From positions 1-34,496 of the forward strand of contig JAJYVI010000001.1 of the NCBI GenBank assembly GCA_021792115.1: a stretch of DNA of 34,496 nucleotides, in the 5' to 3' direction. The translations under genes were made by a program, and so were the position numbers. Below, in pieces: positions 1 through 34,496 of the stretch; position 1 is the first letter of the stretch, and each line of letters starts with the position of its first letter. The notes under the pieces are model-generated. The model was not told where the DNA came from, made no database searches, and was given only the letters and a program-made list of their open reading frames with translations. This DNA comes from Candidatus Micrarchaeota archaeon (GTDB lineage: Archaea; Micrarchaeota; Micrarchaeia; Micrarchaeales; Micrarchaeaceae).

Positions 1-1
1 A

Positions 2-772
2 AACCCAGGTATTACTGCAGTTGCTATTCCAATTTCTGCATATAATAATGAAAATTTAATATCGAAATCCAAAAATATAAAATGGAGCAATGAAAAAAGT
101 TTAATGGAGACTATAGATAATTTAAAGGATAAAATTGAATCAAATATAAAAATTAATAATAAACATAAAAAAGGAAAAGATACGCAGATACGGATTCTTA
201 TCCAAGACATAATACAGCATAATGGCCAGGTAGTTTTTGGGATAGATTACTCAGGTAAAATAAAGAAAAAAGATAAAGTAAAGATACTGCCTGAAAATAT
301 AACAGCCATAGTAAAATCAATCTCAAGCACTACGAACACTAATACACAAGATAGCAATGGGATACAGAAGATAAAAAATATTTCAATAAGATTTGATAGG
401 GAGATTGATATTAAAAGAGGAGATATCATATATGACATGCATTCTATGCCTACATACACTAAGAGATTTAGAGCAGAGATATTTGCTATAAATGCTATAG
501 ATATAAGCAAAAATATAGAAAAAATAAGGATTGTATTAAACAACAATGATAAGAAGATAATTAGTATGAAAATTTTGAGTACTTTATCCCCTATTACAGG
601 AAAAAAAATTTCTACAAATAGCAATAATAAAATAATCCCCAATACATATGTTGATGCAGAGGTAATTTTAAATTCAGATTACCCTATGGAGAAGTTTAGC
701 ACATTTGAGAACCTCGGCCGTTTTCTTATATTCGTTGGAGATAGATTTTCAGGTATAGGCAAAATAAAATAA
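2..772 (+). CDS. EF-1alpha/CysN-family translational-type GTPase, C-terminal part (5' end lies outside the window)
   Basis: The frame of ORF 104..772 stays open back to nt 2 (NPGITAVAIPISAYNNENLISKSKNIKWSNEKSL...), which resembles the end of the G domain of EF-1alpha/CysN. 'ISIRFDREIDIKRGDII' and the C-terminal 'GRFLIFVGDRFSGIGKI' match the domain II/III beta-barrel signatures. The sequence is divergent, so the exact paralogue is unresolved. Confidence 0.6.
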   Translation, partial: NPGITAVAIPISAYNNENLISKSKNIKWSNEKSLMETIDNLKDKIESNIKINNKHKKGKDTQIRILIQDIIQHNGQVVFGIDYSGKIKKKDKVKILPENITAIVKSISSTTNTNTQDSNGIQKIKNISIRFDREIDIKRGDIIYDMHSMPTYTKRFRAEIFAINAIDISKNIEKIRIVLNNNDKKIISMKILSTLSPITGKKISTNSNNKIIPNTYVDAEVILNSDYPMEKFSTFENLGRFLIFVGDRFSGIGKIK

Positions 773-930
773 GTATTTGATAAATTACTTATATTTGAGA
801 CATAGATTTAGAAACTTTTGCAATTTCCTTTTACTTTTTTGTATGCTGCTTAGTAATATTCCATTCTTAGATAAGACTTAAAGTAATTTTATTAATAAAG
901 TAATGAGAGAGTATTGGAAAAATCAAATTT

Positions 931-977
931 TGTTGATAAAATAATAAAAATGTTGATAAAGTCAGACTTAATCAACA
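931..977 (+). promoter_or_regulatory. Repeated TGTTGAT motif (two direct copies plus one inverted copy); candidate operator upstream of the small helical-protein genes
   Basis: TGTTGATAAA occurs at 931-940 and again at 951-960 (20-bp spacing). An inverted copy TTAATCAACA sits at 968-977; its core ATCAACA is the reverse complement of TGTTGAT. Downstream are TATA-like TTTTTAAAT (~998-1006), SD AGGTG (1029-1033) and ATG 1040. Confidence 0.35.
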
Positions 978-1039
978 AAGGTATCTTGTACGAAAGCTTT
1001 TTAAATCTAAAGCACCGTAATTAAATTTAGGTGTTTTAA

Positions 1040-1387
1040 ATGAGTGGACGGGAAGAGGCAATCAAATTTAAACCGCAAGATAGAGATAGGGGAGAAAGTG
1101 TAAAAAAGCTTATCAGAACTAACTATGAGAGTGGAAGTGGCTTAAAAGATAGCTTACTTTACAATGCAACTATGGCACTTAAAACTGCAGAATATTTTGA
1201 AAAACGGGTTGGAGGAGCAAGAACAAGCAATTATTTTCAGGAATGCATCGAAAATTTAAATGAAATTGCACTGTTATCAGGAGGAAAAGTTAATAGCAAG
1301 ATAACAGAACTGATTGATGATGCAAAAAATAGACAATTGGTACAGATACTTAGGTCTTTTGATGAAAGAAAGGCCAGTATAAATTAA
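1040..1387 (+). CDS. Small alpha-helical protein, MIT/TPR-like (paralogue 1 of 3), function unknown
   Basis: 115-aa ORF with SD AGGTG 6 nt upstream. Helical segments 'ALKTAEYFEKR' and 'NYFQECIENLNEIALL' are shared in pattern with the two downstream ORFs. Confidence 0.6.
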   Translation: MSGREEAIKFKPQDRDRGESVKKLIRTNYESGSGLKDSLLYNATMALKTAEYFEKRVGGARTSNYFQECIENLNEIALLSGGKVNSKITELIDDAKNRQLVQILRSFDERKASIN

Positions 1388-1423
1388 TTTTATAATTATA
1401 GATTAATTATAGAGAGTGGTAAA

Positions 1424-1909
1424 ATGCAGAATAATGTAAAAAAGTATTGCAATAATACAGAATCTTGCAACATTGGCCATAAGACTGGTAAAGAGGACAT
1501 GCTTGGGATAATTGAAGATAAGATAAACGATGGGAAAAAATATTTTGAATATGCAAAAAAAACAGGCATAGGAAAATATTATGTTTATGCTCTAATTAAT
1601 TATAAAGCTGCTGATACCCTTCTTGAAAAAATACGCTTTGAAAGATTGAAAAAAAAGAATAATGACGGCATCGATGACATAAAATCAGGAAAATATGATT
1701 TTCTAGTAATAGCAAAAAATAATGCTGATTTATATGATAAAAGGTTCATCGAAACTGTTGAAAAGGAAATAAAATATGGAGATGAGGTAAAGAAGCAGGA
1801 AGAGAGTATATTGCATGAAATTGAGACTTTCTTTGAAAAAAAAGAAGCAGCAAAAGAAGAGGAGAAGTATGCTATGCTTTTGAGATCAGATATTGCGCAT
1901 ACTGCTTAA
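1424..1909 (+). CDS. Small alpha-helical protein, MIT/TPR-like (paralogue 2 of 3), function unknown
   Basis: 161-aa ORF 36 nt after the previous stop. Motifs 'GKKYFEYAKK' and 'YYVYALINYKAADTLLEKI', with a charged C-terminal helix. A T-rich tract (1925-1949) follows the stop. Confidence 0.6.
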   Translation: MQNNVKKYCNNTESCNIGHKTGKEDMLGIIEDKINDGKKYFEYAKKTGIGKYYVYALINYKAADTLLEKIRFERLKKKNNDGIDDIKSGKYDFLVIAKNNADLYDKRFIETVEKEIKYGDEVKKQEESILHEIETFFEKKEAAKEEEKYAMLLRSDIAHTA

Positions 1910-2002
1910 AGTAGGCATAACCTTATTATTTTATTTATTTTATTTTCAGGTATATCTTAATATTCTAATTTTAATAGTCTAAATTATATATTTATAAAAA
2001 TA

Positions 2003-2425
2003 GTGCATAAAATGGTAGAAAAAGATAATAAAAAACAGAAAGAAACTACAGACCAGGTTAATGAAGGTAGAAAAATTAGCAGCGCAGAAACGAGCAGTAC
2101 GCAGTATAGAGAGGTAGTTATTAGCGCAGTAAAGGAAAATTGCAGAATAGGAGAAAATTTCGAAAAATATGGAGATATCCTTCAGGCAATTGAAAACTAT
2201 GAATATGCATTGTTTCTTCTTGAATGCCTCCGGGATTCGCATTTAAAGTTAAATCGGAGAAAGGAAGATAATATTGACGACTCTTACAAAATCAGAAATA
2301 GGGAGTTGAAAGTCATAGACAAGAGTGATCCAAAACATAAAAAATTACTGGAAGATATAAAAGAGGAATATGCTCTAAGAATAGAGATTATGAAAAAGGT
2401 AAATGTGCTTACAGAACAAATATAG
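2003..2425 (+). CDS. Small alpha-helical protein with the clearest MIT-domain-like pattern (paralogue 3 of 3)
   Basis: 'AVKENCRIGENFEKYGDILQAIENYEYALFLLECL' followed by 'KKLLEDIKEEYALRIEIMKK' parallels helices 1-3 of the Vps4-type MIT domain (A..A..D..G.Y..A...Y..A...L ... EY..RAE.LK). The start may instead be the second ATG at 2012. Confidence 0.55.
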   Translation: MHKMVEKDNKKQKETTDQVNEGRKISSAETSSTQYREVVISAVKENCRIGENFEKYGDILQAIENYEYALFLLECLRDSHLKLNRRKEDNIDDSYKIRNRELKVIDKSDPKHKKLLEDIKEEYALRIEIMKKVNVLTEQI

Positions 2426-2433
2426 TTGCAGAT

Positions 2434-2958
2434 TCAATCTTTTATTTTAGATACTGCAATCTTTTGAAATAGAAGCATGTGGGCAAGTTTTATTGAATCC
2501 TGTGTTTTAGCTATTTTTATACCTAGCTTTTTAGCACATTTTGCAGTCTGGTCAATGCTAGGCATGAAATCAGAGTCAGTATTTAATAAAGGTTTTATTT
2601 TTCTATATAATTGCTTGCTATCTGAAAAAAATACGAACTGATTACTTTCTTTTGCTCCTGCAAACATCACTGCACGATCTATCTGGCGTGTAAAAGAAGC
2701 AAAAAGAAGCATTTCCATAGCTATGCTCTTTGATGAATTTTGATTTTCATCAAACGCCTCTAAAGCATTTAAATATGCTGCAATAAGATGACTTTTATCA
2801 AGTATTGAGTTAGGATCAAATAACTGCGCAAACCCATTGCTTCTGCCGCTGTTGCTAAGCATATGAATCTTTGTAATCAGAGATTTTATGCTAAGGCTCG
2901 TTGATGCCTGCCTAATTATAAGACTATTTATTATTTTTGGATCCTGATTCAATGCCAT
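2434..2958 (-). CDS. cgi121: KEOPS complex subunit Cgi121
   Basis: 'SKSIAMEMLLFASFTRQIDRAVMFAGAKESN' and the C-terminal 'LLFQKIAVSKIK' parallel archaeal Cgi121 (remembered M. jannaschii pattern: ..AKSFWMEILVRASGQRQIHEAIKIIGAKDGN.. / ..LEKIALIELKK). Confidence 0.75.
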   Translation of the reverse strand: MALNQDPKIINSLIIRQASTSLSIKSLITKIHMLSNSGRSNGFAQLFDPNSILDKSHLIAAYLNALEAFDENQNSSKSIAMEMLLFASFTRQIDRAVMFAGAKESNQFVFFSDSKQLYRKIKPLLNTDSDFMPSIDQTAKCAKKLGIKIAKTQDSIKLAHMLLFQKIAVSKIKD

Positions 2959-3014
2959 TTTTTCACATAAAGTTTGCCCACAGAGAGATAAAATATATTT
3001 CTTCTTTTAGTATT

Positions 3015-3920
3015 CTAAACTATTGTAAGCCAGTCATTGAAATCTTCATCCTTACCTGAAACGATATCATAGAACCTACTGCTTATTGATTTTGTTATTT
3101 CCCCTGCAAGACCTTTAGATATATTTATACCATCAATATTAACTATTGGGGTTATCTCGGCTGCAGTGCCAGTGAAAAAGGCTTCATCGCTTGTGTAAAG
3201 CTCTTCTCTATGTATCTTTCTCTCAGTTACAGTAAGGCCTTTGGCTTTGGCTATTTTTATTACTGAATCACGTGTGATGCCAAGTAGAATATCTGATGAA
3301 TTGTCTGGCGTTATCAGCTCATTATCTTTTACAATGAATATATTTTCGCCTGGCCCCTCAGCAACATATCCATTACTTGAAAGGATTATTGCCTCATCAT
3401 AGCCTGCATGCTTAGCCTCTATGCTGCATAAAATAGAATTAATATAGTTTCCGCTTGCCTTAGCCTGTATCGGGATAATAGATGAATTAAATCGTCTCCA
3501 TGATGAAATCTTGCATTTTATGCCTCTCTCCTTATTTATGAAATAATTGCCAAAGTCAACTGCTGTTATAAACACACTTATTTTTTTATTTGCCACGCTC
3601 AAACCAATGTTCTGGTCATTGTAAAATGCAAATGGCCTGATATATGATGAAGAAAGCTTGTTTACCTTTAGTAGAGATATTACAGCATCTTCAATCTGTG
3701 CTTCATTATAGTTTAGGTCCATAGAATATATTTTTGCACTCCTAAAAAATCGCTTTATATGGTCATTAAGCCTAAAAATTGCAGTCTTTGAATTTTTTTT
3801 AATAGCATATGAGCGTATGCCTTCAAAAATTCCGCTGCCGTACTGTAATGAGTGCGTCAGAATTCCAACTTTTGCCTTTTCAGCATCAATAAGTTCTCCG
3901 TCAAGCCAGACTTTTTGCAT
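3015..3920 (-). CDS. ilvE: Branched-chain amino acid aminotransferase (class IV PLP enzyme)
   Basis: 'WLDGELIDAEKAKVGILTHSLQYGSGIFEGIRSY', 'YIRPFAF' and 'QAKASGNYINSIL' (catalytic Lys region) are typical IlvE signatures. Length 301 aa. Confidence 0.9.
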   Translation of the reverse strand: MQKVWLDGELIDAEKAKVGILTHSLQYGSGIFEGIRSYAIKKNSKTAIFRLNDHIKRFFRSAKIYSMDLNYNEAQIEDAVISLLKVNKLSSSYIRPFAFYNDQNIGLSVANKKISVFITAVDFGNYFINKERGIKCKISSWRRFNSSIIPIQAKASGNYINSILCSIEAKHAGYDEAIILSSNGYVAEGPGENIFIVKDNELITPDNSSDILLGITRDSVIKIAKAKGLTVTERKIHREELYTSDEAFFTGTAAEITPIVNIDGINISKGLAGEITKSISSRFYDIVSGKDEDFNDWLTIV

Positions 3921-4183
3921 TTAATCTCCCTATAAATAATACGGCAAACAGCTTATTAATTATTGCGGTTTAGCATATTCATTAAATAATAATTATTCCA
4001 TCAAGAAATTTTAGGGCTGTTTATAATTTATATTTATAATATTTATACAAAAAAATACAAAAAATAGTACAACTGATGCAAACAAGGAGACCAAATAAAA
4101 TTTTAACAATGCATATTTAATTAGCAGTAAGAGTCATAAGATTTATTCGTACCTTTTTTATATTTTGTATTATAAAATAAATT

Positions 4184-4498
4184 ATGGCGCGCAAATTCCA
4201 AAGACATATAGAGAATTTCAAATGCAGCAACTGCGGCAAATTTGTAGAAGGAAATGGGTACACAGATCACTGCCCAGAATGCCTCGAAGGAATGCATGTA
4301 GACAACAATCCTGGCGACAGAGCCTCAGACTGCCGTGGCGCAATGAAAGTATCATATGTAGAGTATAAATCAGGCAACTTTATCATACATTATAAATGCA
4401 GAAAATGCGGAATTGAAAAGAGGTTTATGGCAGCGCAAAATGACAATAAAGAAACATTAATGGCATTCTTTGAAAAAAATATTAAAGCTAAAGTTTAA
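4184..4498 (+). CDS. RNHCP-domain zinc-ribbon protein (uncharacterised family)
   Basis: 'FKCSNCGK...GYTDHCPECL...CRKCG' gives two CxxC pairs and the (R/Y)-T-(N/D)-HCP motif that names the RNHCP domain. Confidence 0.7.
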   Translation: MARKFQRHIENFKCSNCGKFVEGNGYTDHCPECLEGMHVDNNPGDRASDCRGAMKVSYVEYKSGNFIIHYKCRKCGIEKRFMAAQNDNKETLMAFFEKNIKAKV

Positions 4499-4510
4499 AT
4501 GTGATAGCAT

Positions 4511-4924
4511 ATGGCAATGAGGTATTCTAAAGGCGCAAGAAGCGAGAGAGAGCTTTTGCTTCGTCTTTATGGTATAAATTACTCTGTAATGCGCGCTGCT
4601 GGGAGTGGCGTAAACTCATTGAGCCCTGACATAATAGCAATAAAAGAAGGGAGAGGGTTTGCATTCGAATGCAAGGCCTGGGCTACAAACTTGCTTATAG
4701 AGCCTGAAAGATTAGATTCTCTCCAGGTATGGGAAAAAAATACTGGCATGCAAACTTTCATTGCATGGAAGATAAACAATAAGGGGTGGTTCTTTATAAA
4801 ACTCAACGAGCTCTTAAAAAATGGCAAGAATTACACAATGACAAAGAGCAGGGCATTCGAGATAAATAGACGATTTGAAGAGATAACTGGTATAGCCTGG
4901 CAGAAAAATCAGGCAGAAGAGTAA
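4511..4924 (+). CDS. hjc: Archaeal Holliday junction resolvase Hjc
   Basis: 'KGARSERELLLRLYGINYSVMRAAGSG...SPDIIAIKEGRGFAFECKAW' matches the Hjc nuclease core (E..., D, E-x-K). Length 137 aa. Confidence 0.88.
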   Translation: MAMRYSKGARSERELLLRLYGINYSVMRAAGSGVNSLSPDIIAIKEGRGFAFECKAWATNLLIEPERLDSLQVWEKNTGMQTFIAWKINNKGWFFIKLNELLKNGKNYTMTKSRAFEINRRFEEITGIAWQKNQAEE

Positions 4925-5151
4925 ATATAGAAAAGTATTTTAATTTTTCAGCAAGATATTTAATAATTTAAAGTGTATTGTAATAAAAATTAATAATAGC
5001 AAATAAGTGAAAAGGCAGTAATTTGACAAAACTTTTTATATCTTTATAACCTATTATTAATTCAGCATTTTAATGCGCACTATTTTTATTGCGCTATTTT
5101 TGATTTTCATTTTTCATAATTTATAGACTTAAACACTGAATACGTGAATTA

Positions 5152-5694
5152 ATGGCTGAAAAAACACCAACACCACGCAAAAAACCAGAGAACCTGACAT
5201 CAATAGTTAGGATAGCAGGAAGAGATATTAACGGCTCGCTTAACATAGAAAGAGGATTGCAAAGCATAAAAGGCATTGGAGCGAATACTGCAAAAATATT
5301 TGCAAATGCAATTGAAAGCAAGTTAGGCATAGATAAAAATACAACAATAGGGAGCCTAAACGAGGAACAAATAGATAAAATAGAAACCATGCTAAAATCT
5401 CCATCACAGTTAAACATACCTAATTTTATTTACAACAGGAGAAAAAACAGTGAAAATGGCCAGGACATGCATATAATAGGTAATGACCTTTTATTTGCAG
5501 TAAGGCAAGATATAAATAAGCAGGTAACAATAAAAACCTGGAGAGGATTTAGGCATCAGTATGGCTTAAAGGTAAGAGGGCAGTCAACGCGCTCAACAGG
5601 AAGAAGTGGTACAACAGTCGGTGTGCTCAAAAAGGCAATTAAGGCACAACAGCAGCCTGCTGCAAAAGGTGGAGCAGCGCCTGCAAAAAAATAA
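5152..5694 (+). CDS. rps13: 30S ribosomal protein uS13
   Basis: 'IVRIAGRDINGSLNIERGLQSIKGIGANTAKIF' and 'WRGFRHQYGLKVRGQSTRSTGR' are typical archaeal S13. Confidence 0.95.
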   Translation: MAEKTPTPRKKPENLTSIVRIAGRDINGSLNIERGLQSIKGIGANTAKIFANAIESKLGIDKNTTIGSLNEEQIDKIETMLKSPSQLNIPNFIYNRRKNSENGQDMHIIGNDLLFAVRQDINKQVTIKTWRGFRHQYGLKVRGQSTRSTGRSGTTVGVLKKAIKAQQQPAAKGGAAPAKK

Positions 5695-5708
5695 ATTTTG
5701 GTGATTAA

Positions 5709-6272
5709 ATAGGATCAATAAAGAGGAACAGAAGAAAGCATGAAAATCCAAAGGATATTTTTAATGTTGAGAGGATAAAACAGGACAGGGCATTAGTAAA
5801 TGAATACGGACTCAAAAACATGAAAGAGCTCTGGCAGGTGCAATCCAAGATAAGCAATATCAGAAGGAACATCAGGCTTTTGCTTGCAGGAACCTCTAAG
5901 CAGGCAGGAAATGAAAGTGACATTGTAAACAAGCTTGTAAAGCAGGGAATTGCAAAGCAAGGCGCCACACTTGACGACCTTCTTGATCTGCAGGAAACGC
6001 AGTTTCTTGAAAGAAGGCTGCAGTCAGTAGTCTTCAGAAAGGGGCTTGCAAAATCAATCAAACAGGCAAGGCAGCTTGTAGTGCATGGATTCATAGGCAT
6101 AGATGGGAAGAAAATAGACAAGCCTGGTTTCTTAGTAGATGCAAACAAGGAGCAAAGTATTGCGTATTATAAGAAAATAGACCTGAATGCAGCACCTAAA
6201 ATAGAGATAACGAAACAAGAAAAGGAGGTTATTAAAGAGATAAAGGAAAAACAAGAGGCAGAAAAAATTTAA
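5709..6272 (+). CDS. rps4: 30S ribosomal protein uS4, with an apparent non-canonical ATA start
   Basis: The ORF track starts at ATG 5820. The same frame upstream reads IGSIKRNRRKHENPKDIFNVERIKQDRALVNEYGLKN, which is the conserved S4 N-terminus (compare MGDPKK.RKK.E.P.HPW...R...E..L..EYGLRNK.ELW). An in-frame TAA sits at 5706-5708, and there is no ATG/GTG/TTG between it and 5820. ATA at 5709 lies 3 nt after GGTGAT (5700-5705), which is SD-like. Confidence 0.8.
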   Translation: MGSIKRNRRKHENPKDIFNVERIKQDRALVNEYGLKNMKELWQVQSKISNIRRNIRLLLAGTSKQAGNESDIVNKLVKQGIAKQGATLDDLLDLQETQFLERRLQSVVFRKGLAKSIKQARQLVVHGFIGIDGKKIDKPGFLVDANKEQSIAYYKKIDLNAAPKIEITKQEKEVIKEIKEKQEAEKI

Positions 6273-6303
6273 ACAAATAAAATATGCTTAAAACTGGGAT
6301 GAA

Positions 6304-6798
6304 ATGGCTAAAAAACAGAATGCAAAGGCAAAACCTGATGCAACAAAAAAAGAGGAAAAAAAGGAAATTGTATCATATGAGGCAAAGGCCTTAGAGGAAA
6401 AGCCAAAACCAACAAAAGAAAGATGGGGTGTTGCGCATGTCTATTCATCAAAAAACAACACGATAATAACAGTCACTGACATGAGCGGTGCTGAGACAAT
6501 TGCAGTTGGGAGTGGCGGAATGATGGTAACTGCTGATTCTCAGGAAGGCTCACCTTATGCTGCAATGCAGGCTGCGTATAAGGTCGCTGCCCAGGCAAAG
6601 GATAAGGGAATTACTAACATAAATATTGAGATACGCGCACCTGGAGGGCACAATTCAAAGAGCCCTGGGCCTGGAGCGCAGGCTGTTGTAAGGGTTCTTG
6701 CAAGGAGCGGAATACGCGTCAATAAAATTATGGATGTAACACCTATACCTACAGACACTACAAAAAGGCCTGGAGGAAGAAGAGGCAGGCGTGTATAA
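6304..6798 (+). CDS. rps11: 30S ribosomal protein uS11 with a Lys/Glu-rich N-terminal extension
   Basis: '[28 protein letters not shown]' and '[19 protein letters not shown]...DVTPIPTD' are typical S11. Confidence 0.95.
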
Positions 6799-6875
6799 TT
6801 CTATACAAGCATACCTCAAATCAGCCGAATTTTAACAGATTACAGTTTATCTCTAGCTTGTACTAGTCTGCTATC

Positions 6876-6883
6876 TTTTTTTT
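6876..6883 (+). terminator. Oligo-T (T8) tract downstream of uS11; candidate archaeal terminator
   Basis: Eight consecutive T residues lie about 78 nt after the uS11 stop, at the end of the uS13-uS4-uS11 unit. Archaeal termination typically uses oligo-T. Confidence 0.45.
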
Positions 6884-7170
6884 ATTTATAAGGTTACAGG
6901 TTAATTGCCCCTGTGGCAGCTTAGCCTTATTACATGCAAAATTAAATGGAGCCATCTGATTTTTAGCAATGTTTTTATAGTTTTGTAATAGAGATATATA
7001 TCGGTAGAGAACTATCAGGGCTGCTCTTATATTTTTATTATATTTTGCCAGATTACAGCACTGATGCTAAGCAAAATACATTTAAGTAAATTCAAACAAA
7101 TTGTCATAATTTATGCAAACCGCATTAACTGCATTGTTAATGCGTTTATTGATGGTATTTTATATAAAAA

Positions 7171-8133
7171 ATGCGTGTTTCTATGGCCAAAGAAAAAGCA
7201 ATAAAGGAAATAGAGGACCTTCCTGGAATTGGTGAGACTACTGCTGCAAAGCTAAGATCTCAAAACATTGATACACTTGAAAAGATAGCAGTGATGACCC
7301 CTCATGAACTTTCAGAAATCTCAGGCATAAGCGTTGAAAAAGCAAAAGATGCAGTGCAAGCAGCAAAAGACTCGACAACAATAAACTTTGAAACAGGAGA
7401 GGCTTTTTACGAAAAAAGAAAGGAAATAGGAAAAATAAGCACTGGCTCGAAAGAGCTGAACAACATGATAGGCGGTGGCGTCGAGACAAATGGAATTACA
7501 GAGGCATATGGAAAATTCAGCAGTGGAAAGACCCAGCTTGGGTTTATGCTTGCGGTTAATGTGCAGCTCCCTGCAAGCAAGGGAGGGCTTGACGGCAATG
7601 TGCTGTTTATAGACACAGAAGGGACATTCAGGCCTGAAAGGATAAAGCAGATATGCGATGCCCAGGACATAGACGCAAAAAAAACTCTTGAAAATATAAT
7701 CTATGTAAGAGCCAAGACAACAGAGGAGCAGATACTCACGCTTGAGAGAGCAGACAAAATCATACAGGAGAAGAACATAAAACTAATAATTATTGACTCT
7801 TTAACATCATTGTTTAGGTCAGAGTTCATAGGCAGGGGCGCACTTGGAGAGAGGCAGCAGAAGCTCAATCACCATGTGCATAGGCTGCAGATACTTGCTG
7901 ATAAATACCAGCTTGCAGCTTTTATAACAAACCAGGTAATGGACAATCCAGGAATACTTTTTGGCGATCCAACAACACCTATTGGTGGAAATGTGCTTGC
8001 GCATGCAGCAACGACAAGGCTCTACATGAGAAAAAGCAAGGAGGAACGCCGCATCGTGAAGCTTGTTGACTCACCATATATGCCAGAAGGAGAATGCGTA
8101 ATAAAAATCACAGACGGCGGAATAAAGGATTGA
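7171..8133 (+). CDS. radA: DNA repair and recombination protein RadA
   Basis: N-terminal HhH 'LPGIGETTAAKLRSQNIDTLEKIA', Walker A 'GKFSSGKTQL' and Walker B 'KLIIIDS'. The start could be the second ATG at 7183 (MAKEK...). Confidence 0.95.
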   Translation: MRVSMAKEKAIKEIEDLPGIGETTAAKLRSQNIDTLEKIAVMTPHELSEISGISVEKAKDAVQAAKDSTTINFETGEAFYEKRKEIGKISTGSKELNNMIGGGVETNGITEAYGKFSSGKTQLGFMLAVNVQLPASKGGLDGNVLFIDTEGTFRPERIKQICDAQDIDAKKTLENIIYVRAKTTEEQILTLERADKIIQEKNIKLIIIDSLTSLFRSEFIGRGALGERQQKLNHHVHRLQILADKYQLAAFITNQVMDNPGILFGDPTTPIGGNVLAHAATTRLYMRKSKEERRIVKLVDSPYMPEGECVIKITDGGIKD

Positions 8134-8169
8134 TATGCATTTATGCATTTATAAACATTTTCTGCCTTG

Positions 8170-8199
8170 CACTGCGCTGCAGTGACAGCAGTAGTTTTT
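8170..8199 (+). terminator. GC-rich hairpin plus T5 tract downstream of radA
   Basis: CACTGC (8170-8175) / GCAGTG (8179-8184) form a 6-bp stem with a 3-nt loop. TTTTT follows at 8195-8199, 37 nt after the radA stop. Confidence 0.4.
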
Positions 8200-8245
8200 A
8201 GGAAAAAATGAATTTCTATTTCAAAAATCTATTATAAATGGTACA

Positions 8246-9115
8246 ATGTTTGAAAATATAATAAATGGATGGAAGATAGGAAAGGCAGTACGCAGCATAG
8301 TTATGAAAGATAAATCTCTTATGCTCTATCCTATTGTGTCTGTAATCATAGCACTTGCCTTGATTGCTGTGATATTCTTGGTAGGCATTATCGCTGCAGG
8401 TGCTGTGGCAAACCATAGCCTGATGTTAATAGCAGGAATAATCTTATTTTACATTGCTGTAACATTTTCCTCAACATATGTAAGCATTGCCTTGCTAATT
8501 GCCTACAAAAAATTCAACTCTGGAAAAAAGATTAGCATTGCACAAGCATTGTCCCTTGCAAGGCCTTACTGGAAAAATGCACTCAAGTGGGCAGTCTTTT
8601 ATTCTATCATAATAATGATATTGAATGCAATAGAATCCAGATTTAGAGGAATAGGCAGACTTGTAGTCGGGTTCATAGGCTCGCTTGCAATAAGCACAGC
8701 CGTGTTTTTCGTAGTCCCTGTCATACTTGAAAAGAACATAGGGCCGATTGATGCAATGAAAGAAAGTGTGAAGACCATTTATCATCAGTTTGGGCAGACC
8801 TTCGGAGGCTTTGCGTTTATTGATCTTTATTCTGCAATGTTTATTTTGCTCGGTGTTTTTATAATGGTTGCGTCTCTGGCATTGTTTGGCAGCAGCACAA
8901 TACTAAATGCAGTATTTATTGTAACTGGAATTATAGGCCTTGCGCTTGCAGTGTTTGGCGCTGTATTTGCTGCAACACTTGGACAGGTCTTTAAGCTTAT
9001 AATTTATGATTATGCAAACGGAAAACCTCTGCCAAAGGGAATAAGCGCACAAATGATCAGCAATGCAAGCAAAAAAAGAAAAACTGCTAGCAGCAACAAT
9101 GCAGGCAATATATAA
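8246..9115 (+). CDS. Polytopic membrane protein of unknown function (possibly DUF6159-like)
   Basis: 289 aa with about 6 hydrophobic helices. The N-terminus 'W.IGKAVRSIVMKDKSLMLYPIVS' resembles, from memory, the DUF6159 start motif. The C-terminus is a basic tail. Confidence 0.6.
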   Translation: MFENIINGWKIGKAVRSIVMKDKSLMLYPIVSVIIALALIAVIFLVGIIAAGAVANHSLMLIAGIILFYIAVTFSSTYVSIALLIAYKKFNSGKKISIAQALSLARPYWKNALKWAVFYSIIIMILNAIESRFRGIGRLVVGFIGSLAISTAVFFVVPVILEKNIGPIDAMKESVKTIYHQFGQTFGGFAFIDLYSAMFILLGVFIMVASLALFGSSTILNAVFIVTGIIGLALAVFGAVFAATLGQVFKLIIYDYANGKPLPKGISAQMISNASKKRKTASSNNAGNI

Positions 9116-9129
9116 AATTATAGTTTAAT

Positions 9130-9912
9130 ATGCAATATGATGCAATGCTTTATCTAATAGGACTTGGACTGTCAAAGGGAGACATATCGGCAAAAGCGCT
9201 TGAGATTGCAAAAAAATGCGATGCTGCATATATTGAGAGATATACTGGAAGAATAAGCGACAGCGATGTAAATGAGCTTGCAAAATCTGTTGGCAAGGAA
9301 TTTAGAATTCTCAAAAGGCCATCTTTTGAAGACAATGTAGCTGAGCTGATTTCAGAGGCTATAGAGAAAAATGTGGGCGTATTCATTGAAGGGGATCCGT
9401 TAATTGCAACAACGCACAAAATATTATTCATTGAGGCGAAGGCACAAGATGTTGAAATAAAAGTAGTGCATTCAGTATCTATACTTACCGCTGCAATGGG
9501 AGAAAGCATGCTTGATTTCTACAGGTTCGGCGCTGTATGCACAATTGCGGATTGGAGCGAACATTATAAACCTGTTTCATTCTATGAAACAATTGAAAAG
9601 AACCTTGGTATGAATCTCCATAGCATACTTTTTCTTGACTTTAATGAAAGCGAGCAGGCAAGTCCAGATTTAAGACGGGTAAGTAGTATCTTGAAGTCTG
9701 CTGAGGAGCAATATAATAGAGGAGTTTTGGATCCGAATAAAGAGATAATGATATTGCATAATGTTGAGCTTGATACGCAGAAAAATCTGCTTGTAAAAAT
9801 AAGCGAGCTTGAGGATATAGAGTTAGACAACGGTCCTACGCTTATAATAATCCCTGCAAAGCTAAGTGATATTGAAAATGAGCTTATTAATGCAGTGTAT
9901 AGGCAAAAATAA
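9130..9912 (+). CDS. dphB: Diphthine synthase (diphthamide biosynthesis methyltransferase)
   Basis: 'MLYLIGLGLSKGDIS..AL', 'EGDPLIATTH' and 'SFYETI' are typical of Dph5/DphB tetrapyrrole-methylase-fold enzymes. The start may be ATG 9145. Confidence 0.9.
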   Translation: MQYDAMLYLIGLGLSKGDISAKALEIAKKCDAAYIERYTGRISDSDVNELAKSVGKEFRILKRPSFEDNVAELISEAIEKNVGVFIEGDPLIATTHKILFIEAKAQDVEIKVVHSVSILTAAMGESMLDFYRFGAVCTIADWSEHYKPVSFYETIEKNLGMNLHSILFLDFNESEQASPDLRRVSSILKSAEEQYNRGVLDPNKEIMILHNVELDTQKNLLVKISELEDIELDNGPTLIIIPAKLSDIENELINAVYRQK

Positions 9913-9936
9913 ACATTGCTATAAAAGCGTGAAATA

Positions 9937-11106
9937 ATGCTGCAAATATTTCTTGATGAAAAGACAAAGAGGATATTTGCTACTGATCAGTCAACAATAG
10001 ACATATTGAAAAATGGATTTTTTGGGGAAATAGAGGGTAATAAAATAGTTCTTACTCCTGAAGAGGCACTTTATATGATTGATGTAAGAAAAGCACAATG
10101 TCTTTCACCAAACTCCAAAAAAGAAGTAGAATTTAATGAATTTGAAGAGCTTTTCATAAAGAAAAATAAGATGATGGCAAGGTATTTTACATACAAAGAC
10201 TGGAGAGATAGAGGCATAATGATAAAAGATTTTAAGTCAATAAAATCAGATGTAAAGCGCTCCAAGGCAAAGGTGCCTATAAAAATTTACCCCTCTTCAG
10301 CAACAAAACTCAATGCATACTCATTAGCCGGCATTTTCTTCCCTGATGATTTAATATGCATAGTCAGTGGAGAAGATGGAAAAAAAATTTATTTAGAAAA
10401 CTGGTTCGGGCAATACGGAACATATAAACTAAGCGAGAGAGGGATATTAAACAAGCTTGACATATATGAGACACTCTATTTAATAGAAAAGAAGGTCCTT
10501 ACTGTAAAGAACTTTACGCAGGAGCAGATATCACGAGCTGCTGAAAAAAGGAGACATGATTTTAAAAAATTGTATCTTGTTTACAAAGACTGGAGAGACA
10601 AAGGATATGTTGTAAAGACAGGATTCAAATTTGGAACGCATTTCAGAATATACTTTCCTGGTGCAAAACCTATAAAAGATGAGCAATGGATGCATTCTAA
10701 GCATGTTATACAGGTATTCCCAAGGGATACAAAACTATTGATATCAGAATGGGCAAGAGCAATAAGAGTAGCTCATTCTGTACGCAAGACATTCATACTT
10801 GCAATTCCTGGAAAAACCAGGAACAAAAAAATGAAGATAGATTTCGTGCTTTACCATAGGAAAAATGGAAATATAGAATTGCCAGGCACAGATACGCCAA
10901 GGCTTGGAATGTTATCGCTTAGCGAGGACGAAGTAATAGGTGGGAGCGAGCTTTCGGCAATGATAAATGAGGCAAAAGAGAATAAATTAGAGCTGATAAT
11001 AGCCATAAGCGACAGAGAGACAGCTGTTACATATTATAAAGTGAGAAGAATTATCCTGCCAAAGAGCGAATATGAATACTATGAAATAGACTGGATGCAA
11101 CCGTGA
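9937..11106 (+). CDS. endA: tRNA-splicing endonuclease, long multi-unit form
   Basis: Two 'Y.YKDWRD.G' segments (YFTYKDWRDRGIMIK; LYLVYKDWRDKGYVVKTGFKFGTHFRIY). The catalytic Tyr/His/Lys context 'FRIY...HSKHVIQV...HSVRKTFILAI' is found only in the second unit. An extra C-terminal segment ends 'LIIAISDRETAVTYYKV'. Confidence 0.88.
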   Translation: MLQIFLDEKTKRIFATDQSTIDILKNGFFGEIEGNKIVLTPEEALYMIDVRKAQCLSPNSKKEVEFNEFEELFIKKNKMMARYFTYKDWRDRGIMIKDFKSIKSDVKRSKAKVPIKIYPSSATKLNAYSLAGIFFPDDLICIVSGEDGKKIYLENWFGQYGTYKLSERGILNKLDIYETLYLIEKKVLTVKNFTQEQISRAAEKRRHDFKKLYLVYKDWRDKGYVVKTGFKFGTHFRIYFPGAKPIKDEQWMHSKHVIQVFPRDTKLLISEWARAIRVAHSVRKTFILAIPGKTRNKKMKIDFVLYHRKNGNIELPGTDTPRLGMLSLSEDEVIGGSELSAMINEAKENKLELIIAISDRETAVTYYKVRRIILPKSEYEYYEIDWMQP

Positions 11107-11118
11107 TGCAAAAATATA

Positions 11119-11583
11119 TTAGATATCGACTACTACTGTTGTACTGAAAAAATTCGTCTTAGCTGTTTTTTTCTTATTAGAAACCTTGAGCGCATACTTA
11201 GATATTCCCTTTACCTCTAATTTAAAGTATTGCCCTGTCCTTTTTTTTGATAATACAACTGATGAGAGGGCATATTTAGTGTTCCTGCCAGGTATAATTT
11301 TTATTTTTAGTAGATAGATATCAAAGCCAAACCTGTCTTTTGCATCGAGAATTGAAAGGCAGCTCTGCAGGAACTGCCAGAGAAGGTTTTCAAGCGTGTA
11401 TGCCTCCTCTTTTATAATTATTTTATAAGTCCTTGACTTCTCTGTCTTTACTTTTTTAATATCTGAAATAATATCAAAAAGAGCAAGGGCAGAATTTTTG
11501 AAGGCTTCTTCAGCAGATCCGCCGAATGCATTGAACTCTATGTCTGCTGTGTGATCAACATATTCATATTTTTTCCCACGCAT
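11119..11583 (-). CDS. Archease (activator of the RtcB tRNA ligase)
   Basis: 'YEYVDHTADIEFNAFGGSAEEAFKNSALAL' is the archease N-terminal signature (HTADi). Length 154 aa. Confidence 0.88.
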   Translation of the reverse strand: MRGKKYEYVDHTADIEFNAFGGSAEEAFKNSALALFDIISDIKKVKTEKSRTYKIIIKEEAYTLENLLWQFLQSCLSILDAKDRFGFDIYLLKIKIIPGRNTKYALSSVVLSKKRTGQYFKLEVKGISKYALKVSNKKKTAKTNFFSTTVVVDI

Positions 11584-11787
11584 AAACTCATTTATTATTT
11601 TGAATTTTTGTTTTATTTTTGTATTATTTGTATTTTATTTGTACTATTATTATTTCAAGTATTAAGATTATTTTAATATTTCAAACAAAATCAGTATAAA
11701 ATATATAATAAAATATAAAATAGATAAATGCAATACTAGAGCAAACAACAACAATGATCCAAAGTATGGATAAAATAAAGGTAAAGG

Positions 11788-11796
11788 ATATATAAT
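11788..11796 (+). promoter_or_regulatory. TATA box (ATATATAAT) for the box C/D sRNA
   Basis: It is centred about 26 nt upstream of the C box and 22 nt upstream of the terminal stem at 11814. A purine-rich AAAGG (BRE-like) precedes it. Confidence 0.5.
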
Positions 11797-11813
11797 ATGA
11801 TTCCGTATTATAT

Positions 11814-11875
11814 TTGTCCTATGATGACAAGAGTAACTACTGAATAATGATGATGCCCATTTCGACTGAGGACAA
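11814..11875 (+). ncRNA. Box C/D sRNA (2'-O-methylation guide)
   Basis: C box ATGATGA 11821-11827; 12-nt guide CAAGAGTAACTA; D' box CTGA 11840-11843; 3-nt linker ATA; C' box ATGATGA 11847-11853; 12-nt guide TGCCCATTTCGA; D box CTGA 11866-11869. A perfect 6-bp terminal stem TTGTCC (11814-11819) / GGACAA (11870-11875) flanks these. The spacing 12/3/12 is the canonical archaeal architecture. Confidence 0.85.
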
Positions 11876-11893
11876 TTATTTTGATGTGAAATA

Positions 11894-13516
11894 ATGACTG
11901 CAAAGCACCTAAAAGAAAAAAATAAAATGAAAATAAAAATAAATGAGAAGGTACAGACAAAGCAACATACAACAGTGCAAGAAAATAATAAAGGCAGTAA
12001 TAAGCTGCTTGGAATGCTTGTAGTAATTGCAGCATTTGGCATAGGCTCTTACAAGATTATATCTTCAACAGGCCTTAGCATACAAGATACAAATCCTTCA
12101 AGTTATATCATTGCAGTAATGCTTATGATTTTCCTTTTTCTTATATTTTCACTTAAAGAGAAGCTTGAATTTAAGCCGTCTGCAAGAAATATATTATTTG
12201 GAAGTGTTATACTTGCCATATATACAATCACAGTATCTTATCTAAAAGTAGCAACATCATTTATATTTTATCTTTATAGAATAGATGCACTCTTATTACC
12301 TATTTTCCTTTCAGCTCTAATACTTGTTATTTTTGGAATTGATGGAATTAAAAAGCTAAAATATGTTATAGTATACAGTGCTTTTGCATCGCCAATACTG
12401 CTTCTGCCTTTGCTTAATATAAATAGCCTTTTTACATTAGTCAATGCAAAATTCGTATTCTACATGCTTAGGATTATGCAAATCCCTGTTTCAAGCTCAG
12501 GCATAATGATTTCATTAGCATCAAATCCTGCAGCATCTATAATAATAGGTCAAACATGCACGGACATAGGTGCATTTATTGCGTTAGCTGCATTTCTACT
12601 GCCTATTGCATATTTATTTGATGGAAAGTTGAAAAGTAAGGTTCTATTTGTAATTATAGGCATTATTGCACTTGCAATTCTAAATGTAGCAAGAATGCTT
12701 ACAATAGCCTTTTCATGGTTTTATTATGGAATTTCAAATGCGCTTATGCTATTTCATGCATCTTCTGGTCCGATATTATTCTATGTTATACTAGCTGTAA
12801 TGATTATATTTTCATACAAGCTTGATTTATATGTACCAAAAATGAAGTATAATGAGATTGCAGTATCTGGTAAAAAGTATTTGCTGTCTGTGCATATATT
12901 AATTGCATTTGCTTTTGGGATTTTTAGCCTTGTTTTATTATCATCAAATGCAAACATAGGAATTCAACCAATGCATTTTAAAAACATACAAAATTCTACC
13001 AACAACCAGATAAATATGTCTACAGAAACTGAGATATTAAGTGTACTTAATGCGCATAACATTAAAGCTACACAGATAGGAATTATCAAGCTTAATAATA
13101 TAACAGGATTAGACATTGCACTAAATGGCAACTCAACAGCAGAAATAAATAATACCTATGTATTTCTGTCTACATCAAAAATAATTCCATCTCTTGTAAA
13201 GTCCGGATATCAATATGATCAATATAAATATATACTTAGAAATGGGATATCAGTTAATAACGAAGTTCTAAAAACATCTAATTATAGTCTTAGCATATCT
13301 GAATTTTCAGCACCAATAAATGCAAGCGGGACATACATACCTATTGACTTTTTAGTATTTGAAAATTACAGCTCTGCAAGATTTTGCCGCATAGACTATC
13401 AAAAAATAGGGTTGTCAAACTTTTTTGAATCAGAAATCTATAACATAATAAGGAGAAATAAAGTTAATAGTACTGCTCCATGCATTCCATATGTATTGGC
13501 TTCTATTTTTAAGTGA
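11894..13516 (+). CDS. Archaeosortase/exosortase (EpsH)-like polytopic membrane protein with an extra C-terminal extracytoplasmic domain
   Basis: There are about 8-9 TM helices. The ordered triad is Cys222 ('IIIGQTCTDIGAF', nt 12557-12559), Arg267 ('ILNVARMLTI') and His288 ('LFHASSGPILF'), matching the family pattern ..C(S)G.. / N..R / H...G..F. After a last TM (aa ~330-350) comes a ~190-aa Asn/Ser-rich domain. The start is uncertain (ATG 11894 or 11927). Confidence 0.6.
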   Translation: MTAKHLKEKNKMKIKINEKVQTKQHTTVQENNKGSNKLLGMLVVIAAFGIGSYKIISSTGLSIQDTNPSSYIIAVMLMIFLFLIFSLKEKLEFKPSARNILFGSVILAIYTITVSYLKVATSFIFYLYRIDALLLPIFLSALILVIFGIDGIKKLKYVIVYSAFASPILLLPLLNINSLFTLVNAKFVFYMLRIMQIPVSSSGIMISLASNPAASIIIGQTCTDIGAFIALAAFLLPIAYLFDGKLKSKVLFVIIGIIALAILNVARMLTIAFSWFYYGISNALMLFHASSGPILFYVILAVMIIFSYKLDLYVPKMKYNEIAVSGKKYLLSVHILIAFAFGIFSLVLLSSNANIGIQPMHFKNIQNSTNNQINMSTETEILSVLNAHNIKATQIGIIKLNNITGLDIALNGNSTAEINNTYVFLSTSKIIPSLVKSGYQYDQYKYILRNGISVNNEVLKTSNYSLSISEFSAPINASGTYIPIDFLVFENYSSARFCRIDYQKIGLSNFFESEIYNIIRRNKVNSTAPCIPYVLASIFK

Positions 13517-13582
13517 TTAACTCTTATGCTCTAATAAATTTATAGTCCTACCCATCAGCTATGTCTGCCTGTTGTTTGTTTT

Positions 13583-16500
13583 TTATGTAATAAAAATGCA
13601 TTTGCCTTTTTTAGATGCATAATTATTACAAGTAAGAAATATTATTATAACTAAAAGTATAGCAAATAGGACTATAATGGCTATTAATATTATTTGAACA
13701 TGCGACATAGCTGATGATAATGATAAGATGCTGCCTGTGTGCCCTGTGCTTTGTGAAGCGAGTGATGAAATAATAAGAGTATTTGCCACAGAATTTGCTG
13801 GCAGCTCTGTAGATATTGGTATCACATTTGAAGTTGAATTAATCTGCTTTTGGATAATATTAGAACTTATCGAATTTATTGCCGCAGTTAAGTTATTTTT
13901 TATAATTAGAATATTTGCAGAGGATATTTTTGTTGTTATATTGCTAAGACTTGGAGATGTAAAAGTAGGATTCTTTGAAAATATTCCTATTATTGGATCA
14001 CTTGGTACTAAAAATGAGACTGTACATGTTTGGGGATTCTGCACAGAAGCTATTTTTGACCATATCTTATTTACAAGCCTGAATACAGATATATTTGAAA
14101 TATTGCAAGGATATACAAATAGGCCATTTGTTGTTATATTCTGCTCTGTAGAAAAATTAAATGCTATGAGTTTTTTGTAGGTTCTATTTGTAATATTTTG
14201 TACAGATAGAGTTACATTTTTTATGCTTACTTTTACCTCCTTCCCTGTCCTGTTGTTTGACGTTAATTTGAATATTATATGCTCATTTGTGAAATTTATT
14301 GTAAATGGCACTGTTGAAATATTAAGGTAGTTTGAGTAAACAGAATTTGAAACAGTTATATTATGATATACTTTTAGATGGATTATTGGAGTTATTATAG
14401 TGGAATGAGGAGGTAGGCCTGATGCAGGCTGCTGCACAATAAGAGTCTCTGTTATTGAATTACCAGTGTAGTTTGCATTGCCAGAATTTGAGAAAGTGAG
14501 AATATAAGTTCCTGGAAGACCTTGTGTAGACCATGATGCTTGTGAAGATGTTGTAGAATAAAGTGCACCATTGACATATAATTTCCATGCAGACTGGTTG
14601 TTTAGTGTCTTCGTTCCTGTAAATGAGAATGTATCCCTTGTATAATATGGGCTTCCATATTGCCCATTGGAATTTGTGCCTGCTGCCCCAGAGGAATTCG
14701 AAAAAGAGTATAACGGGGCTGGAAGGGAATTTGAAATAACTGTTATATTTATTGGATCGTTATAAGGATATGGTGTTGTTGTGCCTATATCATTTGCAAG
14801 GAGATAAAGGATATAGTTTCCTACAGAGAAATAACCTCCTAAGGTCCGACTATTTTCTGCAATTATGCTGTTTGCTGCAGTTGATGTTGATGAAGCAAAA
14901 CTTGCAATTTGATTTTCTGAAAATACCTGGATGCCAGAGGGATCTGTTATTATCCAATTGTATGAAAATGGGCCTGTTCCTCCAACAGTATTTGCAGAAA
15001 TTGAAGGCAACACACCGTATATAACTGATAGTGGTTGTGAGGAACTTAGGGCATTGCTTAGATTTGCGTTTTGAATAGAATTAAGCGAAAGAATAGGCGC
15101 AGAATTAACTGTGATTGAAATCGTAATAGAATTTATAGGAGTTTCATATGTTGTAATAGAATCAAATAAAATACCATTAAACTGAATTGTATTTGATGAT
15201 ATTGAATTTACTATAAATGATATGGAATTATAATCCTCATTAGAAGGTATTATCACATTACTGCCCATTTGCCTGTTTCCTGTCACATTCCATAGCATTG
15301 CATTGAATGGTCCAGTGCCTTCTGTATCTGTTGTAAAATTTATTGTTTCAATCTGGCCTGAATCAAGCAAAGCGTTTGTTGCTGATATAAATATGCTAGG
15401 TGCTGCCTTCACTGTAAGGTAATCTGTCATAGAATATGCAGTTGTAGTAGATGTTGCTGAGTCTATTATGATATAACAATAATAGGCATTGATATATAAT
15501 GGAGGTGTTGTATAAATTTGAGAGGTTGCACCGTTTATAAGTGTATCTGATATAGAGCAGTTTCCTGCTGAGGGAGCAGTATACCACTGATAGGTATAAG
15601 GTGCTGTTCCACCTACTGGGTTGGCAGTAAGAGTAATAGAATAGCCCTTGTCTATAATAGGCGTAAGGGGTTCTACCGCAGCCGCATTTAATTCGTTGTT
15701 TACAATGATTGTGTTCTGCAATGAATTAAAAATAAATGGTTGAGCAGTTCCAGTGTCATATGCAATTGCATTGAATTCAAATACATTTGCAGAAGTCAAG
15801 GAATTAACTATGAATGAGACTACATTGCTTCCACTTAGCTGTATTATTACATTACTGCCCATTTGCCTGTTTCCTGTCACATTCCATAGCATTGCATTGA
15901 ATGGCCCTGTTCCATTTGAAACACTTAATACATAAGTTTCTATCTGGTTTGAATCAAGCAAAATATTACTTGGAGATAAATATATTATTGGTGCAGGATT
16001 CACTGTTATTACTGGTGTTGCTACTGTATAACTTTCTGGAGTTGTGGCAGAATCTGTTATTGTTGCAGAAAATTCACACGTCGCAGATGATGCTGTAGAT
16101 GGATAATATATAAAAGAGGTAACATTACCAGGACTGCTGAATCCAGGGCAAGAATATCCATTTGCAATTGACCAGGAATAGGTATACGGTGATGTACCTG
16201 TTGTTGGTATGCTTATACTTATAGGATAGGACTGCCCTGAATCAATAGTCACTATAGATAACGGGGATGTAATTGATGTTGGGGTAAGAGCAGAATTTAT
16301 AACAATATTATAATTGTAGCTATCTGGCAAGGCATTTATAGTTATAGAAGATGGTGGGCGCGGAGGCGGAGGCGGATGGGGAGGCGGATGGGGAGGCGAA
16401 TCTTTCTCATAAATTCTAACGCTATAATTACCTGCAATATTAGTAAAATTGAAATTAAGCACGCTGCTTGGCGATGAAGACAATGTTTGGGGCAGAGCAT

Positions 16501-16903
16501 TTGAAGATATAGAGTTATAGATTAATACATTCATTACTGTTGCCTGCATTGCATTTATACTGAATCCAATAGTGTTATATGCAAGTACAGTTAATGAACT
16601 GTTGTAACTTCTAGTTCCATTATAAATAGATATATATGCAGAATATGGTAGGTAGCTGGATCCTGAAATTGCGTTTGCAAATTCTATTGTTGTAATTTGA
16701 CCTATGTCAAGTACAGTGTTTGAAACAAATGAGGTGCAAATTGTATTTGTAACTCCAGGAGCTAAAGAGGATGAAACTGGCGGAGGACATTGGCCAGAAA
16801 ATGGATTATTAGTACTATATGTGCTTGAAAATTGACTGATACTAAGCGCAAATAAAATTAAAATTATTTTAAATATTTTAACTATTCCGCATACCCCCAC
16901 CAC
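13583..16903 (-). CDS. Giant secreted/cell-surface protein (S-layer- or adhesin-like) with Ig-like repeats and a C-terminal TM anchor or sorting signal
   Basis: 1106 aa with a GTG start. Signal peptide 'IVKIFKIILILFALSISQFSS'. Pro hinge PPHPPPHPPPPPRPP. Five modules carry G-T-x-P-[YF]-x-x-x-W (GTSPYTYSW, GTGPFNAMLW x2, GGTAPYTYQW, GGTGPFSYNW). More than 25 N-x-S/T sequons by eye. The C-terminus is an S/T/N-rich linker, the hydrophobic helix 'VQIILIAIIVLFAILLVIIIFLT' and the basic tail 'CNNYASKKGKCIFIT'. Confidence 0.8.
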   Translation of the reverse strand: MVGVCGIVKIFKIILILFALSISQFSSTYSTNNPFSGQCPPPVSSSLAPGVTNTICTSFVSNTVLDIGQITTIEFANAISGSSYLPYSAYISIYNGTRSYNSSLTVLAYNTIGFSINAMQATVMNVLIYNSISSNALPQTLSSSPSSVLNFNFTNIAGNYSVRIYEKDSPPHPPPHPPPPPRPPSSITINALPDSYNYNIVINSALTPTSITSPLSIVTIDSGQSYPISISIPTTGTSPYTYSWSIANGYSCPGFSSPGNVTSFIYYPSTASSATCEFSATITDSATTPESYTVATPVITVNPAPIIYLSPSNILLDSNQIETYVLSVSNGTGPFNAMLWNVTGNRQMGSNVIIQLSGSNVVSFIVNSLTSANVFEFNAIAYDTGTAQPFIFNSLQNTIIVNNELNAAAVEPLTPIIDKGYSITLTANPVGGTAPYTYQWYTAPSAGNCSISDTLINGATSQIYTTPPLYINAYYCYIIIDSATSTTTAYSMTDYLTVKAAPSIFISATNALLDSGQIETINFTTDTEGTGPFNAMLWNVTGNRQMGSNVIIPSNEDYNSISFIVNSISSNTIQFNGILFDSITTYETPINSITISITVNSAPILSLNSIQNANLSNALSSSQPLSVIYGVLPSISANTVGGTGPFSYNWIITDPSGIQVFSENQIASFASSTSTAANSIIAENSRTLGGYFSVGNYILYLLANDIGTTTPYPYNDPINITVISNSLPAPLYSFSNSSGAAGTNSNGQYGSPYYTRDTFSFTGTKTLNNQSAWKLYVNGALYSTTSSQASWSTQGLPGTYILTFSNSGNANYTGNSITETLIVQQPASGLPPHSTIITPIIHLKVYHNITVSNSVYSNYLNISTVPFTINFTNEHIIFKLTSNNRTGKEVKVSIKNVTLSVQNITNRTYKKLIAFNFSTEQNITTNGLFVYPCNISNISVFRLVNKIWSKIASVQNPQTCTVSFLVPSDPIIGIFSKNPTFTSPSLSNITTKISSANILIIKNNLTAAINSISSNIIQKQINSTSNVIPISTELPANSVANTLIISSLASQSTGHTGSILSLSSAMSHVQIILIAIIVLFAILLVIIIFLTCNNYASKKGKCIFIT
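15247..15310 (-). repeat. Intragenic near-identical repeat, copy A (within the surface-protein gene)
   Basis: 64 bp match 15841-15904 with one mismatch; 56 bp (15255-15310) are exact. The offset is 594 bp, which is 198 codons. It encodes GTGPFNAMLWNVTGNRQMGSNVII. Confidence 0.9.
15841..15904 (-). repeat. Intragenic near-identical repeat, copy B
   Basis: See copy A. The exact 56-bp identity covers 15849-15904. Confidence 0.9.
16352..16396 (-). repeat. GC-rich micro-tandem repeat encoding the proline hinge PPHPPPHPPPPPRPP
   Basis: On the + strand it reads ...GGCGGATGGGGA GGCGGATGGGGA..., a 12-bp unit repeated twice and flanked by GGAGGCGGA variants. It is the only strongly GC-rich island in an AT-rich gene. 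Confidence 0.85.
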
Positions 16904-17254
16904 ATCTTTGCGCCTAAAAAATCATAGGTGCTAAATAAAGACATGGAACTTATCTCACACAACTTAATTTTCCCAACTTCCTTCTTAATAATTAATATTA
17001 GAAGTAAAACTATTTAATAATTAGTATTTAGTTAATGTTTTATAAAATAATTTCTAATTTGTAATGCTACGTAATAGTTTATATATATAATAAGTGACAT
17101 CCTCCCACCCGTAAATGGTGTGGGATTTATCGCTATGTAGAGTTAAGTAATAATTAGAGCTTAGCTATAACATAGATTAGATTATAGCGCATAGTACATA
17201 AGTAGGTAGATAGTAGTTGCACTGGCACATTGATATACTATGCATTATACTTTA

Positions 17255-19096
17255 TTATTCAAAGTCTTCCTGCTTTATGTTGTAATCATTGAGTAGCCTT
17301 TTTTTGCTGATTTTTGTAGGAGCAGAATCCAAAAGTGATTCTTGCTTGTGATTCTTTGGAAAGAGAATAAAATCCCGTATATTCTCGCTATTGAGCAGAG
17401 TTGATATAAATCTGTCAAGACCTAGAGCTATGCCCCCGTGTATTGGTGCACCATAAGATAATGCATCTATAAGAAACCCGAATGTGTTGGTTATTGCATT
17501 CTGATCCATTCCTATAACAGATAGAGATTTTTTTTGAAGCTCGGAATCATGTATCCTGATGCTGCCGCCGCCTATTTCTTCACCGTTGAGTACAATGTCG
17601 TACTGTCTTGCAATTACTTTTTCAGGCTCTGACTCAAGATATTTTTCAGTATCTTTTGTTGGAGCTGTAAATGGATTGTGAGCCGGCTTTAATTTGCCTG
17701 TAACTTCATCTTTGTCAAAAAGAGGGAAATCTGTAATCCATGCAAATGCGTATTCTTTATCGTATTTTTGCAATTTATCTCCAATAAGCTTTCTTAATTT
17801 TCCAAGCGCTTCGAGAAGCAAATTCTCTGATAGGTCAGATCCTATTATTATTATATCTCCGTCATGTAAATTCATTCTCTGCATTAAGATATCGCAAACG
17901 CTGCTTCCTATTGACTCTGAAATAGACATTGGATCTGATTCAATTTTATCATGCGCAACATAAAGCCATGTAAGACCTTTAAGCCCTAGCCCTTTTGCTA
18001 CCTCTATCAATTTCAGCATGTATTGCTTATTAAGCCTGCTGCTCCCTGAATTATCACTGAAATCAGCAGAAAATGCAACAGCTTTTACAAATCCATTGCT
18101 CTCTATAATTCTCTTTAGCACATTATAATTAGATGATTTCATCTCCTCTGTTATGTCAAATATTTGACTGTTGAATCTAAGATCTGGTTTATCAGACCCA
18201 TATTTTTCCATTGCTGTTTTGTATTGCAGCTCTGGGAAATCAATATTTGTATTGTTATTGAGCACCTGCTTAAATACCACTCTTATCAGCTCTTCTATAA
18301 GGCCTTTTATATATTTTTCATCCTTGAAACTCACTTCAATATCAACTTGCGTGAACTCAGGCTGCCTATCTATTCTCTGATCCTCATCCCTATAGCACCG
18401 TGCTATCTGAAAATATTTATCAATTCCTCCTACCATACAGAGCTGCTTATACAGCTGAGGCGATTGCGCAAGAGAGTAATATGTATTCTTAATTAACCTT
18501 GAGGGAACAAGAAAGGTCCTTGACCCTGTTTCATATGTGTCTTTAACAAGAGTAGGTGTTTCAAGTTCCATGAACCCATTATCCCAAAAATATTTACGTA
18601 TCTGCTTTGTAATTCTGTCGCGGAATTCAATGTTCTTTATCATTTGCCGCCTCCTTAAGTCTAAATACCTAAACTTCATACGCAAGTCCTCATTCGCAAG
18701 GCTTCTGCTTTTCTCATCAATAAGCTCGAATGGGGGCATCAATGATTTGTTTATTACCTCAAATTTTTCTACGAATATTTCAACATTGCCTGTAGTAATT
18801 GAGTTATCTACAGTATCCTCGTCTCTTTTCTTGACATTTCCGAAGACTTGTATTACATATTCCTTGCCTAATGTATCTGCAAGTTTCTTTACCTGCGACT
18901 CAAAAACTAGCTGGGTTTCACCGAACCTGTCGCTCAAATCTATAAACAGCTTTCCGCCATGATCTCTGATTCGCCTACACCAACCATAGGCTCTAACGTA
19001 TTTTCCTATAAAGGTTTCGTCCAGCTGCCCACAGTTTATTAATTCATAATTCAAAAAAAACACCGGTACACAATCAGTCTTATTTGCCTGCAACAA
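17255..19096 (-). CDS. aspS: Aspartyl-tRNA synthetase, bacterial type (with GAD insertion domain)
   Basis: 613 aa. 'FIDLSDRFGETQLVF'; motif 2 region 'QSPQLYKQLCMVGGIDKYFQIARCYRDEDQRIDRQPEFTQVDIEVSF', which is the bacterial CFRDED.R.DRQPEFTQ pattern rather than the archaeal FRAE type. A ~130-aa insertion precedes motif 3 'GGIALGLDRFISTLL'. Confidence 0.92.
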   Translation of the reverse strand: MLQANKTDCVPVFFLNYELINCGQLDETFIGKYVRAYGWCRRIRDHGGKLFIDLSDRFGETQLVFESQVKKLADTLGKEYVIQVFGNVKKRDEDTVDNSITTGNVEIFVEKFEVINKSLMPPFELIDEKSRSLANEDLRMKFRYLDLRRRQMIKNIEFRDRITKQIRKYFWDNGFMELETPTLVKDTYETGSRTFLVPSRLIKNTYYSLAQSPQLYKQLCMVGGIDKYFQIARCYRDEDQRIDRQPEFTQVDIEVSFKDEKYIKGLIEELIRVVFKQVLNNNTNIDFPELQYKTAMEKYGSDKPDLRFNSQIFDITEEMKSSNYNVLKRIIESNGFVKAVAFSADFSDNSGSSRLNKQYMLKLIEVAKGLGLKGLTWLYVAHDKIESDPMSISESIGSSVCDILMQRMNLHDGDIIIIGSDLSENLLLEALGKLRKLIGDKLQKYDKEYAFAWITDFPLFDKDEVTGKLKPAHNPFTAPTKDTEKYLESEPEKVIARQYDIVLNGEEIGGGSIRIHDSELQKKSLSVIGMDQNAITNTFGFLIDALSYGAPIHGGIALGLDRFISTLLNSENIRDFILFPKNHKQESLLDSAPTKISKKRLLNDYNIKQEDFE

Positions 19097-20390
19097 ATTT
19101 AGGCAATAAAATATTTAGCCTTGTTGAAATATACTTTGGGCTTGCATTATACTTTTTTGCGATTTGGCCTATTATAAAATTAAAAACTTTTGGATTATTT
19201 ACATAATCTTTTAACAGTTGCTTATTTTCTAATAGCATTGAATTTATTGCAGAGTCTATTAAACTTTCATCTATTTCAGAACTTGTTTCAATTGTTTTTC
19301 CTTGCTCTATGTCATTAATAGTTTCGCTGTTTATAAGCACATTCTTTGAAATTGCAATAAGCAAAGCCTCAAATTTTTCATCATCAAGAGTTTTATTATA
19401 CCTTTTAAGCACCTCAATGGCACTTATTACAATATTAATCTTGTACGTTCCTGCAAACTTATTTATAAGCTGGAGGGCATTCTTGTCAAACATTATTTGC
19501 TCAATAATGAGCTTCTCGCTTGCAGAGTACTTTTCTGCAAGCTCCTTTGCTATCTTATTCGTATAAGTCGGTTCAATAATCGGAAGATTCTTTATACTGT
19601 ATTCCCCTAGATCAGGTTCATAAATTATACCATATTCCTCGTCACTTTCTTTTTCCCTCATAGAAACTGTGATCATATTTGCTCCATCATACGACCTTGT
19701 CTCTTTATTTATTATTGCTCCGCTAGCCCTTGCTGCCTCTTGCCTTTTTATCTCAAACAGCGCTGCATTAATCATATCTTTCAGGCCTGTGATGTTTTTT
19801 ACTTCTACTCTTTCACCCTGGTTAGATACATTTACATCAGCTTTAAGCTCTGTGTTGATATCTATGCCAAGGTAATACAATATGCTTTTCAATTCGTTCA
19901 TGAATTCTTTCAGTTCATCAATATTAAAAATATCAGGCTCTGTCACTATTTCAAGTAGAGGCCTTCCTGATCTATTGAAGTCTATTAATGAATAATCTTC
20001 TTCATGCAGTATCTTTGCAGGATCTTCTTCTATCTGTATCCTGCGTATCCTTATCTTCTTTGAGCTCTGAAGCTCTATAAATCCGCCTTGAGAAATAGGG
20101 TTTGAAAGCTGTGTTATCTGGAATGATTTAGGTAAATCAGGGTAAAAATATACCTTGCGCTCGAAAGAGATTGTTTTTGCTATATCTGAATGAAGTGCAT
20201 TCGCCACTGACTTTGCAATCTCAAGAGCTTTTGCATTGAGCATTGGCTTTGATCCTGGAAACCCCATGCAGATAGGGCAGACAGACATGTTAGGCTCCTG
20301 TTCATTATATGCATTGCAAGAGCAGAAAAGTTTTGTCTTAGTTGGAATTGCGACATGAATCTCCAGTCCAATTTTTATTGCCTCCATCAT
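19080..20390 (-). CDS. gatB: Asp-tRNA(Asn)/Glu-tRNA(Gln) amidotransferase subunit B
   Basis: 'IGLEIHVAIPTKTKLFCSC', 'CPICMGFPGSKP' and the C-terminal YqeY-like 'FIIGQIAKKYNASP'. Its stop overlaps the aspS start by 17 nt. Confidence 0.92.
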   Translation of the reverse strand: MMEAIKIGLEIHVAIPTKTKLFCSCNAYNEQEPNMSVCPICMGFPGSKPMLNAKALEIAKSVANALHSDIAKTISFERKVYFYPDLPKSFQITQLSNPISQGGFIELQSSKKIRIRRIQIEEDPAKILHEEDYSLIDFNRSGRPLLEIVTEPDIFNIDELKEFMNELKSILYYLGIDINTELKADVNVSNQGERVEVKNITGLKDMINAALFEIKRQEAARASGAIINKETRSYDGANMITVSMREKESDEEYGIIYEPDLGEYSIKNLPIIEPTYTNKIAKELAEKYSASEKLIIEQIMFDKNALQLINKFAGTYKINIVISAIEVLKRYNKTLDDEKFEALLIAISKNVLINSETINDIEQGKTIETSSEIDESLIDSAINSMLLENKQLLKDYVNNPKVFNFIIGQIAKKYNASPKYISTRLNILLPKFVAGK

Positions 20391-21754
20391 ATAGATCCTA
20401 GATTATATTTGAATTGGTATTTAAATGAATTTTCCCAATTTTCCACGAAATCAAGCAATGAATAGTCCTCAAAATGGTCTGATATAAGCTGCGCGCCCAT
20501 TGGAAGGCCTTTATCATAATCATATGGAAATGACACGTGAGGAAAACCTGAAAGATTAGGCGGTATTGTTAGAATATCTAGCCCATAATTCTGCACAGGA
20601 GTTAAGCTATTGGCATCATCTATTTTAGGAGTCATAATTGGCATTGTAGGACTCAATATAAATCCTTGCCTAAGGATTTCTTTCATTTTTGCTATAAGAA
20701 GCCCACGCACTTTTAAAGCCTTGCTATAATATTTACTTTTAACGCTTGCTCCTCTTACAAACGTACCTAATATTATTCTCCTCTTTGCCTCTGTTCCAAA
20801 GTTAGACCTTGATTCTGTAAAGAAAGAGTTATAGTCTTTGGAGAATTCATTATTCTTCAATCCGTATTTAAATCCTGTGTAGCGCGCCAGGTTTGTAGAA
20901 GCTTCTGCCATCGAGATTATATAATAAGTCGGGATTGCTTTATCTAGCAGGTTGAAATCTATTGTTTTTATAGCAAAGCCCATGTTCTCCAGCTTTGACA
21001 CGAGGCCAGAAAAATGAGATTTTACGCTTTCATCAAGTAAATCATTTATTTGATTGATAATAAAAATTGTATTTTTGGCGCCTTTGCCTTCATCGCTCTG
21101 CATTTTTCTTTTCTCTATGTCAATGCAAGTAGAATCATAATTGTCAGGCCCTTTTATTATGTCAAAAACATATCTTATGTCCTTTGCTGACCTTGACATC
21201 AGCCCGATCTTGTCAAGCGAATTTGCATAGTCTATCAGACCATGCCTTGATACTGCGCCATAGGTAGGAGTGAAACCAACGACTCCGCAGAATGCCGAAG
21301 GTGCGGATATTGATCCTCCTGTTGATTCTGCTATTGCAATATGGTATTTCAAGACAGCAGTCGCAATTGCTGCTCCGCTGCTTGAGCCTCCTGCAACATA
21401 ATCCTCGTTAAAAGGGTTCCGTGGAGTCCTTTCTGAATTAAGCCCAAATGTACCAAACCCAAATTCATCCATGTTTGTTTTTCCAATAAAATCAAAATTT
21501 TTTGAAAGCATTCTTTCAACAACAGTTGCATTGAATGGCGGCAGATAAGACTTTAGAATTTTTGAATTTGCTGTTGTCTCAACATTTTTCACGCAGATAT
21601 TGTCCTTTACGCTAAATGGGTAATTTTGGCCTGATATCCTTGTTATGTTGAGAAATGCATTGAGCCTGCTGTTAATGTCAGATAGGTCATTAAAAAGTGA
21701 TTCTGCATAACCTGATTTTTTTTCCAATGAATAAAATTCCTCAATGCTATTCAT
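20387..21754 (-). CDS. gatA: Amidotransferase subunit A (amidase signature enzyme)
   Basis: Amidase signature 'GGSSSGAAIATA' and 'ESTGGSISAPSAFCGVVGFTPTYG'. There are ATGA overlaps with gatB (20387-20390) and gatC (21751-21754). Confidence 0.92.
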   Translation of the reverse strand: MNSIEEFYSLEKKSGYAESLFNDLSDINSRLNAFLNITRISGQNYPFSVKDNICVKNVETTANSKILKSYLPPFNATVVERMLSKNFDFIGKTNMDEFGFGTFGLNSERTPRNPFNEDYVAGGSSSGAAIATAVLKYHIAIAESTGGSISAPSAFCGVVGFTPTYGAVSRHGLIDYANSLDKIGLMSRSAKDIRYVFDIIKGPDNYDSTCIDIEKRKMQSDEGKGAKNTIFIINQINDLLDESVKSHFSGLVSKLENMGFAIKTIDFNLLDKAIPTYYIISMAEASTNLARYTGFKYGLKNNEFSKDYNSFFTESRSNFGTEAKRRIILGTFVRGASVKSKYYSKALKVRGLLIAKMKEILRQGFILSPTMPIMTPKIDDANSLTPVQNYGLDILTIPPNLSGFPHVSFPYDYDKGLPMGAQLISDHFEDYSLLDFVENWENSFKYQFKYNLGSI

Positions 21755-22032
21755 ATTTTCGGACCCACTATATAAAATCTGTGCGTTTTTGAATTCGCAA
21801 GTAGAAGATTAATATCATTGAATTGGGATTCAGAATCTTGTCTAAGTCTCTCATCAATATCTATAGGATGATAATACTCAACTATATTTCCTGTATCAAT
21901 TTGCTGTATTGTATCAAAATATTCTAGTACACTTTCTATGTCTTTCTTTATTCTTTCCTTTTCAGCATCTTGAAGCTTTATTCTGCAAATATGCAGAAGC
22001 CGTTCAAATTCCTGTTCGTCCATTAATACCAT
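21751..22032 (-). CDS. gatC: Amidotransferase subunit C
   Basis: 'EQEFERLLHICRIKLQDAEKERIKKDIESVLEYFDTIQQIDT' is GatC-like. I place the start at ATG 22032 (or 22023), because a TATA-like TTTTTATATTTTTA lies 12-25 nt upstream. The track's longer ORF (to 22152) adds a hydrophobic 40-aa leader. Confidence 0.75.
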   Translation of the reverse strand: MVLMDEQEFERLLHICRIKLQDAEKERIKKDIESVLEYFDTIQQIDTGNIVEYYHPIDIDERLRQDSESQFNDINLLLANSKTHRFYIVGPKI

Positions 22033-22178
22033 TCCCCAAAATAAAAATATAAAAATAATAAAGATAACAGATAGGATAAACAATAAAATAGAATTTCCAA
22101 GCGCTGTGACTTGTTTATATGTCACGTAGACAATGTACACTGCATGCAGCAATTTGTAGTTATAATATAAGTATAATA

Positions 22179-22655
22179 TTATGATTTAGATTTTTTAATA
22201 TTATGTTTTAATTTAAAAAAATAGAGAACTGCACTTGCTAGGCTTATAAGCCCTATGAATATTAGAAACAAGCCTAGGATGAATTTTATAAGATCAAGGA
22301 ATATTAGAAATCCGAAAGAGACTTGATGAGAGTAAAGTCTAAAATGTATCAGCAAAAGGCCGAAGAATATGAAGAGGACGCTGAAAAATGCACTTATTGA
22401 GAAATCTTCATAGTCAGAGACTACAAAGTATTTTGCTGTTCTTGCGTTTATATTGAATTTTGATTTGTCTTTTATCTTAAGAACAGCGACTGCAAAAAAT
22501 CCTGCGCCTAAACCTAAGAATAAGCCAACAACATCAAACCTGAACAAAATTCCAAATGCAAAACCTATAAAGAGCAATGATAAAAAAATTAGAATTGAAA
22601 TTTTGTTGCTTTCAGATCTCCTATAGCGTTCTGCATATATGCTCTTGTCTTTCAT
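22179..22655 (-). CDS. Small membrane protein (about 4 TM), function unknown
   Basis: 158 aa. Hydrophobic helices 'ISILIFLSLLFIGFAFGILF', 'GLFLGLGAGFFAVAVL', 'AFFSVLFIFFGLLLI' and 'LGLFLIFIGLISLASAVLYFF'. I recognise no motif. Confidence 0.5.
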   Translation of the reverse strand: MKDKSIYAERYRRSESNKISILIFLSLLFIGFAFGILFRFDVVGLFLGLGAGFFAVAVLKIKDKSKFNINARTAKYFVVSDYEDFSISAFFSVLFIFFGLLLIHFRLYSHQVSFGFLIFLDLIKFILGLFLIFIGLISLASAVLYFFKLKHNIKKSKS

Positions 22656-22661
22656 CTTTTA

Positions 22662-22871
22662 TCATTGTGACTTTTTAACATTACTTTTAACTGCATTTAG
22701 TGTTGCTTCAGCTGGCTTTGATTTATTGTTTGAGTTTTTTGATAGTTTTCTGTTACTTTTGCTATTTTTAAAGCATGTGCCTGAACAAAAATAACTTATT
22801 GTCCCTATCTTATTTACAAACATTAATCCCTTTCCTTCGCTAATTTCTTTTGAGCAATAAGAGCATTTCAT
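22662..22871 (-). CDS. rpl24e: 50S ribosomal protein eL24 (L24e)
   Basis: 'MKCSYCSKEISEGKGLMFVNKIGTISYFCSGTCFKN' is the L24e zinc-ribbon signature. Confidence 0.9.
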   Translation of the reverse strand: MKCSYCSKEISEGKGLMFVNKIGTISYFCSGTCFKNSKSNRKLSKNSNNKSKPAEATLNAVKSNVKKSQ

Positions 22872-22903
22872 AAAATCATTATGTTATGAGATTTAAGAAT
22901 TTA

Positions 22904-23143
22904 TTATTTGACCTTTATTTCCCTTGCTTCTCTGTTTGTATCAGGAAGCCTTATAATGTCCCCTGACTTGATTGGACCTACGACATTTCTCTTTATTATT
23001 CTATTTTTATCCTTGCCCTCAAGTATCTTGCATACTATAAAGTAGATTTCTCCATAAATGCCTGTCTTGGCGCGTTTTTCAACTTCAATTACTTCTGCAA
23101 GAAAGCCCTGAAAACGGTTTTCTGCTTCATTTTGTTCTGCCAT
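22904..23143 (-). CDS. rps28e: 30S ribosomal protein eS28 (S28e)
   Basis: 'AEVIEVEKRAKTGIYGEIYFIVCKILEG...IIKRNVVGPIKSGDIIRLPDTNREAREI' matches S28e. ATG 23143 is preferred over the track's TTG at 23152. Confidence 0.9.
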   Translation of the reverse strand: MAEQNEAENRFQGFLAEVIEVEKRAKTGIYGEIYFIVCKILEGKDKNRIIKRNVVGPIKSGDIIRLPDTNREAREIKVK

Positions 23144-23237
23144 CGTAATCAATCCACTTAATATTTATTTATTTGATAACTTATTTAATTTTACGAATTT
23201 AATTCTACGAATTTAACACGCAGTGGTCTGATAAAGA

Positions 23238-23606
23238 TTACTGCTTGCTTTTTCCTGTTATGAGAGAAATTATCTCTTTTATCTTGTCTGCTGCCTCTCC
23301 TTCTTTTTCGACTGAAACTGCAGTACAAGGCACATTTAAGCCTATTGATTTGCCAAGATCCTCTTTTGTTGCAATGTATGAATATGAAATCTTCTTTTCA
23401 TCACATAGCTTTGGCAGATGCATCACTACTTCTTCAGGCTGCACATCTTTTGCAATTACGACAAACTTAGCAAGGTTTCGTTCAATGCTTTTTGTCACTT
23501 CGTTAGCACCTTTCTTTACTGTTCCAGATGTGCTTGCAATCTTTAGTGCCTCTTGGGTCTTAGCCATTATTTCGTCGGATACTTCAAATTTTATATAAGA
23601 TACCAT
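23238..23606 (-). CDS. rpl7ae: 50S ribosomal protein L7Ae (eL8), K-turn-binding protein
   Basis: 'GTVKKGANEVTKSIERNLAKFVVIAKDVQPEEVVMHLPKLCDEKKISYSYI' is canonical L7Ae. ATG 23606 has SD GGTG 5 nt upstream. The track's GTG at 23621 lies inside the leader hairpin. Confidence 0.92.
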   Translation of the reverse strand: MVSYIKFEVSDEIMAKTQEALKIASTSGTVKKGANEVTKSIERNLAKFVVIAKDVQPEEVVMHLPKLCDEKKISYSYIATKEDLGKSIGLNVPCTAVSVEKEGEAADKIKEIISLITGKSKQ

Positions 23607-23610
23607 ATTA

Positions 23611-23639
23611 ACACCTATCACTTTTGGTCATTTAGATAT
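23611..23639 (-). promoter_or_regulatory. K-turn hairpin in the L7Ae 5' leader that sequesters the SD; candidate autoregulatory site
   Basis: The - strand RNA reads 5'-AUAUCUA-AAU-GA-CC-AAAA-GU-GA-UAGGUGU-3'. The 7-bp C helix (AUAUCUA/UAGGUGU, with 2 G.U pairs) contains SD GGUG. A 3-nt bulge (AAU) is followed by tandem sheared G.A/A.G pairs, a short NC helix (C.U, C-G) and an AAAA loop. The element ends 4 nt before the AUG. TATA-like TTATTTAAAG/TTTTAAAG lies at 23660-23677 on the - strand. Confidence 0.6.
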
Positions 23640-23931
23640 TTTAGCATTATGTAGAATAACTTTAAATAACTTTAAAAGCTAAATTCAAAATTTAAAAACA
23701 AAGATTATCTATATTAAATCTGATTTCTGTCTTAGCGATTAGGTTTAATATTGCCTTTTATGCCTTGCGCTTGAGCGCTTAAATAGCATAGATATTGCCT
23801 TAAACATGTGCTAAAGCAATTTTTAGATTAATAAGATAAACAAGATAATATAAAACAAAAAAGTATATAAATCTATGTGATAAAGCAACAATTGCCGTCA
23901 TAGATCTGCATTTGCCATGCGGCGCTGCAAT

Positions 23932-25017
23932 TCACCTCTTCATATTGCGTATTGCATTTGCAGATATTGTTTTATTTATTCTTCGGACATCAAAGCCCAG
24001 GCCATTGTATGAAATCTTTGACGGAACTGCTTTGAGTTGCAACACATTTGGTTTGCCGTTTTTCCAATGCCAGCTCGCCATGAGGTCCAGCTTGCTCTTC
24101 AAGTCACCAAGAGGCAGTGTGTTTGAATTCACAGTTGCAATTGTAGATGAAAATTTTATTGTTTTAAAATAAGACAAACTACATAAAATTGGTATATAAA
24201 ATGATGATCCATTTTCAAGTATAATTCTAGGGGCAATTGTCGAGTCCTCGACAATCCATTCGCCTGATATCATCGATGATTTGTAAGTAACTATTTTTTT
24301 GAAGCTTTGATTATTAGTCAGGTTGTCTATATTGATTTCCCACTGATTCTTGCTTTTGCTCACCAGATTTATTTCAGCGTAAATTTTATCCCCAGGCTTT
24401 ACTGTAAATTCTTTTCTCGGTATATATACTGGCTGAAAAGGCAAAAGCTCGTACCATGCCTGATTAATAAATTTCTTTTTTCTTACTGAGTAAGTTGAAT
24501 CAGTTCCTGTCTGTATCAATGTATTGTCGCTGGATTTGCTCCCCCCTATCCCGATCCACTCGCTAACATCGCTTGGGGGCCTTGTAACCAGAAAAAATGG
24601 CATGTTGTTTACATTTATTATAGTTAGCTTCTTTTTCGGCTTTACATAATTTATTTCAGGGACATTCCACTCTCCTTTAATGCTTGAAACTACTGGGAGG
24701 GGGTGCTTGAAACTTGATTCTGTAATGTACCCGCTCCAGTTTGACGAAAGTGAAACTGAAAAAGAGTTAGAACTGTTTTCAGTTTTTGCAGTAGATACAG
24801 TCTGAGAATATACATTGCTGTTTTTATTGTATCCATTAGATATGCTAGCAGGAATATTGGCAGGTGCTGCTGCAATTGCAATTGCAATAAATGAAGCTGC
24901 TGCAATATTTTTTAATTTGCTTGCAATATTATGCATGCGCCCTGCATTATCATTATTATGCCTTAAAAATTTTTGGCTGCTCTCATCAATACCTTTGCTG
25001 TTTTTAAATATCTGCAT
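23932..25017 (-). CDS. Membrane-anchored or secreted glutamic peptidase, family G1 (eqolisin / Peptidase_A4 fold)
   Basis: 'SSNWSGYI', 'EWIGIGGS...NTLIQTGTD' (catalytic Gln context; compare sWvGIDG..lLQtG) and 'SGEWIVEDS' (catalytic Glu context; compare aEWIvEd). N-terminal signal anchor 'IAAASFIAIAIAAAPANI'. Confidence 0.72.
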   Translation of the reverse strand: MQIFKNSKGIDESSQKFLRHNNDNAGRMHNIASKLKNIAAASFIAIAIAAAPANIPASISNGYNKNSNVYSQTVSTAKTENSSNSFSVSLSSNWSGYITESSFKHPLPVVSSIKGEWNVPEINYVKPKKKLTIINVNNMPFFLVTRPPSDVSEWIGIGGSKSSDNTLIQTGTDSTYSVRKKKFINQAWYELLPFQPVYIPRKEFTVKPGDKIYAEINLVSKSKNQWEINIDNLTNNQSFKKIVTYKSSMISGEWIVEDSTIAPRIILENGSSFYIPILCSLSYFKTIKFSSTIATVNSNTLPLGDLKSKLDLMASWHWKNGKPNVLQLKAVPSKISYNGLGFDVRRINKTISANAIRNMKR

Positions 25018-25174
25018 CTTATCATCATATGCATAAAACTGTATTGCATAAGATATAAAAGGTTTGTGTGCAGTTGGTACTTAAAAGTTAAATTAAGTTA
25101 GGATAAGTTAGCAAAAAGCTTGCACAGCTAGGCCGCATACTTTGAGGCAAAATTAAGCAAGTAAAATAAGAAAT

Positions 25175-25222
25175 ACAGATGCACCAGCATCTGTAAATGA
25201 GATCTTGCCTGGATGACAGGCA
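25175..25222 (-). terminator. Two hairpins plus a T-rich tract downstream of aEF-2
   Basis: TGCCTG/CAGGCA (25206-25222) is a 6-bp stem and ACAGATGC/GCATCTGT (25175-25194) is an 8-bp stem with a 4-nt loop. On the - strand they are followed by ATTTCTTATTTTACTT. The region starts 19 nt after the EF-2 stop. Confidence 0.4.
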
Positions 25223-25240
25223 GACAATGGCATCCTGTGC

Positions 25241-27430
25241 TTAGTCCATGAACTGCTGCGGCTGAGGAGGTTCTGGAGGCTGTCCTTTCCTTGTTCTTAT
25301 CTCGCGCACAATTTTTGCTTGTAACTCAGACGGAAGTTTCTCAAAGCCCCCGAACTCGTGGTACCATATTGCCCTGCCCTGGGTAAGGCTTCTCATTTCA
25401 TTCGAGAACCCCTTTATGACTTCTGAAACAGGCAGCTTCGCAACTATTGTGACCTGCTCGTTCTCCTGCGAGACTGTGAGCACTTGGCCTCTTTTAGACT
25501 GCAGGAATGATACCATATTTGACATATAGTCCTGTGGTATGTTAATTGTAAATATTTGCTTAGGCTCTAGGAGCTGCACGCCTGCTGTAAGCAAGCCTGC
25601 GTATATCGCGCGCCTTATGGCTGGTATTATCTGGGCAGGCCCTCTGTGCACAGGATCCTCGTGTATTGTTGCATCTGTAATGCCTACCAGGACTCCTGTC
25701 ACCTTCTCCCTTGCCAGAGGCCCGTCAGTAACCGCCTCCTCGAAGCCATCTATCAGTAACTCCATGACTTCATTAAGATACTGAACCCCATGGCTTACAT
25801 CTGCAAGTACGCAGTGATTCTTGACATACTCAATATTCTTTGCAATCTGTCTGTCTATGCCTGCTTCTATAAATGCCTCGACAGCAGACTGACCTTTTGG
25901 CTTTCCTTCATGTATCTTGCCCTCGTCCATGGCCTTTAGGACTGCATCAGGCAATGGCTCTACAGTTATATAAAACCTGGAGTGCTTGTTCGGCGACTTT
26001 CCCTCTATAGGCCCTGCCTTTTTGGAGATAGTCTCGACATAAAGAACTATTGGTTCGCTTGAAATTATCGGGATGCTAAACTCGTCCTTGAGCTTGGTCT
26101 CTATTGTCTCAAGCTGCAGCTCTCCTACTCCGCTGACTAGGTGCTCGCCAGTATCCTTGTTGACCTCTATCCTGACTGTCGGGTCCTCCTTTGATAAGGC
26201 TCTCATGGCTTCTATCAGCTTGCTAGTGTCCCTTGAGTCCTTGGCTTCTATCGCCTTTGTGACGACCGCTGTGGAGAACTGTATCTCCTCAAAAGGCTCT
26301 ATGTCATCCTCGCTCACAGTATCGCCAATTGTAAGGTCTTTTAACCCTGCCAGTGCGACTATGTTTCCTGCTGGTATAGAGTCTACTGCAACCTTTTCAG
26401 GACCCATATATATCGCAATCTGCTGCAACCTTTGCTTAAGGGTCTTGCCTGTCACATTCACCTCAAGTCCTTTTCTTGCTGTTCCTGAAAAGATCCTTCC
26501 AACTGCTACTTCACCAGAATGCGGATCGTACTTTATACCAAAGACGACTATGTTTGTCTTGCCGTTCGCATTTGTTGAGAGCATGTCCTTGGCATTGTCT
26601 GAGTCAAGGTCTCCATGCCAGATCTGCGGAATCCTGTATGGCTGTGCGTCTTTAGGATTTGGAAGATGATCGATCATCATTGCAAGTACTGCTTCTTCTA
26701 TTGGTGCTATTTCCTGTAACTTTGACTCGTCCCCTTTCTCTGTAAGTTCAAAGATATCCTTGAAGGAAATCTTCCTAAGGTCCATAGTAGTCTTTGATAC
26801 TGCCCATCTCTTCATAGCAGATCCAAAACAGACAGCACCATTATCAACACTTAATTGCCATTGATTAGCAAATTCCTCTGGCGCATACTTTGAGATAAGC
26901 AAATTAACATCCTTTATTAATTTAAGCAGCCTCTCAAATGTCTGCTCTTTGGTGAGCCTGAGCTCGTTAAGCAGTCTGTCAACCTTATTGACAAACAGCA
27001 CTGGCTTGGCTTTCTCCTTTAGGGCCTGCCTAAGAACTGTTTCTGTCTGAGGCATAATGCCCTCTACAGGGTCAACTACAAGAACTACTCCGTCAACAGC
27101 TCTCATAGCTCTTATGACATGAGATCCAAAGTCTATATGGCCAGGAGTATCTATTAAATTTATTAAGTAATCTTCATCATTGTAATTGAATCCAAGAGAG
27201 ATATATGCGGACTTTATAGTCATTCTTCTGTCTTTTTCAATTGCCTCATAGTTTGTGTATAATATATCTCCTGCTACTGCTTTTGAGATAAGACCTGCCT
27301 TTGCAAGCAGAGAATCAGTAAGTGTTGTCTTGCCATGGTGCACGTGCGCGATTATCGCAACATTCCTTATCTTATTAATGTCTCCCATTATCTTTGTTAT
27401 TTCAGATACAACATATTCTTTTCTTACCAT
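25241..27430 (-). CDS. fusA: Translation elongation factor 2 (aEF-2)
   Basis: G1 'AHVHHGKTTLTDSLL', G3 'DTPGHIDF', and the diphthamide-site context 'HEDPVHRGPAQ'. Length 729 aa. Confidence 0.97.
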   Translation of the reverse strand: MVRKEYVVSEITKIMGDINKIRNVAIIAHVHHGKTTLTDSLLAKAGLISKAVAGDILYTNYEAIEKDRRMTIKSAYISLGFNYNDEDYLINLIDTPGHIDFGSHVIRAMRAVDGVVLVVDPVEGIMPQTETVLRQALKEKAKPVLFVNKVDRLLNELRLTKEQTFERLLKLIKDVNLLISKYAPEEFANQWQLSVDNGAVCFGSAMKRWAVSKTTMDLRKISFKDIFELTEKGDESKLQEIAPIEEAVLAMMIDHLPNPKDAQPYRIPQIWHGDLDSDNAKDMLSTNANGKTNIVVFGIKYDPHSGEVAVGRIFSGTARKGLEVNVTGKTLKQRLQQIAIYMGPEKVAVDSIPAGNIVALAGLKDLTIGDTVSEDDIEPFEEIQFSTAVVTKAIEAKDSRDTSKLIEAMRALSKEDPTVRIEVNKDTGEHLVSGVGELQLETIETKLKDEFSIPIISSEPIVLYVETISKKAGPIEGKSPNKHSRFYITVEPLPDAVLKAMDEGKIHEGKPKGQSAVEAFIEAGIDRQIAKNIEYVKNHCVLADVSHGVQYLNEVMELLIDGFEEAVTDGPLAREKVTGVLVGITDATIHEDPVHRGPAQIIPAIRRAIYAGLLTAGVQLLEPKQIFTINIPQDYMSNMVSFLQSKRGQVLTVSQENEQVTIVAKLPVSEVIKGFSNEMRSLTQGRAIWYHEFGGFEKLPSELQAKIVREIRTRKGQPPEPPQPQQFMD

Positions 27431-27625
27431 AAAATCGCTGATTAATACTTAACACTTATTAATACTTATAATTTAGAACGCAATACATGAGTCTTTTTGA
27501 AGGTAATATTAAAAACCTTATGCGTTTAAGAAAAAATGCAAAACAAATAAAAGAAATGAAAGATAAAATAATTAAATTAATTTACCATGTGTTGTGAGAA
27601 ACTTAATCCGGAATGTAACACAGGA

Positions 27626-28228
27626 TTACTTTGCGCTCCTTGCCATTCTCTCTATCTCATTCCTTCTTTTTATTGCATACCCATTAGGGTCGTTTCTTGA
27701 CGCTAGGATAAGCTCATTTGCGAGCGCATCCCTCATTGTCATTTTCTTTCCGAATGATGCAAGTATTGCTGCAATTGAAATATTTCTTAAAGCATAATCA
27801 AGCCTTCTGCTTGCGCTTATATCTACTGCAATATTAGAAATTATCCCTCCGTATCTTACTCTTGTTGTGTCCTCGATAGGAGCTGAATTCTCGACCGCCT
27901 GTATAAAAACCTGCAAAGGATTCTGGTTTGTCTTTTCCTGTATTTGCTCAAATGCATCTTCTATAATATGCATTACTTTGAGCTTTTTCCCCTGCAGCCT
28001 GCCTTTTGTTCTTATGACATGGCCTCCTATCTTTCCTCCTGTGCCTCCTCTCATAAGAGCATTCTCAAGCCTCTCAATTATGTTTATCTTTGCCTTTGAG
28101 AAATCCTTCTTGCTTGTCCTTCTGTATGAGTTAGGATACTTAAGATCGTTCAGAAAGATATAATTCCTGAGGCTTTGGTCATTGACCTCCACCTCGTAGC
28201 TGTATTTGTCAAATAATAAGTTTGCCAT
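27626..28228 (-). CDS. rps7: 30S ribosomal protein uS7
   Basis: 'NIIERLENALMRGG...GKK' and 'AVENSAPIEDTTRVRYGG' are typical archaeal S7. It lies downstream of S12. Confidence 0.93.
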   Translation of the reverse strand: MANLLFDKYSYEVEVNDQSLRNYIFLNDLKYPNSYRRTSKKDFSKAKINIIERLENALMRGGTGGKIGGHVIRTKGRLQGKKLKVMHIIEDAFEQIQEKTNQNPLQVFIQAVENSAPIEDTTRVRYGGIISNIAVDISASRRLDYALRNISIAAILASFGKKMTMRDALANELILASRNDPNGYAIKRRNEIERMARSAK

Positions 28229-28230
28229 GA

Positions 28231-28659
28231 TTATCTCTTTGGTTTTTCAATCTTGCCCATCCTAAGCAGCCTGAGATTTGCACCATTCACTGCGACAACT
28301 TTGTATTTCATGCCTGGTATGCATCCCATCTGCCCTCTTTGGGACCCTCCGAGCCCTTCTATTGTTACCTCATCGTGCTCGTCTATATATGTGATGCTCT
28401 TGTCGCCAGGCACGAATGCGCCGACAACCTTTGAGTTCTTTATAATCTGAACCCGCACACACTTTATCTGTCCTGAGTTCGGCTGCTTCTGCTCGACAGC
28501 GAACTTTTGCAATACAAGCCCCTTTGTCCTAGGGACTGTTCCCATTGGGTCGAATTTCTCCTTAAGCTTGAATTTCTTCCTTTTCCACCATTTCTTAAGC
28601 AGTCTCTGGTGCTTTCTTCCTCTTACTAATTTTCTTGCCGCAAATTCTCCGTTTCCCAA
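28231..28659 (-). CDS. rps12: 30S ribosomal protein uS12 (TTG start)
   Basis: 'KQPNSGQIKCVRVQIIKN...VGAFVPGD...IDEHDEVTIEG' matches S12. The TTG start at 28659 abuts the eL30 stop (TAA 28660-28662). Confidence 0.93.
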   Translation of the reverse strand: MGNGEFAARKLVRGRKHQRLLKKWWKRKKFKLKEKFDPMGTVPRTKGLVLQKFAVEQKQPNSGQIKCVRVQIIKNSKVVGAFVPGDKSITYIDEHDEVTIEGLGGSQRGQMGCIPGMKYKVVAVNGANLRLLRMGKIEKPKR

Positions 28660-29136
28660 TTAATCACTTTGTTCATTTATTTCCTGAGCCCCGTCGCTCT
28701 CTGCATCTTCTGCAGATTCCTCTTCATTTTCTGAACCTGCCTGCATTGATTCCTCATCTTGCTCCTCCTCTACTGTTTCATCTTCATCTTCTATTTCTTC
28801 TTCCTTAGATTCAACAGAAGCAGTTGCAGCAGTTTCAGGAGCATTGAGTATATTTGAATTTCCAGGGTCTATGACCGCAAGCACTGAAACAGAATATGGC
28901 TTTCCACATACAGAACCCAGCTCCATAGAGTTGCCTGTAAAGACTTCAAGCCTTATGCCTGATATTCCAGTGATATACTTTATGTCATTTATTGCATCAG
29001 CTTTGTTTCCTGAAGCAATAACAACAAGCTTTGCAGAGCTGCTCTCGATGGATCTTATGACCTGCCTTGCGCCAAGAGCCACGTCCCCACTGTCAACAGC
29101 TAAGCGTATATCATTTGGTTGTATCATGCTAATCAA
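28660..29136 (-). CDS. rpl30e: 50S ribosomal protein eL30 (L30e) with a ~60-aa acidic C-terminal extension
   Basis: 'LAVDSGDVALGARQVIRSIESSSAKLVVIASGN' is an L30e/L7Ae-fold core of about 98 aa. The tail is 'ETAATASVESKEEEIEDEDETVEEEQDEES...DAESDGAQEINEQSD'. Confidence 0.82.
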   Translation of the reverse strand: MISMIQPNDIRLAVDSGDVALGARQVIRSIESSSAKLVVIASGNKADAINDIKYITGISGIRLEVFTGNSMELGSVCGKPYSVSVLAVIDPGNSNILNAPETAATASVESKEEEIEDEDETVEEEQDEESMQAGSENEEESAEDAESDGAQEINEQSD

Positions 29137-29168
29137 ATCATGTTTTTAGTGCTAATATAAGGGCTTAA

Positions 29169-29471
29169 TTAACCGAACAGCCCTGCAAGTCCTGCTGCTG
29201 CTTCTTCCTCAGATTTTTTCTCCTCTTTTTTCTCCTCTTTCTTCTGTTCCTGCTTATGTTCTGCTGCAGGAGCCTGAGCTTGGGCAACTTGCATGTTTTC
29301 TGCAGACTTCAGTATTTCTTTTATATCAACTCCTTTCAATGACTCGACAATTGCTTTTGCCTTTGCCTCGTCAGGACTGAATCCTGCTGCCTTTACCACA
29401 TCCAATAAACTCTTTTCGTTTATTTCTTTTCCTGCTGCATCTATTAGCAGAGCTGCGTACACATATTCCAT
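29169..29471 (-). CDS. rpl12: 50S ribosomal stalk protein P1 (L12e)
   Basis: '[19 protein letters not shown]' at the N-terminus, then an Ala/Glu/Lys hinge, then the conserved tail '[13 protein letters not shown]'. Confidence 0.93.
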
Positions 29472-29509
29472 AGTTTCACCTAAAAATTCATTAGTATTTT
29501 GTTTTTTAT

Positions 29510-29551
29510 TATTCTGTTTTTATTTTATTTTATTCTGTTTTTATTTTATTT
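29510..29551. repeat. Exact 21-bp tandem duplication in the P0-P1 intergenic spacer
   Basis: TATTCTGTTTTTATTTTATTT occurs at 29510-29530 and again at 29531-29551. On the coding (-) strand it is A-rich, so it is not an oligo-T terminator. Confidence 0.85.
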
Positions 29552-29643
29552 ATTTTTTATAATATTTTCTTTTTTTAATATATAATTTAATTTAATATTT
29601 ATAATTAATTTCAATTAATCTGTTTTTAAGTATATCTTGAGTT

Positions 29644-30492
29644 TTATTTTGCACTGCTACTGATTGCATTGTTTGCGCTAGCTGCTGCCAGAAATGCATT
29701 TACCAGAAGCTTCTCAACAATGCCCTTGTCATAGAGCTTTGCCTTTACTCCAAAGAACATTGCATTAGTATATGCCTTTGATATAAATCTCTTTACTGTG
29801 TATTTATTAACTATTTCTTTGTCAATGCAGATTGCAAGTGCGCCGTTGAATGCTTTGTATATGTTGCTTAGTGTGTAATCCTTGTCTATTCCAAGAATAT
29901 CTTTTGTGAAAATCAGGTTCTGTGAAAGCACCAAACTCGGCTCTATTGTAACAGTAAATGGCTTTATGTCAAGTATTCTGAGTACTTTTGAGATAGGTGC
30001 AGTAATTACCTCGTCCTTCTTTATCACTTTATCCTTTCCAATTACAACTTTTCCTTTCTGTATCTGCACATCTATTCCTGCCTGCTTCAGTTCTGTAACG
30101 GTCTGCCCTGGCTGTATGTTTGTCTCTCCACTTTTTATTACTATCTCTGAATTTGCTTTTTGATTAGGTTTTGCAGCAAGCTTAAGTTGGTTTGATTTTA
30201 ATTTTTTGAATATGCTGAATCCTGTATCATTCGTCATGAATACTGCATGCTGAGCATGCTGCTTCTTCAGCTCGTCTGCGATTGGCTTTAGCCTTTCCTC
30301 GCCTTCAAGGGCCTTCAGCAAGAGTCTTTTCCTTGCAAAAAGCACTTTAGCGTCGCTTTTTATGCTGTTCTTTGACTTTTGCAAGAGCTTATCAGGAATG
30401 CGCTCAATCGGAATAAGACCTATTGTTTCATACTTTTTGAGTTCATTCCTTGCATTTTTTATGAATTCGCTCTTTTGTGTTTTTGTAAGCAT
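29644..30492 (-). CDS. rpl10: 50S ribosomal stalk protein uL10 (P0), short form
   Basis: 'KTQKSEFIKNARNELKKYETIGLIPIERIPDKLLQKSKN' is a typical P0/L10 N-domain. The position between L1 and P1 fits. It is only 282 aa and ends '...AAASANNAISSSAK', without the acidic GLxxLFG tail. Confidence 0.85.
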   Translation of the reverse strand: MLTKTQKSEFIKNARNELKKYETIGLIPIERIPDKLLQKSKNSIKSDAKVLFARKRLLLKALEGEERLKPIADELKKQHAQHAVFMTNDTGFSIFKKLKSNQLKLAAKPNQKANSEIVIKSGETNIQPGQTVTELKQAGIDVQIQKGKVVIGKDKVIKKDEVITAPISKVLRILDIKPFTVTIEPSLVLSQNLIFTKDILGIDKDYTLSNIYKAFNGALAICIDKEIVNKYTVKRFISKAYTNAMFFGVKAKLYDKGIVEKLLVNAFLAAASANNAISSSAK

Positions 30493-30564
30493 AAAATCAT
30501 GTTATTATTTAATTTGATTAATTAATTTGATTTTTGATTTTTAAGATTTTTAATTAATGATTGA

Positions 30565-31197
30565 TTACATTATCTTTATTGCACTGCTCATTGTCAGTTT
30601 TGTATAAACTGATTTTATTGCAGGCTTGCCTACTTTTTTTACCAGAGCATTAACTACAGAATCTATATTTTCTGCAATATCATTCACAGGCATTGTCTCA
30701 TTTCCTACAACACAGTGAATTGTAGGAAGATATTTACCTTTGCTTTTAAGTGTTATTGATCCTGACAGATTTTGGAACATTTTTTCCATGTCTCCTATTA
30801 TTGGCTTAGGCATCTTATTTCTCGGTCCTAGAAATTGACCAAGATTCTTTGCTATCACAGGCATAAGGCCTGGTTCTGCAATAAGATCATAGTCTAATAA
30901 CTCGTTCCTTTTTACCTTGTCATTTGATATTGATGGAATTTCTGCAGATGGTATTATCTGCTTTGCTCCAAGAGACTTTGCCTTTTCAGAGACATCTCTT
31001 TTGTCTGCAAATACTATTATATTAGTAGACTTTCCCTTACCTTTCGGCAACGTTACATCTATATTCAGCCTGTTCTGCTGATTAGAAAAGTCAATGCCTT
31101 TGAAATTTATCGCAAGTTCAACAGACTGGGTAAACTTCCTCTTTGACTTATTGTCAGAGATAAATTTCTCTAATGCCTCTAATGTTTTTGCTTCCAT
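30565..31197 (-). CDS. rpl1: 50S ribosomal protein uL1
   Basis: 'RKFTQSVELAINFKGIDF', 'LGPRNKMPKP' and 'IHCVVGNETM' match L1. SD GGAGGG lies upstream. Confidence 0.93.
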   Translation of the reverse strand: MEAKTLEALEKFISDNKSKRKFTQSVELAINFKGIDFSNQQNRLNIDVTLPKGKGKSTNIIVFADKRDVSEKAKSLGAKQIIPSAEIPSISNDKVKRNELLDYDLIAEPGLMPVIAKNLGQFLGPRNKMPKPIIGDMEKMFQNLSGSITLKSKGKYLPTIHCVVGNETMPVNDIAENIDSVVNALVKKVGKPAIKSVYTKLTMSSAIKIM

Positions 31198-31371
31198 AAA
31201 ATCAATCCCTCCTGTAAACTACAGTCTTAGCGGGAAAATTAGAATGTAATTATTTTATAATTAAGACAAAAAGTTATTTAAACATTTATAAAAATTTCAG
31301 TTACAGGAATGCAACGCTTTATGCTATAAAAGTGCGCATTTATAAACTTGCAGGCATACATGTTTGCAGAT

Positions 31372-32361
31372 TTAGTATATTTTTATTTTTTTATTTTTAT
31401 CCTGCTGCTTTGAATTTTGCTTTGTTTTTATTGCATATGCAACCTCCATTATATTATTGAATACAAACTCTGGTTTTTCCTTTGCAATCTGCTCAGGAAA
31501 ACTCATGCCGTTGTCAGAGACAATCAATGACTTGCATCCTGCATCCCTTGACGCCCATATGTCAACTATTGCATCACCTATGTAAACTGTTTTCTCCACT
31601 GGGACTCCAAGCATCTGCGCTGCCTTAATTATACCTTCACCTGACGGTTTTTCCTTTGTAATGTCTTCCTTGCAGATTACTGCATCCAAAATTTTGTAAT
31701 ATGGCACATCCCTTTCCACTGCATTGCGACCGCCATTTGAAAATAGTGCCAATTTATAGCCTTTTTGCTTCAATAAGACCATTGCTTCTTGCGAACCTGA
31801 AATTGTTTCAACAAGCTTTTTGCCTTCATCAGAATTAAAGAATTTTCCATATTCATCATAAATTATTTGCATTGTTTTTTCTGCTGCATCTGCGCCTTTT
31901 TTGGCAATGTAATCTTGAATCAAAGCAGTAACAAATTCTTCTGCATCAGGCTTCTTTAAAATGTCGATAAGCTCCGCTTCTTTATGCAAATCAGAAATTG
32001 CAAGCAAAGCATATATACATTTTTTCCTATTTTTGTACCTGCCAAGGCCTTTAAGATGCCACACTGCATCTGCATCAAATTTATAGTCTATGCCAACTGC
32101 TTTAAATCCTACTTCAAAAGATTTGCTGTCAAGTTCTGTTGTATCCCTCAGGACGCCGCCTACATCAACCACAAAAAGCTCTGCATCATTAAGCTTGAAA
32201 ATTTTTTTGGGTGGTTTGGATTTTAAATAAAATTTAAGCGTATCTGCGCCTTGAGCTGCAGTAGGCTCTATAACATTATCTTTTTTTCTATTCATATCAA
32301 GAATATAATTTTGAAGTTTATTGTTTATTTCCATTTTATCACATCTTGCCAACACAGGCAT
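31372..32361 (-). CDS. HAD-superfamily hydrolase-fold protein (subfamily IA-like) with a variant motif I
   Basis: Motif I 'FVVDVGGVL' (D-x-G, with the second Asp missing), motif II 'LALFSNG', motif III 'KEKPSGEG' and motif IV 'VYIGDAIVDIWASRDAG'. There is a ~70-aa N-terminal extension. Confidence 0.7.
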   Translation of the reverse strand: MPVLARCDKMEINNKLQNYILDMNRKKDNVIEPTAAQGADTLKFYLKSKPPKKIFKLNDAELFVVDVGGVLRDTTELDSKSFEVGFKAVGIDYKFDADAVWHLKGLGRYKNRKKCIYALLAISDLHKEAELIDILKKPDAEEFVTALIQDYIAKKGADAAEKTMQIIYDEYGKFFNSDEGKKLVETISGSQEAMVLLKQKGYKLALFSNGGRNAVERDVPYYKILDAVICKEDITKEKPSGEGIIKAAQMLGVPVEKTVYIGDAIVDIWASRDAGCKSLIVSDNGMSFPEQIAKEKPEFVFNNIMEVAYAIKTKQNSKQQDKNKKIKIY

Positions 32362-32431
32362 TTTAAAATTAAGCTAAAAAGATATTTAAACTTTTATTGC
32401 ATTCAGTCAATCAGCGGAACGCAGTATATAA

Positions 32432-33574
32432 TCAACTATAAGTTTTATGGTTCCTTCTAATAAATTCCCTTGCTCCATTTTTAGATATTGATGATTTGAA
32501 TGATTTAAATCCTTTTTGCTCTATTGCCTTGACAAGATTTCTGGAATCCTTTTTACTGACAAAAGAAATTGCTATTCCACCGCCTCCACCTCCGCTCAAC
32601 TTTGCGCCATATGCATTGTTTGCTTTGCAGGTATCAACAGCTAAATCAAGATTCTTTGTAGAGATTCCAAGGCGCGCCAGCATTCCTTGATTTCTATACA
32701 TTTCTGCGCCAAATTTATCTAAATTATTATGCAATAATGATCTTAGCCCTATTCTTGCGCATGACTCTATATTATCAAATATATTTTCAACAGAGCGCTT
32801 ATTATTTTTATAAAGCGCTCTTACATGCTTTACAGTTTCTGCAGTGCTTTTTTTTGGACCAGTATCAATAACAATAAGGTCAGCATATTTGAGAATGTCT
32901 AAACTGCTTATGTCATACTTTGCTATCCTTCCTGCTTTATATGAAACAAGCCCGCCAAAATATGATGCCGCAGTATCTATTCTCCCTGCATTTCTGTTTT
33001 TATGTGCAATTATTTCGCCGTGCCTGGCGATTTCTATTATTTCCTTGTCTGAAAGAGTTTTAGAGCATATAGATGCCAAAGCAGCTGCAAATGCAACAAA
33101 GCAAGATGCGCTGCTTGCAAGCCCTTTTCTTTCTGGTATATTTGAACTTATCTCTGCGCTGATGCCAAAAATATTTTCAGCTCTCTTCATAAATTGAGAA
33201 ATTATAATCCCATATGCACATATTTCATTAAACATATCCTTGTCCAATGCAATTTCATGCTTGCCAGTCATTAAAAATTTATTATACTGCCTTGACAGAT
33301 CAGAAAAAGTAAAGGATATGGATTCAGGATTGCTGTCATAAAGGCTTTGCACTGCGAGCGCAAGATTTTTGTCAATTTCAAACCTTTGGTCTTTGTCTTT
33401 CAAGAGTACTGATATTAAACTATCTTTATACTTAAATATTTTTGCAGTTGCATATCTGTCAAGAGCAAATGCCACGCACTTCCTGCCATATACAACTGCA
33501 TGCTCCCCAAAAAGTTTAAGCACTCCTGGTGCCTTTGCAATTGAGAGCACTTTGCCTGAGTTAGATACTGACAT
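32432..33574 (-). CDS. mvk: Mevalonate kinase (GHMP kinase family)
   Basis: 'KAPGVLKLFGEHAVVYGRKCVAFAL', GHMP motif 2 'PERKGLASSASCFVAFAAAL', 'AGRIDTAASYFGG' and motif 3 'KLSGGGGGGIAISF'. Confidence 0.78.
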   Translation of the reverse strand: MSVSNSGKVLSIAKAPGVLKLFGEHAVVYGRKCVAFALDRYATAKIFKYKDSLISVLLKDKDQRFEIDKNLALAVQSLYDSNPESISFTFSDLSRQYNKFLMTGKHEIALDKDMFNEICAYGIIISQFMKRAENIFGISAEISSNIPERKGLASSASCFVAFAAALASICSKTLSDKEIIEIARHGEIIAHKNRNAGRIDTAASYFGGLVSYKAGRIAKYDISSLDILKYADLIVIDTGPKKSTAETVKHVRALYKNNKRSVENIFDNIESCARIGLRSLLHNNLDKFGAEMYRNQGMLARLGISTKNLDLAVDTCKANNAYGAKLSGGGGGGIAISFVSKKDSRNLVKAIEQKGFKSFKSSISKNGAREFIRRNHKTYS

Positions 33575-33622
33575 TAAATCATTACTTTTGCATTATCATC
33601 CAAAACTTTTGTTGCATAAAAT

Positions 33623-33643
33623 AGGCATGCCAATAGCATGCCT
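33623..33643 (-). terminator. Perfect 8-bp GC-rich hairpin plus T tract after the oxidoreductase gene
   Basis: AGGCATGC (33623-33630) / GCATGCCT (33636-33643) with a 5-nt loop. On the - strand it is followed by ATTTTAT. It begins 17 nt after the stop at 33660. Confidence 0.45.
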
Positions 33644-33659
33644 TATATCCTGATATTTG

Positions 33660-34277
33660 CTATTTATTTTGTTTTACTAATTTCAAGCCTATGCCTGTCC
33701 CAAGATTCTTTGAATAGCCAAGCTCTATTATCATAAGACCAGCAGGTTCTATATACCTTGCCTTTTTGAGCGCGCCAACATCAACAGGCTCCATGCCTAT
33801 ATCTCTTGCTAGGTCCATGACTTTATTCTTTGCATCCTCATCATCTCCTGCTATAAAAGTAGTAAGCTTATTCTCGCCCACTTTCCCTGTCCTCATATTC
33901 TCTGCAAATATAGTATTGAATGCTTTTACAACTTTAGCCCCGTGCGCCTGCCTTGCTATCTCCTCTGCGGCAGAGTCCTGCGAATCTTTTTTCCATTCGA
34001 AATTAGGGCCTAGAGGATTGCAGACATCTATGATGATTTTTCCTTTTATGCTTTCCTTCATCTTTTCTATAGTCTCCTTGGCTGCAAGGTATGGAACTGC
34101 AAGCACTATTATGTCTGCGGATTTCGCTGCATCATTAATGCCAATAATATTTTTTCCTTTTAGTTTCATCTTTGCTGCTTTTGGGTCCCTTGATCCATAT
34201 ACAACCTCGTTGCTCTTTTCAAGAGCAGTCCCAAGATTCTTTCCAACATTCCCTGTTCCTATTATTGCTATTCTCAT
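33660..34277 (-). CDS. NADP oxidoreductase, F420-dependent-NADP-reductase-like (Rossmann fold, COG2085-like)
   Basis: 'MRIAIIGTGNVGKNLGTAL...VVYGSRDP' and 'ADIIVLAVPY' match this family. ATG 34277 has GGTG 5 nt upstream and is preferred to the track's TTG at 34307. Confidence 0.75.
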   Translation of the reverse strand: MRIAIIGTGNVGKNLGTALEKSNEVVYGSRDPKAAKMKLKGKNIIGINDAAKSADIIVLAVPYLAAKETIEKMKESIKGKIIIDVCNPLGPNFEWKKDSQDSAAEEIARQAHGAKVVKAFNTIFAENMRTGKVGENKLTTFIAGDDEDAKNKVMDLARDIGMEPVDVGALKKARYIEPAGLMIIELGYSKNLGTGIGLKLVKQNK

Positions 34278-34496
34278 CTTAACACCAAATATTATTATAG
34301 CAAACAATTAGAAATAAGTATCTGATATTTGCAAAATAAGGGAAGTCTAAATCTGATTTGCATTAGAAAATACCTTGGCAATAGATGCAAATTTCAAACT
34401 GCAAAAATATTATTTAATGAATATTAATAAAAATATTGCTGTGCCAATAATTTATCATTAAAGCTTTATTTTTAATATTTTAAGTATAAATGCTGA

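Follow-up and report, generated by a model that had tools for sequence, protein, structure and literature searches.

Micrarchaeota are reduced-genome, host-dependent DPANN archaea whose surface proteins probably mediate host contact, and a locus in one of their genomes (contig JAJYVI010000001.1) raises the question of whether a membrane enzyme encoded there is dedicated to processing the large surface protein encoded next to it. The window, that is the whole stretch of 34,496 nt that was analysed, carries two convergent ORFs separated by 66 bp, as a sequence-only reading had described, one specifying a 540-aa polytopic protein and the other, starting with GTG, a 1106-aa secreted protein (Table 1). 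That reading had taken the two for a divergent archaeosortase-like enzyme and its dedicated substrate, carrying a new sorting signal. The explanation favoured by the present study, and which we consider probable, is that a conserved Micrarchaeota sortase and an incidental, lineage-specific, TM-anchored surface protein happen to lie side by side.

Table 1. Positions of genes, protein segments and key residues at the locus (numbering of the window).
Feature	Coordinates	Strand	Basis
Archease gene, divergent neighbour of sortase	11119..11583	-	Pfam Archease annotated on L001 orthologue
540-aa exosortase/archaeosortase-family protein, Micrarchaeota subfamily	11894..13516	+	Pfam and NCBIfam profiles, homologues, loci
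Lys-rich N-terminal extension, aa 1-36, probably cytoplasmic	11894..12001	+	Alignment, pLDDT
EpsH-type polytopic core, aa 74-306	12113..12811	+	Span of Pfam match
Cys222 codon, putative catalytic nucleophile, TM-helix start	12557..12559	+	47-sequence conservation, model
Asn264...Arg267 (N-x-x-R)	12683..12694	+	Both 100% conserved; Arg parallel in ArtA
His288 codon	12755..12757	+	100% conserved
Additional TM helix, aa 328-348, after Lys-rich loop	12875..12937	+	Model helix, hydropathy
C-terminal α/β ectodomain, aa 349-540 (192 aa), 9 sequons, conserved C498 and C530	12938..13513	+	Alignment, model
Spacer between convergent stop codons, 66 bp	13517..13582	.	ORF coordinates
1106-aa secreted N/S/T-rich repeat protein, C-terminal TM anchor, lineage-specific insertion	13583..16903	-	ORF list, synteny
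Cytoplasmic tail CNNYASKKGKCIFIT, aa 1092-1106	13586..13630	-	Sequence
C-terminal TM helix IILIAIIVLFAILLVIIIFLT, aa 1071-1091 (21 aa)	13631..13693	-	Hydropathy
S/T/N-rich linker/stalk, aa 976-1070	13694..13978	-	Sequence
C-terminal β-sandwich module, two invariant Cys, last strand DPIIGIF, aa 826-975	13979..14428	-	Alignment, model
Five Ig/SprB-like repeats, aa 205-723	14735..16291	-	Boundaries by reading sequence; weak SprB matches
Poly-proline hinge PPHPPPHPPPPPRPP, aa 170-184	16352..16396	-	Sequence
N-terminal signal-like hydrophobic segment, ~aa 1-28	16820..16903	-	Hydropathy, sequence
AspRS-type tRNA synthetase, conserved downstream flank of sortase	17255..19096	-	Comparison of loci

The 540-aa protein genuinely belongs to the exosortase/archaeosortase family and falls outside the named Art and Xrt subfamilies. 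The assignment, originally made from the order of a few residues, was borne out by profile searches, in which the protein passed the cut-offs of Pfam Exosortase_EpsH (PF09721; 64.9 bits, cut-off 25.7) and NCBIfam TIGR04178 (exo_archaeo; 39.1, cut-off 23). Comparisons drew on 15 homologues from a sequence search, 52 genomic loci and 47 distinct relatives that were aligned. All 15 homologues matched PF09721 and the NCBIfam models XrtW, XrtA and TIGR04178, the best E-value for XrtW (NF038142) being 5e-17. In the NCBIfam search, the protein lay far below every curated cut-off of the named Xrt subfamilies (XrtA, 45.8 bits against 208; XrtW, 38 against 425; XrtD, 23.5 against 400), and none of the ArtA-ArtG models matched it at E <= 10. 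Among the 15 relatives, ArtA, ArtB, ArtD, ArtE, ArtF and ArtG gave no match at E <= 0.01, and ArtC gave a weak match in three (best E-value 1e-6).

The residues singled out earlier as a possible Cys/Arg/His triad were found in place, C222 in IIIGQTCTDIGAF, R267 in ILNVARMLTI and H288 in LFHASSGPILF, and, together with N264, they are 100% conserved in the 47 distinct relatives, even though identity goes down to 32%. Because the triad is invariant, the enzymes of this subfamily are probably active, as far as sequence conservation can tell. The Cys motif of the subfamily in the same alignment is T-C-[TAV]-[DPSNG]-[ILV]-G; canonical exosortases have CSG at this motif. In the structure model (pTM 0.75) a bundle of helices is accompanied by an additional helix and an α/β domain, and the helix bearing Cys222 begins at aa 218-225. 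Taken with two loops rich in Lys (aa 242-249 and 310-327), which would be cytoplasmic by the positive-inside tendency, and with the predicted glycosylation of the ectodomain, the model helices would put C222, R267 and H288 in the outer half, consistent with a position at the outer membrane face.

Outside the core, the subfamily has distinctive additions. The N-terminal extension is confined to the closest relatives, since those with less than ~40% identity begin near residue 30-37, and residues 1-34 have a pLDDT <50. The extra TM helix and the outer domain of ~190 aa are kept in all relatives, with C498 invariant and C530 and G451 at least 95% conserved (47 sequences). All nine N-x-S/T sequons of the protein lie inside this domain, where 4.2 ± 1.8 would be expected from composition; a sequon-rich C-terminal ectodomain had been described. 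A likeness to EpsH-EpsI fusions had also been proposed, but similarity to EpsI (PF11984/TIGR02914; DUF3485) was not detected by profile, either in the 540-aa protein at E <= 10 or in the 15 relatives at E <= 1. The ectodomain had no Pfam or NCBIfam match and no significant fold match in the PDB, the best structural matches being non-significant (LpqN, E 0.05); a remote fold kinship with EpsI is possible.

The sortase gene was found in 52 species representatives, and the titles of these loci refer to Micrarchaeota, Micrarchaeia or 'Marsarchaeota', except for one contig that is probably mis-binned. It is probably inherited vertically within the Micrarchaeota, and at every locus examined it sits within a conserved housekeeping order consisting of archease, sortase, usually a gene for a NUDIX-UDG fusion, and then AspRS. 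Archease is divergent and upstream of the sortase in 50/52 loci (41/47 by ORF clustering), while the NUDIX-UDG fusion gene lies 3' of the sortase, on the same strand, in 32/47. Among the 52 loci, just two, L006 and L009 (same contig as L001), have the 1106-aa gene inserted between sortase and AspRS; they are the closest relatives of the window, which has this arrangement as well. In the next clade, L002, L007 and L008, the gene is absent from an otherwise identical synteny, the order being endonuclease-archease-sortase-AspRS-GatB, with roughly 10-40 bp between the sortase stop and AspRS.

This distribution bears directly on the idea of a dedicated, co-evolving sortase-substrate pair with a new signal made up of SLSSAMSHVQ, the helix and CNNYASKKGKCIFIT. 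Such a pair would account for convergent genes only 66 bp apart, for the same arrangement in L006 and L001/L009, and for a stretch before the helix, GSIL...S.S..QII, that is common to the three orthologues. However, the pairing is restricted to relatives with sortases at least 75% identical, whereas the sortase spans 52 species. Conservation in the pre-helix stretch does not exceed that of the remainder of these ~75-80% identical orthologues, and its motif was present in no other retrieved protein. Among all parts of the three orthologues the tail varies most, CNNYASKKGKCIFIT not being kept in P0016 and P0152. A dedicated pair is contradicted by the synteny and finds no support in the C-termini described below, and we now consider it very improbable.

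In the 1106-aa protein, the signal segment and the proline hinge were confirmed, the latter missing in the L001 orthologue. Five repeats can be recognized by eye from the motif G-x-G/S-P-[YF]-x-[YW], as had been claimed, and the profile matches in favour of this are limited to weak, sub-threshold ones to SprB repeats. Most database matches of the protein are confined to this repeat region, and with the complete protein as query no NCBIfam family matched. The reported count of more than 25 sequons also stands (29), but without enrichment, as 26.5 ± 3.9 are predicted from the N/S/T-rich composition. The C-terminus is tripartite, with linker, helix and tail as had been read, and the reported absence of a PGF, PEF, PIP or VPXXXP motif agrees with the curated CTERM models, all of which scored below cut-off, with generic helix similarity, against the tails of the 1106-aa protein and nine members of its family. 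The segment with DPIIGIF at its end had been likened to the PGF-pre-PGF domain. This likeness has no HMM backing, as TIGR04213 matched neither the 1106-aa protein nor any of 21 module sequences; the segment instead forms the final β-strand of a folded domain and lies 95 residues before the helix.

That domain, a β-sandwich modelled with a pLDDT of 83.6 (core >90) and with no significant PDB match, defines an unannotated family of C-terminal domains of Micrarchaeota surface proteins, which comprises at least 523 clusters when grouped at 50% identity. No Pfam or NCBIfam family was common to the 21 aligned module sequences, which gave no more than scattered single-member matches with E > 0.001. 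The layout of the family is β-sandwich module, Ser/Thr/Pro stalk, TM helix and basic tail, and module, linker (median 33 aa), helix and basic tail follow one another in 166/172 members. Tails have a median length of 10.5 aa (10th-90th percentile 5-34, maximum 255); 60% of the residues in their first 8 positions are basic, and the helix end carries aromatic residues. Across 162 non-redundant C-termini no signature motif was found at the TM boundary, positional information being <=1.4 bits. Gibbs sampling returned nothing beyond the hydrophobic helix start and a P/S/Q-rich pattern, diffuse and variably spaced, 6-13 residues N-terminal of the helix, the latter scoring 5.95 against 4.1-4.5 for shuffled controls.

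It could be argued from this stereotyped C-terminus, and from the P/S/Q-rich pattern, that the sortase processes the whole family of module, stalk, helix and basic-tail proteins, including the 1106-aa protein, by way of a degenerate feature (e.g., the P/S-rich segment, the helix and the aromatic-basic border) in place of a short motif. On this view, too, the two genes would be neighbours in the window by coincidence. The probable activity of the enzyme points the same way, as does the finding that named members of either group, module family or sortase subfamily, came from Micrarchaeota-type MAGs only, and a domain followed by a Thr-rich linker and an anchor would parallel the order in PGF-pre-PGF with PGF-CTERM. 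To our knowledge, however, the described exosortase, archaeosortase, rhombosortase and myxosortase signals have a near-invariant short motif in every case, which these C-termini lack, and tails ranging from 3 to more than 50 residues (>50 in 11 of the 162) are unlike cleavable signals. Gene linkage is seen nowhere beyond one narrow clade, and archaea without archaeosortases commonly have surface proteins in which a glycosylated stalk leads into a C-terminal TM anchor. Processing of the family as a class is rather unlikely on this evidence, and it is doubtful that proteins of at least 523 module clusters are all matured or anchored, without a short motif, by this phylum-specific sortase with its fused ectodomain. 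In favour of such a system, exosortase substrates are usually many-to-one with their enzyme, and the 523 module clusters outnumber the 52 sortase loci roughly tenfold, although these are unlike counts and the ratio is a rough guide only.

Substrates must exist for a sortase that is conserved and apparently active, and no candidates better than the module family were found. That it acts on proteins encoded elsewhere, such as the Micrarchaeota S-layer protein or a small, unrecognized CTERM class, with the neighbouring gene irrelevant, seems to us distinctly improbable. Its housekeeping surroundings would fit, and the anchoring of the S-layer of Ca. Micrarchaeum harzensis is unexplained, with lipid modification having been discussed (bioRxiv 10.1101/2021.04.28.441871), but the same S-layer analysis treats only an N-terminal signal peptide/TM segment and leaves a C-terminal one unmentioned. 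Nor was a candidate CTERM class present in 964 kb of Micrarchaeota DNA flanking the sortase genes, a sample biased to one genomic region. Only one other candidate in this DNA (in L011) had a C-terminal anchor as well as an N-terminus resembling a signal peptide, and the window outside the 1106-aa gene contained no further protein of this kind.

The pairing at this locus looks incidental because the 1106-aa gene is restricted to a narrow clade and the module family has no signature motif. In the preferred explanation, of two unrelated neighbours, the adjacency would have arisen when the surface-protein gene was inserted between sortase and AspRS in that clade, with no operon-like functional pairing. 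On the model of ArtA, Cys222 would be the residue that attacks the peptide bond of the substrate at the outer membrane face, supported by Arg267 and His288 (with Asn264), and the acyl-enzyme would be resolved by a lipid or other nucleophile. The fused helix and the putatively disulfide-bonded, N-glycosylated ectodomain may represent an accessory of the subfamily, possibly for substrate handling, and the 1106-aa glycoprotein most likely stays membrane-bound as a type-I anchored protein.

Archaeosortases have been described from a subset of Euryarchaeota (PMC6098224), no link between them and Micrarchaeota or DPANN was found in the searchable literature, and the anchoring of Micrarchaeota S-layer and surface proteins is still an open question (bioRxiv 10.1101/2021.04.28.441871). 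Because it is conserved in 52 species and no prior paper on such a link was found, the apparently active Micrarchaeota enzyme is a useful experimental lead, for example for co-culture work with Ca. Micrarchaeum harzensis. A class system without a motif, if true, would be the first of the exosortase type and would provide a DPANN route for fixing host-contact proteins to the membrane.

Among known systems, ArtA of Haloferax volcanii and its PGF-CTERM targets share with the present case the PF09721/TIGR04178 superfamily, an archaeal host, and surface glycoproteins with Thr/Ser-rich stalks encoded in the same genome as the enzyme. In both enzymes a Cys is followed by an Arg ~41-45 residues on, those of ArtA being the critical C173 and R214 (~41 residues apart), but the third critical residue of ArtA is R253 (PMC9263693), as against the conserved His288 here. 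The extra helix and ectodomain are matched by no archaeosortase model in NCBIfam, and the candidate substrates are without PGF or any other signature motif. XrtW (NF038142, a 494-position model) and XrtD (TIGR04152, 486 positions), among the best-scoring named models, resemble the 540-aa protein in length (~490-540 aa) and in having a core followed by a C-terminal extension; with XrtW, however, the core alone aligns (model positions 7-260 of 494) and the score is far below the cut-off. Bacterial exosortases also differ in host, and no PEP-CTERM-type targets were seen here, while EpsH-EpsI fusions differ by their EpsI/DUF3485 domain.

Going by the TIGRFAMs description, the PGF-pre-PGF and PGF-CTERM proteins of euryarchaea resemble the 1106-aa protein in the order of their parts, in which a β-rich fold is followed by a linker rich in Ser/Thr, then by a hydrophobic helix and finally by a basic tail, but the PGF-CTERM model matched neither this protein nor 21 members of its family. 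Type-I-anchored surface proteins of archaea, such as the SlaB-type stalks of Sulfolobales, carry a C-terminal TM segment after a glycosylated stalk. The C-terminal β-sandwich module, a separate unannotated family, sets the 1106-aa protein apart from such plain anchors; compared by description, they otherwise have in common with it a signal peptide, a β-rich ectodomain, a stalk rich in Ser/Thr, one helix and a positive-inside tail that varies in length.

Two family-level profiles scored the 540-aa protein above their curated thresholds, Pfam Exosortase_EpsH at 64.9 bits (threshold 25.7) and NCBIfam TIGR04178 at 39.1 bits (threshold 23), and the protein's catalytic signature is intact, so that the enzyme call of the sequence-only reading was borne out. 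Of the profile comparisons it had proposed, only those at family level were positive, as none of the ArtA-G models was matched by the window sortase in the NCBIfam search. Subfamily definitions were taken from NCBIfam models and reviews; their cut-offs all lie far above the sortase scores, and the best named models were bacterial types: XrtA (45.8 bits, cut-off 208), XrtW (38 bits, cut-off 425) and XrtD (23.5 bits, cut-off 400). The same pattern was seen in all 15 database homologues, with ArtC touched weakly by three only, and annotation pipelines have already labelled some homologues 'exosortase/archaeosortase family protein'. As predicted from sequence, its assignment to this family, with a C-terminal ectodomain fused to the enzyme, holds. 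The kind of enzyme is already known, but the subfamily is new and unnamed, lies outside every named model and is present in many Micrarchaeota.

Searching a single representative genome for each GTDB species gave 52 sortase loci, in most of which the match spans the full length, C-terminal domain included. Their titles are Micrarchaeota, Micrarchaeia, Micrarchaeaceae or 'Marsarchaeota', except for one 'Candidatus Acidoferrum sp.' contig (L050, DATJLP010000006.1), in which archease, sortase and AspRS stand in the Micrarchaeota order; this contig was probably mis-binned. Micrarchaeota-type synteny is also seen in several MAGs titled 'Marsarchaeota' (loci L009, L036, L040 and L046), which suggests inconsistent naming. 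In L001 (the same contig as L009) a run of N masks the 3' ends of the sortase gene and the giant-protein orthologue gene, which accounts for the 'partial' annotation of database protein P0004.

A conserved housekeeping gene order surrounds the sortase across the 52 loci. Directly upstream stands a divergent archease gene, which tblastn detected in 50 of 52 loci and ORF clustering in 41 of 47. The two genes are mostly about 100-400 bp apart, and the pair is kept in these 50 Micrarchaeota loci (L002-L057) down to 32% sortase identity; either gene order has been frozen in these small genomes or the two genes share a bidirectional promoter. In 32 of 47 loci the next gene after the sortase, and co-directional with it, is a fusion of NUDIX and uracil-DNA-glycosylase (UDG), which starts only a few bases past the sortase in L004 and L005; this fusion gene is missing from the window's clade. 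An AspRS-type synthetase lies downstream, and the order in the window's clade is tRNA-splicing endonuclease, archease, sortase, AspRS and GatB/A/C. The 124-aa ORF that runs antisense across the beginning of the sortase gene (Table) lies in AT-rich intergenic DNA, is hydrophobic and of low complexity, and is probably not a gene.

Coordinates of features in the window and in other loci (L numbers, fetched Micrarchaeota-type loci)
Feature	Sequence	Position	Strand	Remark
Archease	window	11119-11583	-	divergent partner of sortase
124-aa ORF	window	11668-12042	-	overlaps sortase start
Sortase ORF	window	11894..13516	+	540 aa
Giant protein ORF	window	13583..16903	-	1106 aa, GTG start
β-sandwich module	window	13979-14428	-	aa 826-975 of giant protein; shared with a subset of database matches
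Repeat with GTGPFNAMLWNVTGNRQMGSNVII	window	~15104-15406	-	aa 500-600 of giant protein
Repeat with GTGPFNAMLWNVTGNRQMGSNVII	window	~15704-16003	-	aa 301-400 of giant protein
Poly-proline hinge PPHPPPHPPPPPRPP	window	16352-16396	-	aa 170-184 of giant protein
N run	L001	11563-12068
NUDIX-UDG gene	L004	11533-12498
Type-IV-pilin-like gene	L029	12521-15391
Type-IV-pilin-like gene	L029	15961-18204
Type-IV-pilin-like gene	L054	6798-7691
Rce1/CPBP-like protease gene	L059	2168-2866

Both the sortase and the adjoining giant surface protein are encoded as the sequence-only reading described, in convergent ORFs with a 66-bp spacer, and that reading had taken them for a dedicated enzyme-substrate pair with a new recognition signal. 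The arrangement proved to be confined to close relatives: the giant gene stands between sortase and AspRS only in the window, in L006 (sortase 85% identical) and in L001/L009 (75%), whereas L002, L007 and L008 (47-49%) have the same flanks with AspRS directly after the sortase and the giant gene absent. An HMM search of the 964 kb surrounding sortase genes found no other copy of the giant's C-terminal module. The two genes thus adjoin through an insertion specific to one clade rather than as a conserved pair. In the same 964 kb, the combination of signal-like N-terminus, C-terminal helix and short tail was seen in one other ORF only, in L011, and in no further ORF of the window. Larger sortase neighbours at other loci are pilin-like or cytoplasmic proteins; as substrates, those of L029 and L054 (type-IV-pilin-like) and of L025, L036 and L052 were rejected for want of a C-terminal anchor. 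Large type-IV-pilin-like proteins are encoded near the sortase in a few loci, and the L029 and L054 proteins have class III signal-like N-termini and, by analogy with annotations in L058 and L060, putative Laminin_G-type bodies.

The features earlier noticed in the giant protein are present: a hydrophobic N-terminus, a poly-proline hinge, five repeats, and a C-terminal linker, helix (21 residues) and tail (CNNYASKKGKCIFIT). The hinge, however, is absent from the 75%-identical L001 orthologue and so is a recent indel rather than a conserved hinge. The repeats, delimited by eye, span aa 205-723 and carry a G-x-G/S-P-[YF]-x-[YW] motif; self-BLAST of the protein gave no off-diagonal HSPs. Two of them have the long identical stretch GTGPFNAMLWNVTGNRQMGSNVII, which suggests a recent intragenic duplication. 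Most database matches cover these Ig/SprB-like repeats only. More than 25 sequons had been noted and 29 N-x-S/T sites do occur, but same-composition shuffles give 26.5 +/- 3.9, so the count reflects richness in N, S and T rather than a specific excess.

The module is an unannotated domain family with two invariant cysteines (alignment of module sequences: Y-P-C ... C-T-V-S-F-x-x-P-x-D-P-I-I-G-[IL]-F, ~150 aa). It is modelled as a confident β-sandwich (pLDDT 83.6, core >90) with DPIIGIF as its last strand, has no significant structural neighbour in the PDB, and matches no Pfam or NCBIfam family, TIGR04213 being matched by none of 21 members. An exhaustive profile search gave 523 clusters (50% identity) at E <= 1e-3 and 469 at E <= 1e-10, the named members coming from Micrarchaeota, Micrarchaeaceae or 'Marsarchaeota' MAGs. 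In the large surface proteins that contain it, the module is nearly always separated from the C-terminus by some 55-75 residues.

A linker, a helix and a basic tail follow the module in 166 of 172 retrieved members. The linker has a median of 33 aa (T 23%, S 14%, P 11%), the single helix often has Tyr at its end, and the tail has a median of 10.5 aa (10th-90th percentile 5-34), with 11 tails >50 aa. When these C-termini were aligned at the helix start, no preceding position exceeded 1.4 bits, and Gibbs sampling returned nothing beyond the hydrophobic start and a diffuse pattern, rich in P, S and Q, whose distance varied; this pattern scored above shuffled controls but carried little information. 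Curated sorting-signal models reached their cut-off with none of 10 C-termini, the window's included. The giant's own C-terminus is atypical of the family, having a 95-aa linker rich in S, N and I and a tail with three Lys only; conservation among the three giant orthologues is lowest in the tail, and no higher in the pre-helix stretch than in the rest of the protein. The perceived PGF-pre-PGF resemblance found no HMM support, nor did PGF-CTERM, and both identities were rejected; the PGF-like string forms a β-strand of the folded module, well away from the helix. With so narrow a pairing and no signature motif even at family scale, the proposal of a dedicated pair with a new signal fails. The giant is a lineage-specific surface protein unrelated to the adjoining sortase, and its C-terminus is most economically read as an ordinary type-I membrane anchor that follows a glycosylated stalk.

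The sortase must nevertheless have substrates, which, together with the stereotyped C-termini of the module family and the presence of both families in the same kind of genomes, counts toward its acting on the module family as a class; we consider this unlikely. Tracing seven module proteins to their assemblies (JAMCSO, JAVYXP, JAJZNR, JAMCZM, JAGWHN, DAHUZX and DAHWZM) gave none that is among the 52 sortase-bearing species representatives, a result with no bearing on co-occurrence either way. Since myxosortase belongs to the Rce1/CPBP protease family (PMC11980579), proteases of the CPBP type are alternative candidates for processing the C-termini. An Rce1/CPBP-like intramembrane protease is encoded in L059, some 2 kb upstream of the module-family protein P0059. 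For the S-layer protein of Ca. Micrarchaeum harzensis, anchoring was left explicitly unresolved (bioRxiv 10.1101/2021.04.28.441871).

Within the sortase, the three residues singled out earlier were confirmed at positions 222, 267 and 288, and C222, R267 and H288 proved invariant across 47 distinct sequences of full length (32-85% identical), as did N264 and several Gly, Pro and aromatic residues of the core. The subfamily motif around the Cys is T-C-[TAV]-[DPSNG]-[ILV]-G; in the ectodomain, C498 is invariant and C530 and G451 are at least 95% conserved. In the AlphaFold2 model (pLDDT 75, pTM 0.75), a helical bundle and a Lys-rich loop are followed by an extra helix (aa 328-348) and then by an α/β domain (aa 375-537). 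All nine sequons fall in the last 190 residues (expected 4.2 +/- 1.8). Taking the positively charged loops (aa 242-249 and 310-327) as inside and the glycosylated domain as outside would place C222, R267 and H288 all in the outer half of the membrane. A likeness to EpsH-EpsI fusions was not upheld: the ectodomain matched no Pfam or NCBIfam profile, EpsI included, and no PDB structure at E <= 1e-3 in Foldseek (best LpqN, E 0.05), and EpsI identity was rejected. Sequence search found no solved exosortase relative.

According to reviews, archaeosortases occur in part of the Euryarchaeota and fall into subfamilies ArtA-ArtE that differ in their signals (PMC6098224); full-text searches found no paper that substantively links these enzymes, or exosortases, to Micrarchaeota or DPANN. 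In Haloferax volcanii ArtA, Cys173, Arg214 and Arg253 have been shown to be critical (PMC9263693), and the Cys-to-Arg spacing is 41 residues there as against 45 in the Micrarchaeota enzyme.
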